A DNA stretch of 64,000 bases from Pseudomonadota bacterium (GTDB taxonomy: Bacteria; Bdellovibrionota_F; JAHFAK01; JBDREC01). Location of the stretch: contig JBDREC010000065.1 in the NCBI GenBank assembly GCA_043820105.1, positions 1 through 64,000 on the forward strand, given 5' to 3'. Position numbers and translations under genes: made by a program. Below, in pieces: positions 1-64,000 of this stretch. Under the pieces are notes generated by a model that saw only the letters and a list, made by a program, of their open reading frames with translations, had not been told where the DNA came from and ran no database searches. Numbering within the stretch: the stretch's first letter is position 1; every line of letters begins with the position of its first letter.

Positions 1-88
1 TTTCATTATTTTTAACATATTAATGTAAGGAGTTTTAATTTATGAGTTGCAATTTTTATAAAAATTTTAGATAAAAATTTTTGGGCTA

Positions 89-140
89 GGTGGACCACTT
101 TTGCGTCCGATTCGTGGACCAGTTTTCAATCCGATTGGCA
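89..140. mobile_element. Terminal repeat of an IS21-family-like element (body lies left of the window)
   Basis: Two tandem 24-bp imperfect repeats (GGTGGACCACTTTTGCGTCCGATT / CGTGGACCAGTTTTCAATCCGATT) followed by GGCA, ending in CA-3' at 140. Multiple terminal repeats and a TG...CA end are typical of IS21 ends. Confidence 0.7.
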
Positions 141-242
141 AGGCAAAAGTATCAAAAGTGGAAGGAAAAATATAAAGAAAAGTTTGGCTATGGGCCCTAT
201 CAGATGAGAAAAGCTATCGGCTTGAATCAGATAGGGTTATAA
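141..242 (+). pseudogene. Possible 3' remnant of a gene interrupted by the IS
   Basis: Open frame RQKYQKWKEKYKEKFGYGPYQMRKAIGLNQIGL* begins exactly at the IS end with no start codon there. Confidence 0.35.
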
Positions 243-301
243 TTTCAAGCCAAGAACCATCTAACTATTAATGAAAAATTTCGAATTGTATCTAAGACAA
301 T

Positions 302-776
302 AAAATTATATATATAATTATTCAAATTTATACACCTCTTGACCAAGTAGCTTCTTGAATTCTTACTTATTCTTATTTTTTATAGAAGAATAGAACCTAT
401 AAGCAAAATCTATCGGATACAATACAATAAAATTAGAGTTTAACTTTAAATAAACCAAGAAAAATGCTTAGAGCTTTTGAGCTCAAAGAAAATAAGCCAT
501 TTAAACCCCGTCTTTATGTTTCTTCAAATTGGAGATGATCCAAAATTATATATATAATTATTCAAATTTATACACCTCTTGACTAAGTAGCTTCTTGAAT
601 TCTTACTTATTCTTATTTTTTATAGAAGAATAGAACCTATAAGCAAAATCTATCGGATAGAATACAATAAAATTAGAGTTTAACTTTAAATAAACCAAGA
701 AAAATGCTTAGAGCTTTTGAGCTCAAAGAAAATAAGCCATTTAAACCCCGTCTTTATGTTTCTTTATGTTTCTTCA
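302..776. repeat. Tandem duplication, period 240 bp (302-526 and 542-776)
   Basis: Near-identical copies with two visible substitutions. The second copy has an extra TCTTTATGTT decamer. Confidence 0.95.
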
Positions 777-994
777 GTCAAGAGCAAACGCCCAAACCTG
801 GGACCTTGGAGTTTTTTTTAATTTCACATTTAAATTTGGATCTAATAATACAGGAGTTGTGAATCCGAGATTTGATTAAAAGCTAGGTTATAAAATATTA
901 ACCATCTTATCTTACATCCCTTCCCTTTTTTTCTTGTTCTTCTTCTTTTTTTTTTATTAAACTAATTCTATAATTATCAAAAAAAGGATAAATC

Positions 995-2359
995 ATGATT
1001 AAAGTCACAAGAGATGATATTTATAGTGGCAACTGGATAAATATAGCTGAAGAAGCCTGGAAAAGGGGGCAAAAAGAACTTGTTCAAGTGGATATAAGCC
1101 ACCCTCAAAATGATAAATCCGCTCAAGTTGCTATAGAAAGCGTTATTTCTGGAGTTGGAACTTATAATAAAGGAAATAACGTGTTTGTCGCCCTGGGTCC
1201 TGGAGGATGCGATTTTGCAATTCAACTTTGCCAGTATCTTGAAGCTAAAGGCCTAAGCACTAAAATGATTATTGATATGAGACAAGCACCTAAAGAATGT
1301 GCGATTCTAGCAATGCATATTAAAAATGATGCAGATAAAGAGCTGATAACTAATAACTACCTAAATGAAGTGAAATGGCTGGCAAATGAAAATCAAACTG
1401 GAAACTGGATTACAATAAGAAACCCAAATGAACATGAACCAAGCTCTGAAGAAAATGATTTAATTGTTAAACATCATGAATTACAAAATGCTCTTCATAC
1501 ATATACAACAGAGATGATGTCGAAAAAGAAAATAATTTCAGCTGAAGTAATAGCAGTTCCTACTGAAAATGAGGCTGCTAAGTTTGGATTAGGTTTTGAT
1601 GAATTTAGAAATATTTATTATGAAGCACTCTCAGTAAGCCCTGAAGAAATTATAGCAACAATTAAAAAACTTTCTTTTTATCCAACAGTTTTAACCGCAT
1701 CAAGAGAAGGAAAAAACATAAGAGTAACAGATGAACATGGAACCGATTTAGTTATAAACCTAAAAGGAAGAGCATTAATTGCTGATGTTGGAAAAATTGG
1801 AAATATTTCACTTGATGGTACACCAGCTTTTGAATCAGTTGTTACAAATCATTATTCAGGTGAGTGCTTTACAGCCCCTGTAGAAAACACAGCAAGTGGC
1901 GTTATTTGCGCTAGAATTCCGTTAATTACAACATTTGGAACAATCGATAATTATGACATTGCTTTTGAAAATGGCAAAGCTGTCTTAGAAACTACTTTTA
2001 AAGACAAAAAAGGTGAAACCAGGCATGTTAAAACCCATGCTAAAATTGGCAACAATGCACTGCTTGAACTAACTGGCTTATCGGAAAAAGGATATACAGG
2101 TAACAAGCTTACTGCACATAGAAATTGCGGTAATATTGCTGAACTTGGAATCTGTCCTGTTAATCCAGTTATTGCGAAAAAGCTTTCTACAATAGGAAAA
2201 ACAACTGGAAATGCTTTGATTGATGAAAAGTTAAGACTCCATATTGCCACTGGCTATAATGACTATATAGGTGGTCAAACCCCAGCTAGCGTTGGCGGTT
2301 TCAAAACATCCCACACTGACTTTCTTTTAGGTCTAAATTATAACATAGAATTTGAATGA
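995..2359 (+). CDS. Aminopeptidase, M29 (AmpS/aminopeptidase T) family, divergent
   Basis: Motifs GECFTAP, NIAELGI, LIDEK..HIATG and C-terminal HTDF match the M29 metal ligands. Confidence 0.8.
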   Translation: MIKVTRDDIYSGNWINIAEEAWKRGQKELVQVDISHPQNDKSAQVAIESVISGVGTYNKGNNVFVALGPGGCDFAIQLCQYLEAKGLSTKMIIDMRQAPKECAILAMHIKNDADKELITNNYLNEVKWLANENQTGNWITIRNPNEHEPSSEENDLIVKHHELQNALHTYTTEMMSKKKIISAEVIAVPTENEAAKFGLGFDEFRNIYYEALSVSPEEIIATIKKLSFYPTVLTASREGKNIRVTDEHGTDLVINLKGRALIADVGKIGNISLDGTPAFESVVTNHYSGECFTAPVENTASGVICARIPLITTFGTIDNYDIAFENGKAVLETTFKDKKGETRHVKTHAKIGNNALLELTGLSEKGYTGNKLTAHRNCGNIAELGICPVNPVIAKKLSTIGKTTGNALIDEKLRLHIATGYNDYIGGQTPASVGGFKTSHTDFLLGLNYNIEFE

Positions 2360-3548
2360 TGAAATGAACTCCCAAAAGTATAAGCATAATATTTTAAAAA
2401 TATTTAGCATACAAATTCTAATGCGCATGCATTTTATCGCTGCAGTATTAATTCCATTCTTTACTGATTGGGGTAAAATAAATTTTACAAAAATATTATT
2501 TATTCAAGCATGGTTTATGATTTGGGTTTTCTTGCTTGAAATTCCAACTGGTACTATTGCTGATTTTTTTGGTCGTAAAGTTTCAATAATACTTGGTGCC
2601 CTTTTAGGATCGATAGGTTTTCTTGTTTATGCTTCCACTCCAAACTTTTATATTTTCCTGCTTGGTGAATTTATTTTGGCAGTATCTGTAGCCTTAATTT
2701 CAGGATCAATTGAAGCAATAGCTTATGATTCTCTTAAAAAGCTTGATCAGGAAGCTACATCCAAAAAGATTTTTGCTAATCTTGAAAGCTTTTCACTTGC
2801 TTCAATGGTTATTGGAGCCCTGCTTGGATCAGTATTTGCAAAGTTTTTTGGTTTAAGAGAAACCGTATTAATTCAGGCGATACCAGCTTTTTTAGCCTTT
2901 ATTGTTGCTTGCACATTGTTGGAACCTAAGACTCAAAAAGAAAATAAAGAAATATCCTATATTGAGACCCTTTTTAAAGGAGTGAAATATTTTTTAAAAC
3001 ACAAAGTTTTAATAATCCTTGCATCAGACTTTATTTCCGTTGGTGCACTAGCTTTCCTAATTATTTGGTTTTATCAAGCGATTTTAAAACTATCTGGCGT
3101 TGACATTGTTTATTTTGGCATAGTCCATTCTTTGTTGGTTATAAGTCAAATTATAATAATTAAATCTTTTAATATATTTGAAAAATTCCTTGGATCAAAA
3201 AGAGCATATTTGTTTTTTTCAAGCATCATAACTGGTGTTTTTTATATCATCCTTGGATTAATTTCATATTTACCAATAATTATTCTATCAATAATCCTGT
3301 GTACTGGCTTTGGTATGTCAAGACGCCCTCTTTTTATAAATTACATGAATAAGCATATTCCTTCTGAGCAAAGAGCCACTATTTTATCAACAGTATCAAT
3401 GTTCAGAACCTTGGCTATAGCTATCGTCTATCCACTCGCTGGATTCTTAGCAGACATTTCAATTCAAATGACCATGTTAATTATTGGAGCTACTTTAATA
3501 GTGCTTGCATTTGTATCCAAAGTAAAAGAGGAGCATTTGATTAATTAG
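2352..3548 (+). CDS. MFS transporter
   Basis: LEIPTGTIADFFGRK motif A and about 12 hydrophobic segments. True start may be an ATG a few codons downstream. Confidence 0.9.
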   Translation: MNDEMNSQKYKHNILKIFSIQILMRMHFIAAVLIPFFTDWGKINFTKILFIQAWFMIWVFLLEIPTGTIADFFGRKVSIILGALLGSIGFLVYASTPNFYIFLLGEFILAVSVALISGSIEAIAYDSLKKLDQEATSKKIFANLESFSLASMVIGALLGSVFAKFFGLRETVLIQAIPAFLAFIVACTLLEPKTQKENKEISYIETLFKGVKYFLKHKVLIILASDFISVGALAFLIIWFYQAILKLSGVDIVYFGIVHSLLVISQIIIIKSFNIFEKFLGSKRAYLFFSSIITGVFYIILGLISYLPIIILSIILCTGFGMSRRPLFINYMNKHIPSEQRATILSTVSMFRTLAIAIVYPLAGFLADISIQMTMLIIGATLIVLAFVSKVKEEHLIN

Positions 3549-5215
3549 TTCGTATATTCCTCAGCTCTAATTCTAAATTCTGGATTATACAATTCAAGAA
3601 AAACACCTGTAAAAAACTGATTTCTGTCATCATCGACTACATTTGCAAAATTAATTAGTCTTTCATATCCAAAATGAAACTTAAATATTGCATTTTTTGT
3701 TAAAACAAACTGCCATTGCCACCCACCAGCAAAACCCAATTCATCGGGGTACAGGCTTTTATTATTAAGCAGTAAAACATCAATATCTGGAATTTCTGTA
3801 TATTGTGAAACTGATCTTTTTGTAAAATTAAAAAACAAGGTATGTCTATTCTTATAACTAGGCCGCAAAATTATGCTTGAATATAGCTCATGAGCATTGG
3901 GACCTAAGTTGTTTCCAAAAAATCGATTGTTTCGTGTAAAGCCATCAGAATATGTCATAGACTGATAGCTCGTTTTTGAAGTATGTGTATATTCAAGCTC
4001 TGAACCAACTCCTCCATTTGTAGTAATCCTTGGAACATGGAGTCCGGTGTGAACATTAAAATAATTATCAAAACTAGAACCAAGTTCAGAAAAATCATCA
4101 AGCATAAATTCAGCAAAAACTTCAGAATAATTTAGCTGAGGAATCCTTAAAGAAAAGTCCATTTCAAGATAGCGATTTAAGGTTCCTGAGGTATTGCCTT
4201 CTGCATAATTTGGATCATCAGAGGCAAAACCCCAAAAGCCACCCAAGCCATCCCAAAAATTAGCTTGAGAACCTTGACCTCCAAGCAAAATCGCTTGAGA
4301 AAGGCCAAACTCAAAATGCCTTGCTGGTTTAAAATCAATTCTAGCGCCAAAAAGCTTGGAATGAGGAAAACCTTGTCTTGCTTCAGCTAAAGTTGTGAAA
4401 AAAAGTTGATATTTAAATGCTCCAAGGGGTTTTAAAACTGTTGGCCTGGCGTTTGTAATTCTAATAAATGGAATATGGTCAAATTCACCAAGGTTTTCGG
4501 TGTTTCCACTAAACAATAGTTGCCCTCGCTTGCCCTGCCCCCAAACTAAAGCGTTTCTACCAACTTCAATTTGCAGATCTTTAATAATTTCAAAAACCAT
4601 ATAAAGCTTTAAAACCGACCATCTAAAATTGTCGTCATCTCCATCAGCTGTAGGTATTATAAACTCAAACCTATTATCAAAAACCACATCGATAAAATTT
4701 AAAAGCTGCAATCTATTTTCATTTTCAATATTAAAATTATGTCCTTCAGAAAACAGTCTTCCTTCATTGTATGCATTCATTGGTGTAATGTCTGCTCTTG
4801 CATTATCTGAAGAATATCTATTCCTTTGAGCATTATAATAGTCATATGAAAACCTTAAAACTTCTGGTGATTTTAGACCAATATAGCGCTTTATTTTCTG
4901 ACCTCCTGCATACCACAAAACTTCTTCTCTATATAGAGACATTAAATCATTAACTATATTGTAAACTTCAGCGCCTTGTGGAATAAGTCGTCTTTGACCA
5001 TTATAAAGAGCATCAGAAATTAATAAAGCAACTTCCTGCCTGGTATAAGGTTTTGTTCCAACAATCTCAGCATCAATAAGCCCATAGCTTCTCAACACCT
5101 CAAGTTGTTCGTATACAGGGTCGTTTAGGGAGATGTAGGCAGCGGGGTATAAATGCGAATAAATTAATAAAGCTAAAAATAATACTAATTTTATATTAAA
5201 ATATTTGATTCTCAA
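3545..5215 (-). CDS. Capsule assembly Wzi-family outer membrane protein
   Basis: Signal peptide, N-terminal DPVYEQLEVL..GLI...KPYTR helical motif, GRNALVWGQG..LLFS motif, beta-barrel-like pattern. Confidence 0.75.
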   Translation of the reverse strand: MRIKYFNIKLVLFLALLIYSHLYPAAYISLNDPVYEQLEVLRSYGLIDAEIVGTKPYTRQEVALLISDALYNGQRRLIPQGAEVYNIVNDLMSLYREEVLWYAGGQKIKRYIGLKSPEVLRFSYDYYNAQRNRYSSDNARADITPMNAYNEGRLFSEGHNFNIENENRLQLLNFIDVVFDNRFEFIIPTADGDDDNFRWSVLKLYMVFEIIKDLQIEVGRNALVWGQGKRGQLLFSGNTENLGEFDHIPFIRITNARPTVLKPLGAFKYQLFFTTLAEARQGFPHSKLFGARIDFKPARHFEFGLSQAILLGGQGSQANFWDGLGGFWGFASDDPNYAEGNTSGTLNRYLEMDFSLRIPQLNYSEVFAEFMLDDFSELGSSFDNYFNVHTGLHVPRITTNGGVGSELEYTHTSKTSYQSMTYSDGFTRNNRFFGNNLGPNAHELYSSIILRPSYKNRHTLFFNFTKRSVSQYTEIPDIDVLLLNNKSLYPDELGFAGGWQWQFVLTKNAIFKFHFGYERLINFANVVDDDRNQFFTGVFLELYNPEFRIRAEEYTN

Positions 5216-5385
5216 AAAACATCCTTTTAAAATTTATTTGTTAAAATTAATTGTTAATTATTGATTATTAATTATTTAAAAACTTCGATCAATAAAATTG
5301 AATTAAACATTTTATTAAAATAACCAATAGTTAATAAATAATAATTAATAATTAATATGGGGATCATAAGATCACTCGCAACCCA

Positions 5386-6345
5386 TCACTCATGTCGATA
5401 TCTCTGCCTGGCCCATTGCAAAAACCTTTGCAAAATTGCTTTTTCAAATTTTTCATCAGCCATTACTGACATTTTTGAAATTGTTTCATCTAGAGTCATG
5501 GCATTTTTATAGGATCTTTTACTAATCAAAGCATCAAAAGTATCAGCTAAAGCCAAAACTTGAGAAAGAATTGGAATCTTTCTGCCACTCATTCCAAAAG
5601 GATAACCTCCACCATTATACTTTTCATGATGATAAAGAATAATTTCTGCCACAGTTTCAAAATCTTGCAGATGTTTTAAAATCTTTGTAGCTATCTGAGG
5701 ATGATGTGAAATTTTTTCAATTTCTTCTTCAGTTAGCTTGGCTGGTTTTGATAAAATATCATCTCTTATACCAATCTTACCAATATCATGTAAAAGCCCT
5801 GCATATTTTAAATCAGTAATATCCCTGTAATTAAAACCCAGTTCGCGGCCAAATTCAGCTGCTATTTCTGCCACTTGATTTGAATGCTGTTTTGTATAGT
5901 CATCTTTTGCACCCAAGGCATCAGATAAGGCTGTAAGAGCCATTAAAATTCTTTCCCTTTCAGCTTTATCTAGCTTATCTTCTGATTCCTTTCTTATCTG
6001 CTTATTTCTCTTAGTATAAAGTAAAATCATAAAACCAAGAGTTATACTTGCAATAATTGAAACTATTTCATGAGCATTATCTTGAGATGGCTTTATCCAG
6101 GTAAATGTAAAATATGGTACAAAAAACAGTGCGGTGCCAAGCACAGAAAGGGAAAACCCTTTTTCCTTATAAAAAATAGTAGAAATAACAATAATAAACA
6201 AAAAGGTGTTTAAACAAACAACGTAAACAAAATAACCAATGAGCTCATGTTCACGGATTGTAACGATTAGAAAAGCAACAAGCAAATATGAAACTAGCAA
6301 AAAAATCCACTTATAATGCTTTTTTATGTAATTAGCAATTTCCAT
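5386..6345 (-). CDS. Membrane-anchored HD-GYP c-di-GMP phosphodiesterase
   Basis: Four N-terminal TM segments; HS..VA, LLHDIGK, HHEKYNGGGYP and ADTFDA motifs. Confidence 0.9.
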   Translation of the reverse strand: MEIANYIKKHYKWIFLLVSYLLVAFLIVTIREHELIGYFVYVVCLNTFLFIIVISTIFYKEKGFSLSVLGTALFFVPYFTFTWIKPSQDNAHEIVSIIASITLGFMILLYTKRNKQIRKESEDKLDKAERERILMALTALSDALGAKDDYTKQHSNQVAEIAAEFGRELGFNYRDITDLKYAGLLHDIGKIGIRDDILSKPAKLTEEEIEKISHHPQIATKILKHLQDFETVAEIILYHHEKYNGGGYPFGMSGRKIPILSQVLALADTFDALISKRSYKNAMTLDETISKMSVMADEKFEKAILQRFLQWARQRYRHE

Positions 6346-6489
6346 TTTAAAACCTATTTAATCAAATAACTTGACACAATTATTAAGTACCCATAAATAT
6401 GTCAAAAAACAATATAATTTTCAACTTTTGATATGATTTTTATTAAACGCTATAAAAAAAGGCTGTTTAATTTTGGAGATTGAATAAAA

Positions 6490-7791
6490 ATGAATGGCAA
6501 AGCAATAAAATTAATTTTAATAACATTAACCTTACTTGGAATCTTTATTTCAGGCTATTTAATTTATCATGATTATAGGATTTCAATTTTAAAACCAACT
6601 GAAAAAAGTGTTTGCTCAATTTCTGATTTCATAGATTGCGACAAAACATCCCAAAGTAGTTATGCTCTTATATTTGGAATCCCAACTGCTGCTTATGGCT
6701 TATTCTTTTATATTTATGCCTTAATTTTGATGCTACTTATGTTTTCAAAAAACAAAGATAAGCAAAAAGCTTCAAATGCCTTTTTATTTTTCATAATGGG
6801 TTTAGCCATTTTATATTCGATATTTCTTGGAAGCATACAACTATTTATAATTAAAGCCATTTGCTTGTTTTGTTTTTCAACTTATATTATAACTAGCATA
6901 ATATTTATACTTTCAAAATTAACTATCCGTTCAACAATTAAAGAGATTATTAAAATGAACTTAGCAATTTTCAAGAAAAAGGGCTTATCTATAGCTCAGC
7001 TTTTCCTAATATTTATTATTTCGTTAATTTTAACTATTCCTTTTCCCATTGCTTTCAGAAATCATTTTCAAGCGCTAGCTGATGAAAGCATTGAAGCTGA
7101 TTTAAAATTAGAAGCAAGCACGAATACAAATACTGCCGAGTCTTATGAAGAAAAAGTTGCCAAAGAGTTTTACAAACTACCAAAGGATAAAATAATTTTA
7201 ACAAATTCCTTTTACCTTGGAGATAAGGATGGCTCAGTCACAATTGCTGTTTACAGTGATTTTGTTTGCCCTCACTGTAAGTCAAAGGCAATAATATTGG
7301 AAAACATCTTAAAAATTCTTAATAAGGGAATTAAGCTTTATTTTAAAAACTACCCTTTGGATCAAGCATGCCTTGTAGAAATGAAAAGACAACTCCATGA
7401 GCATGCTTGTTTAGCAGCAAAATACGCTTATTGTGCTGGCGTGCAAAACAAGTTTTGGCCTTTTCATGATCTTCTTTTTAAAAACAACAAAAACATTTCC
7501 CCAAGCACTCTGCCTGGGTATATAACTGAACTCTCAATTGATCTTCCAATGGTTAATAAGTGCATCAAAGAAAAAGCAGACCCTGTAATAATGAAAGACA
7601 TTCAAGAAGCAAAAGACCTAAATATAAATGCAACTCCAACAATATTTGTTAATGGAAGAAATGTTTCTAAATCATTTAATAACAAACAGCTCTATCACTT
7701 GCTCACTTATTTAATAAAAAAAGAGACTGGTATATCAAATTTTCCAGCATGGAATGATGTTGAATTTGAAATAACAAAAGGGGATTATTAA
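6490..7791 (+). CDS. VKOR-DsbA (thioredoxin-like) fusion protein
   Basis: VKOR Cys pair (C-SISDFID-C) and CLFC; C-terminal SDFVCPHC and cis-Pro ATPT. Confidence 0.9.
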   Translation: MNGKAIKLILITLTLLGIFISGYLIYHDYRISILKPTEKSVCSISDFIDCDKTSQSSYALIFGIPTAAYGLFFYIYALILMLLMFSKNKDKQKASNAFLFFIMGLAILYSIFLGSIQLFIIKAICLFCFSTYIITSIIFILSKLTIRSTIKEIIKMNLAIFKKKGLSIAQLFLIFIISLILTIPFPIAFRNHFQALADESIEADLKLEASTNTNTAESYEEKVAKEFYKLPKDKIILTNSFYLGDKDGSVTIAVYSDFVCPHCKSKAIILENILKILNKGIKLYFKNYPLDQACLVEMKRQLHEHACLAAKYAYCAGVQNKFWPFHDLLFKNNKNISPSTLPGYITELSIDLPMVNKCIKEKADPVIMKDIQEAKDLNINATPTIFVNGRNVSKSFNNKQLYHLLTYLIKKETGISNFPAWNDVEFEITKGDY

Positions 7792-7796
7792 TTAGC

Positions 7797-8558
7797 ATGG
7801 ATATTAATAAAGCAAAACAGGAAGTAATTAATCTTTGCCGTAAAATTTATAATAAGGGTTGGGCTGCAAACCATGACGGAAACATTACTATTCGCGTTCA
7901 AGAAAATCTAGTTGTTGCAACACCCACAGCTGAAAGCAAAGATGATATTACTGAAGACATGTTAATTGGTTTAGACTTAACAGGCAAGCAAGTCTTTGGA
8001 ACTTTAAAACCCTTTTCAGAGTTCAATCTGCACATTGCGTGTTATAAAAATCGTCCTGATATTTCAACAGTAATACATTCTCACGCTCCTTATGCTTCTG
8101 CATATGCAATTGTAAACAAAGCACTTGATATTGTTTCAATGCCTGAAGTTGTTGTTAGTATTGGAGCTAAAATTCCAATCACAGAATTTGCAATGCCTGG
8201 ATCAGAAGAATCTTATAATGAAGTCGATAAATTAATAAAAGAATATAACACCTTATTACTATCAGGAAATGGTGTTTTATCTGTTGGTCAAGATCCAACG
8301 CAAGCTTTTCTAAGAATGGAACTTGTTGAGCATTTTGCAAAAATCAATCAAATCGCTTCAACAATTGGTCATGTAAGAAGTATTGGGCAACAGGAAATTG
8401 ATGTTCTTTTAGAAAAAAGAAAAAAAGCAGGGCTTGACCCCAAATTTTCAATTGAAAACAAAGTTTTTTCAGCTTCAACAAAAATTCAAGAAAATTCTAA
8501 TACTCAGGAACTTGAAAAAATAATAACTGAAGAAGTTATGAAATTACTTGAGCATTAA
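7797..8558 (+). CDS. Class II aldolase/adducin family protein
   Basis: DGNITIR, TPT, SEFNLH and VIHSH motifs. Confidence 0.9.
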   Translation: MDINKAKQEVINLCRKIYNKGWAANHDGNITIRVQENLVVATPTAESKDDITEDMLIGLDLTGKQVFGTLKPFSEFNLHIACYKNRPDISTVIHSHAPYASAYAIVNKALDIVSMPEVVVSIGAKIPITEFAMPGSEESYNEVDKLIKEYNTLLLSGNGVLSVGQDPTQAFLRMELVEHFAKINQIASTIGHVRSIGQQEIDVLLEKRKKAGLDPKFSIENKVFSASTKIQENSNTQELEKIITEEVMKLLEH

Positions 8559-8576
8559 AATAACAAGGAGAAAAAA

Positions 8577-10208
8577 TTGTTAACATCCCTTATCGCAAGT
8601 GTTGTCCTTTTCGGCATATTAGTATTTGTTCATGAATTTGGTCATTTTATTGTAGCAAAGCATTTTAACGTTCTCGTGGAAAAATTTTCCTTAGGTTTTG
8701 GACCTAAACTTTTTAGCAAAAAATGGGGAGAAACCGAATATCTTATATGTCTAATCCCTCTTGGCGGTTATGTAAAAATGCTTGGTGAAGGAGACGAAGA
8801 TGATGAAGCAAAAAAGCTAAGCAAAGAAAATATTGATAGATCATTTTCACATAAACCTCTTTATCAAAGAACCCTAATTGTTCTTACTGGACCAATCTGC
8901 AACCTTGTACTGCCTATTATTATATTTTTTCTTATATTTTTTGCTGGCTTCCCAACACTAACCTCACGAATTGGTGAGACAGTTTCTTATGATCCAGCAG
9001 ATGCAATTGGACTCAAAGCAAATGATCAAGTTGTTGCGATAGATGGTCAAAAAATATGGAGATGGGAAACTTTAACAAAAATAATTAAAAAATCACCAGG
9101 GAAAAAACTCGATCTCAAAGTGGATAGATCAGGTGAATTCCTTGACTTAACAGTTACACCAGAGCCTGACAAAGGCTTCAATGAATATGGCGAAGAAATT
9201 ATTGTTGGAAAACTAGGGATTTTACCAAACCCAAAAGAGGCAAGCATTTATGTAGCCCATGAAAGCCTTGCTAGCAAACTTGGCCTGCAAAACAATGACC
9301 TAATAAACGAAATTAATGGTGAAGCAGTAAGCAGCTTTTATAATCTTAAAGATATAATCTTAAGACCTAACTTTGAAATAAATAGTATTACCTTGCAAAG
9401 ATCAGAAATCAAACAAACTATAAATTTAGATTCAGAACAATCAACAAGCATAAGAAACAAAACCCTAAAAGAAATTGGCCTTTATTCGGCCGACTTATTA
9501 TTAAAAGAAATCTCTGAAAACTCCCCTGCATCAAGGGCAGGTATTTTACCAGGTGATTACATCCTTGCTCTTGATGGTAAAAATAACATAAATTGGCTAT
9601 TTCTAGAACAAACCATTAAAAACTCAGCAGGACGTCCACTTCAAATCGAGATTCTTAGAAAAGGCGAAAAATTAACTTTTACAGTAATTCCTGAACTTAA
9701 TATGATTAAAGATAATCTTTTTGGAATGAAGTCTGAATATTATTATATTGGTGTAATGTCTTATCAATCTTTTGGCATGCCTGAATTCATTACAGATAAA
9801 GAAAATCAATTTCACCCAATAAATTCTTTAATAAAATCAATTAGCAAAACCTTTGAAGTTGGCAAAGTAACAACAGTTGGGTTCGTAAAGCTCTTTCAAG
9901 GAAAGATATCGCTAAAGACCCTTGGTGGCCCTATTATGATTTTCAGGGTTGCAGGCAAGGCATTTGAACTTGGTGGCTTATTACAATTTATCCAGATAAT
10001 CGCAGTTTTTAGTATTATACTTGGTCTAATAAACTTATTTCCAATTCCGGTTTTAGATGGAGGTCATCTTTTATTTTACGCCATTGAAGCAATAAAGGGA
10101 TCCCCAGTTAATAAACGAGCCATGGAAATCGCACAACAAGTAGGACTTTCACTATTATTATTACTAATGCTGTTTACCTTTTATAATGACATAATGAGAT
10201 TCTTTTGA
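8577..10208 (+). CDS. rseP: RIP metalloprotease RseP with multiple PDZ domains
   Basis: HEFGH, FSLGFG, LGGYVKM and NLFPIPVLDGG motifs. Confidence 0.95.
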   Translation: MLTSLIASVVLFGILVFVHEFGHFIVAKHFNVLVEKFSLGFGPKLFSKKWGETEYLICLIPLGGYVKMLGEGDEDDEAKKLSKENIDRSFSHKPLYQRTLIVLTGPICNLVLPIIIFFLIFFAGFPTLTSRIGETVSYDPADAIGLKANDQVVAIDGQKIWRWETLTKIIKKSPGKKLDLKVDRSGEFLDLTVTPEPDKGFNEYGEEIIVGKLGILPNPKEASIYVAHESLASKLGLQNNDLINEINGEAVSSFYNLKDIILRPNFEINSITLQRSEIKQTINLDSEQSTSIRNKTLKEIGLYSADLLLKEISENSPASRAGILPGDYILALDGKNNINWLFLEQTIKNSAGRPLQIEILRKGEKLTFTVIPELNMIKDNLFGMKSEYYYIGVMSYQSFGMPEFITDKENQFHPINSLIKSISKTFEVGKVTTVGFVKLFQGKISLKTLGGPIMIFRVAGKAFELGGLLQFIQIIAVFSIILGLINLFPIPVLDGGHLLFYAIEAIKGSPVNKRAMEIAQQVGLSLLLLLMLFTFYNDIMRFF

Positions 10209-10918
10209 AGTTATTAGCCATTGATACATCCACAATGAGACAGTCAATCGCCATTTTAGATGGTTCAAAAGTTCTTTGTGAAATCAATCCAAATGTTGAT
10301 AAAACACATTCATCAAACCTCATCTCAAATATTAAAAAATTAGTTGAGGAACATATTGGTTCCTTCTCAAGCATTGATTGCCTAGCATTTTCGCAAGGTC
10401 CTGGATCTTTCACTGGTTTGAGAATTGGGGCTACAACAATGATTTCTCTAGCAATGATAAATAAATTGCCTTTAATAAGTGTATCATCAACAATGGCTAT
10501 CGCAATGAATGTTAAGAAAAATGATGTCCTGGTTTCAACTTTAATTGATGCCCGAATGAAGCAGGTTTATTTTGCCCAATATGAAATTAATAAAAATGAA
10601 ACCCTTCCAAAAGAGCTAATTGAACCTAAAATTATATATGCAGATAAGCTTGAGCAATTATTTAATAAAAATAGTATGATTTTAGGAGATGGATTTATAA
10701 AATACAAAGAGCAAATTGAAAAAATAAAAGGCATACACCTTGAACCAGGTTCAAGTGACTATAATTTTCCCAAAGCCTCTTCCGTTGGATTAATAGCTTA
10801 TGAAAAATTTGCAAATAATGACTTTCAAATACCAAATGAAGCAAATATTCACTTGTTTGAACCTTTGTATATGAGACCTAGTGAAGCTGAAAGAAATAAA
10901 GAGAACAAGGGAACATGA
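10205..10918 (+). CDS. tsaB: tRNA threonylcarbamoyladenosine biosynthesis protein TsaB
   Basis: LLAIDTS, GPGSFTGLRIG, DARM and EPLYMR motifs. Confidence 0.95.
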   Translation: MKLLAIDTSTMRQSIAILDGSKVLCEINPNVDKTHSSNLISNIKKLVEEHIGSFSSIDCLAFSQGPGSFTGLRIGATTMISLAMINKLPLISVSSTMAIAMNVKKNDVLVSTLIDARMKQVYFAQYEINKNETLPKELIEPKIIYADKLEQLFNKNSMILGDGFIKYKEQIEKIKGIHLEPGSSDYNFPKASSVGLIAYEKFANNDFQIPNEANIHLFEPLYMRPSEAERNKENKGT

Positions 10919-10940
10919 GAACATGAGAACAAGGGAACAT
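10901..10940. repeat. Five tandem octamers GRGAACAW
   Basis: gagaacaa gggaacat gagaacat gagaacaa gggaacat, spanning the tsaB stop between convergent genes. Confidence 0.85.
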
Positions 10941-10953
10941 TGATATTTAATAA

Positions 10954-11559
10954 TCAAAACAAGCCTTCCACACTTCCACAACCTTCTCTTACAACAACTG
11001 GTTCATCGCCAGTAAAATCTATTACAGTACTTGTATCGCCATTTAAAATTCCACCAGAAACGATTGCATCAGTTTGATTATAAAACTTATCATAAATAAG
11101 CTCTGGATCACACAAAGGGCAACCACCATCTACAACAGTTGAATTAATAATTGGCTCATCCATTTCTTCCAATAAACTTTCTGAAATCGGGTTTGAAGGA
11201 ATTCTAATTCCTACATGTTTTCTTTTTCTAAGCATAATTTTAGGAATTTCAGCTGTAGCAGGAAAAATAAAGGTATAAGGTCCTGGCATTGTTTTTTTCA
11301 TTATTCTATAAGCGTAATCTGGGATATTCGCATAATGGCTAGCTTGGCTAATATCTTTGCAAATAAAACTAAGTGGTTTATGTGGTGGTATATTCTTTAT
11401 TTTATAAATCGTTTCAATGGCTTTTTTGTGAAACAGACTGCATCCAAAGCCATACGTTGTATCAGTTGGATATGCAATAACACCACCTGATTTTAGAATT
11501 TCAGCGATTCTAATGATGAGTCGTTTTTGCGGGTTTTCGGGATGGACGTCAACTAACAT
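10954..11559 (-). CDS. Sua5/YciO/YrdC family protein (YciO-like)
   Basis: HPENPQ.R, AYPTDTTYG, PGPYTFI, GIRIP and STVID motifs. Confidence 0.9.
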   Translation of the reverse strand: MLVDVHPENPQKRLIIRIAEILKSGGVIAYPTDTTYGFGCSLFHKKAIETIYKIKNIPPHKPLSFICKDISQASHYANIPDYAYRIMKKTMPGPYTFIFPATAEIPKIMLRKRKHVGIRIPSNPISESLLEEMDEPIINSTVVDGGCPLCDPELIYDKFYNQTDAIVSGGILNGDTSTVIDFTGDEPVVVREGCGSVEGLF

Positions 11560-11562
11560 GAC

Positions 11563-12534
11563 TTATTTAACCTCATAAGTATAATGTTTTGTTTGCCCAT
11601 CTTTTTTAACGTCAATATTAAACTTAGTTTGTCCTTGTAGAGTCTGAAAAAAGGACAATGCCTTTTCTACATTATCCATGCTTTTGCCATTTACTTTTAA
11701 AATTATATCCCCATCTTCAATTCCTAAATGTTCATAAACTGAATTGGGTTCAATAGCTAGAATTTGAAATCCAATAACTTTACCGCCTTCCTTAACAGGC
11801 ATTGAAGCAGCATCATAAAGAATCTCATTTATATTTTTCATAGATTCATCAAACTTTCCCTTTTCAATAACAAAATGGTCATCATTTTCTTTTGAAATTC
11901 CCTCAGACCACTTTGACTTATAAGAGCTAGTATAAGGAGATGAATATTTTGAAGCATAGGAAGGTGATGTCCCCAAGCTTTCTTTTTTGTTAGCGTCTTT
12001 ATCAACTTGTAAAAATTCAAGATGATAATTTCTAATAAAAATAACTTTTCCTCTTTGAATATCTGTTATCTTTTCAGCATCTGCAAAGGAATCCCCAATT
12101 TTTAAAATTTGAGTTTTTCCAGCTGTTTTTATAGCTGCAGTAGATTTTTTTGAATCATTTCTGATTAGAGTTCCAATTAATGTGGAACTAATATCACTTT
12201 TAACAGGAGCTGAGGTAAGATCTAAAACTGGTTTAGGTGGAATTATAGGAATATTGCTTTCTTCCAGGGTAGGTTCATTTTTTCTGGCAAGAGTATTCTC
12301 AGAATCAAAGATATTTCTATCTACAATCCCCAAATAATCATCTTTAAATGGAATATTCTCCTCTTCTTCAACTACCTCAAGCCCAGCAACCTGCTTGCTC
12401 TTATTTCCTGCGTCTGGCTCTAAAAGCCTTGAAACTCCAACTTTTGCAAACAGTGATGCCAAGAACAGAGCTATACCAGCAATAAATATTAGATTTAAAA
12501 TCCACAAATATTTTTTAACCTGCTCAATGTTCAA
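11563..12534 (-). CDS. gspC: Type II secretion system protein GspC (with PDZ)
   Basis: N-terminal TM, RNIF motif, LIGT HR domain, C-terminal PDZ (LGIEDGDIILKVNG). Confidence 0.85.
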   Translation of the reverse strand: MNIEQVKKYLWILNLIFIAGIALFLASLFAKVGVSRLLEPDAGNKSKQVAGLEVVEEEENIPFKDDYLGIVDRNIFDSENTLARKNEPTLEESNIPIIPPKPVLDLTSAPVKSDISSTLIGTLIRNDSKKSTAAIKTAGKTQILKIGDSFADAEKITDIQRGKVIFIRNYHLEFLQVDKDANKKESLGTSPSYASKYSSPYTSSYKSKWSEGISKENDDHFVIEKGKFDESMKNINEILYDAASMPVKEGGKVIGFQILAIEPNSVYEHLGIEDGDIILKVNGKSMDNVEKALSFFQTLQGQTKFNIDVKKDGQTKHYTYEVK

Positions 12535-12676
12535 ATTAACTCCAATTCAAAAGCAAAAGTTCTAATAGCCCATATCTTTTATTTTTTTTATTTTCAATTT
12601 AGTGCGTAATATACACTATTTTTAAAACTTATGTAAATAAAAAGATTTATTTAAAAAAATTTATTGTATTATTGTA

Positions 12677-14179
12677 TTAAGGAAACTCATAAGATGTAGC
12701 GCTAATTATTCTTTCTAATAAAACTGAATCACATGCACCCAATGGATCTCCTAAAACATTCAATTCACAAGTAGAACATTCACCGTTACTTTCAAAAACA
12801 AAAGTTTCAACATAAGCACTGTCAACTTCACGAAATGAAGTAACTTGATCTTCATTTTCAAGAACTATCCCGAGAGCACTATCATAGTTTATATCAGCAA
12901 AAAGGACTGCACCCCCTGAAACAATTTGAGCAGCCGAACTATAACCTGCAAATAATGTTGCAGCTATACGAATTTTGCCTGTGGTATCAGCACTAAAAGC
13001 AGCAGAATCTTCTGCTTCTGTCATAATAAAAGAAAATTTACTAACGAGCATTGATGACTGATCACCAAGACTTACTGTACTATTTGAAATTATTGTATTC
13101 TTACCTCCAAATAAAGATTCTCCTGATAAACTAAAATCGCCATGTGCAATTGAATTTTCTAAAACAAGCTCAGAATTACTTAATGCAACACTATCATCAA
13201 ATGCTACAGCTATTGCCCTTATTGCAGAGTCAATCCCTATTATGGGCGCATCCACTTCCACATTAAATAAAAATAATTCTGTTACATCTGCTAAAGTAAT
13301 TGATTCATTTGCTGATATTAAAGGTATCTGTGCACTTGTACCTTCTCCCAATAAAAGGGCCGTGGAAATAATATCGCTAATATAGAGATTTTTAATATTA
13401 GTAATAGAAGATGAATTTTCAAGATGAAGCCCACATTTTAAATCAACGTCTTCATTTCCAAGGTCATGATCTCCTATTACATAAAGAACCATTGTCTCAT
13501 CACATGCAGTAATTTGTGCCATCAAGTCATCTAATTGAGCAACAGGTACAATTGTTTTTAAATCTACAACTTCAATAAGATTGTATTCATCATCATCAGA
13601 ATATGCAGTAACTCTTATTATGGCTCTACCTGCATCTGTATCATCAGATATACTTATAGGAATAGTAACATTTCCAACAATGTCTTGAGTTGAATAAATA
13701 ACTTCTTCGCCAAAAGCGCTAATTTCTAAACGATTTATATCTCCATTTACGATGGCACGAAGATTCATTGTTCTTCCAATAAAGGCAATTTCTGGAGCAT
13801 TAATGCTTATAATGCCATCAACTTCTGCGCCTAGATCAACGCGATCTCTTGAAATACGGTCGTCTCCTTCATCAGAACGACTAGGGCGATCACTATCAGC
13901 ATCATCAGAATCTGTATTTGAGCTATCATCTGATCCATCCTCATTAATAGAATAGTCACTGTCATTAATACTTTCCACTGCGTTAATAGCATCTTCAATT
14001 GATGAAGCTGCTGTTTGGTTATCGGCCCTTGCTTCCTGCAAAATTTTTGATTCGCCAGAATTTTGGACTTGAGAACAACCACTTTTGGCAGAATAGACAA
14101 CTCCTAAGGAAAATATAATTGATAAAAGAGCCACGAGAACAATTGAATATGTTGTAAAAAATTTAAAAAGTTTTTCCAT
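12677..14179 (-). CDS. Hypothetical secreted/anchored acidic protein
   Basis: N-terminal hydrophobic segment, Asp/Ser-rich linker, beta-rich C-terminus. Confidence 0.7.
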   Translation of the reverse strand: MEKLFKFFTTYSIVLVALLSIIFSLGVVYSAKSGCSQVQNSGESKILQEARADNQTAASSIEDAINAVESINDSDYSINEDGSDDSSNTDSDDADSDRPSRSDEGDDRISRDRVDLGAEVDGIISINAPEIAFIGRTMNLRAIVNGDINRLEISAFGEEVIYSTQDIVGNVTIPISISDDTDAGRAIIRVTAYSDDDEYNLIEVVDLKTIVPVAQLDDLMAQITACDETMVLYVIGDHDLGNEDVDLKCGLHLENSSSITNIKNLYISDIISTALLLGEGTSAQIPLISANESITLADVTELFLFNVEVDAPIIGIDSAIRAIAVAFDDSVALSNSELVLENSIAHGDFSLSGESLFGGKNTIISNSTVSLGDQSSMLVSKFSFIMTEAEDSAAFSADTTGKIRIAATLFAGYSSAAQIVSGGAVLFADINYDSALGIVLENEDQVTSFREVDSAYVETFVFESNGECSTCELNVLGDPLGACDSVLLERIISATSYEFP

Positions 14180-14376
14180 TAAGAAACCCCAACTTCTAAA
14201 AAAAGGGAAATTTCCCCTATATTATCTATATTTTATCATACTTTTTCTAAAAAATGAACCAATTATATAATAAGTATTAAATCCAGGACCTTCAAGCCAA
14301 CAGAATCTAGACAAAACATTCCATAATATCAACAAGTTAATCCAGGACATCCCTTGTCACTAAAAAATAGACTTTT

Positions 14377-16053
14377 TTGTATTTTTTTTTTAAAATCTTC
14401 ATTATGAAAGGTAATGTACAAAACATATCAACAAGAAAAGATATTATTAATCTTCAAAAAGCTATTTTAGCAAGAACGAAAAAAAACATTAAGAATTTGA
14501 TGGGTTACCAGTCTGAAGCAATAAAAAAATACTATTATACATATAAAAGTCAATTTACAGCAATTAAGCATTTTAAAGTTATCTCTTTACAAGCCTTATT
14601 AAACGAAATTTTAGACTCTAACATTATATACTGTGGTGACTATCATACTTTAAAGCAGTCCCAAAGAACAATTTTACGTCTTTTAAGAGAAATTTACCCT
14701 AAAAACAATAATATTATTGTTGGAATGGAAATGTTTCAAATCAGTGATCAGGAATATGTTGATTTGTATATGGAAGACAAAATTGATGAAGCTAATTTTC
14801 TTATTAAAATTGATTATTGGAATACCTGGGGTTTTAATTTTCCAAATTTCAAACCAATTCTTGAATTTTGCAAAGCAAACAAGTTAAAAGTTTTGGCTTT
14901 GAATTCAAGATCAACAGGCAAGCAAAACAGATTAAAACAAAGAGATAAAAATGCGGCTGAAGCAATTTCAAAAAGTATAAATGAAAATCCTAATTTCTTA
15001 CATTTCATCCAGTTTGGCGACTTACATCTTTCACCTGAACACCTTCCAAATGAAGTTAAAATAAATTGTATTAAAAAAATAAAGGATACCCTAATTTTAC
15101 AAAATTCAGAAACTTTATATTGGAAACTTGTAGAAAAGGGAATTGAAAATGAAGCTGAGTTTATTGAGCTGAAAAAGAAAAGGCATTATTGTATTATGAA
15201 TTCAACTCCATGGGTAAAGCTTCAATCATATCAAAACTGGATTGAAGTTGGAGAAGAACTTCTTTGCAAAAACCAATTACTGGTTCCCTATGATGAAGAG
15301 GAGGAAGATCTATTTGAGTATAGGTTGCATGTTGAAGAACTCATTTCCAAAATAACATACTTCATTGGCCTTGATGATAGGAATATCGAAGATTTTAGAG
15401 TATATACTCCTGAAGATATTTTCTTTTTAATAGAGCTTAAAAAGAAAATTCCCAGATTTGACTCTCACTTAAAAAGAATTAGAGAAAATAAGTGTTATTT
15501 TATTCCTAAGGAAAACATTATTTACATCGCTGATTTGGATATTAACCACGCAGCTGAAGTTTCCACAGAATTTATTTATTATATAAATTCAAAATACGAT
15601 ATACATTATTCAAGAATTGAAGATGAGTTTTATAGAAGAATATTTCGCAAGGCTTTGGCATTTTTTGGATCAAAGCTCATCAATCCGCGAAGACGAGTTA
15701 AAGATGAACAATATCTTTTCGCTATTTCAGTTGAGCAAAAACCACAAGGTTACAGAGGCTTTGTTGAAATAGATAGAAAAGTAGCTCCTTATGTAATCAG
15801 TCACAATCAAATTCTCAGACAGAATTTAAAAGGCAAAAAATATAAAGAAACATTAAAAAAAATATATCGTGATGACACAAGATACAACTTGGAAATTTCC
15901 AAAAAAATTGGGTTTATTTTAGGAGAGAAAATTTATACAGCCTTCTACGCCGGCAGATTAAATAAAGACAGCCTGCAAAACTTATTCAAAAACCCATTAA
16001 ATCAAAAAGGCGAGGCTTTAAATTTATATAAAAATTTTATGAACATTAAGTGA
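14377..16053 (+). CDS. ChaN-like (EreA/ChaN superfamily) protein with C-terminal extension
   Basis: IIYCGDYH, GMEMF, W..TWGF and GDLH motifs. Likely start is ATG 14404. Confidence 0.7.
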   Translation: MYFFFKIFIMKGNVQNISTRKDIINLQKAILARTKKNIKNLMGYQSEAIKKYYYTYKSQFTAIKHFKVISLQALLNEILDSNIIYCGDYHTLKQSQRTILRLLREIYPKNNNIIVGMEMFQISDQEYVDLYMEDKIDEANFLIKIDYWNTWGFNFPNFKPILEFCKANKLKVLALNSRSTGKQNRLKQRDKNAAEAISKSINENPNFLHFIQFGDLHLSPEHLPNEVKINCIKKIKDTLILQNSETLYWKLVEKGIENEAEFIELKKKRHYCIMNSTPWVKLQSYQNWIEVGEELLCKNQLLVPYDEEEEDLFEYRLHVEELISKITYFIGLDDRNIEDFRVYTPEDIFFLIELKKKIPRFDSHLKRIRENKCYFIPKENIIYIADLDINHAAEVSTEFIYYINSKYDIHYSRIEDEFYRRIFRKALAFFGSKLINPRRRVKDEQYLFAISVEQKPQGYRGFVEIDRKVAPYVISHNQILRQNLKGKKYKETLKKIYRDDTRYNLEISKKIGFILGEKIYTAFYAGRLNKDSLQNLFKNPLNQKGEALNLYKNFMNIK

Positions 16054-16064
16054 TTAAACAAATC

Positions 16065-17450
16065 TTATCTGGGGTCATATTTTCTGATCATAATTAAACA
16101 AAAAAGAAATAACAATAATATATAAAAATGAAATAAAAATATACTCGATAAATTTTTATTCAAAACTTGAAAAAGTAGAGGCAGCTTTTCTTTGAATACT
16201 GGCACTTTCTCAGGAATAAAAGGTTTCTGAGAAATGCACATATTATCAACAAATAATGCATGAGCTGAATCTTTGTCTTTTAAGTCTTCATTTACTATAA
16301 AGGTAAAATATTCTTTCCGATATTTTTTAACTTGATTAAGAAAGTTTATATGCCTGTAAATACCATTATTGCTAATCTGCAAAACAATATCACTAAATAA
16401 AAAGCTAGGAGATATTTTTAAAATAGGATAAGATATTAAAACTTGTCTAAACATGTCTCTAAATATCTTCTCATGTGTTTTAGATTTTATTTGAGCCATA
16501 TCTTTAAAAAGCATATTCCTTAATGGAATATTTTCTTCAAAGCAGTTTTCACGCCACATTGTTGCTTTGTTTTCATCTTTTTGAGACTGAACCCATAGTT
16601 CATCAATTTCCTTCTCCAATGCAAGTCTAGCCTGATTATTATTGGGCAATTTAATTAAAGACGCAGAAATTAATTTGCCAGAAAGGGGAATTAAAAAAAC
16701 AAAGAAACTCCAAATAAGTAACATTACAATCAATACATGCGATTGCTTATGAAAAAGCAAAGAAACAAACATTGTCAATAAACTAAAAAAAGATATGTAA
16801 CTTAGACAAAAAAGAAAAATGATAAGTGTTCTTAAAATTAAATCTGCGCTTAAATGAAACTGTGATCCAAGAATAATAATATTTAACATGAAGCCGCAAA
16901 ACAATGAAATTCCCAAAATAAAAAGAACAGGCAAAAATTTAGAAAGCAGAAAAAATAGCCTGTTAAAGTAATATGAATAAATGATTTTACTGGTATTGCC
17001 AGTTGCTGTGCTTGAAAAAGCGTTATAAGAAAGTATTATTGAGATGAAGCTTAAAATAACCATGACTATAAAAATCACATCAAAAGAAAAATCTTTAACA
17101 AGCTCAGGAATCCCAATTTTAGATTTTTCATAATTAAAATACATTGGAGTTGTTTCCATATAATCTAGAAATCTACTTGAGTCTTCATGTTTTATAAAAC
17201 CAAATTGATTGGGAGCAAGGTAAATATTTTGTTCAACATCAATTAGTTGGCTTAGGTTTTCCTTAGCCTTTTCTATTTTAATCTTATTATTTAATAGCGA
17301 CAGATTGTAGTCTTTTAAGGATTTTTCAATATTTTTATTAAAAATAATACCATTTAATAAAAAAAGTAAATTGATTATAATAAATATCAAAATAAACTTA
17401 TTATTATGTAAACTAATTTTTAATTCATTGTTAATAAGTAATTTTAGCAT
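16065..17450 (-). CDS. ABC-2 type transporter permease
   Basis: Same TM / large-loop architecture as the neighbouring permeases; C-terminal KYDPR. Confidence 0.8.
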   Translation of the reverse strand: MLKLLINNELKISLHNNKFILIFIIINLLFLLNGIIFNKNIEKSLKDYNLSLLNNKIKIEKAKENLSQLIDVEQNIYLAPNQFGFIKHEDSSRFLDYMETTPMYFNYEKSKIGIPELVKDFSFDVIFIVMVILSFISIILSYNAFSSTATGNTSKIIYSYYFNRLFFLLSKFLPVLFILGISLFCGFMLNIIILGSQFHLSADLILRTLIIFLFCLSYISFFSLLTMFVSLLFHKQSHVLIVMLLIWSFFVFLIPLSGKLISASLIKLPNNNQARLALEKEIDELWVQSQKDENKATMWRENCFEENIPLRNMLFKDMAQIKSKTHEKIFRDMFRQVLISYPILKISPSFLFSDIVLQISNNGIYRHINFLNQVKKYRKEYFTFIVNEDLKDKDSAHALFVDNMCISQKPFIPEKVPVFKEKLPLLFQVLNKNLSSIFLFHFYILLLFLFCLIMIRKYDPR

Positions 17451-18964
17451 AAATCACCAATAACATAATTTCTTGATCTATTAATTATCAAAAGAACCAA
17501 TAAAAAATTCATCATTATTAAAATCAAAATATTTGATCTAATCTCTGAAAAATCCTTAGTTAATGCTGGTTTTTTATATGAAAATCTTGGCAAGTGATCT
17601 AATTTTAATGTTGGCAGATACTTATGAAAGTAAAATTTACTAACAAAATTGCCTTCTGCAGAGAATTTATCGTCCATTGCATTGAACTGCTTAAGATCCT
17701 TTGGAAACTCGTGTTCTTTTAAAGGAGTAAAATAATGAAATTTTGTATAAATTTTATTTTTCATTATATAGTCAACATATTCCTCTCTATAGGCCATAGC
17801 TTGTTCCCAGAATTCAAAATAATTTCCATAATTAGTAAATGACAATCTTGAAATTGCATCGTCTAATAAATATGATGGCGAAATTTGAGATATTTTATTA
17901 ATAAATTTTAATTGTGCTATTTGCTTGTCAAATAATAGATTATAAATCTCAAGCTTTTTAGCAGCATACTCTATTTTTATGGGAACCTCTTCTGTATATC
18001 TCTTTTGTAAAGAATACATAACCTCTTTCTCAGCATATGGAATAATACCACCAATATCACACTTGGTTCCTATTGGAGGAAATTTATGCCTAATTTTTCT
18101 TAGCTCTTCTGATCGTTCATTATAATAGCTATCCAATTGGCTCTGAATAGATTCCCAAGGTGGTGCTTTTACCAAATATTTGCCTGATAAGGCAATAAGT
18201 CCATTTGCAAGGAACGATATAAAAATCCAAACTAATAGACTTGTAACTAAAACAGAAGAACTTCTTTTAAAAACCAGGGACAAAAAAATCGAAATAAGTG
18301 CAAAAATTGAAAGATATAAAACAAAGATAAAAACCGAAATAAGAATTCTAAGGACTTCTTCTATTGAAAAATAAAAGTCTAAAATAAAATAACAGGAAAT
18401 AAAAAATGCTAAAAAAGATAAAAACAAAAAAAGTCCCAACACTAAAACACCACTTAAATATTTAGACCATACAATTTCATGAATAGAAATATGGTTTGAG
18501 CAAAGTAATTTTAAATTACCGTCTTCTGCTTCCTTGGAAATAAAATTGTGCATAATCAAAATGGTAAGTAAGGCTAAAATAACCTTAAAAATAATCGCCA
18601 TATCTACTTGCTCAAAAATACTAAGAAAATAATTTCCACCAAATATTCGCTCAAATCCCCGTGGAATCCAGGAAATGGAAATTGGAGTGTAATTTCCAGA
18701 AATATCATCAATACCCATTGAAATAATGCTAAGCTTTTCTGGAGCTTTAGCAGCATAAGGAGTAAGATTTATATAAGCTACAGAATTTCTAAGATTATTT
18801 TCTAAAATAGATATGCCTGCATTATAGCTTTCCCTATTAATATTATAAGTCTTTATCATTATATAGGTCATAGATATAGATAGAATAACACAAAAGATTA
18901 GGCTTAAATTAAAAGGTATTGACTTAAATTTACTTAAGATTTCTTTTTTAAAAATAATCCACAT
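17444..18964 (-). CDS. ABC-2 type transporter permease
   Basis: MWIIFKKE start; ISKEAEDGNLKL..S motif; ISP motif. Start refined from the ORF track's 19006. Confidence 0.85.
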   Translation of the reverse strand: MWIIFKKEILSKFKSIPFNLSLIFCVILSISMTYIMIKTYNINRESYNAGISILENNLRNSVAYINLTPYAAKAPEKLSIISMGIDDISGNYTPISISWIPRGFERIFGGNYFLSIFEQVDMAIIFKVILALLTILIMHNFISKEAEDGNLKLLCSNHISIHEIVWSKYLSGVLVLGLFLFLSFLAFFISCYFILDFYFSIEEVLRILISVFIFVLYLSIFALISIFLSLVFKRSSSVLVTSLLVWIFISFLANGLIALSGKYLVKAPPWESIQSQLDSYYNERSEELRKIRHKFPPIGTKCDIGGIIPYAEKEVMYSLQKRYTEEVPIKIEYAAKKLEIYNLLFDKQIAQLKFINKISQISPSYLLDDAISRLSFTNYGNYFEFWEQAMAYREEYVDYIMKNKIYTKFHYFTPLKEHEFPKDLKQFNAMDDKFSAEGNFVSKFYFHKYLPTLKLDHLPRFSYKKPALTKDFSEIRSNILILIMMNFLLVLLIINRSRNYVIGDLC

Positions 18965-19174
18965 ATTCACTTTAACAAATTTTTTCCAGATAAAAATACA
19001 TAGCATAATTCATACCAAAATATAAGAAAAATAAAAGGCCATATTTTTAAGAACTTAAGCATTTTCACCCAAGATACATGAGTAAACTTTACAATAATTA
19101 CCCATGTTGAGTAATAAAATAGCTTTATTTTTTACTAAGGTTCTGTAACCATTAGAAATTAAAAGATTTGTATT

Positions 19175-19191
19175 TTGGTATTATTTTTGCT
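19175..19191 (+). promoter_or_regulatory. Sigma-54 (-24/-12) promoter
   Basis: TTGGTATTATTTTTGCT has GG-N10-GC, about 45 bp before the ABC ATPase start. The operon includes a sigma-54 activator. Confidence 0.7.
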
Positions 19192-19235
19192 ATCTAAATT
19201 GCCATGAATTTTCCTTATAATATATAGGAGAAAAA

Positions 19236-19943
19236 ATGCTAAAAGCCTTAAATCTTACCAAAAGATATGAAGATGGTGTGCTAGCCCTTGATAATCTTAA
19301 TCTTCATATAAAAGAATCTGAAATTTATTGTTTACTTGGTGCCAATGGTGCTGGCAAAACTACAACAGTAAACTTATTTTTAGATTATATAAAACCAACC
19401 TCTGGTGAGGCCTTTATAAAGGATATGTTAGTTACCAAGAATTCATTAGAAACCAAAAAATATGTTGCCTATATTCCTGAAAATGTAATGCTGTATGATG
19501 TTCTTACAGCAAGACAGAATATGGATTTCTTTGCAAAGTTAGGTGGCAAAAAGGATTTAAATAAAACTGATTACTACAATCTTATGCGGCATGTAGGGCT
19601 TCAAGAAAGAGCCTTTGAGCAAAGAGTCGGAAAATTATCAAAAGGTATGAGGCAAAAACTAGCTATAGCGATTGCTATTTTAAAAGATACTCCTTCAATT
19701 ATCTTAGATGAACCAACAGCTGGCCTTGATCCAAAGGCTGCTAATGAATTTATAGAAACGCTTGCTTCATTAAAAAATGAAGGCAAGGCAATCTTCATGG
19801 TTACTCATGACATTTTCAGAGCAAAAGTAATTGGCGATTATGTTGGAATTATGAAAGAAGGAAGACTTGTTATGACTCTAAGCAAAGAAGAACTAAAACA
19901 CGAAGACCTTGAAAAGATTTACTTAGAATATATGCAGCAATAA
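19236..19943 (+). CDS. ABC transporter ATP-binding protein
   Basis: Walker A GANGAGKT, LSKGMRQ signature, ILDEP, THD. Confidence 0.97.
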   Translation: MLKALNLTKRYEDGVLALDNLNLHIKESEIYCLLGANGAGKTTTVNLFLDYIKPTSGEAFIKDMLVTKNSLETKKYVAYIPENVMLYDVLTARQNMDFFAKLGGKKDLNKTDYYNLMRHVGLQERAFEQRVGKLSKGMRQKLAIAIAILKDTPSIILDEPTAGLDPKAANEFIETLASLKNEGKAIFMVTHDIFRAKVIGDYVGIMKEGRLVMTLSKEELKHEDLEKIYLEYMQQ

Positions 19944-19947
19944 TAAA

Positions 19948-21210
19948 ATGCTAAAAACCTTAATATTAAAAGAAATAAGAAGCAATTTGGTAACAGGCAA
20001 AATTCTGCTTATTTCTTTAATATTATTAATCCTTATTTCCTTAAGCCTTTATTTAATGTATGAAAGCTACAAGCTTCAAGTTGAAAACTATAATATTATT
20101 AAACCAAAAGCTAAGGACACCTACATAGTAAAACCACCCAATCCCCTTTCAATATTTGGTTTTGGCATGGAAGAATATATTTCAAGAAAGTATAAAGATG
20201 ACTTTGAAGGAGTTGGGATTCCAGATGCTGTTACAGTTCAAAAATCCTTAAATCGTTTTAACCACATCCTTCCTGAACTTGATCTATTGAATATTGTAAA
20301 AATTGTCTTGTCATTAATGGCAATTTTTTTAGCTTTTGATCTCATATCACATGATAGAGAAACTGGTAGTTTAAAAATACTTAATTCATATTCCTTTAAG
20401 ATCTCGAAATTTCTGCATACTAAAATCTTTGTTAATTTAGCTTGTCTATTAATCCCCTTTGCACTTATTACAATTATAGGCATATTATTTTTAATTTTCT
20501 ATACAAATCTTTCCTTTGATTTAAATGATTATATAAGAATTTGTTTTTTTCTAATACTTTCCCTTTTATATATTTCATTGTTTTTTTTAGTCGCTTTTTT
20601 AATTTCTATCTTATTTAGGAATTCTTCACTTTGTTTAATTTTGGGACTTCTTTTTTGGGCAAGTTCTGTATTTATAATTCCCAACTTTGCAGTAATTGGA
20701 TCTAGGTATATAAGTGGAGACTATTATGCGGACAAATACTCACTGGCAAATTGGGAAAACTTTATAAAATACAGATTTCTAGAAGAACAAGAACAATTAA
20801 AAAATCAAAACACCAAAAATGAGTTAATAATCAGAAATAAATATGTAAGCAAGTGGCACAATGCAAGTTCCAGGCAATTTAACGCTTACATAAAAAAACA
20901 ACAAAAACTATTAACCTTTATAAATATATTCACACGACTTTCTCCTGTTGGTTTTTATGTGCTACCTTCAACAATAATTTTAGGGACATCTCCTTTTGAT
21001 GATTTACATATTAAAGTAAAATATGCCAATTACTTAAACCAGAATGTTTTTCCGAATAAAAAGAAGCAAATCTCAGAATTTGAATATTTTGATAAAAAAG
21101 ATTTAGTAAACATATTTTCAAGCTTTGCACTTAATTTCATTTGCATGCTTATATTAATAGTCGGTTTATTATTCTTAATTTATAATAGATTTAGAAAGAA
21201 TAGATATTGA
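19948..21210 (+). CDS. ABC-2 type transporter permease
   Basis: ISHDRETGSLK motif, multiple TMs. Confidence 0.85.
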   Translation: MLKTLILKEIRSNLVTGKILLISLILLILISLSLYLMYESYKLQVENYNIIKPKAKDTYIVKPPNPLSIFGFGMEEYISRKYKDDFEGVGIPDAVTVQKSLNRFNHILPELDLLNIVKIVLSLMAIFLAFDLISHDRETGSLKILNSYSFKISKFLHTKIFVNLACLLIPFALITIIGILFLIFYTNLSFDLNDYIRICFFLILSLLYISLFFLVAFLISILFRNSSLCLILGLLFWASSVFIIPNFAVIGSRYISGDYYADKYSLANWENFIKYRFLEEQEQLKNQNTKNELIIRNKYVSKWHNASSRQFNAYIKKQQKLLTFINIFTRLSPVGFYVLPSTIILGTSPFDDLHIKVKYANYLNQNVFPNKKKQISEFEYFDKKDLVNIFSSFALNFICMLILIVGLLFLIYNRFRKNRY

Positions 21211-22628
21211 TGGTTTTTCATCTTGCTAAAAATGAGCTTTTAAAATCAATGAATTCAAAAAAGCAGCTTTATCTTTTTTCAATTATTTTTGTGCTTTTTA
21301 TTTTATTCACAGTCCTGGCTAACTTAAACCTCCTGGAAAAAACTTCAAGTTATAATGAGGTTTATGATTCCAGAGAAAACAATATTGCAAACTTTAGTCA
21401 TGCAAACAGAACACGAGGCTATTTGTCAGCCCTTATTAAAAAGCCAAGGCTAATAAACTCCTATTTCACTGGGTTTTCAATACAAGCTTTGACAACAGAT
21501 ATTTTTAATAAATCAGAAAAACAAATTTTCAAGTCAATTGATTTTTCCTTTTTATTTGCTATTGTTTTCAGTCTACTAGCACTTATTTTATCTCATGACA
21601 CTATTACATCAGAAAAACAAAATGGTGCCTTAAAACATGTTACAAGCTATAATGTATCAAGACCGAAATATTTATTAGGTATTTTTCTTGGCGGATTTTT
21701 GTATTTATTTGTTTTCTTTAGCATATCATATTTTTTTAGCATTTTTATTTCTGTTGTCTTTTTTCAAGCCCTAATTAATGAACAGGATTTTTATGTGTTT
21801 TTGCTAATATATGGAATAAGCGTAATTTATCTTGGAATTGTTTTCCTAATGGGAATGAGCATTTCAACTTTTTGTAAAACAAACAAATCATCTATAATTA
21901 TTTCTTGTTTTGCATGGATTTTTCTGGTGATTATCATTCCAAATACTGCACCACAAATTGCTGAAAGAGCAATTAAGCTTCCTCCGGCTGCAAAACTTTA
22001 CTCTGAAGCATATAAAATAAAAGAAACAGACAGAGATAGATTAATCAATGAACAATTAACAAGGTTAAGAAAGAAAATGCAAATTCCAGATTTCAATGCA
22101 GAAAACTTTATAAATGAAAGAAAGAATTTTCTATTAAACAAAAACAACCAAGCCAGATACTATGAGTTTAGAAAGCAAGCAGAAGATCTTGTTTATAAAA
22201 TCAACAATAAACAGAAGGCAAAAGTAATTAAACTTGAAGATGCATTTATGAATAAATTAAAAAAACAAGAAAATTTAACAGCAAGCATTTCCTCATTATC
22301 ACTGTATTTTAACTTCTTAAACTCTCTTTATGAGCTTAGTAATGTTGGTTTAAAAACAGGTTATTATGAAATAGAGAAACATGACAGGCATGCAAAAAAA
22401 ATTGGTGTATATATGAAAGAAAAAGAGTTTTCTGCACTGGGTGAAAACCTATTATATGATCATAATATGCCTATCGATTTAAGTGATTACCCGAGGCTAA
22501 AAAATTATGAAAGCTCAATATCTTTTAGGCTTGAAGCTATAAAATTGAATTTGTTTATTATGTTTGTATATATAGTTGTGTTTTCTCTAATTTGTTTTAT
22601 TAAATTTAAAAACTATGACGTCAGATAA
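21207..22628 (+). CDS. ABC-2 type transporter permease
   Basis: ITSEKQNGALK motif; C-terminal YDVR. Confidence 0.85.
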   Translation: MMVFHLAKNELLKSMNSKKQLYLFSIIFVLFILFTVLANLNLLEKTSSYNEVYDSRENNIANFSHANRTRGYLSALIKKPRLINSYFTGFSIQALTTDIFNKSEKQIFKSIDFSFLFAIVFSLLALILSHDTITSEKQNGALKHVTSYNVSRPKYLLGIFLGGFLYLFVFFSISYFFSIFISVVFFQALINEQDFYVFLLIYGISVIYLGIVFLMGMSISTFCKTNKSSIIISCFAWIFLVIIIPNTAPQIAERAIKLPPAAKLYSEAYKIKETDRDRLINEQLTRLRKKMQIPDFNAENFINERKNFLLNKNNQARYYEFRKQAEDLVYKINNKQKAKVIKLEDAFMNKLKKQENLTASISSLSLYFNFLNSLYELSNVGLKTGYYEIEKHDRHAKKIGVYMKEKEFSALGENLLYDHNMPIDLSDYPRLKNYESSISFRLEAIKLNLFIMFVYIVVFSLICFIKFKNYDVR

Positions 22629-22637
22629 AAAGGATTT

Positions 22638-23912
22638 ATGAAAATGGAAATACTTAAAAAATTCAAAATAAAAAGTGAAAGTGCTAAGCAAGGAGTTTCG
22701 CTTCAAACACACAAAAACATAATCACAGAATTTTTACAAAGTATTACTTTAATTGTAGACAAAGAAATTCTATGCAATAGCATTATTGCTAAAATCCATG
22801 AAATTTTTAAGTTTAATAATATTTATCTATTTTTAACAAGTGAACCAAGTGGTGATTTTTATTTAAAGTTTAAATTCTCAGCTAAGCCAAAATCAATTTT
22901 TCTTTCTTTTTCCCAGGAAGGCAAGTTCATTAAATGGCTCCGTACAAATGAAACATTTATTGCTTTTAAAGATACTCAAGACATCTACAATTACTTCAAT
23001 AAAAACGAAAAAGACAATTTAGAAACTTTGAAGATTAACTACTGCTTTCCCCTTGTTTCCATGAACTCCCTTATTGGTTTTATTTTATGTGATAAAAAAA
23101 ATGGAACAATAGAGCTTTCGGAAGATGAAATGAACCTGATATTTACCCTTTGTGGTCAAGCTGCCCTTGCAATTAAAAGCTCGTTCTTATTAGAAGAACA
23201 AAAACTAAAACTTGCCAAAATGTTAACAGCTGATCGTTTAGTTGTAGCAGGTCAATTAGCAGCTGGAGCTGCTCATGAGATAAAAAACCCATTAACATCT
23301 ATAAGAAGCACCATTCAATATTTAACAAACAAAACAGAAAACGAAAAAAGCAAGGAACTTTTGTCTGGCTTAATTGAAGAAGTTGATAGAATTGATGAAA
23401 TTGTAAGGGGATTATTATCATTCGCCAGAAAAGAAAAAGAAGACTTTAGGGAATTTAATTTAAAGGTTATATTAGAAGAAACTATAAATTTTATTAAACC
23501 AACTATGTCTAAAAAGCAAATAGAAGTAATACATGAGTTTAACGCAGCCAATGAAGCTTTTTTTGGAGATAAAAATCAAATAAAACAGGTTATTTTAAAC
23601 TTAATATTAAATGCCAGCGAAGCTATAAAAAACGATGGCAAAATAATTATTGCTGTTTCTTATGAAGAAAGCTCAAAAGCTAAGGAAATTAAAGGTTGGT
23701 TCTCGCTAAGAATTATAGATACAGGTCCTGGAATTAATCCAGAAGTTATTGATAAAATTTTTGACCCTTTTTTTACAACAAAAGATGAGGGCTCAGGCCT
23801 TGGACTTTTTACTATATATGGACTTATTGAAAGACATCAAGGAGACATTACGATTGAAAAATCTGATAAAAGTGGGACAACTTTTTTAATAAGATTACCT
23901 TTTAAGTCGTAA
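22638..23912 (+). CDS. GAF-domain sensor histidine kinase (no TM segments)
   Basis: AHEIKNPL H-box, NLILNA, DTGPGI, FFTTK and GSGLGL motifs. Confidence 0.95.
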   Translation: MKMEILKKFKIKSESAKQGVSLQTHKNIITEFLQSITLIVDKEILCNSIIAKIHEIFKFNNIYLFLTSEPSGDFYLKFKFSAKPKSIFLSFSQEGKFIKWLRTNETFIAFKDTQDIYNYFNKNEKDNLETLKINYCFPLVSMNSLIGFILCDKKNGTIELSEDEMNLIFTLCGQAALAIKSSFLLEEQKLKLAKMLTADRLVVAGQLAAGAAHEIKNPLTSIRSTIQYLTNKTENEKSKELLSGLIEEVDRIDEIVRGLLSFARKEKEDFREFNLKVILEETINFIKPTMSKKQIEVIHEFNAANEAFFGDKNQIKQVILNLILNASEAIKNDGKIIIAVSYEESSKAKEIKGWFSLRIIDTGPGINPEVIDKIFDPFFTTKDEGSGLGLFTIYGLIERHQGDITIEKSDKSGTTFLIRLPFKS

Positions 23913-23984
23913 GTCGTAAGTCGTAAGTCGTATGTAGTAAGTTAATGAAACACTTACTACTTACCGCTTACCACTTACCACTTA
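23903..23984. repeat. Inverted pair of heptamer arrays (TAAGTCG)n ... (CTTACCA)n
   Basis: Four TAAGTCG units, then CTTACTA/CTTACCG/CTTACCA units that are approximately their reverse complement. Confidence 0.8.
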
Positions 23985-24002
23985 TTTATTGGAGATAAAA
24001 AT

Positions 24003-25349
24003 ATGATTAAAATTCTAATTGTTGATGATGAAAAAAAGATTTTAAATATTTTAGATAGCGTCTTATCAGAGGCTGGTTTTATTACGAAAACTGCCAGCTC
24101 TGGTCAAGACGCGATAATTCATGCACAAACATTTAAGCCAGATATTCTACTCAGCGATCTAAAAATGCCAGATCTGGATGGAATAGAAACAATGAGTGAA
24201 ATTAGTAAAAACCTTCCTCATTTAAAAACCATTATTATGACTGCTCACGCCTCAATTGAAACTGCAATAAAGGCTATGAAGCAAGGGGCATATGATTACA
24301 TTACAAAACCCTTTGATAATGAGGAACTTTTATTAATAATTAAAAAAGCTATTGAAGTAAAAAAATTAGGTGATGAAGTTAGGATGTTAAAAGAAGAACT
24401 CGCAAAAGATTATACTTTCAATGATATAATTGGCCAATCTTCTGCAATGGATTCAGTATTTAAGATGGCGAAAAAAGTAGCTAAAGTTGATACCACAGTT
24501 TTGGTAATGGGTGAAAGTGGTACTGGAAAAGAATTAATAGCAAGAGCAATTCACTATTCTTCAGATCGAAAAAATGGTCCTTTTATTGCAGTCAATTGCG
24601 GTGCTATTCCTCAAAACCTCATTGAATCAGAGTTCTTTGGCCATGAAAAAGGCAGCTTCACTGGAGCTTTTGCGACTAAATCAGGCAAGTTTGAACAAGC
24701 AAATAATGGCACAATCTTTTTAGATGAAATTGGAGAAATGCCCAAAGAAGCCCAAGTAAGATTGCTAAGAGTTTTGCAGGAATTTGAAGTCACAAAAATT
24801 GGTGGTAAAGATCCAATAAAAATAAATACAAGAGTAATCGCTGCAACAAATAAAGACCTAGATGAAGAAGTGAGAATTGGTAATTTTAGAGAAGACCTAT
24901 ATTGGAGATTAACATCTTTTAGTATAATCTTACCCCCTCTAAGAAACAGAAAAGAAGATATTCCTTTGCTTGTTGACCATTTTGTCATTAAATACAATAA
25001 AAAACTATCTGCAAACATTGATGAAGTTCGCCCAGATTTTTTAAAGTGTTTAGTAAATTATGATTGGCCTGGAAATATAAGAGAACTTGAAAATATTATA
25101 TCACAATCATTAATTTTAACTGAATCAAATGTGCTAACTCAGGAATTTCTTCCACCAAGAATAAAGGGACTCAAAGAATCTTGCGCCAAGTCAAAACAAA
25201 AAAAGAATATAGAAAAACAAGATCAAGATAAAGAATTAATTTTAAATAAACTAAAAGAAAACCTTGGCTCAAGAACAAAAACAGCCGAAGATCTTGGAAT
25301 TAGCAGAAAAACTTTATTTAATAAAATGCAAAAATACGACATAAAATAA
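24003..25349 (+). CDS. Sigma-54-dependent response regulator (NtrC/AtoC/ZraR family)
   Basis: REC domain, GESGTGKE, GSFTGA, WPGNIREL and a Fis-type HTH. Confidence 0.97.
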   Translation: MIKILIVDDEKKILNILDSVLSEAGFITKTASSGQDAIIHAQTFKPDILLSDLKMPDLDGIETMSEISKNLPHLKTIIMTAHASIETAIKAMKQGAYDYITKPFDNEELLLIIKKAIEVKKLGDEVRMLKEELAKDYTFNDIIGQSSAMDSVFKMAKKVAKVDTTVLVMGESGTGKELIARAIHYSSDRKNGPFIAVNCGAIPQNLIESEFFGHEKGSFTGAFATKSGKFEQANNGTIFLDEIGEMPKEAQVRLLRVLQEFEVTKIGGKDPIKINTRVIAATNKDLDEEVRIGNFREDLYWRLTSFSIILPPLRNRKEDIPLLVDHFVIKYNKKLSANIDEVRPDFLKCLVNYDWPGNIRELENIISQSLILTESNVLTQEFLPPRIKGLKESCAKSKQKKNIEKQDQDKELILNKLKENLGSRTKTAEDLGISRKTLFNKMQKYDIK

Positions 25350-25354
25350 TTCCA

Positions 25355-26296
25355 TTGATTTTTCTTAAAGCCCTCTATATTTTTTTTCTTTATCTTTATA
25401 AAGAGTTAGCAATGTATTCCAAACACCCTAATCCCAAACCTATAAACCCAAAATCAATCTTAACCTTAATCTTAATCTTAATCATAATCCCACAAACAAG
25501 CTTTTTTGCAGCAAACAACAATAAAAGCAAAAAACTCTTTGAACTAATTTTAGAAAAACTTAAAACTCAAGACGAACACATTACTTCCTTTTCAATGGAA
25601 GTAGAAAAAGAGATTATAATAACCAGGGATCACAAAAAATATTCTCCAACTATTTTATCATATACCTTTGATTTTCAAAAACCTCAAAATTTCAAGGCGT
25701 ATATCTCTGGTGGTAAAACTGATCACCTTTTGCTTGGAAACAATGAATATATCCTGGAATATCTTCCAAAACACAAAGAGGCATTAAAAACACTTTTAAC
25801 TAAATTGCCAAATGACCTTAAGTTTCAAAAATATCAAAAAGCGATAAGCCAGATTAATATCCCATATTTATTGCTTTATAATGAGCTAAAAACATTAAAC
25901 ACTGATAATGTCGAAGTCTATGAGGATATGGAAATTAACCAAGAAAAAGCATATTTATTAAAATTTAAATCCAAATATAAAGAAAAAGATGACGAGTTTT
26001 GCCTTTGGTTTCACAAAACGAAATTTTCCATACTAAAAACAATGATTAAAGGCATACTTGATGAAAGACCTTATCTTACAATTGAATATTCTAATTTTGT
26101 TAATATAAATAATAACATATGGCTTCCCAAAAAGATTTCTTATAAATCAATAAATGTCGACAAAAAAGGGGAAGAAGAAGAATATAATCTAAAATTTAAA
26201 ACCTTTACTATTAATAAAATTTTTGATAAAAATTATTTCTTTTTTACACAGCAAGAAGGCATAAACATAAGAACTAAATATGCTAAAAATAAATAA
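25355..26296 (+). CDS. LolA-like / outer-membrane lipoprotein-sorting fold protein
   Basis: Signal-like segment, FQKP..F motif, EYSNF...IWLPK and INK.FD..YF terminal motif. Start uncertain. Confidence 0.55.
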   Translation: MIFLKALYIFFLYLYKELAMYSKHPNPKPINPKSILTLILILIIIPQTSFFAANNNKSKKLFELILEKLKTQDEHITSFSMEVEKEIIITRDHKKYSPTILSYTFDFQKPQNFKAYISGGKTDHLLLGNNEYILEYLPKHKEALKTLLTKLPNDLKFQKYQKAISQINIPYLLLYNELKTLNTDNVEVYEDMEINQEKAYLLKFKSKYKEKDDEFCLWFHKTKFSILKTMIKGILDERPYLTIEYSNFVNINNNIWLPKKISYKSINVDKKGEEEEYNLKFKTFTINKIFDKNYFFFTQQEGINIRTKYAKNK

Positions 26297-26338
26297 ACGT
26301 AATAATTTAATTCTTTCAAATATAATAGGAGTTATTTT

Positions 26339-26935
26339 ATGAAAAAAACAGGTCTTTTTATTATTTTCTCCATCCTTTATCTTTTTGCAAATCTCTATGC
26401 TCAGGAAGGTGAAATTACTAAAATATCATCATCTGGAAAAAAAGTTATTATTGATGTTGGATCAAAAGATGGTGTATCTCAAAATGATATTGTATGGATT
26501 TTTTCAGGTGGCAAAAAGGTTGGAAAAGGTGTAGTTTCAAAAACAAAAAAAAGTTCAGCCATCGTTGATATAACTAAAAAAAGAGGTTCTCTTGAACTTG
26601 GAATGATAGCAGAAGTTGAAGGATCAGATGATTCTTTTAATGAAGAGGAAGATGAAGAAGAATATACTGAGAAAAGACCAAACAAAAGATCCAAAAGACT
26701 TGGCAGACCATCAGGTAGCAACACAGGTGCTTGTCTTGTCAGTTTTATTTTGGGAGCAGGAGCTGGAGAATGGCTCGTTTTAGAAACTCAAACATTTGGA
26801 TCTTGCTGCCTTGAACACTTAGCTTCAGGTATTCCCTGTGTTGGACAACTGGTATCAATTGGATCACTGATAGATGCCTACAGAGGAGAACCAAATCCAC
26901 AGATTAATTGGCTCTTTACTACTACTGATTTATAG
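26339..26935 (+). CDS. Hypothetical secreted protein
   Basis: RBS GGAG, signal peptide, FlgT-C-like beta domain (VIIDVGSKDGV), acidic linker, Cys-containing hydrophobic tail. Confidence 0.75.
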   Translation: MKKTGLFIIFSILYLFANLYAQEGEITKISSSGKKVIIDVGSKDGVSQNDIVWIFSGGKKVGKGVVSKTKKSSAIVDITKKRGSLELGMIAEVEGSDDSFNEEEDEEEYTEKRPNKRSKRLGRPSGSNTGACLVSFILGAGAGEWLVLETQTFGSCCLEHLASGIPCVGQLVSIGSLIDAYRGEPNPQINWLFTTTDL

Positions 26936-26944
26936 CAACCCTTA

Positions 26945-27421
26945 ATGTTTTTTTACAAAGCCATTGTTTTATTATTTCTATTTATTTCGCAATTATTAAT
27001 ATCTGAAGAACTTATAATGAATCCTTTTAATTTCGAAAATACAAACATAGAAACATTGATGGCTTCCAAAAATTCCTGTAGTAGGTGTAATGACAAAGTA
27101 TTTAGACCCATTAAAAATTCTAATATAAAAATAGAGGTTCCAAAATTAACAAGCTCAATTTATTCAATGCCCCTTAAACTTTGGACAAATTACTTAACAA
27201 AAATTGATAATTCTACATGCCCAATGTACCCAACATGCTCTCACTTTTTCAAACTTGCTATTGCCAAACACAATTTTTATTTGGCCCTAACTTACACCCT
27301 GGCAAGAATGTTAAAAGAAACACCTGACATGGCTAAATTTGAAGAATATGAACTTATTTTAAAATTTGGCACATATCGATTTTATGATCCCCTTGAAAAC
27401 TACAATCTAAATGAGGATTAG
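26945..27421 (+). CDS. YidD-like (membrane protein insertion efficiency factor) domain protein
   Basis: CPMYPTCSHF motif and C-terminal YDP. Confidence 0.7.
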   Translation: MFFYKAIVLLFLFISQLLISEELIMNPFNFENTNIETLMASKNSCSRCNDKVFRPIKNSNIKIEVPKLTSSIYSMPLKLWTNYLTKIDNSTCPMYPTCSHFFKLAIAKHNFYLALTYTLARMLKETPDMAKFEEYELILKFGTYRFYDPLENYNLNED

Positions 27422-28319
27422 AATGAAAACCCTAATTGGAAAAATATTAGTACTAATTTTACTATGCTCACAAATATGTTTTACATACGCTAAAGAAAAG
27501 GATACAATTAAATATCATGAAATTGCTGATAAGTTTTTTGATAATAATGATTATTATAGAGCAATAACCTACTATAAATTAGCTCTTTTTGAAGATGTGA
27601 CCTCAGAAAACAAACAAATATTATATTCAAAAATAGCAGATTCGTTTTACAAAGCCCAAAAAGCAGAAAGTGCAATTGAATATTATTTAATGGCTGAAAA
27701 AGAAACAGCTGATCCCATGATTTTAGCCAACCTTTGTTTTAAAATAGGTAAATTATACTATTTAAAAAGAAAAATTGGATTTGCTACAGAAAAGTTTCAA
27801 AGCTGCCTGGATAGGTTTCCAGACAAAATTGCTTCCCCAAAACTTAACTATTACCTGGGCTTTTCTAACATTGATATAAGTGAATTTGAAAAAGCAAAAA
27901 TGTACTTTTCAAAAATTGACCCCAAAAGCCAAGTCTTTGAGCTTTCCCAGGAAATCAAAAACAATCTGAATAATAAACCATTTAAGAAAAAAAATAAAAT
28001 CCTGGCTGGCCTTCTTTCAATAATTCCCGGAGCCGGGCAACTATACACAGAACACTATTCAGAAGCCATAGTATCTTTTGTCATTAATGGTCTTTTTGGA
28101 TTTTTAATTTATGACTCCTTTAGAAAATCACAAGAAATTGATAATTATGGTTACACAAACCTGGTAATTTTTTCAAGTCTAGGGCTTTCATTTTATAATG
28201 CCAATATCTATGGAGCTGCTCACAGCGCAAAACGATATAATCAAGCGAGTCAGAGAAAATTCATTCAAAGCTTGCACGATATAAATAACTCAAGCGAATT
28301 TGGACTAGAATTAGATTGA
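27411..28319 (+). CDS. TPR protein with TM2-like C-terminal domain
   Basis: TPR repeats and LAGLLSIIPGAGQLY motif. Confidence 0.8.
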   Translation: MRIRMKTLIGKILVLILLCSQICFTYAKEKDTIKYHEIADKFFDNNDYYRAITYYKLALFEDVTSENKQILYSKIADSFYKAQKAESAIEYYLMAEKETADPMILANLCFKIGKLYYLKRKIGFATEKFQSCLDRFPDKIASPKLNYYLGFSNIDISEFEKAKMYFSKIDPKSQVFELSQEIKNNLNNKPFKKKNKILAGLLSIIPGAGQLYTEHYSEAIVSFVINGLFGFLIYDSFRKSQEIDNYGYTNLVIFSSLGLSFYNANIYGAAHSAKRYNQASQRKFIQSLHDINNSSEFGLELD

Positions 28320-28328
28320 TCATGTTTC

Positions 28329-29003
28329 TTATATATCATCTGGATTGTAGCCAATAGCATGATACGGATTGCTAACACTTGTTGCAACATTAAGCATATG
28401 TCCTACAACTCTTTTGATAAATCTTAAAAATAAAACATAGGCCATTATATCTTTATTTACTAGTTTATCCTCAATTTCAAATAAACAAGCTATCTTATCA
28501 TCACAATCAGTCTGAAAAGCAGAGGCTTTTTTAATAAATACTTTTGCTTCACTTAGCTTATCATTATTATAGATATCCAAGAGATCATCAAACATTTTGC
28601 CCACAAGCATATACTTTTCCTTGAATTCTGCATTTTTACTACCAAAAATTGGTCTTGTTTTTCTCAGACAACTAATTTCTGTTAGATTTTTAACATAATC
28701 ACCCAGTCTTTCAAGATTATCAAGAACAGTGGATATTTTCATACCCTCAATTATATCCTCTCCCTTGGAAAGCAAAAGATGCTCAAGCAACATTTTTCTG
28801 GTTTTTCTATGCAGCTTATTAATTCTAATATCCATTTCTCTAACTTTTTCCTGAACCTCGCATGCAATGACATTATTTTCATAGCCTTGATATGCAATAT
28901 CATACATATTTTTAATAAGTTCAAGCATCTTTGTAACATTGTCAAATGCCTTAGAAACCAAATCTTTATAATCAGTAAAAACTTTAAATAGGTCTTCTAA
29001 CAT
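28329..29003 (-). CDS. PhoU-domain protein
   Basis: D.RIN..HR and LERLGDY..N motifs; directly downstream of a Na/Pi transporter. Confidence 0.85.
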   Translation of the reverse strand: MLEDLFKVFTDYKDLVSKAFDNVTKMLELIKNMYDIAYQGYENNVIACEVQEKVREMDIRINKLHRKTRKMLLEHLLLSKGEDIIEGMKISTVLDNLERLGDYVKNLTEISCLRKTRPIFGSKNAEFKEKYMLVGKMFDDLLDIYNNDKLSEAKVFIKKASAFQTDCDDKIACLFEIEDKLVNKDIMAYVLFLRFIKRVVGHMLNVATSVSNPYHAIGYNPDDI

Positions 29004-29034
29004 TGAATTTTACCTCCAATATAAAATAATATAA

Positions 29035-30321
29035 TTATCTAAAAATAAGTATCAAAATCATCGGCAATATAAAATACATAAACAATATAGCCAAAACAGG
29101 AATTGCCCTATTAATCATGCAAAGCTTTGCAAATTTTTGAGCCATAAAAATTGGAATTCTTTGCAAAGGCCAAAATATTGCAATTCCAACAACATTAAAG
29201 ATTAAATGAGAAAAAGCAACAGCTACTGCATTTACTTGCCCAACTGATAATGCTGCTAAAATCGCAGTAATAGTTGTTCCACAATTAGCTCCCAAGGTAA
29301 ATGGATAAATTTGATATATATTTAAAATTCCAGCTCCTGCCAAGGGAACAAGCAATGAAGTAGTAGCAGAAGAACTCTGCATTAAGGCAGTTAAAATAAG
29401 TCCTAAAAATAAAGATCTAAGTGCTGTTTTAAAAATGTACTTATGAAATAAACCCTCAACATGTTTTAATAAAGAAGTTTTCATCACTTTTACAATAATA
29501 ATCAACATTGCAAAAAGCATGAAAAGAGCAAAACCAAATTGAGCAAGATATCTATTAAAAAGAAAATCCGAGTAATGCTTAGCGAAACCAAAAATAAATG
29601 CAAAAAGTATAGAGGTGATAAATAATAAAAGATTAGTCTTTTTTTGCACTATCATTCTTGAAATTAAAAATTTGGCTATAAATAAAAAGGCAGTAACCAA
29701 AAGAAATATCATTGTAACATCAATTGTAAATTCATTTTTAAATAATGAAATAAAAAATGAAGCCTGTGGTTTAACAAGATATTTTAAAGGCGAAACAAAC
29801 TTGAGCCCCCCCATGGCTGAAAAAGTTTCTGCCATGAAAATGGAGAGTTTGCCAAGAAAATTGGTCATCAATTGTATTGGAAAAATAACAGCTACAGTAA
29901 GAAGATTAAAAAAATCGTGAACAATTGAACAAGAATAAGCCCGCTCAAATTCAACCTTATTGCCAATATGACCTAAGGAAACCAAGACGTTTGTAATACT
30001 TGTACCAATATTTGCTCCCATAACAAATGGAATAGCAATTTTTACAGCTTGACCGATATCTTCGCCAAAAGCAAAGGATCCAACAAGACCAACTACAATC
30101 GATGTAGTTGTTGAAGAAGATTGAATTGTGCATGTAATTAATATCCCAATGAGTAAAGCCAGAAATGGATTTTCAGCAAGCATTAATATATAGTCTTTGC
30201 CATGAAGAAGTCCAATATCTTTAAAAGCTCCCAGAAGCTTAATGCTAACAAAGAAATAATTAAGAGCAAATAAAAAGATAGCAAGACTAATAACAAGATG
30301 AAGAAATTTTTTAATATCCAT
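29035..30321 (-). CDS. Na/Pi cotransporter (NptA family)
   Basis: Two QSSS repeats and GANIGT/GANCGT motifs. ATG 30321 has a GGAG RBS. Confidence 0.92.
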   Translation of the reverse strand: MDIKKFLHLVISLAIFLFALNYFFVSIKLLGAFKDIGLLHGKDYILMLAENPFLALLIGILITCTIQSSSTTTSIVVGLVGSFAFGEDIGQAVKIAIPFVMGANIGTSITNVLVSLGHIGNKVEFERAYSCSIVHDFFNLLTVAVIFPIQLMTNFLGKLSIFMAETFSAMGGLKFVSPLKYLVKPQASFFISLFKNEFTIDVTMIFLLVTAFLFIAKFLISRMIVQKKTNLLLFITSILFAFIFGFAKHYSDFLFNRYLAQFGFALFMLFAMLIIIVKVMKTSLLKHVEGLFHKYIFKTALRSLFLGLILTALMQSSSATTSLLVPLAGAGILNIYQIYPFTLGANCGTTITAILAALSVGQVNAVAVAFSHLIFNVVGIAIFWPLQRIPIFMAQKFAKLCMINRAIPVLAILFMYFILPMILILIFR

Positions 30322-30370
30322 AATTTCAATCAGCTCCAAGTTATACAATTTGAGGCAACTTTTATATTTT

Positions 30371-30413
30371 TGTCTACATAATGTAAAGAATTATATTGTG
30401 ATAGTTATGTGAA
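30371..30413 (-). promoter_or_regulatory. Putative Pho boxes
   Basis: Two pairs of 11-bp-period direct repeats (TTCACA-N5-ATCACA; TTTACA-N5-TAGACA on the minus strand) upstream of the Na/Pi-PhoU operon. Confidence 0.55.
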
Positions 30414-30559
30414 GATTAAACAAATAACAAATGAATTCCATTATAATCACAGATACTTAAATCATGTTTAACTAAAATGAAGCCGCCCGCAAAAACATCC
30501 TTGACATTATGCGTTACATGCTATATGAAGATTAAAATTCTACAATAATTGGAGGCTTC

Positions 30560-31564
30560 ATGAACATTTCTCGAATTTATAGCTTTTGCTTTATAGTTGT
30601 CATATTGTTACCAATTTTTTTGCTGGCAGATGATACTGTAAAAGTAAACATGAACAATCAAGATTGTGTAAATAATGCTGGTAGCATATCTATGGGCATT
30701 GACATTAAAGGTGACCTCATTAATATCAACCCAACATGTGTTAATAGTTTCAAAATGGAAGTTTTATTAGAAGATAAAAGCGAGTGTGAAATTATTTCTG
30801 GAATGTGTTCAGGATTATTTCCTAAAAACAAACTTATTGTAAGTTGTACAAACGGCATTTTTCATGAAACCCAAATTAATTGCCCTGGGCAAGAAAAGGA
30901 AAATAAAACAGAGCTTAATGCTCCAATCCCAATAAATATTTTGCCAAGTCCTGCAGAAACACCTGCTCCTGTTGAACCGATTACTATAATTCCTGTTCCA
31001 GATGAAGTAAAACCGATTATTTTAGAAGATATAAAAACTCCAGAAACAGCTGAAGTGAAAAAAGAAGTTATTAAGGTAGATCCTCCAAAATCAAGATTTA
31101 GATATGCTCAGAAAGCATGTGAAGAAGGTAAACCTAATTTAGACCTAATGATTCAGGTAGCTGGTGAAGATTTCACTTTTTCACCTTTATGCAATGAAAA
31201 ATTTGAAAAACAATTTAAAACAACTAGCAATATTGCATGTTCTATCAATGCTGGAATGTGCACAGACCTTGATCCAAGTGCAAGCATAATTTATTCATGT
31301 TCAAATAATGATTATGTAAAAGCAGATGTTCCATGTAAGGAAATTTTAAAATTAAAACCAGAAGTCATGCCTGTTCCAACTGCAGCACCTGTTGTGCCCG
31401 CAAATACTCCACTAAACATGACGCCAACAAAGATAATTCCTTTACCAGCAATTGACAACTCAAGCACACAACCAACAGTCACACCTGTTGTTCCCAATAA
31501 TCCAACAGTACAAGTCAGCCTGAATGATGTAAAAAAAAAATCAATTTCTTCAATAATAATCTAA
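30560..31564 (+). CDS. Secreted six-Cys repeat-domain protein, N-terminal part (frameshifted)
   Basis: RBS GGAGG, signal peptide, two six-Cys domains and Pro-rich linkers. Frame breaks at the A10 tract 31531-31540. Confidence 0.8.
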   Translation: MNISRIYSFCFIVVILLPIFLLADDTVKVNMNNQDCVNNAGSISMGIDIKGDLININPTCVNSFKMEVLLEDKSECEIISGMCSGLFPKNKLIVSCTNGIFHETQINCPGQEKENKTELNAPIPINILPSPAETPAPVEPITIIPVPDEVKPIILEDIKTPETAEVKKEVIKVDPPKSRFRYAQKACEEGKPNLDLMIQVAGEDFTFSPLCNEKFEKQFKTTSNIACSINAGMCTDLDPSASIIYSCSNNDYVKADVPCKEILKLKPEVMPVPTAAPVVPANTPLNMTPTKIIPLPAIDNSSTQPTVTPVVPNNPTVQVSLNDVKKKSISSIII

Positions 31565-32211
31565 ATAGCATAAATATAGTCGGTGATTTTAGCCAGTGCC
31601 AAGATAATGATAACATGAACATGGTTATCAATGTAAATGTAGAGTTTTTTCAATTTACCCAAGCCTGCAAAGCAAACCAAAACAATAATTTCACAACAAG
31701 TAATGGCACGTTTTGCTCCGTAGCTTCAAGTATGTGCAGGCCAGGTGTTATGAATAATTATATAAGAGTTAGCTGTGATAATGGATCGGTTTTTCAGAAA
31801 GATTTAGATTGCTATAACTATGAAGATTATGATCATAATTTTGATTTCGATGATGATGATTATGATTTTGATAATAATTTTAGCTATCACTTTGATTATT
31901 CTAATCCAGGACCAAGAATCAAAAAAAGACATTTATATAACTATTATAATGATATTGATATAGATTCAGATAGAGGTGATTGTAAAGATGGCTTTGGTTC
32001 AATGGATATTGATGTTGAAATTGAAGATGAAGAATTTGAATTTAATCCTTCATGTAATTTTTCTTTTAATAAAAAATTTAAAACGCATCGGGGTCTTGAG
32101 TGCCAAATTAGATCTGGAATGTGTTCCCCCTGGTCTCCAAAGCGTCGAGTTGTTGTAAAATGCGAAAATGGCTTAGCACGAAGCATTCCGATTGCTTGCC
32201 CTAAAAGATAA
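31540..32211 (+). CDS. Six-Cys repeat-domain protein, C-terminal part
   Basis: The frame is open from the A10 tract. Two further copies of the same domain; the first Cys of copy 3 lies upstream of ATG 31615. Confidence 0.75.
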   Translation: MNFFNNNLNSINIVGDFSQCQDNDNMNMVINVNVEFFQFTQACKANQNNNFTTSNGTFCSVASSMCRPGVMNNYIRVSCDNGSVFQKDLDCYNYEDYDHNFDFDDDDYDFDNNFSYHFDYSNPGPRIKKRHLYNYYNDIDIDSDRGDCKDGFGSMDIDVEIEDEEFEFNPSCNFSFNKKFKTHRGLECQIRSGMCSPWSPKRRVVVKCENGLARSIPIACPKR

Positions 32212-32213
32212 GG

Positions 32214-33275
32214 CTATTGTTTTTTAACAATAACTCTATAAAAACTGTCTTTTTCAAGACTTAGAATGAAGATTTCCCCATTATTATCCACAATCATATC
32301 ATCAGAAGAACCTGGGGAAAAAATATTGCTTCCCTTAAATTCAAGTCTTTCAATAAATTTTCCTTCTTTATTCAGTTTATGAATGCATTTAAATTTTACA
32401 TCTAAAATATAGATATTATCATTTCTATCACAGGCAATGGATGAAAATAAAGAATGTTTTTGATAATCCCTAATTAAATTACTTTTATAATGACCATTAT
32501 GATCAAATACTAATACCGAACCTATCCATTCAGAAAAATAAACATTCCCTTGAGAATTAATTGCTATATCAGTAAATATTATTGTTGAACTTTCAAAATT
32601 CAATTCACTTTTATTATAATCCAAAATTTGGACATTATTACCTGGAGTAAATTGTCCTAATAATTCTCGACCATGTTTTTCTGCAGCGAATATTCCAAAA
32701 AAAGTACCATCTTTATTTATCTCAATTTTATTAGGCGTCAAAGAAAGGTTAATTTTCTCAAGTTCTTCTTGTTCATTATTTTTAAAACTAAAAAGAAAAG
32801 GTGTATCCTTTGTAATCTTATCAATTCCATAAATAATTCCACTTTCATTAATAGCTATATCTTTAGTAATAATCATATCATTATCTTTATCTGCCATTTT
32901 TGTAATATCTAGCAAGTCAGTACTATTATCATTTGGATTAAAAACTATTAACCCTGGAATTAGTTCATCACTTTCTGTCCAATGTCCATGATGATTTATT
33001 AAAATATTGCCTTTATTATCTAAATTAATAGACTTTGGTTTTTGCATAAAATCAATAGCAATTTTTTCGACAGAAACATTGGTAACTTTAACACTTTCAG
33101 CTGCCAATGATCCCTTAACTGTCTCAGGACTATGTTGAATTTCACTGCTTGCTTTACTTTTAGCTTTGTATCCTTCAGGAACCGGCTTACAGCTAAATAA
33201 AATAATATTAAATAAAATTAATAAGCATATAATTGAAAAATATCTGACTAATAGATTTTTATTTGATTTTAACAT
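32214..33275 (-). CDS. Lipoprotein with NHL-like beta-propeller
   Basis: Lipobox LFSC; repeated DIAIN..G..Y blades. Confidence 0.75.
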   Translation of the reverse strand: MLKSNKNLLVRYFSIICLLILFNIILFSCKPVPEGYKAKSKASSEIQHSPETVKGSLAAESVKVTNVSVEKIAIDFMQKPKSINLDNKGNILINHHGHWTESDELIPGLIVFNPNDNSTDLLDITKMADKDNDMIITKDIAINESGIIYGIDKITKDTPFLFSFKNNEQEELEKINLSLTPNKIEINKDGTFFGIFAAEKHGRELLGQFTPGNNVQILDYNKSELNFESSTIIFTDIAINSQGNVYFSEWIGSVLVFDHNGHYKSNLIRDYQKHSLFSSIACDRNDNIYILDVKFKCIHKLNKEGKFIERLEFKGSNIFSPGSSDDMIVDNNGEIFILSLEKDSFYRVIVKKQ

Positions 33276-33453
33276 AATCCCACCTTCTTTTTATCTAAAT
33301 CCCTTTATCTGTGAGATTAAATGCAATATTTATACCAAAAAGAGTAAAATTAATTTTGCATTTAAAATCTAGGTATTATAAAAGAAATTAGTTTTTAATA
33401 AGTTAAAGACTATTAAATTTTTCTCCTTTTTTACATAAAAACAAGGATTACAG

Positions 33454-34086
33454 ATGACTTACAAAGCAATAGCCTTTGACCTTGATGGCACACTTATTGA
33501 TACTATGAATTTTACAATTAAGTATTTTATTGAAGCTGTGAATAAATTCAGAGAAAACAAGTTTTCATTTGATGAATTATTAAATCATGTAGGCGCACCT
33601 GAAGATGTTATTTTCAGAGATATAATGAAAGATGAGGCTATAGCCAGCAAGGCCTATGATTACTATAAAGACCTTTTTGTCAAAACCCTTCCTAAAATTA
33701 AATTAGATGAAGAAATGAAACTCATGCTGGATTCACTGCTGCAAAAAGGACTTATCATAGGGCTTGTAACTGGAAGGTGTAGAGATCTAGTTGAGATTTT
33801 TCTTAATCATCTAAATATGAAAAATTATTTTAATATTATAATAACTGGAAATGATCTTATTCATTATAAACCAAATCCTGAAGGTTTAATTAATTTTGTC
33901 AATTTTACAAAACTTGATAAATCCGAGATTCTTTATATTGGTGATATGAAAGCTGATATTCTCGCAGCGAGAAACTGTGGTGTAAACTGTGGCCTTGTAA
34001 AATGGTTTAAAATTGATAATTATGAAGTAGTTGAAAAACCTGATTATTTTTTAGAAAAACCAATGCAAATTATTGACCTTTTATAG
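33454..34086 (+). CDS. HAD-family hydrolase (phosphoglycolate phosphatase-like)
   Basis: FDLDGTL, KPNP and YIGD...D motifs. Confidence 0.92.
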   Translation: MTYKAIAFDLDGTLIDTMNFTIKYFIEAVNKFRENKFSFDELLNHVGAPEDVIFRDIMKDEAIASKAYDYYKDLFVKTLPKIKLDEEMKLMLDSLLQKGLIIGLVTGRCRDLVEIFLNHLNMKNYFNIIITGNDLIHYKPNPEGLINFVNFTKLDKSEILYIGDMKADILAARNCGVNCGLVKWFKIDNYEVVEKPDYFLEKPMQIIDLL

Positions 34087-35013
34087 CTGATAAAAGCGAA
34101 TCTGGCCTGAATCCATTAATGGAAGCACTAAAAGTTTCGATTTAGGACAAAAATCAAAGTCAGCGATATCAGTAACATCTGCTAAAATTTCTTTAACTGT
34201 GCCATTTTCACCAATCAAAAACATTTTATTTTCGCTTTTTGCCGAAACCAGCCACTTCTTACAGGATAAAGGTTCAATCCCATCAAGGTGACCCAAGTCT
34301 TCAGCGATAAAATGCACGCTTTTATCATTTAGATCTACAGTAAAAAATGATCCAATGCCATCATATTCCCATCCTGGCTTACTTCCTTTAGACCAGCTGG
34401 CCACATAAAGCTTGTTATGCTTAATATATAAACCATTTGGTGCATGAGTTTTGGCTTCACCTTCCTTTTTAATACCCTCAATAAAGACTTCACTTTTTAA
34501 GGTTTTGCCATCAACCTTATATATCTTTCTTTGCTGTGTATCAGAAACAAAAATATCACCGTTTGCATCAATTGCGATATCATTTAAAAACTCTGAATCC
34601 TCAAGAACAATTTTTTGAGCAAGGTTCTTTGTTTTAATATCAAAGGAATAAACTTTATTCACATCTGTAACATAAAGCTTATCATTAAAAACAGCCAAAC
34701 CCTTTGGATTATCAAGACCCTTGGCCCAAACTTTATCTCAAACTGCTCCATGCCTATCAAGAAGCATCAAAGTTCCATCTGCATTTTTTGCCTTATCTCC
34801 AATTACAGAAATAAAAACTTTTCCCTCGTAAATCAAAGTACACTCAGGATTAACAGCTTGACCTTCTAAAGTAAAAACCAATTTTGGATTCAAACTATCT
34901 GCATATTTTTTCCCACACCCTTTTTTCATCATTTTGCATTTTTTCTGACAACATGAGCTTGCAAAAATGAGTGCAGTTAAAATCACGATTAATATAAATA
35001 TTTTTCTAATCAT
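34081..35013 (-). pseudogene. SMP-30/gluconolactonase-like beta-propeller lipoprotein with one in-frame TGA
   Basis: The two ORFs share a frame: ...LDRHGAV*DKVWAKGLDNPKGLAVFND... with TGA at 34738-34740. FLNDIA, PNGL and LDGI motifs. Confidence 0.8.
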
Positions 35014-35154
35014 GTGAATTCACCTTTCTAATTAATAAAAGAATCCTGGGATATATAAAACTAAGGTTCAGAAATTGCAACAGATAAAAAGTTTACAAAA
35101 GATCATTTGTTTGATAAAATTAGATTATATAGTTTAAATCTTGGGGACATCCAC

Positions 35155-36477
35155 ATGAAACACGCTATTGTCTTGATTTTACTCGTTTTTTTCATTTCCT
35201 GCACACAAACCAACTCAAAATCATCAAATGGAGTAAGTCTAGATTTAGAAGGAACAATCAGCCTCACTAGCTACCAAAGCTATTTACAAGCGCAAAATTT
35301 AAGCACAGACAGCATTATTACTAGAAATGATATTTATGAAGCTCAAACTTCATTAGATACAAGCATCACATTTCCTGTTGGAATTCCAACACCTGATAAT
35401 ATTCCAGAATCATCCTCAGCAGATATAGCCATTTTAGCCCTTGTTGCTGATTCAGATGGAGATTATGTCAGTGCATCTTTTGTAAATACAGATGGATCAT
35501 TTGATATTACTTCTACTGAGCAAATATTTCAGCTTAAATTTGCTGTGTTAAAACAAACTACTGGTTCTAGTTATAAATCAATTAAAACCTTGGAAACAAT
35601 TCAAACTGAGCTGGCTGGCATATCCATTCTAAAAATAGAAGGTGGAGAATTTATTCAATCAGAAGAAACTAGTGAATCAATAGATTTTGGGGCTATTTCT
35701 TTTGGTGAAACAAGTGCCAGCACATCAAGTAATCTTTCAGAGCTTTATGACTTTTTAGACTTTCTTGAAAGCTTGTCTGAAGATGACGATGCTGAGGGCG
35801 ATCCAAACATTCATTGGGAAGCAAGCACTTCTTTGCAGTTTTTAGGAAACTTTGATTCTTCCGCAGATTATTATACTCATGAACAATTTGATCCAGACAC
35901 TCAAAGACTTACAGTCTATGGTGGTACTTTAACCTTTATAGAAGATGGAATAAAAGATGGTGCTTTAACTTTTAGTGGATCTACTTTTCTTTCATTTGCA
36001 CCTCACCCACACTGGGATCCAATAACAGGCTTCACAACAGCTGCCTGGATTTATCCAACAAAAACAGATGAAGGAACAATCACAGGTGAAGCAATGTATT
36101 CAGCAGGAGCCTTTACTACTATGACCTCATATTTTGGTCTGGATAATGGAAAACTAATTTTTAAAATAGGGAATTCCAGTTCAAGCGCCACTATTACATC
36201 TGACAGCACAATTCAGGCCAACACCTGGACCCATGTAATGGCGACATATAACTCGGATGATGGTTTTTTGGCTCTAACCATAAATGGCACAATAGACAAA
36301 ACAAGCACAGAAGTTGTAACCCCAGAGTTAAACTCGGAATATTATACTACTTTTACAATAGGCTGTGTTGAGCTTCCTACAGGATTATGTTTTGAAGGTT
36401 ATATGGATGAAGTGCGTTTTTATACGATGGAACACTTTGAAAGTGAACTTAGTGGCCTTTACGAAATATATGAGTAA
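35155..36477 (+). CDS. Lipoprotein with C-terminal LamG-like domain
   Basis: Lipobox FISC; AWIYP, WTHVMATY and FEGYMDEVRFY motifs. Start refined to ATG 35155. Confidence 0.85.
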   Translation: MKHAIVLILLVFFISCTQTNSKSSNGVSLDLEGTISLTSYQSYLQAQNLSTDSIITRNDIYEAQTSLDTSITFPVGIPTPDNIPESSSADIAILALVADSDGDYVSASFVNTDGSFDITSTEQIFQLKFAVLKQTTGSSYKSIKTLETIQTELAGISILKIEGGEFIQSEETSESIDFGAISFGETSASTSSNLSELYDFLDFLESLSEDDDAEGDPNIHWEASTSLQFLGNFDSSADYYTHEQFDPDTQRLTVYGGTLTFIEDGIKDGALTFSGSTFLSFAPHPHWDPITGFTTAAWIYPTKTDEGTITGEAMYSAGAFTTMTSYFGLDNGKLIFKIGNSSSSATITSDSTIQANTWTHVMATYNSDDGFLALTINGTIDKTSTEVVTPELNSEYYTTFTIGCVELPTGLCFEGYMDEVRFYTMEHFESELSGLYEIYE

Positions 36478-36571
36478 TTTTCAAATAAAGAATTTTTAAA
36501 CTAGTCTATTTACTTAATCACTAACTCTTGATATAATAAAATTAAAACTAATTAGTTGGGAGCATTTTCAA

Positions 36572-39358
36572 ATGAAAATTCAACATTTGCTTAGTAACAC
36601 TTTAATTTTATTAGTTATTTTATCATTATCAGCCTGTCTTCAAAATGATTTAGATAGCAATAATGGAAATGATGAAATTGAAACCCCTGAAGAACAAACA
36701 GATGAATCAACAGATGCCGCGGATAATATTCAAGATAATAATTCAAATGGTGAAAGTGCTTCTGCAAGCCAAGATCAACCTGACACTTCAAGTTCAAATT
36801 CAAGCTCATCTACATCCTCAATTAGCACATTAGTGAGCTCCTATGATGACCTCTCTGTGGATATCACATCACCCTCAAGTGATGACATTACCTATAAAGG
36901 CCTGACAGTAAACTTTTCCTCATCAGTTTCTGGGGGTTCTGGAGAAGTTACTTATTCATGGGATTTTGATGGTGATGGTCTTGAAGATTCAGATGAAGCA
37001 AACCCAGATTACGAGTTTAATCAAATTGGTGTTTATGATGTTCAATTAACAGTTAGTGACGCAGAAGTTGGTTCGCAAAGTACTACAGTTGAAATGAAAG
37101 TCTTATTATCTGAACCAATTGAAACCGGATACTATCATAGCTGCGCTTTACTAGAAAACGGCTCAGTTAAATGCTGGGGAAGCAATGAATATGGGCAATT
37201 GGGGACTGGAGACAATGAAGATAGAAATATTCCAACCCAAGTACAGGGGATTGATGGAATAAGCAAAATTGCAGTTGATATAGCAGTTGGCCAATATCAC
37301 TCATGCGCAGTTTTATTGGGAGGAAATATTAACTGCTGGGGACAAAATATCCAAAAACAACTTGGGGATGGAAGCTCCACAAATTCAAATATTCCAGTAG
37401 AAATCGATGAGCTTGTAATTGATAATGCCTTAACAGTTGATGCTGGACAGGTTCACACGTGTGCATTGCTTGAGGAAGGAACAATAAAGTGCTGGGGAAA
37501 TGGTTATAATGGAAAACTTGGAAATGGACTTACTCCAAGCTCCAGTGACCCAGTTAATGTTATTGATATAGAAAATGCTTATCATATTTCTCTGGGATCA
37601 GGACACACTTGTGCCATGATAGAAGCAAACTCAGGAGAATCAAACCTTAGGTGCTGGGGCCTTAATAGCTCAGGAGAACTCGGAAATGATGGAGCCCAAT
37701 ACTCAAGTCAGTCCTTATCACCAATTGAAGTATTAACAATAAGTGATGCCAAATTCCTTGATGCCGGACTTTCTCATACCTGTGCTATTGTAAATGATAA
37801 TTCTATAAAATGCTGGGGCTGGAATAATGTTGGTCAGCTTGGTCATGGCGATACCACATCATATGACCTACCTCAAGATGTTGAAAATATTACTAATGCT
37901 ATAAATCTAGGAGCTGGAACTTATAACACTTGTGCAGTTTTAGAAACAGGGAAACTGAACTGTTGGGGAGATAATACTTATGGCAAGCTTGGAAATGGCA
38001 CTCAAACATCATCAACTATCCCTGTAGAAGTTTCAAGCATAGATAATGTTTTGTTTGTTAACCTGTTTTATCAACATGTTTGTGCAAGCTCAGCAGATTC
38101 TTATTATTGTTGGGGAAGCAATAAATATGGACAAATCGGAGATTCCTCTTCAACTGCTAGTTTATCACTGGTTGACCTTAACCTTCTTGATGCAAGTGCA
38201 ACATTAATTGACACAATAAGAGCTAATAGAGATAAGACATGTGGAATTGATGATAACATGACAATTAATTGTGTTGGCGATGGAACTTATGGTCAACTTG
38301 GAAATAATGGTGCCAGTATTTTTCAAACTCCTCAATCTGTATTAACAATTGATGCTTCCACACCCGCTCTTTCAGCTGGCAACTTGGCTACAGGAAACGC
38401 TCTACATAGTTGTGCAATAATGACTAATGGTGCAGTAAAATGTTGGGGAGCAAATTATTATGGCCAGCTAGGCAATTCAATAAATGCTATATATGAAGGA
38501 AGCCCTGTTGATGTAACTGATATTGACGGAGATGATTTAAATGGAGAACAAACTGCAACAGATCTCGCGACAGGCTATGCTTTTTCTTGTGCCATTTTAC
38601 AAGATGATTCTTTAAAATGTTGGGGAAAAAACAGTTCCGGTCAACTAGGAAACGAAACAAATGATAATTCTTATTTTCCTGTATTAGTCTCAGGAGTTGA
38701 GGGAACAACAGTAGATAAAAGCGCCTCGCAGATTGTGGCGGGCACTGCCCATGCATGTGTATTATTAGCTGACAGTTCTGTAAAATGCTGGGGCCATAAT
38801 AGCTCTGGACAACTAGGAGATGCTTCCAATGATAGCTCAAATATACCTGTACAAGTTGATGGTATAGAAGGAAATACTGAAGAAAGCTCTGCTGTATATC
38901 TAGCGTCTGGGGATTCCCATACTTGTGCTATTTTAGAAAATGATACAGTAAAATGCTGGGGAGCAAATCATAATGGACAACTTGGAAATGCATCCTTAAC
39001 TTCATCTAATACCCCAGTACTTATAAGTGGAACTTATTCAAATCCCTATAAAGTTTATGCATCAGAACACTTTACTTGCCTCTTAAGTGGAGATGATAAT
39101 GTCAATTGCTGGGGTGATAATGATTTTGGCCAACTTGGAAATAACGATTCCACAATAACGAAATCAAGCACTCCTGTTGCCTTTCTTGGCTTAGACAGCT
39201 ATGATATAGCTGAAATTACACTAGGATCAGATCATATTTGTTTTTTATTTACAAACAATGAACTCAAATGCCTTGGTTCAAATGCAAAAGGCCAACTTGG
39301 TGATCAACTTTCAATTGATGCAGATTATTATGAACCAGTTGAAATTGACATAGAATAA
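36572..39358 (+). CDS. Lipoprotein with PKD domain and RCC1-like repeats
   Basis: Lipobox LSAC; YSWDFDGDG PKD motif; many HxCA....VKCWG.N..GQLG repeats. Confidence 0.92.
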   Translation: MKIQHLLSNTLILLVILSLSACLQNDLDSNNGNDEIETPEEQTDESTDAADNIQDNNSNGESASASQDQPDTSSSNSSSSTSSISTLVSSYDDLSVDITSPSSDDITYKGLTVNFSSSVSGGSGEVTYSWDFDGDGLEDSDEANPDYEFNQIGVYDVQLTVSDAEVGSQSTTVEMKVLLSEPIETGYYHSCALLENGSVKCWGSNEYGQLGTGDNEDRNIPTQVQGIDGISKIAVDIAVGQYHSCAVLLGGNINCWGQNIQKQLGDGSSTNSNIPVEIDELVIDNALTVDAGQVHTCALLEEGTIKCWGNGYNGKLGNGLTPSSSDPVNVIDIENAYHISLGSGHTCAMIEANSGESNLRCWGLNSSGELGNDGAQYSSQSLSPIEVLTISDAKFLDAGLSHTCAIVNDNSIKCWGWNNVGQLGHGDTTSYDLPQDVENITNAINLGAGTYNTCAVLETGKLNCWGDNTYGKLGNGTQTSSTIPVEVSSIDNVLFVNLFYQHVCASSADSYYCWGSNKYGQIGDSSSTASLSLVDLNLLDASATLIDTIRANRDKTCGIDDNMTINCVGDGTYGQLGNNGASIFQTPQSVLTIDASTPALSAGNLATGNALHSCAIMTNGAVKCWGANYYGQLGNSINAIYEGSPVDVTDIDGDDLNGEQTATDLATGYAFSCAILQDDSLKCWGKNSSGQLGNETNDNSYFPVLVSGVEGTTVDKSASQIVAGTAHACVLLADSSVKCWGHNSSGQLGDASNDSSNIPVQVDGIEGNTEESSAVYLASGDSHTCAILENDTVKCWGANHNGQLGNASLTSSNTPVLISGTYSNPYKVYASEHFTCLLSGDDNVNCWGDNDFGQLGNNDSTITKSSTPVAFLGLDSYDIAEITLGSDHICFLFTNNELKCLGSNAKGQLGDQLSIDADYYEPVEIDIE

Positions 39359-39391
39359 GCAAGCCAAAGCCTTTTAAATTATAATAAGCTG

Positions 39392-39817
39392 CTATTCAAA
39401 ATCCTTAGCAACAGACTTTCTTAACTTCTTTATCTTTCCCTTGTGAACCTTACTTTGAATTCTTCTTTCTTGTGAAGCTTTAGTTGGCTTTGTCTTTTTT
39501 CTTTTCTTAGGGATTTTTGTTGCTGAAATGATAAACTTAATAAGTCGATCAATAGCATCGTTTTTATTGGCTTCTTGAGTTCTAAATCTCTTAGCCTCTA
39601 TGATTAAAACTCCATTTTTTGTAATTCTGCCATCAGGTTTATTTAAAAGGCGGGCTTTGATTTCATCCAAAAGAGATTCAGAATTTAAAATATCAAAATA
39701 AAGTTTCGCGCATGTTGCAACTTTATTAACATTCTGACCACCAGGCCCTGAAGCTCTTACAAATTCAAATTCAAGTTCTTTTTCACTGATTTGAATTTTT
39801 TTAGTAATTTCTATCAT
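39392..39817 (-). CDS. arfB: Alternative ribosome rescue peptidyl-tRNA hydrolase ArfB
   Basis: RASGPGGQNVNK, RTQ..N and basic tail TKPTKAS. Confidence 0.95.
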   Translation of the reverse strand: MIEITKKIQISEKELEFEFVRASGPGGQNVNKVATCAKLYFDILNSESLLDEIKARLLNKPDGRITKNGVLIIEAKRFRTQEANKNDAIDRLIKFIISATKIPKKRKKTKPTKASQERRIQSKVHKGKIKKLRKSVAKDFE

Positions 39818-39995
39818 GAAATGATTATAGCAGATTTTTAAAGGTAATTGCTAGAGTTTTTCTAACTTTTCTTTAAATGTAGATCTAAAAAGCGGTATTA
39901 TAAGCCATATTTTCAACCCCATAAAAAAACATTTGACAACTCACCCAAGTGATGCAATAAGTCAATTCACTTTAATTAAAATATGCGGGATATAT

Positions 39996-40859
39996 ATGAA
40001 AAAGAATATTATTATTTGCGTAATTATTTTTATCTCATTAATTTTAAATTCAAGTTTTCTATTAGCTCAAAATAGCGAAATAACATGTAAAGATACTGAA
40101 ATCCTGAAATGTATCAATACTGACCTTGGCGAGGTTTGCGACTGCAAGGATAAAGCTTCAATTCCTGAAACTAGAGCTAAGGCTAAAAGTTCAATCCAGG
40201 GAAATGCAGCTTTTTCAGTGCAAAGAGGTTTAGAAAATTACACCTGCAATTTAAATCAGGCTGCTGGCTATGACTGTGTTTATATCGCGGACGCCGAAGA
40301 AACAAGCTTGTCTGTAATTATGGATAACAACAAAGGTACAGTTTCTTTTAATGGTAAAATCGAAAATACAGAGGGAGTAGAAGCTCTGACAATTAAAACT
40401 TCAGATAAAGATAGTTCTGTTTCTGTAACTGTAAATGGAAAGATGACAACACTGACTGTTAATATAGAAACAGGCAGGGGTAATGACAACATATCAGTTG
40501 ACGGCAATGCCCTGTTTTATATCGATGGAGGCAATGGCACCAATCAGCTAACCTGCTATCAAAGCAATATGCACTTAGTTAAATCAAAAAATGTAGCTTT
40601 TTTTTGTGATGGTGATCCTGAAAACTGTATTGAATACCCAACACCAGTTCCCACAGTTTCAAAAGTTCTTGAATTTCCGGGCGGCAATATTGATGCAACT
40701 TTTTCCTTTGCATCAAGATACTTTTTAATTTGTACCAATGGCACAAACTGCAACCAGGTTTATGCAAGCTTAAATGATGATATTTTCACTGGAGATGATT
40801 CGGGTGTAGTGGCTTCCTATGATGTGGTCCAGGACAAATTGACCATTTCCATGGAATAA
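39996..40859 (+). CDS. Hypothetical secreted Cys-containing protein
   Basis: MKK signal peptide; GRGNDNI / DGGNGTN RTX-like turns. Confidence 0.7.
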   Translation: MKKNIIICVIIFISLILNSSFLLAQNSEITCKDTEILKCINTDLGEVCDCKDKASIPETRAKAKSSIQGNAAFSVQRGLENYTCNLNQAAGYDCVYIADAEETSLSVIMDNNKGTVSFNGKIENTEGVEALTIKTSDKDSSVSVTVNGKMTTLTVNIETGRGNDNISVDGNALFYIDGGNGTNQLTCYQSNMHLVKSKNVAFFCDGDPENCIEYPTPVPTVSKVLEFPGGNIDATFSFASRYFLICTNGTNCNQVYASLNDDIFTGDDSGVVASYDVVQDKLTISME

Positions 40860-40872
40860 TTTTTTTTAATTA

Positions 40873-42369
40873 CTATTCATCTTCATTATCAATATAAATT
40901 TCCTCAAAACCCTGTTCAACATCTTCGGGTAAAGAGATATAATCAGGATTGCTTTTATCATGTACTATAACAAAATCATAGTCCATATCTGAAGCTGGAA
41001 AAACACCTGACAACTCAAAATCAGAAGTATCCTTTTCTACAAAATTCCATGAAAGGAGCAAATTATTCAGGTTAAAGTGAATAAAATCACCACTTTCTGA
41101 AAAATCAAATTTCTTCCTTTGGTCCACTGGTACCGGAATTGTGAAACTTGCGGAAATCCTGTTAAAATCTGCTATCGTCATTGAAACATCAATGTAACCC
41201 GTCAGGTATCCCCAGTCATTGACCCAGCCATCAACAAATCTTATACTGACAGATCCATCATTACTTATCGCTGAATTTAAAATATCTTTAATAATTAAAG
41301 CGTACCCATAACAGGCATTTTCGTTTTCAAAAGAACAATGAGGACAAGTATTTATATCCCAAAAGGCGCTTTCCAAAGGCTTAAGTCCAAAAAGTTTCAT
41401 TCTTTGATCATTACCCAAAATAAAGCTTGCAGGATCAAAAATCTGCTTTATCATAAAAAGGCGTTCTCTATTATTCCATAAACCCTTACCATCAGAAATA
41501 GCCTGTCTGTATTTTTCACTGATTTGGTTTCTTTCTTTTTCAGAAATTTCAAACTCCTTTTTTAAATAACCTCTTGCATAGCCTTCGCTCAAAAGTTCAA
41601 AATTAAGATTCTCCGAGTATTTTGGCCCATACCAGACATAGGCAACAATTCGACCGTATTTATCAACAACATCAAGGCTTGGTTCAAGATAAATCTGAGA
41701 TCCGGCCGGGAGCTTTGTTTTTGCGATATCCGAGGCTTCCTCCCCAAAATAATTTATCCTTTCCCTGTTTCCGCAGGCTTTATCCCTGGCGACTGATTCA
41801 GGGGTATCAATTCCGGAGAAACGAATCTTTGCTCCAAAATTCGTTGTTAAAGTATCACCATCGGCATATTTATAAACGCTGACAGTTTTCCACAAACCCT
41901 CTCTTGATCCTGTGGTTTTTTTCCCCATTGCTTTTTTCAAAGCTTCTTTCATTTTTTCAAGCTCAATGCCATCAGGCAAAGGAGGTGCACCCCATGGAAC
42001 CGCGATATAAGCAAGCCCATCTTTTATCAGTTCTTCATTTATAAATAAATCCTTTTTATAAACAAAACAGAAATCTCCTTTCTGACTACATTTCAGCATG
42101 ACTTCAGTTTCAGCTGGCAAAAGTTTTTGAAGCTGTAAAAAAGCCTCATATCCAGTCTGCCCAGATTCAATAGGGTCTTCATTGACATGAGTTGTTCTTG
42201 CCCCCCATAAAAAGATCTGCTTTTCTACTCCGTCAATAGAAAGGTTAAGGGTGTGCCCGTTAATCACGCTAACAACAGAACCCCTTTGCTCAAGCAAAGT
42301 ATAGGCGTTTAAAGATAGTTGAAAGATAAAAACAAGAAGCAAAAAAGAATAAAAATATTTTTTTTCCAT
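40873..42369 (-). CDS. Secreted thermonuclease (SNase) family protein with tandem SNase domains
   Basis: DGDT, IRFSGIDTPES, DKYGRIVAYV, GYA and KGLW motifs, plus a degenerate N-terminal copy. Confidence 0.85.
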   Translation of the reverse strand: MEKKYFYSFLLLVFIFQLSLNAYTLLEQRGSVVSVINGHTLNLSIDGVEKQIFLWGARTTHVNEDPIESGQTGYEAFLQLQKLLPAETEVMLKCSQKGDFCFVYKKDLFINEELIKDGLAYIAVPWGAPPLPDGIELEKMKEALKKAMGKKTTGSREGLWKTVSVYKYADGDTLTTNFGAKIRFSGIDTPESVARDKACGNRERINYFGEEASDIAKTKLPAGSQIYLEPSLDVVDKYGRIVAYVWYGPKYSENLNFELLSEGYARGYLKKEFEISEKERNQISEKYRQAISDGKGLWNNRERLFMIKQIFDPASFILGNDQRMKLFGLKPLESAFWDINTCPHCSFENENACYGYALIIKDILNSAISNDGSVSIRFVDGWVNDWGYLTGYIDVSMTIADFNRISASFTIPVPVDQRKKFDFSESGDFIHFNLNNLLLSWNFVEKDTSDFELSGVFPASDMDYDFVIVHDKSNPDYISLPEDVEQGFEEIYIDNEDE

Positions 42370-42617
42370 GTTAAAATCCCTGCTGTTTTAATTAAAGAAA
42401 GCCCTACATCCAATGACGCTGATTGTCAAGAAATCAATCCTTAGAAGTTCTATGTGTTGGGTAAAAGATGTAATGGCAGCATTGCATTCATTAACATCTT
42501 TTCATAATCAAAAAATCAACCCAAAAGTGGGTGGCATATTTTTGCTCAAAAGTTGGACGCCAACTTTTTAATATTATAATGTCACTAATTTCTCAGAAAA
42601 AAAGGCAAGCTTGCTTT

Positions 42618-43355
42618 TTAAAATAGATTCAAACACAAAGCAACTGAAGTTGGGACAAGCCTGTTCTCAGCTTTTTTCTTTATTTTATTTAGATAATATT
42701 TATAAGAACTTCCTTCTTTTACAAATCTTTCATTAAGCTTCATAATGTGCAGGGCTTCCTCAGGAAAAATGAAGTCAACTTCAAATAAGGCACGAAAAAT
42801 TGCTTTTTGTGCTTTTGCTGAATTATCTTCAATAGATCTATCTAAAATTATTAATATTTTATCTTTTTTTTCTGGTCCAAAGAACTTTGCTTTTAAAAAA
42901 GCTATGATGGCTCTTTCACGAACTTTTTCTTCTGGATCCATTTTTTCCCATGTAAAGAAACTAGCTAGTTGCCAAAATGATTCTTCATGGGCATTTTCAA
43001 AAGCGCCAAGAGCTTCAATTATAGCTATTTTGCTCTGATATGAAAAAGGGGCTTGCCTGTTATTTAAAATAAAAACTAAAACATTAGCCATTTCTGAACC
43101 TGTGTTTTCTTTAAGCTGAGCCATTTTAGCAAACTGAGATATCATCGAATCATCAACTTCTGCTCTATTCATAACATCATACTCCTTTAAAATTTTTTGA
43201 AGCCTTTCAAGCTTATCATTATTAAAGGAAGCAAGTTCGTCCTGCAAAGCACTTACATCGCCAAATTTTGGAATTGGAGTTTGTGAAAATATAATATTTG
43301 GAAATGTTAATAGAATAGAAATAAAAAGGAAATAAACGCAGAATTTTTGTTTCAT
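42618..43355 (-). CDS. Hypothetical secreted HEAT-repeat-like protein
   Basis: Signal peptide; AIIEALG and DPEEKVRERAI helical repeats. Confidence 0.6.
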   Translation of the reverse strand: MKQKFCVYFLFISILLTFPNIIFSQTPIPKFGDVSALQDELASFNNDKLERLQKILKEYDVMNRAEVDDSMISQFAKMAQLKENTGSEMANVLVFILNNRQAPFSYQSKIAIIEALGAFENAHEESFWQLASFFTWEKMDPEEKVRERAIIAFLKAKFFGPEKKDKILIILDRSIEDNSAKAQKAIFRALFEVDFIFPEEALHIMKLNERFVKEGSSYKYYLNKIKKKAENRLVPTSVALCLNLF

Positions 43356-43503
43356 AAGGCCACCCAATAGCTTAATACAAAAGTAATGATGGGTCATTTA
43401 ACAGATAAATTGGCGCATTGCAATAAAAATCGTCCGCTGTTTATTGAAAATTAATTATTAAAAATTCCCAACAACTTTCAATTGTCACCAGCCAACTTTC
43501 GGC

Positions 43504-44064
43504 CTATTTCGTGCACTCCCACTTTTCATAAAAAACAATATTTTCAAATTCATGCCTTGGCCTGGGCTCTGGATCCTGGTCTTTATATCCAACAGTTAAT
43601 AAAGCAACAAGATACTTGTCTTTGGGAATTTCTAAAAGAGGCCTAATTTCATCCTGTGTAAACCAGGCAATCCAACAAGTAGACAAACCAAGCTCTTCAG
43701 CTTGCAAAACAATATGTTCAATTGCGATTGAAGTATCTCTGATAATTTTTTTCAAATTATTACTAGAATCATTTTCATCAACTTTAACTTCAATGTCATC
43801 AGTAACTCTGGATCTCATGTCAGCTATGCAGGCAATAATCACAGGTGCACTTGTCATCCACTGCTGATTATGGCTTAGATCTGCGAGCTTCTGAATCATT
43901 TCCTTATCTTTAACTACAATGAATCGCCAGGGTTGTGTATTATTTCCAGATGGAGCAAGTCGTGCGCTTTCCAGCAGACACCTGATTTGATCAGCACTTA
44001 CTTCTTTAGCACGATATTTTCTGATGCTTCGACGATTTTTTATTGCTGATAAAACTTTTTCCAT
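43504..44064 (-). CDS. Nitroreductase family protein
   Basis: RRSIRKY, APSGNNTQPW and LGLSTCW motifs. Confidence 0.95.
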   Translation of the reverse strand: MEKVLSAIKNRRSIRKYRAKEVSADQIRCLLESARLAPSGNNTQPWRFIVVKDKEMIQKLADLSHNQQWMTSAPVIIACIADMRSRVTDDIEVKVDENDSSNNLKKIIRDTSIAIEHIVLQAEELGLSTCWIAWFTQDEIRPLLEIPKDKYLVALLTVGYKDQDPEPRPRHEFENIVFYEKWECTK

Positions 44065-44082
44065 TTCATCTCCTTTGATTGC

Positions 44083-44802
44083 TTAAAATCTTCTAGTAAT
44101 AGCAGCACTTATTGGCGTAATACTGAAAAACCATTTATTTTCATATGAATTTTGACTTAGTTTTTTTTTGTTGAATTTATCATTATAAGCTTCCCAGTCA
44201 CTAATCGCCTTAGTTGGTGTAGTGAAAAGCTGAATTTCTGAGCCAATTAGTGCCAAAGAAAAACTCATTAAAGAATCAAAAAGCCCTTCATCAAAAGCAT
44301 AATAAATAACTAAGCCGCCAGCTGCTGCTACAGCTGCCCCAGCAATATGAGTATAAATACTTCTTCTTCCAGCTTCAATGTCTGCACTTTTTTTTAGTAA
44401 GGCCTCAGCTTTTAATAACTTCGCTAATTTTTCTTCAGGTATATCAGCTGGCATACTTTGAATTTGGCTAAGAGCATAAGCTGGAACCATGGGAATTATA
44501 AAATCTGTAGCCAGACCCAATGCACTTTGAGCCATGGTAATATAAGAAGAACCTTGTTTAAATAAATCCTGTTCAATTAATAAAGCGCCAGCACCAAAAG
44601 CCATTCCAAAAGCATGAACAGCTATCCATGAGCCATACCAAAAGCGTGCGCTATCTTGGCCCAGATCAAAGCTTGATTCAATAAAGTTTATTCTTGCTTC
44701 AATATCTTCAACTGACAAACTGTTTTCTTGAGCTTTTAAGGAAAATATACAAAGGCAAGATAGAATAAAAACTGAAATAATTTTATGTTTAATTTGCATC
44801 AA
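44083..44802 (-). CDS. Hypothetical membrane protein
   Basis: Signal peptide plus about 4 TM segments. Confidence 0.7.
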   Translation of the reverse strand: MMQIKHKIISVFILSCLCIFSLKAQENSLSVEDIEARINFIESSFDLGQDSARFWYGSWIAVHAFGMAFGAGALLIEQDLFKQGSSYITMAQSALGLATDFIIPMVPAYALSQIQSMPADIPEEKLAKLLKAEALLKKSADIEAGRRSIYTHIAGAAVAAAGGLVIYYAFDEGLFDSLMSFSLALIGSEIQLFTTPTKAISDWEAYNDKFNKKKLSQNSYENKWFFSITPISAAITRRF

Positions 44803-44905
44803 ACAGATTTAATTAAATTGTTTCTATTAATCAATTCAAAAAGATTGAATCCAAATTGACAATTCAGAAAATAAGCCAATAATTACGAACATTATTTATA
44901 AATAG

Positions 44906-45367
44906 ATGAGGTATAAAGTGATTGTTGATTCATTAAAAAACATTGAGCTTTATAAAAACATTTCAGCTGACATCGTCAAAGGGTTAGAATTTTTAAAAGA
45001 AACTAAAGATGATATTGAGCTTGGTGAATATCAAATCACACAAAACGTAAAAGCTATTGTTTCTGAATACAAAACAAAAGAAATTTTTGAACGCGGTTTT
45101 GAAGCTCATAAACGTGCGATTGATATTCAATATCCAATATGTGGTCAAGAAAGAGTTAAATGGTCACCAATTGATAAAATGGATGTAAATATTGAATATG
45201 ATCATGATAAGGACAGGACCTTTTTTAAAAACCCAAGCCAAAATACAGTAGTGGATATAGGCAACCAGATCTTTGCCATATTTTTTCCTGATGATGGACA
45301 CAGCCCACAACATTTCATAAAGGAACCCTCTTTAATTAAAAAAATTACAATAAAGGTAAAAATTTGA
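44906..45367 (+). CDS. YhcH/YjgK/YiaL family protein
   Basis: FEAHK..IDIQY, FAIFFPDDGH.P and KK..IKV motifs. Confidence 0.92.
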   Translation: MRYKVIVDSLKNIELYKNISADIVKGLEFLKETKDDIELGEYQITQNVKAIVSEYKTKEIFERGFEAHKRAIDIQYPICGQERVKWSPIDKMDVNIEYDHDKDRTFFKNPSQNTVVDIGNQIFAIFFPDDGHSPQHFIKEPSLIKKITIKVKI

Positions 45368-45536
45368 CGCTTTAGTTTATGTGGTCAAAGTTGAATTTTA
45401 AAAGAAATTGTAAAATCAGTGTAAAGCTCTATCTTTTCGGATAGTTTTCAAAAAAATGTTACCTATTTGTTACCTGTTTTTATTCGCTTCCCCCAAATGT
45501 ATCATTTATCCATGTAAAAAAATAGTTTTTGATGAC

Positions 45537-45582
45537 AATGTGATCTAAATCACTTGCGAAAAGTTGGGGATTGTAGTACAAT
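45537..45582 (+). promoter_or_regulatory. CRP/FNR-family box overlapping a sigma-70 promoter (class II geometry)
   Basis: AATGTGATCTAAATCACTT is near the CRP consensus TGTGA-N6-TCACA. TTGCGA-17bp-TACAAT spans 45554-45582. Confidence 0.7.
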
Positions 45583-45636
45583 TAGAGAATCAATATAGTA
45601 TTATATTTCAATTGGTGGATTGAGGAGGTATTAATA

Positions 45637-45855
45637 ATGGGAAGAAATAGAGTTAGAAAAAAACTGGGTGTAGATATAAACCAAGTAGAACCAAATGTTT
45701 CAAGACAACAAAATGTTAGAAGAAATGAGGTTAATCAAGTTCAGGATGATAATTTAGCTCAGGATGTTGTTGAGCCTAATGAAGTCCATAACAAATTTGC
45801 AAGTACTAGAAACATGCAAAACAGGGCTAAAAGAGTTAATAGGATGAGGCGTTAG
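45637..45855 (+). CDS. Small peptide, putative RiPP precursor
   Basis: Strong RBS GAGGAGGT; 72 aa; 35 bp upstream of the rSAM/SPASM gene. Confidence 0.75.
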   Translation: MGRNRVRKKLGVDINQVEPNVSRQQNVRRNEVNQVQDDNLAQDVVEPNEVHNKFASTRNMQNRAKRVNRMRR

Positions 45856-45890
45856 TTAGAAAATATTTTAATTTTTTATAAAGATTCATA

Positions 45891-47006
45891 ATGACATTCA
45901 TAATAAAGCTCTTGTACCAGTGCAATTTAAATTGCAGTTATTGTTACGAAAAAAATACCATTTCAAAAAAAACAAAATTAAATCTAGAACAAGCCAAACA
46001 CATTATAAAAGTAACAGCTGATTTTTACCATTATAAGAACCCTAATGAAAAACTAAACTATGCATGGTATGGCGGCGAACCAATGTTAAAACCTCTAGAC
46101 TTTTACAAAGAAATAGTAGCATTTCAAAAGAATCTTTTTAAAAACAATGAAAATTGGTCAAATGGTCTGCAAACCAACCTAGTTACATTAAGTGAAAATT
46201 GGATTTCCTTTTTAGCTGATCCTGAAAACAAGTTTAGCATAGGGGTTTCATATGACTTTTGTGATAAAAATAGAAGTTTTGAAAATGGAAAAAATTCTGA
46301 TGAGATTGTCTTAGATAATATTGAGAAACTGTATAATGCTGGTGTTGATGTTACATTATTAACAACAGTAAATAAAAATAATATTGAAAAGACAGATGAA
46401 ATTTTAAAATTCCTTCATCAAAATGATATTTCTTTAAGATTTACACAGCTTTTTTACCCTCATGGAGATACTACTCAGGTTAATCGAATTAAAGAGGTAA
46501 GGGAAAGTGATGAAAACTATATTAAATTTTTGTCAAAAATAATAGTAACCTGGTGGAAGGATGATAAAACAAACTCAATAGTTGATAATGGATATTTTTC
46601 TGGCAACAAACTGCTGAAGAAAGACAATAAGTCAATATGCTGGTTCTCCAAAGAGTGTGGAAAAGAGTTTTTTGGAATTGAGCCCAATGGGGATATTTAT
46701 CCCTGTGACTTACTATTTGGAAGTGAATATTTATATGGAAATATTTTTAAAGACCCATTTGACAAAATCGCAAATTCTCCAAAAAGAAATAAGTTTAATA
46801 AGCGCTCAGATCATATTAAAAAAGAATGTGCAGGTTGTAATTACCTTGAGATATGCAATGGAGGGTGCCCTGGGCATGCCTATGGGTGTAATATTGACCC
46901 AATGAAAAAAGATCCCTTTTGTCAAATTCATAAAAGTACATTTGATCAAATGAAAAAACTTCTTGTTGAAGATAAAATAATAAATGAAAAGAGTGATTTA
47001 CTTTAG
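45891..47006 (+). CDS. Radical SAM/SPASM domain protein (anSME-like peptide maturase)
   Basis: CNLNCSYC, GGEP, QTN; SPASM motifs C..., GDIYPC, CAGC...C.GGCP and FC. Confidence 0.93.
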   Translation: MTFIIKLLYQCNLNCSYCYEKNTISKKTKLNLEQAKHIIKVTADFYHYKNPNEKLNYAWYGGEPMLKPLDFYKEIVAFQKNLFKNNENWSNGLQTNLVTLSENWISFLADPENKFSIGVSYDFCDKNRSFENGKNSDEIVLDNIEKLYNAGVDVTLLTTVNKNNIEKTDEILKFLHQNDISLRFTQLFYPHGDTTQVNRIKEVRESDENYIKFLSKIIVTWWKDDKTNSIVDNGYFSGNKLLKKDNKSICWFSKECGKEFFGIEPNGDIYPCDLLFGSEYLYGNIFKDPFDKIANSPKRNKFNKRSDHIKKECAGCNYLEICNGGCPGHAYGCNIDPMKKDPFCQIHKSTFDQMKKLLVEDKIINEKSDLL

Positions 47007-47153
47007 TTCTTTACCCTCCCCTTTTGCATTTAATGCGCCACTACACAGAAGTTTTAAAATTCCTAAATAAAAACCTTGATTTAAATATAATACAGTGCCA
47101 AATAATATTTTGAATAAATTTACATGTTAACTTTTAGATGAGTAGATATTGCT

Positions 47154-48485
47154 ATGAGTGAAGCAGTAAAAGTAAGCTATTTAAAACAAGCATCAAGAGA
47201 TTATGTCAACGGACTATTAAGCCTGATAACTTGTTCAAGAGAACTCAAACTAATTTATTTACTAACAATTTTGGATACAATTTGTTTTCTAGCTACCACA
47301 GTTGTGCTTGGATCATTCCTTACAAAAGAGATGGGATTATCTGATCCTGTTGCAGGCACCATCTACGGAATGTTTCTTGCAGCCCGTGCAATTTTTATGC
47401 TTTTTATTGGATTTTTGTCTGATAGTATTGGTGTTAGGCGATCATTGGCTCTAGGTTTCTTGTCCCTGGCTATTGGGGCCTTGATGTTATCATTTTCACT
47501 AAGCCCTTGGCTAATTTACCCAGGAATGCTTGTTGTTGCTCTGGGCTTTTCTTTTGTACTTCCAATTCTTGCAGCATCAGTTAGGATTTACTCTACTAAG
47601 AAAATTCATAGATTTGCCTTTTCATGGTATTATGTTGTAATGAACATAGGTGCATTGATTGGTAGCGTAGTTCTTGAAAAGTTGAAGTCAACATTCACTG
47701 ATACTATAGTTATTAATTTATACGTGTTTTCTGTTTCAATAAAACCAATGCAGATGCTGTTTTTAGTAGCTGCTTTTGTTGCCTGTATTTCAATTTTGAT
47801 TATACTGCTATTTGTAAGAGAAAGAAGCAGCATTTCCAGAACAAAAAAGAAAATGCCACTTAAAATAATGAAAGATATTGGTAGTGATAAGCTCTTTTGG
47901 CTCTTTATTCTTTTTCTTTTCATTCTAGTTTTAGTTGAAATGATTTTTGAATATTACTATTCAGTTTTTCCCGCCTATACCAGCAGAATCGGATTAGAAA
48001 CGGAGGTTAATAAATTATCACTTTTGAATCCTCTTATTATTATCTTTCTTGTGCCTGTTATTACTGCTTTTACAAATAGGCTAAGGGGATATTATGTTGT
48101 TGTAGCAGGAGCTTTCATTATTGCTGGGTCAGTTTTTTTTATGGGTTTTGGAGAATCATTAATGTTAATCGCACTTTTCACGGTAGCAATTTCTGTTGGT
48201 GAAGCGGTATTCTATCCAAGGCTATATGATTATACTGCTGAAGTTGCACCACCAGGACAACTTGTTTCATATATGGCTCTTTCTAAAATTCCTTTATTTT
48301 TTGGAAGAATACTAACTGGTCCAACTACTGGTATTTTATTATATTCTCTTTGCCCAGAGCAAGGCGATAGAAATTCTGAGCTAATGTGGATTATAATAGG
48401 TATGTCAGTGTTAATTGCACCTGTTGTTTTGATCTTAGGGACAAAAAAACTTGATGTTGAGATGAGAAGAAAGCGTTTTGTTTAA
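47154..48485 (+). CDS. MFS transporter, POT/peptide-transporter-like
   Basis: GFLSDSIGVRR motif A, FSWYYVVMNIG, LNPLII and GE...P...APPG...YM motifs. Confidence 0.85.
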   Translation: MSEAVKVSYLKQASRDYVNGLLSLITCSRELKLIYLLTILDTICFLATTVVLGSFLTKEMGLSDPVAGTIYGMFLAARAIFMLFIGFLSDSIGVRRSLALGFLSLAIGALMLSFSLSPWLIYPGMLVVALGFSFVLPILAASVRIYSTKKIHRFAFSWYYVVMNIGALIGSVVLEKLKSTFTDTIVINLYVFSVSIKPMQMLFLVAAFVACISILIILLFVRERSSISRTKKKMPLKIMKDIGSDKLFWLFILFLFILVLVEMIFEYYYSVFPAYTSRIGLETEVNKLSLLNPLIIIFLVPVITAFTNRLRGYYVVVAGAFIIAGSVFFMGFGESLMLIALFTVAISVGEAVFYPRLYDYTAEVAPPGQLVSYMALSKIPLFFGRILTGPTTGILLYSLCPEQGDRNSELMWIIIGMSVLIAPVVLILGTKKLDVEMRRKRFV

Positions 48486-48867
48486 GCGCTGACTGCTTCT
48501 CTACACCTTTATTTTATACCATTTCCTATGGTTTTCTACCTTTTCGCACCCCTTTTACACCCCTTGAATGGAAGAAACAGTATTGACGATTCTATGGATC
48601 GCGAAATATTTTTTTTATCCATTATTTTTTTTATAGGGATTAGAATCTCCATAATTCAGCCCTTGGAAATTAATTCCAAATTCAATCGCCATAACTGTTC
48701 CGAGCAGAAGCTTTGAACGCAAACCCTCGTTTTAGATAACTTGAGTATATATTATCCCAACTTCCAGAAACAAGAGATCATGTAATAATTTATCACGAAT
48801 TTCATAAAATTAATTAATCCTATTATGGTTCATCTCCATTTTGAGTACCTAAACAATAAACCGGGCT

Positions 48868-49013
48868 TATAAAAAACATTACAAAACCTCTTTTTCAAAA
48901 AGCTAATGCCCACACTCCTTATTCAAGCAATAAAAATATTTTATTGCTTTCATGCAGTCGTGCTCCTGCATTTTTATGCTTTTTTAAAAAGAGGTTTTGT
49001 AATGTTTTTTATA
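48868..49013. repeat. MITE/REP-like palindromic element
   Basis: 36-bp terminal inverted repeats with one mismatch (48868-48903 / 48978-49013) and two internal hairpins. Confidence 0.8.
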
Positions 49014-49145
49014 CCAATTTATTAAGAGCAGTTCTTAATTTAGTCCACATTGTATCAAGTATTGTTATATCTTATTATTTAGAAACAGTGCTAGCTAAAA
49101 GTTTTAACGGATCTCTTTTATAAAATGCATTAAAAGCAAGGAGAA

Positions 49146-49664
49146 TTTAAACTACCTAAAGAGGTTAAGATTTGCTGCCAAATATATGTCAAAGAAGTAG
49201 AAAGTTTAAATAAGCAGATATCACAAATAGAGAAAAATTATTTAAAAATAATAATGACAAAAAAACTTAGAACGAAATATGAATTAATAAAAACAATACC
49301 AGGCATAGGGCAATTAATAGCTGCAACATTATTATTAGAAATAGAAGATTTTAATCGGTTTAGTAATGCAAAAAAATTATCAGCGTTTCTGGGATTAACA
49401 CCGAGAGAATACTCTTCAGGAGAGCATATTCATAAAGATAGAATAACAAAGCAAGGTAATAGCTGGTTAAGGTGTTTATTAATTGAAGCTGCGTGGATAT
49501 TAATAAAAAAAGATAAAAAAATGGAAAAAGTATTTAATAGGATAAGTCATCAGACAGGAAGTAAAAAGAAAGCAATAGTAGCGGTAGCTAGAAGAATGGT
49601 ATGTATATTATTATCAATGATGAAAAACAATGAAAGTTATGAGTTAAACTTTAATAATAGATAA
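49146..49664 (+). pseudogene. IS110 transposase C-terminal fragment (no DEDD/RuvC domain)
   Basis: TIPGIG, F.NAKKL.AFLGLTP..YSSG, ITKQGN..LR..LIEAA and AIVAVARR motifs. Confidence 0.9.
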
Positions 49665-49699
49665 ATGAAATTAAATTAATTATTAGAAGATATTACAAT

Positions 49700-49845
49700 G
49701 ACAAGAAATTACGACCTCGACAGCCGATCTGTGCTGAAAACACGATAAGGAGAATGAGGCGTAATATAGCATTAAACGAATATGCAAACTGAGACATTGT
49801 TACGATAATGATCTCGAATGGGAGAATGTGAATATGTCTAATAAT
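49700..49845 (+). ncRNA. Putative bridge RNA / seekRNA
   Basis: Two stem-flanked loops carry paired guides that match the insertion target and the element's right end (see findings). Confidence 0.7.
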
Positions 49846-50120
49846 TTAATAGAAAGGATAGTATATATGTAATTTTAACTTGACGATACACATGGGAGAT
49901 CGGTGCTTAGTATTTTATAAAAGAGATCTGTTTAAACTTTTAGCGTAGGTACGCAATTCGGAGATGAGCCAAAATTATTATTAGAAGATGAAAGAATTGA
50001 TATTAACTTAAAAAATAATAAAAATATGACAGCTGCAATGTTAGCCAAGAATTATATGAGCTATATAGTTTTTAATTTTTTAAATAAAGACCCAAGAATA
50101 CAAAATTAAAAGCAACCCCT

Positions 50121-50186
50121 TACGATATCCTGAAACAGAAAGAACTTCTGGGACAGGCAGATGTTAAAACAACACTCCAGTATCAC
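50121..50186 (+). pseudogene. Tyrosine recombinase/integrase C-terminal remnant
   Basis: Translates YDILKQKELLGQADVKTTLQYH, resembling box II (YDIRTVQELLGH.DV.TT.IYTH). Confidence 0.6.
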
Positions 50187-50221
50187 ACCTCATCCCCAAG
50201 CAATTCTATAAGATCATAGGC

Positions 50222-50261
50222 AAAAAAAAATGATTTCAGCTCGTAATAAACTGAAATCATT
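50222..50261 (-). terminator. Rho-independent terminator of the tRNA-Lys/Glu operon
   Basis: AATGATTTCAG/CTGAAATCATT stem followed by a T-run on the minus strand. Confidence 0.8.
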
Positions 50262-50274
50262 CTTTAAAAAGTCA

Positions 50275-50349
50275 CGTCCCCACGGGGATTCGAACCCCGG
50301 TCGCCGCCGTGAAAGGGCGGTGTCCTAGGCCGGGCTAGACGATAGGGAC
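50275..50349 (-). tRNA. tRNA-Glu (TTC)
   Basis: Cloverleaf GTCCCTATCGTCTAG...CTTTCAC...GTTCGAATCC; CCA not encoded. Confidence 0.95.
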
Positions 50350-50360
50350 AAGTTTCATGA

Positions 50361-50433
50361 TGAGCCAGGAGGGAGTCGAACCCGCGACCCACGCCTTAAA
50401 AGGGCGTTGCTCTACCAACTGAGCTACTGGCCC
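50361..50433 (-). tRNA. tRNA-Lys (TTT)
   Basis: GGGCCAGTAGCTCAGTTGGTAGAGC...CTTTTAA...GTTCGACT cloverleaf; one T-stem mismatch. Confidence 0.93.
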
Positions 50434-50593
50434 AAAAATGATCAAATTTTTGATCCATCCAAAACTTGAGGCATGCTTTTAGTTAAATTAAATTTTTAAG
50501 TCAATAATTTTTTCATACTTTTTTTATTTTTATTTTTCAAAAACTTGACAATTTCTTACATATAATAAAAGTTGTCTAAAATTACCAGCTTAT

Positions 50594-51022
50594 GTGATAC
50601 AAAAAATGAAAATTAATTTAGCAGACATAAAAAAAACACTTCAAACAAAGCTTTATCAAAGAAAAAATAAATTCGGTAATAATTATTTTTTAATTAACAC
50701 AGCTTGTTGTTATGAAACCGGTGATGACTCTAGTTTAAGTTCTCTTAACAGAGTATTTAAACCTGATGAAGCTTCGATTCTGATTATAACTGGTCCAATA
50801 AATAAAAAAATGCAAGCAATGGTAATCAAGGCCTATGAAAATCTGCAAAAACCAAAACTTGTATTTGCCCTGGGAAACTGTACTGATGACTGTAGAATAT
50901 TAAAGCACGATTCTGAAAACTTGGCAACTTTACATAAAATTTTAAATATTGATTATTTTATACCAGGATGCCCTGCATATCTAAGCCAACTAGATAATTT
51001 TATTAAGGATCTGGCAACATGA
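50594..51022 (+). CDS. Divergent NuoB-like (complex I 20 kDa) protein
   Basis: TACC, IITG, KPK.V.A.GNC and DYFIPGCP motifs. Confidence 0.8.
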   Translation: MIQKMKINLADIKKTLQTKLYQRKNKFGNNYFLINTACCYETGDDSSLSSLNRVFKPDEASILIITGPINKKMQAMVIKAYENLQKPKLVFALGNCTDDCRILKHDSENLATLHKILNIDYFIPGCPAYLSQLDNFIKDLAT

Positions 51023-52116
51023 CATTAAAAAAGACTAATACCTTTAGAATAGATCCCTTGTTTCCTGTTTTTGATCTTCCAATAGCCTTTGACCTTGAGC
51101 TTTCAAAAAATAAAATATTGGCTGTACACCCAGAAACTGGATTTACTTCTAAAGGATACCAAAAACTTTTTTCCCAATTAGAATATTTATCAATTCCACA
51201 TCTTTTATCCAGGCTTGACCCACAAGATCCGATTGGAATCACCTTGCCATTTATACTTTTAATTGAAGATGTCTTGAACATTGAAATAAATGAAAGAACA
51301 AATTATTTAAGGCTCATCGCAGCCGAATTTTCAAGAATTAAAAATCACCTAAGTAACCTGCTAACTATTCTTAAAGCTCTTGAATTTACTTCAGCTCTAA
51401 AATACTTCACACTCTTATATAAACAATTTACTGAAGCTTTTGTTCATATTTATGGAGAAAAGCATGCTGCCAGATATTTGAAAATTGGAGGTTGTTCATA
51501 TAACTTTACAGAAAATGATCTAGCGTATATTGAAAATTTTATAACATCATTTCAAGATAAGCTTATTGCTAAAGAAAAATATATTTTTGATAATTTAATA
51601 ATTAAAAACAAGTTAAGTGAGCTTGGCATTATTACAAAAAAATTATGTAAAGATTTTAATATAACTGGTCCCCTGTCTAAGGCATCAGGAATATCGAGCG
51701 ATTTAAGACAGTCTAAAAACTATCTTATATATGACAAACTAGATTTTACTGTATTTACCAAATTTGGGGAAGACGCGTATTCCAGGTTCTTAATAAGATA
51801 TCTCGAAATGCTAGAAGCATGCAAAATTATTATTAAAGCTACACGTCAAATAAGCTTAGGCCTACACTTTACTGATTTCAAAGATGATATAATTTTACCA
51901 AAAGGTATTTTTTCATATAAATTTGAATCTGCAAAAGGAACTTGTGAAATTGAACTTCATTCTGCGAAAAACAAATTCCCAAAACTAATTAATATAAAAA
52001 CAAATTCAGATTTTGCTCTTTCTTTGCTAGCAACAATTTCTATTGGTTTGGATATTGATGAGTTTTTATTAAATTATATCAGCCTCGATATCTGTCCACT
52101 ATCAATAGACAAATAA
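51019..52116 (+). CDS. Divergent NuoD-like (complex I 49 kDa) protein
   Basis: R..YLR.I.AE.SRI..HL, TGP..KASG...DLR, D.YSR...R..EM and ES.KG motifs. Confidence 0.8.
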   Translation: MTLKKTNTFRIDPLFPVFDLPIAFDLELSKNKILAVHPETGFTSKGYQKLFSQLEYLSIPHLLSRLDPQDPIGITLPFILLIEDVLNIEINERTNYLRLIAAEFSRIKNHLSNLLTILKALEFTSALKYFTLLYKQFTEAFVHIYGEKHAARYLKIGGCSYNFTENDLAYIENFITSFQDKLIAKEKYIFDNLIIKNKLSELGIITKKLCKDFNITGPLSKASGISSDLRQSKNYLIYDKLDFTVFTKFGEDAYSRFLIRYLEMLEACKIIIKATRQISLGLHFTDFKDDIILPKGIFSYKFESAKGTCEIELHSAKNKFPKLINIKTNSDFALSLLATISIGLDIDEFLLNYISLDICPLSIDK

Positions 52117-52190
52117 TTAATTTTAATTTTCCTGGTCACCAGGGCGCCAATCATTCTGGAGAACAAGAGCGCAAGAAAACAAGGCACTCC

Positions 52191-53246
52191 TTATTCGAAT
52201 AAATCAGGAATTGATTGAGTTTCTTTTTGGACATTTTTGGTTTTTTCTTCTGCTTCTTCTGCTTTTAATTCACTTTGACTTTCATCGCTTTTCCAGGGCT
52301 TTGCATAAAAACTTCTTTCAAACATCCTTAAAAATTCAGTCCATTCTTTTTGGTCGACCTTGTCATAAATTTCTTCTTTTAAGCGCACAAGTTTTGCACA
52401 AAAATCATCAGCATAACTTAGCGCAAAGCCTTCAATGGTCATGGGAAGTTTTGGTGAACCAAATTCATATTTGCCATGATGGCTTAAAATAAGGTGTTTA
52501 ACTTGCATGGCAAGTTCTTTTGGAAAAGCTGGTATTTTTGCAATTTTATCATTAATCATTTCAATTGCTATGATTAAATGTCCAATAAGTTTTCCTTCTG
52601 TACTGTAATTAAAGGAATGACAATATTCGAGCTCATCGACCTTTCCACTATCATGCAAAAAAGCGCCTGTTAATAATAAATCTCTATTAATAAAAGAAAA
52701 CTTATCAACAATTACATCACAAAAATCAACGAGTTCCCATGTGTGTTGAGCTAAGCCACCAAGATAGGCATGATGCATAGATGAAGCAGCTGGAGCCACA
52801 CTAAATTTCTTGTAAAATTCTGCATCACCAATAAAAGACATAACAAGTTGTCTTAAATGTTCATTTTCAAAAGCCTGCAGACGCTTGCTTAATTTGAGCA
52901 TTATCATTTCAATATTTTCTTTTGACCTTGGTAAAAAATTAGTTGGGTCAACTGAATCTGGGTCAAGACGAGTTATTCTTTTTGCAATTAATTGAAGTTT
53001 ATCATTAAAAGATTGAACTTTTCCTTCAATTCGAATCACATCATTTTCTAAAAAGAGCTCAAAAAGCATTTCAGCGTTATCCCAAACTTTAACATCAACC
53101 GATCCTGTCCTATCTGTAACATTAACGCTTAAATAGGCTTTGCCATTTTTGGCGGTATAAAGATTTTTCCTTTTAACTAAAAATTCTGAATCTATTGTTT
53201 GATCGATTTGAAAATCTTCTACTAATACATTTTTTTGATTAGACAT
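52191..53246 (-). CDS. yhaM: 3'-5' exoribonuclease YhaM family (OB + HD)
   Basis: DRTG...KVW OB fold; PAA..MHHAY.GGL..H, LHDSGK and SHHG..EFGSP motifs. Start refined to 53246. Confidence 0.9.
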   Translation of the reverse strand: MSNQKNVLVEDFQIDQTIDSEFLVKRKNLYTAKNGKAYLSVNVTDRTGSVDVKVWDNAEMLFELFLENDVIRIEGKVQSFNDKLQLIAKRITRLDPDSVDPTNFLPRSKENIEMIMLKLSKRLQAFENEHLRQLVMSFIGDAEFYKKFSVAPAASSMHHAYLGGLAQHTWELVDFCDVIVDKFSFINRDLLLTGAFLHDSGKVDELEYCHSFNYSTEGKLIGHLIIAIEMINDKIAKIPAFPKELAMQVKHLILSHHGKYEFGSPKLPMTIEGFALSYADDFCAKLVRLKEEIYDKVDQKEWTEFLRMFERSFYAKPWKSDESQSELKAEEAEEKTKNVQKETQSIPDLFE

Positions 53247-53256
53247 TGTAAGGTCC

Positions 53257-55536
53257 TTATAATTTAAAATATTTGCAAAGAATATCTTCAGGAACAACAG
53301 GAATTTCATCAATTGGTTTATCAATAGCATGACTAACAGCGTTTGCTATAGCGCTAGCTACAGGAATAAATGATGGCTCACCTATTCCCTTGGCTCCATA
53401 TGGCCCAAACTTATCCTTTGTCTCATAAAGTTTAATTTTAATATTTGGCATATCAAGTGAAACTGGAATTAAATAATCAGTGAATGATGGATTAACAATT
53501 CTGCCTTCTTTCATTATTATCTTTTCCATTAGGCCATATCCAACACCATGAGAAATGCCGCCTTCAATTTGACCTTCAACCAAAGTTGGATTAATTGCCT
53601 TTCCAATATCATGAAGAGCATAAATGTTATTAACAGTAACTTTTCCTGTTATTTTTGAAACTTCAACATCAGCAACTAGCAAAGCAAAAGCAAATGAATT
53701 ATAAGCTTCGCCAAGTCCTGTTTCCTTATCAAATTTTTTAAGTGGGGGGAAATACCAGCCATCAGCGAATAAATTCACCCTATCCAAAAAACACTGGTTA
53801 ACAACATCTAAATAAGATAAAATCTTTTTACCTTTAAAAATTATATTACCTTCAATTAAATCAAGCTCCTTTTCTTTTTTACCAGACATTTTAGAAGCAA
53901 CATTTAGAAGTTTCTTTTTAATTTTATTTCCAGCAATCATAAGTGGCTGACCAGACATAATGGTTCCACGAGAAGCAACGGTAGGACCTGAATCAGAAAC
54001 AAGATCTGTTGAAACTGGATGCAGCCTGACCACATCATAAGGAACACCAATAGCCTCTGCTGCCATTTGCTCAGAAACTGTAGTTAATCCTTGGCCCATT
54101 TCAGTAAGACCAACAGAAATATTGACTGAACCATCATAGTCCATCTTAACAGAAGCACCAGATCTATCTAATATTTGACCACCAAAAGCCAGGTTATTAC
54201 CATACATTGCTGAGGCTACACCAATTCCTTTTAATACAGAATTGTTATTTTTATTTAGCTCTTTATAAGCCTCATGTTTTTTCTTAAAGCCAGATAACTT
54301 ATCAGCATCAGCACACATTTCCTTGCATGGAATATTTCCATTAACTTTTTGATTAGTGCAGGTAGTTGATCCACTTTTTATTGAATTAATCTCTCGAAAC
54401 TTTAAGGGATCTATTTCTAAAGCTTTGGCCATTTCATCCATCTGTCTTTCACATGCAAAAGTTACCTGTGGAGCACCAAATCCTCGATATGGACCTGTGA
54501 ACAAATTATTGGTATAAACTGTATATGTATCAACATGCACATTAGGAACAACATAAGGACCAATAGCTGAAACATTTGCTCTTTCAGAAACAACTACACT
54601 CATGCCAACATAGGCTCCAGCATCAGCGATTATCTTAACCCGAGCGCCAGTTATTTTTCCATTTTTTTTAGCAGCGAGTTCATGATAAACAACATAAGGA
54701 TGTCTCTTTGTGGACCACTGAAAATCATCTTCCCTATCTAAAACAATTTTAACAGGTCTTTTTAAAAGCATAGAAGCCATGGCAGCAGCTGCAGCTACCT
54801 CAGACGGATAATCTTCTTTTCCACCAAAGGCACCGCCAGTTACTGATTGAGTAACCTTGATTTCATTCATTGGAATACCAAGAACAAGGCTCACTTGTTT
54901 ACGAATGTAAAACGGACATTGGCAAGAAGCAAAGATCTCTATCCTATTGTTAACAAAACTTGCAACAACACCCTGTGTTTCAAGATAACTATGCTCCTGA
55001 TATGGAGTTTTATATTTGTTTTTTATAATAAGATCCGCATCATCAAAGCACTTATCAACATTACCTTTGCGAACCTTCATGTGATTTATCAGGTTTCCAG
55101 AGGAATGTATTTTTATTTTATTAGAATTTAAACTCTCTTCAGGATCAAAAAGACCAGGTAGTTTTTTGTATTTTACTTTAACTTTTTTAATTGCTTTTAA
55201 AACTGAAGCCTTGTCTTTGCCAACAACCAAGGCAATTCGATCTGAAATTTGGCGAATTCTTTTTTCAACAAATAAGGGTTGATCCTTAACAATTATCCCA
55301 GCATCATTAGCACCTGGAATATCTTTGGCAGTATAAACAGCCTCAATATTCGGATCTTTTAAAGCTTCACTTATATCAAGGTCTAAAATATCAGCGTGGG
55401 CATATTCACTTGTTACAAAATATGCAAATAGCATGTTATCAAGTTTAATATCATCAATAAACTGTGCCTGTCCTGTAACCTTTGCTAAGGCTTCTTTTCT
55501 GACAACAGATTTTCCAACGGAAAATAATTTTTTCAT
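53257..55536 (-). CDS. Xanthine dehydrogenase-family molybdopterin-binding subunit
   Basis: KVTG.A.F.DD, GGAFGGK, YRGFG.PQ, EMGQG and AKGIGE motifs. Confidence 0.95.
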   Translation of the reverse strand: MKKLFSVGKSVVRKEALAKVTGQAQFIDDIKLDNMLFAYFVTSEYAHADILDLDISEALKDPNIEAVYTAKDIPGANDAGIIVKDQPLFVEKRIRQISDRIALVVGKDKASVLKAIKKVKVKYKKLPGLFDPEESLNSNKIKIHSSGNLINHMKVRKGNVDKCFDDADLIIKNKYKTPYQEHSYLETQGVVASFVNNRIEIFASCQCPFYIRKQVSLVLGIPMNEIKVTQSVTGGAFGGKEDYPSEVAAAAAMASMLLKRPVKIVLDREDDFQWSTKRHPYVVYHELAAKKNGKITGARVKIIADAGAYVGMSVVVSERANVSAIGPYVVPNVHVDTYTVYTNNLFTGPYRGFGAPQVTFACERQMDEMAKALEIDPLKFREINSIKSGSTTCTNQKVNGNIPCKEMCADADKLSGFKKKHEAYKELNKNNNSVLKGIGVASAMYGNNLAFGGQILDRSGASVKMDYDGSVNISVGLTEMGQGLTTVSEQMAAEAIGVPYDVVRLHPVSTDLVSDSGPTVASRGTIMSGQPLMIAGNKIKKKLLNVASKMSGKKEKELDLIEGNIIFKGKKILSYLDVVNQCFLDRVNLFADGWYFPPLKKFDKETGLGEAYNSFAFALLVADVEVSKITGKVTVNNIYALHDIGKAINPTLVEGQIEGGISHGVGYGLMEKIIMKEGRIVNPSFTDYLIPVSLDMPNIKIKLYETKDKFGPYGAKGIGEPSFIPVASAIANAVSHAIDKPIDEIPVVPEDILCKYFKL

Positions 55537-55589
55537 CTAAACTCCAAATTTAAACTGCTTTATTTCATCTCAATACCAGCAACCAGCAT

Positions 55590-56060
55590 CTATATAAGCT
55601 TCTTGGCACTTTTATCAATTGCTTTAACAATTTTTTTATAGCCAGTACATCTGCATAAATTTCCAGAAATAGCTTCTTCAATCTCAGAAATAGTTGGTTT
55701 TTTATTTTGAATAAGCAAGGCCTTGGCTGTTAGAATCATCCCAGGAATACAAAAACCACATTGAACAGCACCCTCTTCTAAAAATGTTGATTGAATTACA
55801 TCAAGTTCATCTTTAGCTATTCCTTCAATTGTAATAATTTCTTTTGATTGTGATGTAGCTGTTAGCATTAAACAAGAATTAACAGCTAAGGAATCTGCAA
55901 TAACAACACAAGCTCCACATTCACCAACTCCACACCCTTCTTTGGTTCCGGTAAGATGCAAACGATTTCTTAAGGTATCAATCAATCTTTCCTGGGGAGT
56001 AACTTCAATTTCATATTTAGTATTATTAATGTTAAGAGTAACTTTAACTAGATCTGGCAT
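55590..56060 (-). CDS. Xanthine dehydrogenase-family 2Fe-2S subunit
   Basis: GCGVGECGAC, QCGFC and NLCRCTGY motifs. Confidence 0.95.
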   Translation of the reverse strand: MPDLVKVTLNINNTKYEIEVTPQERLIDTLRNRLHLTGTKEGCGVGECGACVVIADSLAVNSCLMLTATSQSKEIITIEGIAKDELDVIQSTFLEEGAVQCGFCIPGMILTAKALLIQNKKPTISEIEEAISGNLCRCTGYKKIVKAIDKSAKKLI

Positions 56061-56908
56061 AAAATACCTTCCATGAAATGTCTAAAATAATTATTAACAA
56101 GTTTAGTCTTATAAACAGCTGAACCTCGAACATCATTAATTGGAAAAACAGACTTTAACAATAAGGCCTCTGCTCCACTAATAAGTTCCTTGCTTATTTC
56201 TGATCCCTTTAAATACTTTTCAAGTTCAAAAAGCCTTAGAGGTGTCTTGTATACACAACCAGCTGAAAGCCTTGCTTTGCAAATTTTACCTTTTTTAATA
56301 GAAATTAAAAAGCAAGCATTTGCTACAGCAATAATTTGAGACACGCGAGCTGCGCTTTTATAAAATTGATAAAAGTTAGTTATGCCTTCTTCTTCTTTTA
56401 AAATTGGAAGTTCAAATTCTTCAATAAACTCATCTTGTTTAAGAATGGTCACCTTTGGCCCAGTAAAAATATTTTCCACGTTTTCAAGCCTTGAATCAAA
56501 TGGACCACTGATTTTAGCTTTGGCTTCATATGTTATTAAAGGTAAAATTAAGTCAGCAGCAGGAGAAGCGTTTGCTACATTTCCACCAATTGTTGCTAAA
56601 TTCTGAATAGGAGGAGATCCCAAACTCAAACAAGCATCAACTAATAAAGGAAACTTTTCAATTATCAGCTCAGATTTAGCAAGAGATGAAACAAGGCAGG
56701 TACTTCCAATAACTACTTTAGATTTTTTTTCAGAGATATAATCAAGCTTAAGATTTTCAAGAGAAATCAAGTAGTCAGGATCTAAAAACCCACTCCTAAT
56801 CCCAATCATCAAATCAGTACCACCAGCGATGATTTTTGAATTTACCGAATAATTACTAAGACTTTTAATAAGGTCTTTTTTGTTTTTTGGTATTATTATA
56901 TTTTTCAT
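56048..56908 (-). CDS. Xanthine dehydrogenase-family FAD-binding subunit
   Basis: AGGTDL, ATIGGNVANASPAAD and PINDVRGS motifs. Start refined to 56908. Confidence 0.93.
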   Translation of the reverse strand: MKNIIIPKNKKDLIKSLSNYSVNSKIIAGGTDLMIGIRSGFLDPDYLISLENLKLDYISEKKSKVVIGSTCLVSSLAKSELIIEKFPLLVDACLSLGSPPIQNLATIGGNVANASPAADLILPLITYEAKAKISGPFDSRLENVENIFTGPKVTILKQDEFIEEFELPILKEEEGITNFYQFYKSAARVSQIIAVANACFLISIKKGKICKARLSAGCVYKTPLRLFELEKYLKGSEISKELISGAEALLLKSVFPINDVRGSAVYKTKLVNNYFRHFMEGILCQI

Positions 56909-57138
56909 AGTAAAAAAGGTTAAAACAATATTTATTTCTAAAATCAAGGATTTTGTTAATAATTTACTACCAACAATTAAAATAATCCCCCTTGTTCTCT
57001 TGTTCAAATTCCCGCTTGACTCCCCTTTTTTCCTTTGGTAATAAGCCAAATCGCTTTTAATTATGCAGGGCATAATTGAAATATAATTGGCAAGTTATTT
57101 TTTATTTTTAATTACTTATGTAAAGGACGGTGATCTAA

Positions 57139-57345
57139 TTGCCAGGAATTAAAATTAGAGAAGGCGAACACTTTGAAACTGCTATTAACAGATTCAAAAA
57201 ACAGTGTGAAAAAGCAGGAGTTATCTCCGAAGTTAGACGAAGAGGGCACTATGAAAAGCCCTGTATTAAGAGAAAAAGAAAATCCTTGGCAGCAAGGAAG
57301 AGGATTGTAAAAGCATTTGTAAGAGCAACTAGAGCAAGTAGATGA
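57139..57345 (+). CDS. rpsU: 30S ribosomal protein S21
   Basis: [10 protein letters not shown] and HYEKP motifs; TTG start with RBS. Confidence 0.97.
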
Positions 57346-57346
57346 T

Positions 57347-59092
57347 TTGGCATCAATAATATCTAAAGAATCAATAAACGAAATCTTGTCGAGAGCCGAC
57401 ATTATTGACATCATGTCTTCCCATGTTACTTTAAAAAGAAGCGGGAAGCAATGGATGGGTTTGTGTCCTTTTCACGAAGAAGATACCCCTTCATTTTCAG
57501 TTAATAACGAAAAAAACGTTTATTATTGCTTTGGATGTGCTGCCTCTGGCAATGTTTTTACCTTTTTACAAAAAGTAGAAGGCCTAACATTTGCAGAAGC
57601 AGTTGAGCAAATAGCATCTAGATACACTATTCCTCTTAAGTATGAGCAGGGTTCAACGAAAAGTGATTTTTCTAAAAAAGAAAAATATTATAAAATCAAT
57701 GAACTCTGCCTATCTCTTTTTAGAAAAAATCTGTTTTCTGAAAGAGGCAAAAAATGCCTGGATTATCTACACAAACGAAATCTGAATATTGATAAAATCA
57801 ATGATTTCAAGCTTGGATTTGCCCCTTATAGGAGTGAAGAATTCTTCAAAGCCTTTAATCAAAATCATGTAGATGTAAAAGATGCAATTGACCTGGGAAT
57901 CTTATCAAGCAGCAAAAATATTAGATTCGCTGGACGTTTAATATTCCCCATTTTTGACAATAATAATAATTTATGCGGCTTTGGTTCACGCTCCCTGGGC
58001 GAAGAAATGCCAAAGTACATTAACTCAAGTGAATCTGATGTATATAAAAAGAGCTACCTTGCCTATGGTTTAAATTGGTCCAAAGAAAGTATTAGACAAA
58101 ATGATCTTTGCATTGTTGTTGAAGGTTATTTTGATTTTATTACATTATTTGCAGCGGGCATTACAAATGTTGTTGCTTGCTCTGGAACAAGTCTCACTAT
58201 TGGTCAACTAAGGCTCATTAAAAGATTTACAAATAATGTAGTCTTTTTATTTGATTCAGATAATGCAGGACAAAAGGCTAGCCTTAGAGCCCTGCCACTT
58301 TGTTTTGAGGCAGGAATGAATTCCTATGTATGCAATCTTCCCACAGGATCTGATCCAGACGATTTTATTAGTCAATTTGGAACCCAAAAACTAAATGAAA
58401 GCATAAATAACAAGCAATACCTGCTTGAATATTTCATCAATACTAAATTAAAAGATGATAAATCTCCTAATTTTGTGGCAAATCTTGCAAAAGAACTAGC
58501 AGAAATAATTAGAAAATTAGACAACCCTGTTGAGCAAGAACTTGTTTCAAAACAGGTGAGTAAATATTTGCACATATCAAAAGAATCAATGTTGGAATTA
58601 GTAAGAAACAATTTCCATCAAACCATAAAAAATACTAATATACAACCCATGCCACTACCCAAAACCTTTCCAGCAGATGAAACTTTAATACTTAAGTTAT
58701 TATTTTCAGATAATAATTTTATTGATAAAATAAAAAATACAAATATTCTTGATAAGTTTTCTACAGAAGTCTACAAAAAGCTTGCATTTAAATATATAGA
58801 TGTTTTTAATACTGAACAAATTGAATTAAGTGCATCCTATTTTTTAGAATATTGTGAAAATCCTGGTGAAAAAGAAATTTTTGCAAAAATAATAACGGAT
58901 TTAGGAAATATTGAGTCAGCGGACAAAGATAAAATTCTTTCTGACTGTATTTTAAAATTAAACAAGAAATCTATTGATTTTAATTGCAGAAAGATTTCTG
59001 GCCAAATAAAGGAAGCTGAATTAAATAAAGACTTTGGAAAAGTTAAAGAATTATTAATTTTGAAAAATAAATTAGCAAAGGAAAATACCTGA
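57347..59092 (+). CDS. dnaG: DNA primase
   Basis: CPFH..C..C zinc finger, KYINS, VEGYFD and FDSD.AG motifs. Confidence 0.97.
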
Positions 59093-60864
59093 TGCCCAAG
59101 AAGATTAGTACTCAAAAACTAAAATCTATTAAAAAGCTCATTACTTTGGGAAGGCAAAAAGGATTTCTAACTTTCGAAGAAATAGATGAAATTCTTCCAC
59201 AGGACGTATCAAACCCCGAAGAAATCGATGAGATAATGATCGCCTTTGCAAGTCTAAACATTGACCTTATTGATCAATCCCAGGAAGATGATGTCATTGG
59301 CAAAGATATTCTTGATGAAATTACTTCCGATTCTGATGACGACGATGAAGAGGAAGCTGAAGCTACTCCAGTAGGCAGATCAAATGATCCTGTTAGAATG
59401 TATTTAAGAAAAATGGGATCTGTTTCACTTCTCACAAGAGAAGGTGAAGTCGAAATTGCAAAAAGAATTGAACGTGGCGAAAATGAAGTTTTAGATATCC
59501 TATTAAAATCAAATATTGGAATAAATGAGATTGTTAAGATTTCTGATTTGCTAGGCAGAGATGTTATCAGAGTTAAGGATGTTGTAAGAGGCATTGATGA
59601 AGAAGATATTGATTACGATCAAGAAGCATTAAGAGAAAAAATAATTACTTCTGTTGATGAAATCGCGAAAATCAATATTCATAATCAAAAACATCTTGAA
59701 AAACTCAGAGACCCAAAAACATCTATTACTCATGCTAAAAATCATAAACTTAAAGTTGATGAAAACCAGAAGCAAATGTTTAGCATATTGAAAGACCTCA
59801 ACTTAAACAGAAAACAAATTTCCAATATTTCTGAAAAATTCAAAGAATTAATAAGTGAAATAGAATCTTTTGATTTCAAAATAAGGTCTTGCATAAAACA
59901 ATCTGGATGTGAATCGTACAAAGACCTCAAAGAAGTTGTAAAGGAAGCAGTTAAAGACAAGGCTTATGCAAAAAAGATTGAAAAGAAACTTCAACTTCCT
60001 ATTCAGAAATTAAAAGAACTTTCAAAAATCGTTTCATCTTCAAAAAAGGATATCAAAGAACTTGAGAAGATGTCAGACCAATCTTTTGCTGAACTAAAAG
60101 ACACTTATATTAGGATAAAAAATGGCGAGCTAATGACAGAAAAAGCTAAATCTGAGCTCGTTGAAGCTAACCTAAGGTTAGTTGTTAGTATTGCTAAAAA
60201 GTATACAAACCGTGGTCTTCAGTTTCTTGACTTAATCCAAGAAGGTAATATTGGTCTTATGAAGGCTGTTGATAAATTTGAATATAAGAGAGGTTATAAG
60301 TTTTCAACATATGCAACCTGGTGGATTAGGCAGGCTATTACAAGGGCTATTGCTGACCAGGCAAGGACTATTCGTATTCCTGTTCATATGATTGAAACTA
60401 TAAATAAACTCATTAGAACCTCAAGACAACTTGTGCAGGAAATTGGAAGAGAACCAACACCAGAAGAAATCAGCGATAGAATGGAACTTCCAGTTGATAA
60501 AGTTAGAAAAGTATTAAAAATTGCAAAAGAACCAATTTCTCTTGAAACACCCATTGGTGAAGAAGAAGATAGTCATCTTGGAGATTTTATTGAAGATAAA
60601 CAAATATTATCACCATCTGATGCGATTATTAATACTAATCTATCTGAGCAAACAAGAAAAGTTTTATCAACATTAACTCCTAGAGAAGAAAAAGTTCTAA
60701 GAATGAGGTTTGGCATTGGTGAAAAATCTGACCATACACTTGAAGAAGTTGGTCAGGACTTTGAAGTTACAAGAGAAAGAATTAGACAGATTGAGGCTAA
60801 AGCTCTTAGAAAACTTAGACATCCATCCAGGAGCAAGAAGCTTAAAAGTTTTGTGGAGAATTAG
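59092..60864 (+). CDS. rpoD: RNA polymerase primary sigma factor RpoD
   Basis: Region 1.1, [30 protein letters not shown] and TRERIRQIE motifs. Confidence 0.98.
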
Positions 60865-60991
60865 CTTGTAGCTTGTAGATCTTGGAAAATAAAATAATAT
60901 TTTTAAAATAAAAACTTGATTTTAAAATAAAATCAATTAGAAACAGCAAACAGAACTAGACCAAGAACTAGTCCTAACGTAGTTCTATCTA

Positions 60992-61064
60992 GGGCCCATA
61001 GCTCAGTTGGCAGAGCCATCGGCTCATAACCGATAGGTCCCCCGTTCAAATCGGGGTGGGCCCA
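60992..61064 (+). tRNA. tRNA with CAT anticodon (probably Ile2, otherwise elongator Met)
   Basis: GGGCCCATAGCTCAGTTGG...CTCATAA...GTTCAAAT cloverleaf. The 1-72 pair is intact, so it is not the initiator tRNA. Confidence 0.9.
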
Positions 61065-61175
61065 TTCATTCGCGTGCAGCGAAGTTTGCGTATTTTAGTA
61101 TAGTGTTTCTCAACTTATTCATTTTAGCTGTACGCTATACGCTGTACTATATGCGCTATTAGAAGGGACTTCGTT

Positions 61176-61886
61176 TTGTTTAATGATATAAAACTCTTAG
61201 AAAAGCTCGAAGTTTATGATCAAAATATCGTAGACCTTGAAAAAAAAATTAATGACAATTTCTCATTAAAAGAAAAACTTGAACAAGAAACATTATCCGT
61301 TTGTACTAACCTTAATCAAATCCAAGCAAATTATGACGAAAAGCTAAAAGCAAGTAAAAGTTTTGAGCAAAAAATTGCCTTTGAAGATGACAGAATCAAT
61401 CAAAGTCAGAAAAAATCAACCCTTGTTAAATCAACAAATGAATATCATAAAATACTCAAAGAAATCGCATCAAGAAAGCAAATCAAGACTGACCTGGAAG
61501 AACAGCTTCTAGAACTAATGACAGAAATAGAAAGCATAGAAAATAATTTAAATGATACAAAAGAACTTTCTGAAAAGAAAAGTTCCGAGCTTGCTTTAGT
61601 AAAAGAAAAAATAGAAGAAAACCTTGATAACTGGAAATCAAAAATAGAGGATATTAAGGTCACTAGAGATGATGTTAGAAAAAATGTTGAACCTATCATT
61701 CTAAACCAATATACATTATTAAAAAACAATTCTATAGAAATGGCTATTGTTAATGTAGTAAATGGTGTTTGTCAGGGATGCTTTATGCAGTTACCTCCAC
61801 AGCTTTTTAATCAGCTTCAAAGGCAAGATCAGTTTTATCAATGCCCTACTTGTCAGAGGATAATTTATTTCAAGAAGCCGGAATAA
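61176..61886 (+). CDS. Coiled-coil protein with C4-type zinc ribbon (DUF164/HP0958-like)
   Basis: Long coiled coil followed by CQGC..LPPQ...CPTC.RI. Confidence 0.9.
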   Translation: MFNDIKLLEKLEVYDQNIVDLEKKINDNFSLKEKLEQETLSVCTNLNQIQANYDEKLKASKSFEQKIAFEDDRINQSQKKSTLVKSTNEYHKILKEIASRKQIKTDLEEQLLELMTEIESIENNLNDTKELSEKKSSELALVKEKIEENLDNWKSKIEDIKVTRDDVRKNVEPIILNQYTLLKNNSIEMAIVNVVNGVCQGCFMQLPPQLFNQLQRQDQFYQCPTCQRIIYFKKPE

Positions 61887-62237
61887 GTCTGTTTGAGATT
61901 AGGAGTTAGAGATTATAGATTATAACAATACCATAAAAATACTATTATTAACATAAGTTTCTTCAAATTTTGCCTCTTTCTTTAAGCCTCGTTAAATACA
62001 ACTTATTCGGAACAAAGTTAAACAGATCGTTCGCTCCAGTTTTGATTTGTGACAGAATTCTTATGATAAATAGAAGTATCTTGTCCAAATCACAATCTTA
62101 CCACTTACCACTTAACAACAAAAAATGGCACCACAAATGCCATATTGACACCATGTAAATCCATTTAGGACAAAAGGCATTATCGTTTATTATCTTTTAT
62201 TTCAAGGCATTACAGGGTGTTAAATCCAAAAAATAAC

Positions 62238-62254
62238 TTGGCATAGATCTTGAT
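62238..62254 (+). promoter_or_regulatory. Putative sigma-54 promoter
   Basis: TTGGCATAGATCTTGAT has GG-N10-GA (non-canonical -12). An IHF-like ATTTCAAGGCATTA lies at 62199-62212. Confidence 0.5.
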
Positions 62255-62264
62255 ATATAAGCAA

Positions 62265-62354
62265 TATTGAAAAACGCGTGCGAGTTCATAAGAGGCACTC
62301 CCAACCCCTATGGATTTCTGCTCTTAGCAAACCTAGGAGCAGAAATCTTTTTTT
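62265..62354 (+). ncRNA. Putative small regulatory RNA
   Basis: About 90 nt between the sigma-54-like promoter and a strong terminator; C-rich single-stranded stretch; no convincing ORF. Confidence 0.5.
62313..62354 (+). terminator. Rho-independent terminator
   Basis: GATTTCTGCTC...GAGCAGAAATC stem followed by T7. Confidence 0.85.
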
Positions 62355-62438
62355 CAAGTCTTTTTTCTTTTGACTAAACCCTTAAAATATTATACATGGC
62401 GTCATGTTTTGTTTTTTATTTAAACATTGGAAATGTAA

Positions 62439-64000
62439 TTGATTTTTTGTAATAATAAATTAGTATTAGTAGTAATATTCATTTTAATTCCATTACTACT
62501 TCCTAATTGTAAAAGAAAAATTGAAAATAATTCTCAAGCTATCAATCAAATACAGATAATTGACGTATGTCCGCTCAAAAAACCTTCATTGCCACATGTG
62601 GAACCTGAGAAAGAAGAAAAAGAAGAAGAAGAAAAAAAAATTCATCCCAAACCACAAGAAAAAGAAGAAAACAAACCAATATTAAAAAATATCACAAAAA
62701 AAAGCTCTTTAACAACCTTATCCAAAACAATAAGCCCAATTATTCCAATTCTTAAAGAAAAGTCCAAAGCATCTTATTGCATAGATTTTGAAAACTTATC
62801 TGACATTGAAAAAAAGGACATTGGAAAATATACTATAAATCAAAAAGAAGAGTTTCTATTTTTAAACGATGATCAAAACATAAAACTACCATCTGAAAAA
62901 GCAATTTCTCTTTCATTCTTTAGTCAAATAACTGATATTCATTTAATTGATGAGGAAGCTCCCTCAAGAAGTGTGCTTCAAGATATTCCAGCAATTAGTG
63001 GCTTTTATAGATACGCAGAACAATATTCTACACAATTTTTTGATTCTGCAATCCGAACTTTAAATAAATTATCAAAAGAAAGTGGCAAAAATCCAGATCA
63101 TGTTTTTTTCACAGGTGACATAATAGAAAATGCTTTAGAAAATGAAAAAAACTGGTTTTTCGATATTATAAAGGGAAATAAAATAAATCCAGATTCAGGA
63201 GATGACGAGGATCCCATACCATGTGATGATTCAAAGGCAAGCTGCGTGATCAATGATCCAAATGATCCTTTTAAAGCTGAGGGTCTATTAAAAAATACTG
63301 ATTGGCATTTAGCTCTTGGAAATCATGATCTTCTATTGTATGGAAATTTCACATATGAAAGTCTTGATAAAGAAAGTAAAAATCCACAATCCAAGCTTCC
63401 TTTTAAACTTCCTTTTGATCCACTGGCACATAAAGCAAACGCATATATTTATCCCTCCGAAGATTATATTTCATTCGAAGAAATCAAGCAAAGTGTTGAA
63501 GATAAAATAGCTGAAGATAATACAGAAGAAGCCATTTTTGATATTATTCCTGATGATGCAAGAGCCCTTATTACTCTAGATGAATTAATGAAAGACTTAG
63601 AAAACCACTTTCAAGGTAAAAAAGAAATTAAACCTTATTACAGTTTTGTACAGAAGAGCAAAATCCCAATAAAATTTCTTATTTTAAATACATATTCAGA
63701 CTGTGGTGGTTCTGAAGGAATAATTTACCAAGAACAATTTAATTTTATAGAAGATGAATTAGCAAGTGCACAAGCAAATAAGGAGCTAGTGATTTTAGTA
63801 TCTCACCATGGAAAGACTGAAATTAGACCATCCTTTCTTGACATGGTAGATTCAATAAAAGAATGCAAGGATAAGATTGAAATAATTTATTCAGGTGATG
63901 ACTTAGAATCATTATTAGCTGAACATGAAAATGTTATATTACATATTTCAGGCCACACACATGAAAACAGAGTCTTTAAAAGAAAAAATTACTATGAAAT
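62439..64000 (+). CDS. Metallophosphoesterase lipoprotein (partial, runs off window)
   Basis: Own translation from TTG 62439 gives a lipoprotein-like signal and the motifs QITDIHLIDEE.P.R, FTGD, LGNHD, SHH and SGHTH. Confidence 0.85.
   Translation, partial: MIFCNNKLVLVVIFILIPLLLPNCKRKIENNSQAINQIQIIDVCPLKKPSLPHVEPEKEEKEEEEKKIHPKPQEKEENKPILKNITKKSSLTTLSKTISPIIPILKEKSKASYCIDFENLSDIEKKDIGKYTINQKEEFLFLNDDQNIKLPSEKAISLSFFSQITDIHLIDEEAPSRSVLQDIPAISGFYRYAEQYSTQFFDSAIRTLNKLSKESGKNPDHVFFTGDIIENALENEKNWFFDIIKGNKINPDSGDDEDPIPCDDSKASCVINDPNDPFKAEGLLKNTDWHLALGNHDLLLYGNFTYESLDKESKNPQSKLPFKLPFDPLAHKANAYIYPSEDYISFEEIKQSVEDKIAEDNTEEAIFDIIPDDARALITLDELMKDLENHFQGKKEIKPYYSFVQKSKIPIKFLILNTYSDCGGSEGIIYQEQFNFIEDELASAQANKELVILVSHHGKTEIRPSFLDMVDSIKECKDKIEIIYSGDDLESLLAEHENVILHISGHTHENRVFKRKNYYE

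Follow-up and report, generated by a model that had tools for sequence, protein, structure and literature searches.

We found that a stretch of DNA from a Pseudomonadota bacterium (contig JBDREC010000065.1; "the window" is the whole stretch that was analysed, 64,000 nucleotides) carries a gene for a 72-aa peptide, a gene for a radical SAM/SPASM enzyme and a gene for an MFS transporter in the same direction. We put the chances at about even that these genes form a lineage-specific, RRE-independent RiPP-like cassette, in which the enzyme would abstract a Cβ hydrogen near the HNK-FAS segment of the peptide and leave either a cross-link (−2 Da) or a Ser-to-formylglycine conversion. The 72-aa peptide is probably the substrate of the enzyme; we infer both the site of the modification and its chemistry.

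Layout of the locus and its genome setting

The three ORFs lie on the + strand in the order peptide, radical SAM/SPASM enzyme, MFS, and our reading of the ORFs agreed with the order and positions given in a first-pass annotation of this DNA. The features are as follows.

45554 to 45582, + strand: candidate sigma-70-type promoter, TTGCGA-17-TACAAT, upstream of the peptide gene (consensus scan, 9/12 matches)
45622 to 45629, + strand: Shine-Dalgarno sequence GAGGAGGT, read directly, 7 nt before the peptide ATG
45637 to 45855, + strand: 72-aa peptide ORF with an ATG start, proposed precursor/substrate (ORF, codon score, length test)
45891 to 47006, + strand: 371-aa radical SAM/SPASM enzyme without RRE (Pfam, NCBIfam, Cys columns, structure matches, trees)
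47154 to 48485, + strand: 443-aa MFS_1 transporter (PF07690, 106 bits)

The peptide and enzyme ORFs are separated by 35 nt and the enzyme and MFS ORFs by 147 nt, and no terminator-like site was found in either gap. The promoter is a candidate only, since the region contains 25 promoter-like sites compared to 23.2 ± 4.6 in shuffled sequence. An Rfam search of positions 44000 to 51000 revealed no riboswitch or leader RNA; the matches were two tRNAs and two sub-threshold miRNA-model matches.

The locus lies in accessory DNA, adjoining an IS110-family transposase fragment and two tRNA genes, and its GC content (0.28 to 0.31) is slightly lower than that of its flanks (0.33 to 0.40). We found no synteny in the three nearest genomes, in which the MFS gene had one weak match and the YhcH gene none. 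The host comes from a deep-branching lineage of which very few members have been sequenced, and its genome (3.8 Mb, 92.9% complete) is rich in radical SAM peptide systems. Four PqqD genes are present, on contigs C10, C76, C89 and C4; radical SAM matches were located ~150 to 600 nt from the PqqD genes on C10 and C89, and there is a further cluster on C102. None of the PqqD genes is on the window contig, C65.

Evidence that the 72-aa ORF is a gene

A rare, strong ribosome binding site, gene-like codon usage and a length that is unlikely to arise by chance all suggest that the 72-aa ORF is a genuine gene. The ribosome binding site had been called excellent, and the genome bears this out: GAGGAGGT stands 7 nt before the ATG, and there are just 20 instances of the arrangement GAGGAGG-N4-10-ATG in the 3.8 Mb, with GGAGG found upstream of only 6.7% of 2165 long ORFs genome-wide. 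The ribosome binding site of the enzyme gene is weak, and the genome's 20 strongest Shine-Dalgarno sites gave no pattern that ties them to radical SAM genes. The in-frame codon score of the peptide ORF was 0.378, compared to a real-gene mean of 0.486 (SD, 0.163), and this score was attained by none of 800 frame-shifted gene segments. When the sequence from 45368 to 45890 was subjected to mononucleotide shuffling, 135 of 5000 shuffles gave an ATG ORF of at least 72 aa. A 30-aa Cys-containing ORF at 45456 to 45548 was considered as an alternative precursor and set aside for want of a Shine-Dalgarno sequence ahead of it.

The peptide contains 12 Asn, 12 Arg and 11 Val and is devoid of Cys, Trp and Tyr. 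Its single His and single Phe both fall within H51-N52-K53-F54-A55-S56, with H51 and F54 located 16 to 21 residues from the C-terminus. The termini are basic (five K+R and no D+E in residues 1 to 12; eight K+R and no D+E in residues 51 to 72), the middle is acidic and the net charge is basic. This count agrees with the Asn content, the absence of Cys, Trp and Tyr, the basic ends and the confinement of the aromatics to H-N-K/F-A-S that had been described before. The aromatic-X-X motifs carry no statistical weight, since there is just one His and one Phe and any aromatic residue makes such a motif. The internal repeats that had been pointed out (VEPN, NQV and NEV, twice each) are indeed present but do not exceed chance, as 14.9% of 20000 composition-preserving shuffles of the peptide contained a repeated 4-mer and 9.9% contained at least four repeated 3-mers; we therefore discarded them as evidence. 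The peptide is predicted to be disordered (ESM Atlas model pLDDT, 0.33), and no leader/core layout could be recognised in it.

No homologue of the peptide was found in 40 other genomes, in a search of 5.8 billion clusters or among 1.84 billion representative proteins (phmmer). It matched no Pfam or NCBIfam family and gave no usable feature match in the ESM Atlas. The suggestion of an unrecognised precursor family is correct in that no recognised family includes the peptide, but the word "family" does not apply to a single sequence for which no homologue was found.

Domains and fold of the enzyme

The enzyme matched PF04055 (55.7 bits) and PF13186 (42.6 bits) in Pfam and TIGR04085 in NCBIfam (66 bits; cut-off, 27). 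Its CX3CX2C motif, which starts at residue 11, is formed by C11, C15 and C18, and all eight auxiliary Cys columns are occupied (C250, C256, C272, C313, C316, C322, C326 and C344). With all 11 cluster cysteines present, the enzyme is by sequence a complete radical SAM/SPASM protein with three predicted [4Fe-4S] sites and the generic motifs of radical SAM/SPASM maturases. The earlier statement that it has no N-terminal RRE was upheld, as the CX3CX2C motif comes at residue 11 and residues 9 to 353 align with residues 13 to 357 of anSMEcpe. Neither a fused RRE domain at the N-terminus nor a separate PqqD-like gene nearby on the contig was found.

The AF2 model of the enzyme had a confident fold (pLDDT, 76.4; pTM, 0.79), for which Foldseek returned the anSMEcpe structure 4K37 as the best match (TM, 0.80) and ChlB as the second (TM, 0.76). 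The best family and structure matches were all to peptide- or protein-modifying enzymes, namely anSME, DynA, DarE, ChlB and CteB. Complex prediction with the enzyme alignment, three 4Fe-4S clusters, SAM and the peptide scored 0.75, 0.25 and 0.00 in three runs, giving a median of 0.25, under the mark of 0.32, and we weighed this result neither for nor against the pairing.

Relatives of the enzyme and the genes beside them

Among the matches listed in the profile search, the only subfamily kin of the enzyme was P0002 (35% identity), whose gene is on a 2,594-bp contig. Among the matches listed in metagenome and genome-contig scans, nothing exceeded ~32% identity over the full length, and a P0001+P0002 profile found no relatives on viral contigs. 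Within the matches listed, the enzyme is thus placed by its sequence in a two-member subfamily in the anSME/DynA-like neighbourhood of the superfamily. Scores on the DynA and anSME models leaned to DynA for the nearest relatives of the enzyme among those listed, namely P0002 (164 and 154 bits), P0003 (302 and 275 bits), P0004 (305 and 261 bits) and P0005 (289 and 241 bits).

More distant non-anSME relatives often lie beside precursor-like short ORFs, supporting a peptide-maturase role and in line with the earlier claim that SPASM enzymes next to short ORFs are usually peptide maturases. At three of these loci (L062, L065 and L152), the peptide encoded downstream has NVYKYAFF or NVYKYNF as its C-terminus, and a fourth (L030) has a Cys-rich 67-aa peptide downstream. 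A further seven loci (L095, L090, L087, L055, L121 from Polyangium jinanense, L136 from Urechidicola sp. and L070) make up the sister branch of the enzyme in both trees (FastTree support, 0.94; IQ-TREE SH-aLRT, 94), and each has a same-strand ORF of 105 to 154 aa directly upstream. Both the sister group and the enzyme carry the signatures CYCYE and QTNL and show a deletion of 4 residues following GVSxD. Four of the seven upstream ORFs contain W-x-E-[IVLM], a motif that was defined after looking at these ORFs and where the 72-aa peptide has R-N-E-V/P-N-E-V. The sister-group enzymes differ from ours in being only 17 to 26% identical to it and in having 3 or 4 of the 8 auxiliary Cys columns, and their upstream ORFs differ from the 72-aa peptide in being longer, in containing Trp and, in some cases, in having signal-like N-termini. 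Because of the low identity and the loss of the Aux-I cysteines, the sister-group context transfers only weakly to our enzyme.

The third gene had been annotated as a POT-like MFS. The MFS part of this assignment stands (PF07690; only MFS_1 matched at E ≤ 10), but the POT-like part is weak, as PF00854 (PTR2) gave no match even at E ≤ 10; what points there is confined to ESM Atlas neighbours by language model, which fall in clusters with PTR2 in 48 to 88% of members. NCBIfam matches to the efflux pumps YdeE and MdtH were weak. None of the related radical SAM loci inspected had an MFS gene beside it, and adjacency is the one reason to regard the transporter as possibly the exporter of the product.

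Alternative explanations for the gene pair

An alternative that we take seriously, although we think it doubtful, is that the enzyme acts on another protein, a small molecule or a cofactor and that the 72-aa ORF codes for a small basic protein that has nothing to do with it, such as a nucleic-acid binder. Many nucleic-acid-binding small proteins have Arg/Lys-rich ends and an acidic middle, as this peptide does. The peptide's lack of homologues and of a recognisable leader/core layout is consistent with such an explanation, as is the lack of an RRE, a protease and a dedicated exporter, and the SPASM group also includes the non-peptide enzymes NirJ and AhbD, whose NCBIfam models matched the enzyme weakly (63 to 69 bits). 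These heme-pathway models nevertheless score far below the best family and structure matches, every one of which is a peptide or protein modifier. The failure to find a sulfatase in the genome, the pairing of neighbouring tree branches with adjacent short ORFs and the tight 35-nt spacing on the same strand likewise speak against this alternative.

There is a poor chance, in our estimation, that the pair is a decaying or non-functional accessory remnant, with the 72-aa ORF not expressed as protein or the pair yielding no product. The enzyme is encoded by an intact ORF that retains the full set of 11 cluster cysteines, and its predicted fold is confident; the peptide ORF has the codon usage of a genuine gene, unattained by any of the 800 shifted segments, and its Shine-Dalgarno sequence is exceptional. 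A remnant would be compatible with the singleton status of the pair, with its position in accessory DNA by the IS110-family transposase fragment and two tRNA genes, with its GC content relative to the flanks and with the finding of an ORF this long in 2.7% of shuffles.

The enzyme compared with sulfatase maturases

The top NCBIfam match of the enzyme was the anSME model TIGR03942, at 215.6 bits (215.1 in the genome search) compared to a cut-off of 349.45. Four reference anSMEs scored 410 to 480 bits on this model and 204 to 221 bits on the DynA model, so that true anSMEs differ by ~200 bits between the two, whereas our enzyme scored nearly equally on both (215.6 vs. 205.9 bits). In an IQ-TREE quick tree of 63 rows, the enzyme fell outside the anSME clade (28 rows, including P0006, P0012, P0044 and P0075; SH-aLRT, 100). 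The observation that there is no sulfatase in the window could be extended to the genome: PF00884 had no match in the whole 92.9%-complete assembly, in a search whose control matched 10 of 14 genomes, and no gene of the host genome reached the anSME cut-off. Judged by its sub-cut-off score, its place outside the anSME clade and the lack of sulfatase matches in the 92.9%-complete genome, the enzyme is not a sulfatase maturase.

The enzyme resembles anSMEcpe (PDB 4K36-4K39; TIGR03942) in size, domain layout, lack of an N-terminal domain and end-to-end alignment, as well as in all three cluster-binding Cys sets and in fold, but it is only 24% identical, has a short peptide gene directly upstream and comes from a genome in which no sulfatase was found. 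Residues at positions 20, 60 and 273, compared as a signature, gave no clean split between anSMEs and other sequences. Asp273 of the enzyme aligns with Asp277 of anSMEcpe, which Goldman et al. are said to have proposed in 2013 as the catalytic base. Despite this residue, the top TIGR03942 match and anSMEcpe as the closest solved structure, it is scarcely credible that the enzyme is a true divergent anSME with its sulfatase in the unassembled ~7% of the genome, given a score 134 bits under the curated cut-off, near-equal anSME and DynA scores, the position in the tree and the lack of PF00884 matches.

Comparison with dynobactin, darobactin and triceptide systems

Dynobactin has a His-X-Tyr ring, and its core, with Trp, His and Tyr, is at the precursor C-terminus. 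The ring is comparable with H-N-K in our peptide; unlike dynobactin- and darobactin-type precursors, however, the peptide lacks Trp and Tyr and carries its aromatic patch away from the C-terminus. On the NF041298 "DynA" model, whose maturase goes by the name DynB in PMC10288494, the enzyme scored 205.9 bits compared to a cut-off of 450, with residues 3 to 358 aligned to positions 3 to 353 of the 356 in the model. We regard this match as superfamily cross-talk because true anSMEs score in the same range on the model. The score on the DarE model NF038005 was 132.2 bits, compared to a cut-off of 650, and covered only model positions 77 to 402. According to PMC10288494 and PMC10705402, the dynobactin maturase and DarE are anSME-like radical SAM/SPASM peptide maturases that do their work with no RRE. 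DarE, as described in PMC10705402, converts a Ser at the target position to formylglycine and needs an N-terminal extension of ~60 residues for precursor binding; our enzyme, which starts 10 residues before the CX3CX2C motif, lacks an extension of the kind described there.

The suggestion of cyclophane crosslinks drew no support from the triceptide-synthase models. The enzyme scored 87.4 bits on GrrM/OscB, 77.1 on YhhB, 70.8 on AmcB and 68.3 on FxsB, compared to cut-offs of 310 to 445 (310 to 450 for the set that includes XyeB), and the XyeB model was not among its 25 best NCBIfam families. By model scores, then, the enzyme falls outside the DynA and DarE families and those of the triceptide synthases. 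Its second-best fold match, ChlB, is a solved 375-residue triceptide synthase that was crystallised with a precursor leader. His-cyclophanes are known at H-T-K/HxK (HtkB), H-N-R (YhhB) and H-A-A (HaaB) (PMC11499958), and an FxS-type substrate motif for FxsB was taken from its NCBIfam name; H-N-K and F-A-S in the peptide resemble these motifs. Unlike triceptide systems, the peptide has one motif of each kind, no motif repeats and no conserved precursor family. Epimerisation of the Val/Asn repeats, which had been offered as another option, gained no support. Cβ is the site of action of the closest characterised relatives, anSME and DarE, and in the fold search the solved epimerase EpeE came in only at rank 43 (TM, 0.48), a distant match. 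In the literature that we searched, we found no paper on anSME-like cassettes of this kind.

Proposed function

In the cassette that we propose, the disordered, basic 72-aa peptide would be translated at a high level from its unusually strong ribosome binding site. The enzyme would cleave SAM reductively and take a hydrogen from the side-chain Cβ of a peptide residue, and its auxiliary clusters would accept the second electron, making the product 2 Da lighter. The most likely target would be the sole aromatic patch, H51-N52-K53/F54-A55-S56, where hydrogen abstraction at K53 and/or S56 could give a three-residue cyclophane with an aromatic-to-Cβ bond, of the sort found in triceptides and dynobactin. 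Alternatively, Ser56 could be converted to formylglycine, as by anSME, and by DarE with Ser at that position. Export of the product may fall to the neighbouring MFS transporter.

Several observations count against the cassette. The peptide is a singleton, so the co-conservation by which a precursor and its maturase are usually paired is absent; an RRE, a protease and an ABC exporter are all lacking; and the aromatic patch, at 16 to 21 residues from the C-terminus, is unlike the C-terminal darobactin-like cores.

A bolder version, which we think unlikely, is that the pair is the first of a new class of RRE-independent radical SAM/SPASM peptides, with a Cys/Trp/Tyr-free Asn/Arg/Val precursor and chemistry unseen in natural RiPPs. 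Options for such chemistry would be a formylglycine at Ser56, His51-Lys53 and/or Phe54-Ser56 cyclophanes or an x-N-E-V cross-link, the x-N-E-V motifs corresponding to W-x-E-[IV] in the sister group. The enzyme would then be a two-member offshoot between sulfatase maturases and dynobactin-type cyclophane synthases.

We consider the locus a moderately interesting lead, with its chemistry a proposal. If the pairing is not real, the enzyme gene is one more unexplained radical SAM gene, which is commonplace. If it is real, RRE-independent radical SAM/SPASM peptide maturation reaches into nearly empty sequence space in a deep-branching lineage, and a cationic peptide carrying a His/Phe cyclophane or a reactive aldehyde would have its uses in chemistry as well. 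In that case the product would also reveal how one and the same scaffold changes from oxidation to cross-linking, since the enzyme stands between the formylglycine-making sulfatase maturases and the cross-linkers of the darobactin/dynobactin type.

Layout of the cassette

The first-pass annotation had described a 72-aa ORF, a radical SAM (rSAM)/SPASM gene and an MFS gene in one direction, and this layout was borne out exactly when the coordinates were re-read in the window. The gaps are 35 nt between the peptide ORF and the rSAM gene and 147 nt between the rSAM and MFS genes, and the terminator scan showed no hairpin of terminator type in either. The observation behind the proposed RiPP system is thus confirmed and its interpretation partly supported. 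On the sequence evidence, we give roughly even credence to a lineage-specific peptide-maturase pair, independent of a RiPP recognition element (RRE), that would add a new variety to the rSAM/SPASM RiPPs.

Features of the cassette and its 3' flank
45622-45629, forward strand: Shine-Dalgarno sequence GAGGAGGT, 7 nt before the ATG of the 72-aa ORF
45637-45855, forward strand: 72-aa ATG ORF encoding the window peptide (ORF reading)
45891-47006, forward strand: radical SAM/SPASM gene, 371 aa (PF04055, 55.7 bits; PF13186, 42.6 bits)
47154-48485, forward strand: MFS_1 gene, 443 aa (PF07690, 106 bits)
48864-49015, strand not given: hairpin-like stretch before the transposase fragment (sub-threshold miRNA-model match)
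48952-48971, strand not given: terminator-like hairpin (terminator scan)
49254-49664, strand not given: IS110/IS116/IS902-family transposase, C-terminal fragment of 136 aa only (PF02371, 101.8 bits)
50274-50350, reverse strand: tRNA-Glu, 3' of the transposase fragment
50359-50434, reverse strand: tRNA-Lys, 3' of the transposase fragment

The MFS gene is adjacent as claimed, but its peptide type is weakly supported. MFS_1 was the only Pfam match, the PTR2 model gave no match even at E ≤ 10, and two efflux pumps, YdeE and MdtH, gave faint NCBIfam matches. Since the Atlas neighbours of the transporter fall in clusters with PTR2 in 48-88% of members, a peptide type is a lead at best. No MFS gene adjoined the rSAM gene among the related loci inspected, and the inclusion of the transporter in the cassette rests on adjacency.

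The 72-aa ORF and its product

The 72-aa ORF is probably a real gene, judging by its statistics. When the 523-nt interval was shuffled 5000 times, an ATG ORF of at least 72 aa arose in only 135 cases, and the in-frame codon score of the real ORF, 0.378 (real-gene segments: mean 0.486, sd 0.163), was reached by 0 of 800 frame-shifted gene segments. The excellent ribosome binding site noted earlier proved exceptional for this genome, where GGAGG lies 5' of 6.7% of 2165 long ORFs and 20 sites across 3.8 Mb read GAGGAGG-N4-10-ATG; in contrast, no obvious Shine-Dalgarno sequence was seen for the window enzyme and MFS genes.

A count bore out the composition first reported for the peptide: Asn occurs 12 times, Cys, Trp, and Tyr are missing, the ends are basic, and the sole His and sole Phe lie within the adjoining H-N-K and F-A-S triplets (H51-N52-K53-F54-A55-S56). 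It also gave 12 Arg and 11 Val and showed the middle to be acidic. The repeats VEPN, NQV, and NEV are present but do not exceed chance, being matched by 14.9% and 9.9% of shuffles. The ESM Atlas model of the peptide is disordered (pLDDT 0.33). Pfam and NCBIfam placed it in no family, the 40 other genomes gave no match with an E-value below 0.047, and both a word-indexed search and phmmer over 1,835,955,588 representatives retrieved only the peptide itself, which by these searches is a singleton.

In the parts of the enzyme tree outside the anSMEs (anaerobic sulfatase-maturating enzymes), RRE-less enzymes adjoin precursor-like ORFs of very different kinds.

Short downstream ORFs adjoining RRE-less rSAM/SPASM genes
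L065:1674-1874
L062:1228-1431
L152:2421-2750

Two of these, at the non-anSME loci L065 and L062, encode 66-67 aa, lie 13-37 nt downstream and end in ...YANVYKYAFF; that of L152, from a Nocardioides MAG, ends in ...GNVYKYNF. With these conserved, aromatic, Cys-free tails, the ORFs resemble the precursors of a family of cyclophane peptides in the style of darobactin and dynobactin. At L030:7080-7283, a 67-aa ORF with a Cys-rich tail (...GQCGCVMGCLGG) lies 11 nt 3' of an rSAM/SPASM gene leaning toward the dynobactin maturase model, and is likely a thioether-type precursor beside an RRE-less enzyme. A less likely but still plausible alternative is that the window enzyme acts on another substrate and that the singleton, small basic protein is unrelated to it; the reading of the 72-aa ORF as substrate gains indirect support because the non-anSME relatives adjoin precursor-like ORFs.

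Genomic surroundings

On the 5' side, the cassette is flanked by a YhcH/DUF386 gene, a gene for a membrane protein without a family and a nitroreductase gene. The transposase fragment, the tRNA genes, a cassette GC content slightly below that of the flanks, and searches of the three nearest genomes that found no MFS or YhcH counterpart all fit accessory DNA. The hairpins, the transposase fragment and the tRNA genes suggest that the cassette borders on an accessory or mobile stretch. Promoter and terminator scans of the region gave no signal above shuffles. A silent or decaying remnant seems to us an improbable reading of the cassette, given the gene-like codon score of the 72-aa ORF.

The source genome (3.81 Mb, 32.1% GC, 113 contigs) is rich in rSAM/SPASM genes, with 16 sub-threshold anSME-model matches (contigs C10, C76, C89, C4, C64, C49, C34, C15, and others). 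All four of its PqqD-type RRE genes score above the Pfam cut-off; an rSAM match ends ~150 nt from a PqqD gene on C10, and another starts ~600 nt from one on C89. A second, more conventional RiPP-like cluster (C102:8003-11998, locus 416-3994) has a short ORF ending in ...FGPAFACSPSPEA (46 aa from an internal Met), followed by an rSAM/SPASM protein of 442 aa whose N-terminus is extended by ~100 residues (TIGR03942, 146 bits; PapB, 137.5; both under cut-off) and a protein of 354 aa with weak similarity to HprK-related kinase A (52 bits against a cut-off of 200), with a divergent ABC transporter permease alongside.

The window enzyme has an anSME-like fold

Because its N-terminus extends only 10 residues ahead of CX3CX2C (C11, C15, and C18), the window enzyme has no fused RRE. 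The earlier statement to this effect is further upheld by the end-to-end alignment of residues 9-353 with residues 13-357 of the solved anSME structure anSMEcpe (95.8 bits). All eight auxiliary-cluster cysteine columns are kept. The AlphaFold2 model (pLDDT 76.4, pTM 0.79) matched anSMEcpe best (TM 0.80), followed by ChlB (TM 0.76), a triceptide synthase crystallised with the leader of its own precursor, and then CteB, SkfB, and SuiB.

The two highest NCBIfam scores came from TIGR03942, the anSME model (215.6 bits against a cut-off of 349.45), and from NF041298, or DynA, the model for dynobactin maturases (205.9 against 450), and the enzyme was far under every cut-off of the DarE, DarW, GrrM/OscB, YhhB, AmcB, and FxsB models. 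It thus falls into none of FxsB, GrrM, and anSME, three of the families against which the first-pass annotation had proposed to classify it. When ten homologues were run on both top models as a calibration, four true anSMEs reached 410-480 bits with TIGR03942 and 204-221 with DynA, a gap of ~200 bits; that of the window enzyme is only 10 bits, and its nearest relatives (P0002, P0003, P0004, P0005, and P0008) scored higher on DynA than on the anSME model, all under the cut-offs. In the IQ-TREE phylogeny (63 rows), the window enzyme lies outside the clade of 28 rows (SH-aLRT 100) into which the verified anSMEs fall. The reported absence of a sulfatase from the window extends to the 92.9%-complete genome, with 0 PF00884 matches (the control search was positive in 10 of 14 genomes), and the genome search found no gene reaching the anSME cut-off. 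From these scores, the tree position, the absence of sulfatase matches from the genome and the lack of any gene at the anSME cut-off, we infer that the enzyme has an anSME-like fold but is not a sulfatase maturase; a divergent true anSME with an unassembled sulfatase, which the best fold and model matches might recall, is very improbable.

Rarity and sister group

Among 5.8 billion clusters, the best non-self match of the window enzyme was P0002, at 35% identity, and a profile of the two retrieved no third subfamily member (P0002, 785 bits; window protein, 732; next protein, 236). Metagenome and genome contig scans yielded, among the matches listed, relatives of about 32% full-length identity or less, and a match at E ≤ 1e-20 occurred in only one, distant, genome among 40 others. 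The source lineage is isolated, with 2 of the 40 nearest species genomes in its order, 1 in its class and the rest related at domain level only.

Both trees made seven loci the sister branch of the window enzyme and P0002 (FastTree support, 0.94; SH-aLRT, 94). The CYCYE signature, QTNL and, after GVSxD, a deletion of four residues are common to the rSAM proteins of this sister group and the window enzyme, but their identity to it is only 17-26% and their Aux-I cysteines are gone. All seven loci carry a same-strand ORF of 105-154 aa 5' of the rSAM gene, ending from 20 nt inside to 67 nt before the rSAM start at five of them, with gaps of 118 nt in L121 and 188 nt in L070.

Upstream ORFs at the sister loci
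L095:5544-5987
L090:149-556
L087:1753-2217
L055:5457-5918
L121:2408-2815 (Polyangium jinanense)
L136:5670-5990 (Urechidicola sp.)
L070:1185-1499

No upstream ORF matched Pfam or NCBIfam. W-x-E-[IVLM] occurs in four of the seven, as eight motifs (WAEV, WSEI, WSEI/WTEI, and WHEM/WPEV twice), a count that 0 of 20000 shuffles reached for a motif defined post hoc in ORFs of which three are apparently related. The L055 motif lies within a duplicated block of ~28 residues (DDYPDFFVEGGG.PWHEMWPEVI.GEK), and several of the ORFs have twin-arginine-like N-termini. In the window peptide, the counterparts R-N-E-V and P-N-E-V have no Trp. Together, the ORF and the Aux-I-less rSAM may represent an undescribed protein- or peptide-modification system.

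Proposed chemistry

As a peptide maturase, the window enzyme would abstract a Cβ hydrogen of the window peptide, most plausibly at K53 and/or S56. Triceptide synthases join an aromatic ring to the Cβ two positions on, and their known His motifs include H-T-K (HtkB), H-N-R (YhhB), and H-A-A (HaaB) (PMC11499958); the products could likewise be H51-K53 and/or F54-S56 cyclophanes. Formylglycine at S56 would be the other outcome: DarE, which the anSME model retrieves and which is without an RRE, makes formylglycine from a Ser that occupies the target position in its motif (PMC10705402). Either modification would amount to −2 Da. The oxidation route stays open because the conserved Asp273 aligns with Asp277 of anSMEcpe, the proposed catalytic base of that enzyme. 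Epimerisation, suggested earlier as an alternative, found no support among the relatives of the window enzyme.

Genome mining often meets orphan loci that pair an rSAM gene with a short ORF, so this one is of moderate interest; it is raised somewhat by how extremely rare both partners are, the absence of sulfatase matches from the genome and the position of the enzyme between formylglycine-forming and cross-linking enzymes.

Follow-up and report, generated by a model that had tools for sequence, protein, structure and literature searches.

Within the 64,000-nucleotide stretch of DNA analysed here (the window), positions 49144-49898 of the plus strand hold a 755-nt remnant of an IS110-family insertion sequence that has been truncated at its 5′ side. 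The remnant retains the C-terminal half of the transposase gene, the gene for a guide RNA, and the complete right end, and it is without the left end and approximately half of the transposase gene. Its boundary is ambiguous by up to 5 nt, with GGAGA common to 49140-49144 and 49895-49899, and the length of 755 nt applies when one AG is counted with the flank. What is left is the right half of a dead element of the IS110/IS1111 type, with its guide RNA still present, and this copy is unable to move by itself. Two tRNA genes are located on the minus strand (50275-50349 and 50361-50433), approximately 380 nt to the right of the insertion.

The 3′ part of the transposase gene (49144-49664, plus strand) ends in a stop codon at 49662-49664. 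Its reading frame happens to be open from 49134, within the flank, and the first ATG is at 49254 (136 amino acids). The C-terminal Transposase_20 domain is present (PF02371, E 2.7e-29), and the NCBIfam profile NF033542, ‘IS110 family RNA-guided transposase’, matches over positions 177-342 of 343 with 145.4 bits against a cut-off of 140. A Pfam search of the remnant found no PF01548 (DEDD/RuvC) domain. Among 811 candidates in a search for longer proteins, 223 matched at E <= 0.001; the best of them is 52% identical, approximately 350 amino acids long, and carries both PF01548 and PF02371. As PF01548 is missing here and present in full-length relatives, the gene is a truncated member of the IS110 family and not a non-member. 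The element is considered 5′-truncated because only the C-terminal domain is present and the fragment aligns to the second half of its relatives, from about column 191 of 388 in their alignment. The remnant also contains GLTPREYSSG, which includes the Ser-Gly motif and is invariant across this alignment.

Relatives of the element were collected from metagenomes (80 loci kept of 520 confirmed) and from genomes (80 loci kept of 542, the best being a metagenome-assembled genome, or MAG, of Oligoflexia at 49%). They share at most about 52% protein identity with the remnant, and all of the family rules described below are thus derived from distant kin. A search of 41 genomes for close relatives found nothing closer than 31% identity, and the matches on plasmids were annotated solely with the generic name ‘IS110 family transposase’, so that no element name was obtained. 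The closest intact relative, L044, is 1497 bp long from core to core, and blastn of the window gene remnant against its DNA gave no match. The genome from which the window comes is 3.8 Mb in size with 32% G + C, and its assembly is 93% complete. A DNA search of this genome (19 matches) showed that the body of the element is single-copy and both flanks are repeated. DNA searches, Pfam searches, and an nhmmer scan for the RNA identified no intact copy in the assembly. Elsewhere in the same genome there is a complete but distant IS110-family gene of 345 amino acids (C46:81565-82602, equivalent to L020:1489-2526; PF01548 E 3e-7, PF02371 E 1e-8), which is located at the end of a contig, with the hairpin module of the host repeat described below present about 700 nt upstream, and a further partial DEDD match is found at C76:90530-90703.

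The flanks of the remnant belong to a dispersed repeat of the host. On the left, positions 49094-49141 comprise the left arm of a hairpin and the left half of its apical loop, ending in AAGG, and are followed by the core AG of the left junction (49142-49143). On the right, ATCGG and then the right arm of the hairpin occupy 49899-49944. Both flanks are repeated in the genome, and another copy of the repeat, on contig C103, represents the empty site: here the two flanks abut with a five-base overlap to give ...AAAAGCAAGGAGATCGGTGCTTAG..., with one AG only. The target that had been inferred in the original prediction, AAGGAGATCGG, is therefore found uninterrupted in the same genome. The uninterrupted site on C103 folds into a hairpin of approximately 40 bp with a ten-base apical loop, AGGAGATCGG (-32.8 kcal/mol, z -10.4). 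The 11-mer target occurs five times in the genome compared with about 0.6 expected, and four of the five occurrences are within copies of the repeat. The sequence CACATGGGAGA on contig C29 lies inside an apparent coding sequence and was taken as chance. The insertion site is thus the apical loop of a hairpin within a modular, dispersed repeat that is a few hundred base pairs long.

This host repeat spans 48860-49143 and 49899-49970 in the window, and further copies are present on contigs C1, C28, C56, C57, C61, C76, C90, C101, C103, C104, C106, C108, C109, and C111. Many of the copies are at contig ends, so that the assembly is broken by the repeat. A long hairpin at 48864-49015 forms the first module of the repeat, and here two miRNA-like rows from Rfam were far below the gathering score and were rejected as reflecting merely a long hairpin.

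The 234 nt between the stop codon (49664) and the end of the element (49898) contain the guide RNA. Homologous RNAs were collected by an iterative nhmmer search of the regions downstream of the stop codons at 158 loci, with loci dropped if they had fewer than 120 nt downstream, and this converged on 90 rows including the window. Because the nhmmer search had been seeded from the window, a window-free covariance model, R1, was built from 35 relatives. In the 64 kb, R1 has one match, at 49701-49832 on the plus strand, covering all 145 model positions with 78.5 bits (E 1e-18), which identifies a homologue of bridge RNAs and seekRNAs. The model also matches 71 of the 80 metagenome loci and 24 of the 80 genome loci, giving 95 of the 160 fetched loci in total, of which 35 had trained it, and the match is always on the transposase strand. 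At all of these loci, and in L044, the RNA is downstream of the gene. The original prediction of an IS110-family element whose RNA follows the transposase gene, the arrangement of the IS1111 group, is thereby supported. Rfam 15 gave no match in 49665-49900 at E up to 1. Folding of 49700-49845 (146 nt) gave z -3.9, and a 236-nt fold gave z -2.0. One metagenome relative has two equal-scoring copies of the RNA, 312 nt apart, downstream of a single transposase gene (L052:3044-3189 and 3356-3501).

Comparative analysis of 36 sequences by RNAalifold identified two helices, in which 18 of 20 pairs changed on both sides. When an inner hairpin was added, to give 24 pairs, 95.1% of cells were paired and 20 of the 24 pairs were compensatory. 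None of 500 shuffles scored as high and slid controls reached 28-51%, with the qualification that the relatives are kin, so that the shuffle figures, and the permutation figures given below, overstate independence. The target-binding module (49708-49765, plus strand) consists of the helix P1 and the inner hairpin P2. In P1, positions 49708-49713 (ATTACG) and 49715-49718 (CCTC) pair with 49756-49765 (GAGG.CGTAAT); 96.6% of cells are paired, 8 of the 10 pairs show double-sided changes, and the stem proposed for loop 1 is thus a conserved one. P2 is the GTG/CAC stem, pairing 49730-49733 with 49741-49744 (95.1% paired). The other helix is a conserved hairpin, P4 (49791-49815), formed by GAGACATT (49791-49798) with AATG-A-TCTC (49807-49815), and all 10 of its pairs are changed on both sides.

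Every string on which the original prediction drew was found in place, including, in the second half of the RNA, AGACAT (49792-49797), TAATGATCT (49806-49814), and ATGTCT (49834-49839), with GATCT and GGAGAAT present in both halves. Folding and covariance across the homologous 3′ regions supported loop 1 and did not support the architecture proposed for loop 2. P4 uses up both AGACAT and TAATGATCT, and AGACAT/ATGTCT is therefore not a conserved closing stem and goes no further than chance; it was chosen by the 146-nt fold alone, with the 236-nt fold picking P4. TAATGATCT, read previously as the left-end guide, is really the 3′ arm of P4. It follows that the left end deduced from it, (AGA)TCATTA, is not supported, and this sequence is absent from the 30 left junctions that could be placed and from the left-end remnant on contig C111 described below; the occurrence of GATCT in both loops becomes a coincidence. 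The shared GGAGAATG is present as described, and reflects a motif, AG-n-TTG, that follows the core and is conserved across the family alignment in both loops. Pairing of CGAAT with ATTG, considered by eye as another stem that might close the donor module, is not retained in the window and was dropped.

The family alignment has variable stretches exactly at both strands of loop 1, and a semi-conserved stretch at ATGGGAGA. The 5′ strand of the target loop (49720-49730, plus strand) contains CCGATCT (49724-49730), the reverse complement of the core and right flank, AGATCGG (49897-49903). The 3′ strand (49745-49754, plus strand) contains AAGG-AG (49747-49752), which is the left flank and core, and one or two further bases follow; AAGGAGA at 49747-49753 is identical to 49138-49144. 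In the window the guides are 7 nt + 7 nt, and they overlap in AAGGAGATCGG. To assess such guides, each was compared with DNA of its own locus and, as a permuted control, with DNA from other loci. Of the eight bases that follow the core, six or more matched the reverse complement of the 5′ strand in 20 of 38 loci, compared with 1.07% of 1402 permuted pairs; several of the misses look by eye like one-base shifts. For the first nine bases of the 3′ strand, an exact match of at least 7 nt was found upstream of the gene in 30 of 61 full-length loci, compared with 8.8% of 3650 permuted pairs. Roughly half of the relatives were below the thresholds in these two tests. The two strands proposed as target guides thus occupy variable positions, and these positions track the flanks in relatives.

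The left-flank match directly precedes a left end of the type AG-TTGCTATG in 30 of 30 loci. In relatives, the one or two bases that follow the core in the 3′ target strand agree with the start of the left end: the base after the core is the same as the left end +1 in 27 of 30 loci (T/T in 18, A/A in 9), and the same as the right flank +1 in 2 of 20. In this respect, the base resembles the handshake guides of IS621, as presented in part of the published account (PMC11208158).

The donor module has its 3′ strand at 49816-49828 (plus strand), where ATGGGAG-A (49818-49825) corresponds to the right end and core. This is the string ATGGGAGA, identical to 49892-49899, for which a role as the right-end guide had been proposed, and the position does track the right end in relatives. 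The 7-mer aligned to ATGGGAG recurs no more than 260 nt downstream in 52 of 73 loci, compared with 40 of 3864 permuted pairs (1.0%), for which a different 7-mer was required. There are 12 variants of this guide (among them ATAGCAG, ATGACTG, ATGGTTG, ATAACAG, ATAGGAG, and ATAGCGG), each matched in at least one locus, and in the loci inspected the match sits at ...CAT-nnn-AG directly before the flank. The 5′ strand of the donor module (49777-49790, plus strand) has the reverse complement AGTTTGCATATTCG and is a candidate guide for the lost left end. Matches of at least 6 nt between this strand and the left end were found in 11 of 30 loci, compared with 9.2% of 846 permuted pairs, a weak covariation. 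The strand probably reads the core and the first bases of the left end.

The right end of the remnant contains TTGACG, a -35-like box (49880-49885, plus strand), which lies 13 nt from the end of the core; in 51 of 58 relatives a TTGxx box falls within the 10 nt surrounding this position, and the consensus places it at a constant distance. It is followed by the right subterminal repeat and terminus, ATACACATGGG, and then the core AG (49897-49898), together spanning 49886-49898 with the consensus N8-CATAGC-AG. Across the 58 relatives the right-end consensus is cTTGAC-N8-CATAGC-AG, and the window fits TTGAC-N8-CATnnn-AG exactly. The left ends of relatives have the form AG-TTGC-TATG.T, and all 30 placed left junctions begin with AG, TG, or GG; T- or A-rich bases come next, and after them a motif resembling CTATG. 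Subterminal inverted repeats in the IS1111 group measure 7-17 bp. Left repeats in relatives, resembling GCTATG(C)TGAGTT, pair with their own right ends; the window itself is without a left end.

A further copy of the host repeat, at about C111:17880-17921 on the minus strand, carries the left flank seen in the window, and AG-ATGCTATGCTGTAT... continues from it for approximately 40 nt; an unrelated gene on the opposite strand then follows, and the right half of the hairpin is missing. Thirteen bases of this remnant are identical to the left end of a relative (L084), it pairs with the reverse complement of the right end in the window in the pattern C(T/C)ATG(C)TGTAT, and together with the relatives it gives a left-end start of AG-(T/A)TGCTATG. 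From this likeness we interpret it as what remains of the left end of another element of this kind, and it points to a second insertion that has decayed separately. The candidate left-end guide of the window (reverse complement AGTTTGC...) differs from the C111 remnant (AGATGC...) by one mismatch and a one-base shift.

The best explanation, held with high confidence, is that an IS110-family element of approximately 1.5 kb, with the layout of the IS1111 type, inserted into the apical loop of the hairpin repeat at the target AAGG-AG-ATCGG, and that its left end and the first half of its gene were lost later, leaving the remnant described above. The intact element would have consisted of a short left end, the transposase gene, the guide RNA, and a long right end. 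Its RNA can be described as two modules of one design: a 5′ guide, a hairpin of (U)GUG with CACG, a 3′ guide, the core, and nUUG. Module 1 would read the target, its 5′ strand pairing with the top strand of the core and right flank, and its 3′ strand pairing with the bottom strand of the left flank and core, with the 1-2 extra bases matching the left end. Module 2 would read the donor, with a 3′ strand that matches the right end and core, and a 5′ strand that probably reads the core and first left-end bases. The intact element would circularize by joining its right end to its left end, and a complex of recombinase and RNA would exchange strands at the AG core. We infer this chemistry and the transcription of the RNA, as well as the timing and manner of the later loss.

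Circularization would also unite the -35 box of the right end with the -10-like TATG.T of the left end, and in the relatives the TTGAC and TATG.T boxes would then be 17 nt apart. Promoters at such junctions are known for these families, as part of the literature reports (PMC11187229), and this clade may have a junction promoter as well, which would drive expression of the transposase gene and the RNA.

This class of RNA, termed bridge RNA or seekRNA, has been known since 2024, and the locus is a clear example of it and not a new system. The comparisons made here draw on parts of the published accounts. In the seekRNAs of the IS1111 group (PMC11187229), the complement of the top strand is at the 5′ side and the complement of the bottom strand at the 3′ side, overlapping in the target, and the guides described here have the same order and overlap. 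As in ISEc11, ISPa11, ISKpn4, and ISPst6, the RNA is positioned downstream of the transposase gene; the targets are repeated palindromes in both cases, and the 3-nt right extension and the transposase motif GL-P----SG are also shared, as are, in the relatives, subterminal inverted repeats (PMC11187229). Differences are that the left extension is shorter in the clade described here, that this copy is truncated, and that a separate donor-reading module, seen here by covariation, is not described for seekRNAs in those parts of the account (PMC11187229). Unlike the four named elements, the proteins here form an uncharacterised clade from metagenomes and MAGs only. Insertion in one orientation into repeated extragenic palindromes is shared with ISPpu9 and ISPa11, according to portions of two accounts (PMC12288879, PMC11187229), whereas the host repeat here is a hairpin of approximately 40 bp in a modular dispersed repeat and not a classical REP.

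Likenesses also extend to the bridge RNA of IS621, as far as they are set out in parts of two studies (PMC11208160, PMC11208158). Its two modules likewise read target and donor, with a separate guide for each DNA strand and a dinucleotide core at which the guides meet; it also has handshake guides, extra bases that pair with partner DNA after the exchange, and a promoter rebuilt at the junction of right and left ends. A fold family is shared, since the profile of the relatives matches the protein chains of IS621 (8wt6, E 2e-21) and ISCro4 (9t56, E 9e-24). IS621 differs in having its RNA in the left end, upstream of the gene, with the strand order reversed, a CT core in place of AG, and subterminal repeats of only 2-3 bp. 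The bridge RNAs that Durrant et al. (2024) predicted for the IS1111 group likewise lie in a long right end, and the target, donor, and core are each complementary to their loops, according to the relevant part of their report (PMC11208160).

Our assignment to the IS1111 group is based on architecture, and not on a tree with named insertion sequences, and a different filing can be considered in which the element belongs to a branch of the IS110 group with a downstream non-coding region. The mechanism would be the same in outline. Part of the literature does report IS110-type branches with a 3′ non-coding region, and the terminal extensions here, approximately 3-5 nt on the left and 3 on the right, differ from a published 7/3 (PMC11187229). 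This filing is nevertheless improbable: the guides are in the IS1111 order with the top-strand complement first, the relatives have subterminal repeats of about 12 nt and proteins of 350 amino acids, the GL-P----SG motif is present, and a long right end is combined with a short left end. A further suggestion is that the remnant can still move as a non-autonomous element, or that its RNA still works in trans with a transposase encoded elsewhere. The undamaged appearance of the RNA and right end would fit this, and an intact copy could be unassembled, given the incompleteness of the assembly and the many contigs that end in the host repeat. It is a very doubtful proposition when set against the missing left end and left subterminal repeat, a left junction that runs into the middle of a gene, the single occurrence in the genome of both the element body and the RNA, and the distant type of the sole other complete IS110-family gene, on C46. 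Least credible, to the point of being negligible, is that there is no RNA gene and that the guides are chance matches in an A + T-rich intergenic region. The lack of a match in Rfam 15 and the modest z of the 236-nt fold would be expected from this, but the direct observations of homology, structure, and guide covariation with flanks and ends oppose it, including the E-value of the window-free model, the compensatory pairs, the guides that track flanks in relatives, and an empty site that agrees with the prediction.

Within the preferred reading of a later truncation, the manner of the loss can be considered from the left junction. This is exact at the core, and AAGGAG-AAT (AAGGAGAAT, 49138-49146) is identical to nine consecutive bases of the 3′ strand of loop 1 (49747-49755), handshake-like positions included, although a match of the two extra junction bases would arise by chance about 1 time in 10 in this A + T-rich DNA. 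An internal site resembling the left flank and core may have served as a false left junction for the element's own RNA-guided recombinase, and the outcome would be either a nested deletion that stayed in place or the re-insertion of a mini-circle. We regard such an origin, as opposed to random deletion, as unlikely; the junction is compatible both with slippage between the GGAGA repeats and with deletion by the recombinase at a false site. If it were true, the locus would be a natural record of an off-pathway deletion by a bridge recombinase.

Bridge recombinases are under development as programmable tools for DNA insertion, and no new principle is added to them here. What is added is a large, uncharacterised clade whose RNA follows the gene and whose guide code is readable from the sequence. 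The core is AG, or TG or GG in some members; both strands of the target loop carry guides, a further guide reads the right end, one base is handshake-like, and the two modules share a design. The original prediction had spoken of a programmable recombinase specificity read directly from the DNA; the specificity is indeed readable, and the recombinase is absent from this copy, which has lost the catalytic DEDD half and the left end. For the host genome, the remnant marks an old insertion into a hairpin repeat whose apical loop is the target of the element.

A small palindrome, CTATCCT-A-AGGATAG, is present at the left junction of L044 (about L044:320-352), and hairpin targets may be common in the clade. 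In other copies of the host repeat, a different, hairpin-forming insert of 99 nt occupies the identical target position (C104:142-240 and about C28:44591-44689), and has a 10-bp direct repeat of the target (AAGGAGATCG) on either side. Comparison of the 99-nt insert with the ends of the insertion sequence showed no clear likeness, and it may be a second small mobile element that uses the same loop. A rearranged version of this insert is found on C76, partly at about C76:79235-79330 on the minus strand.
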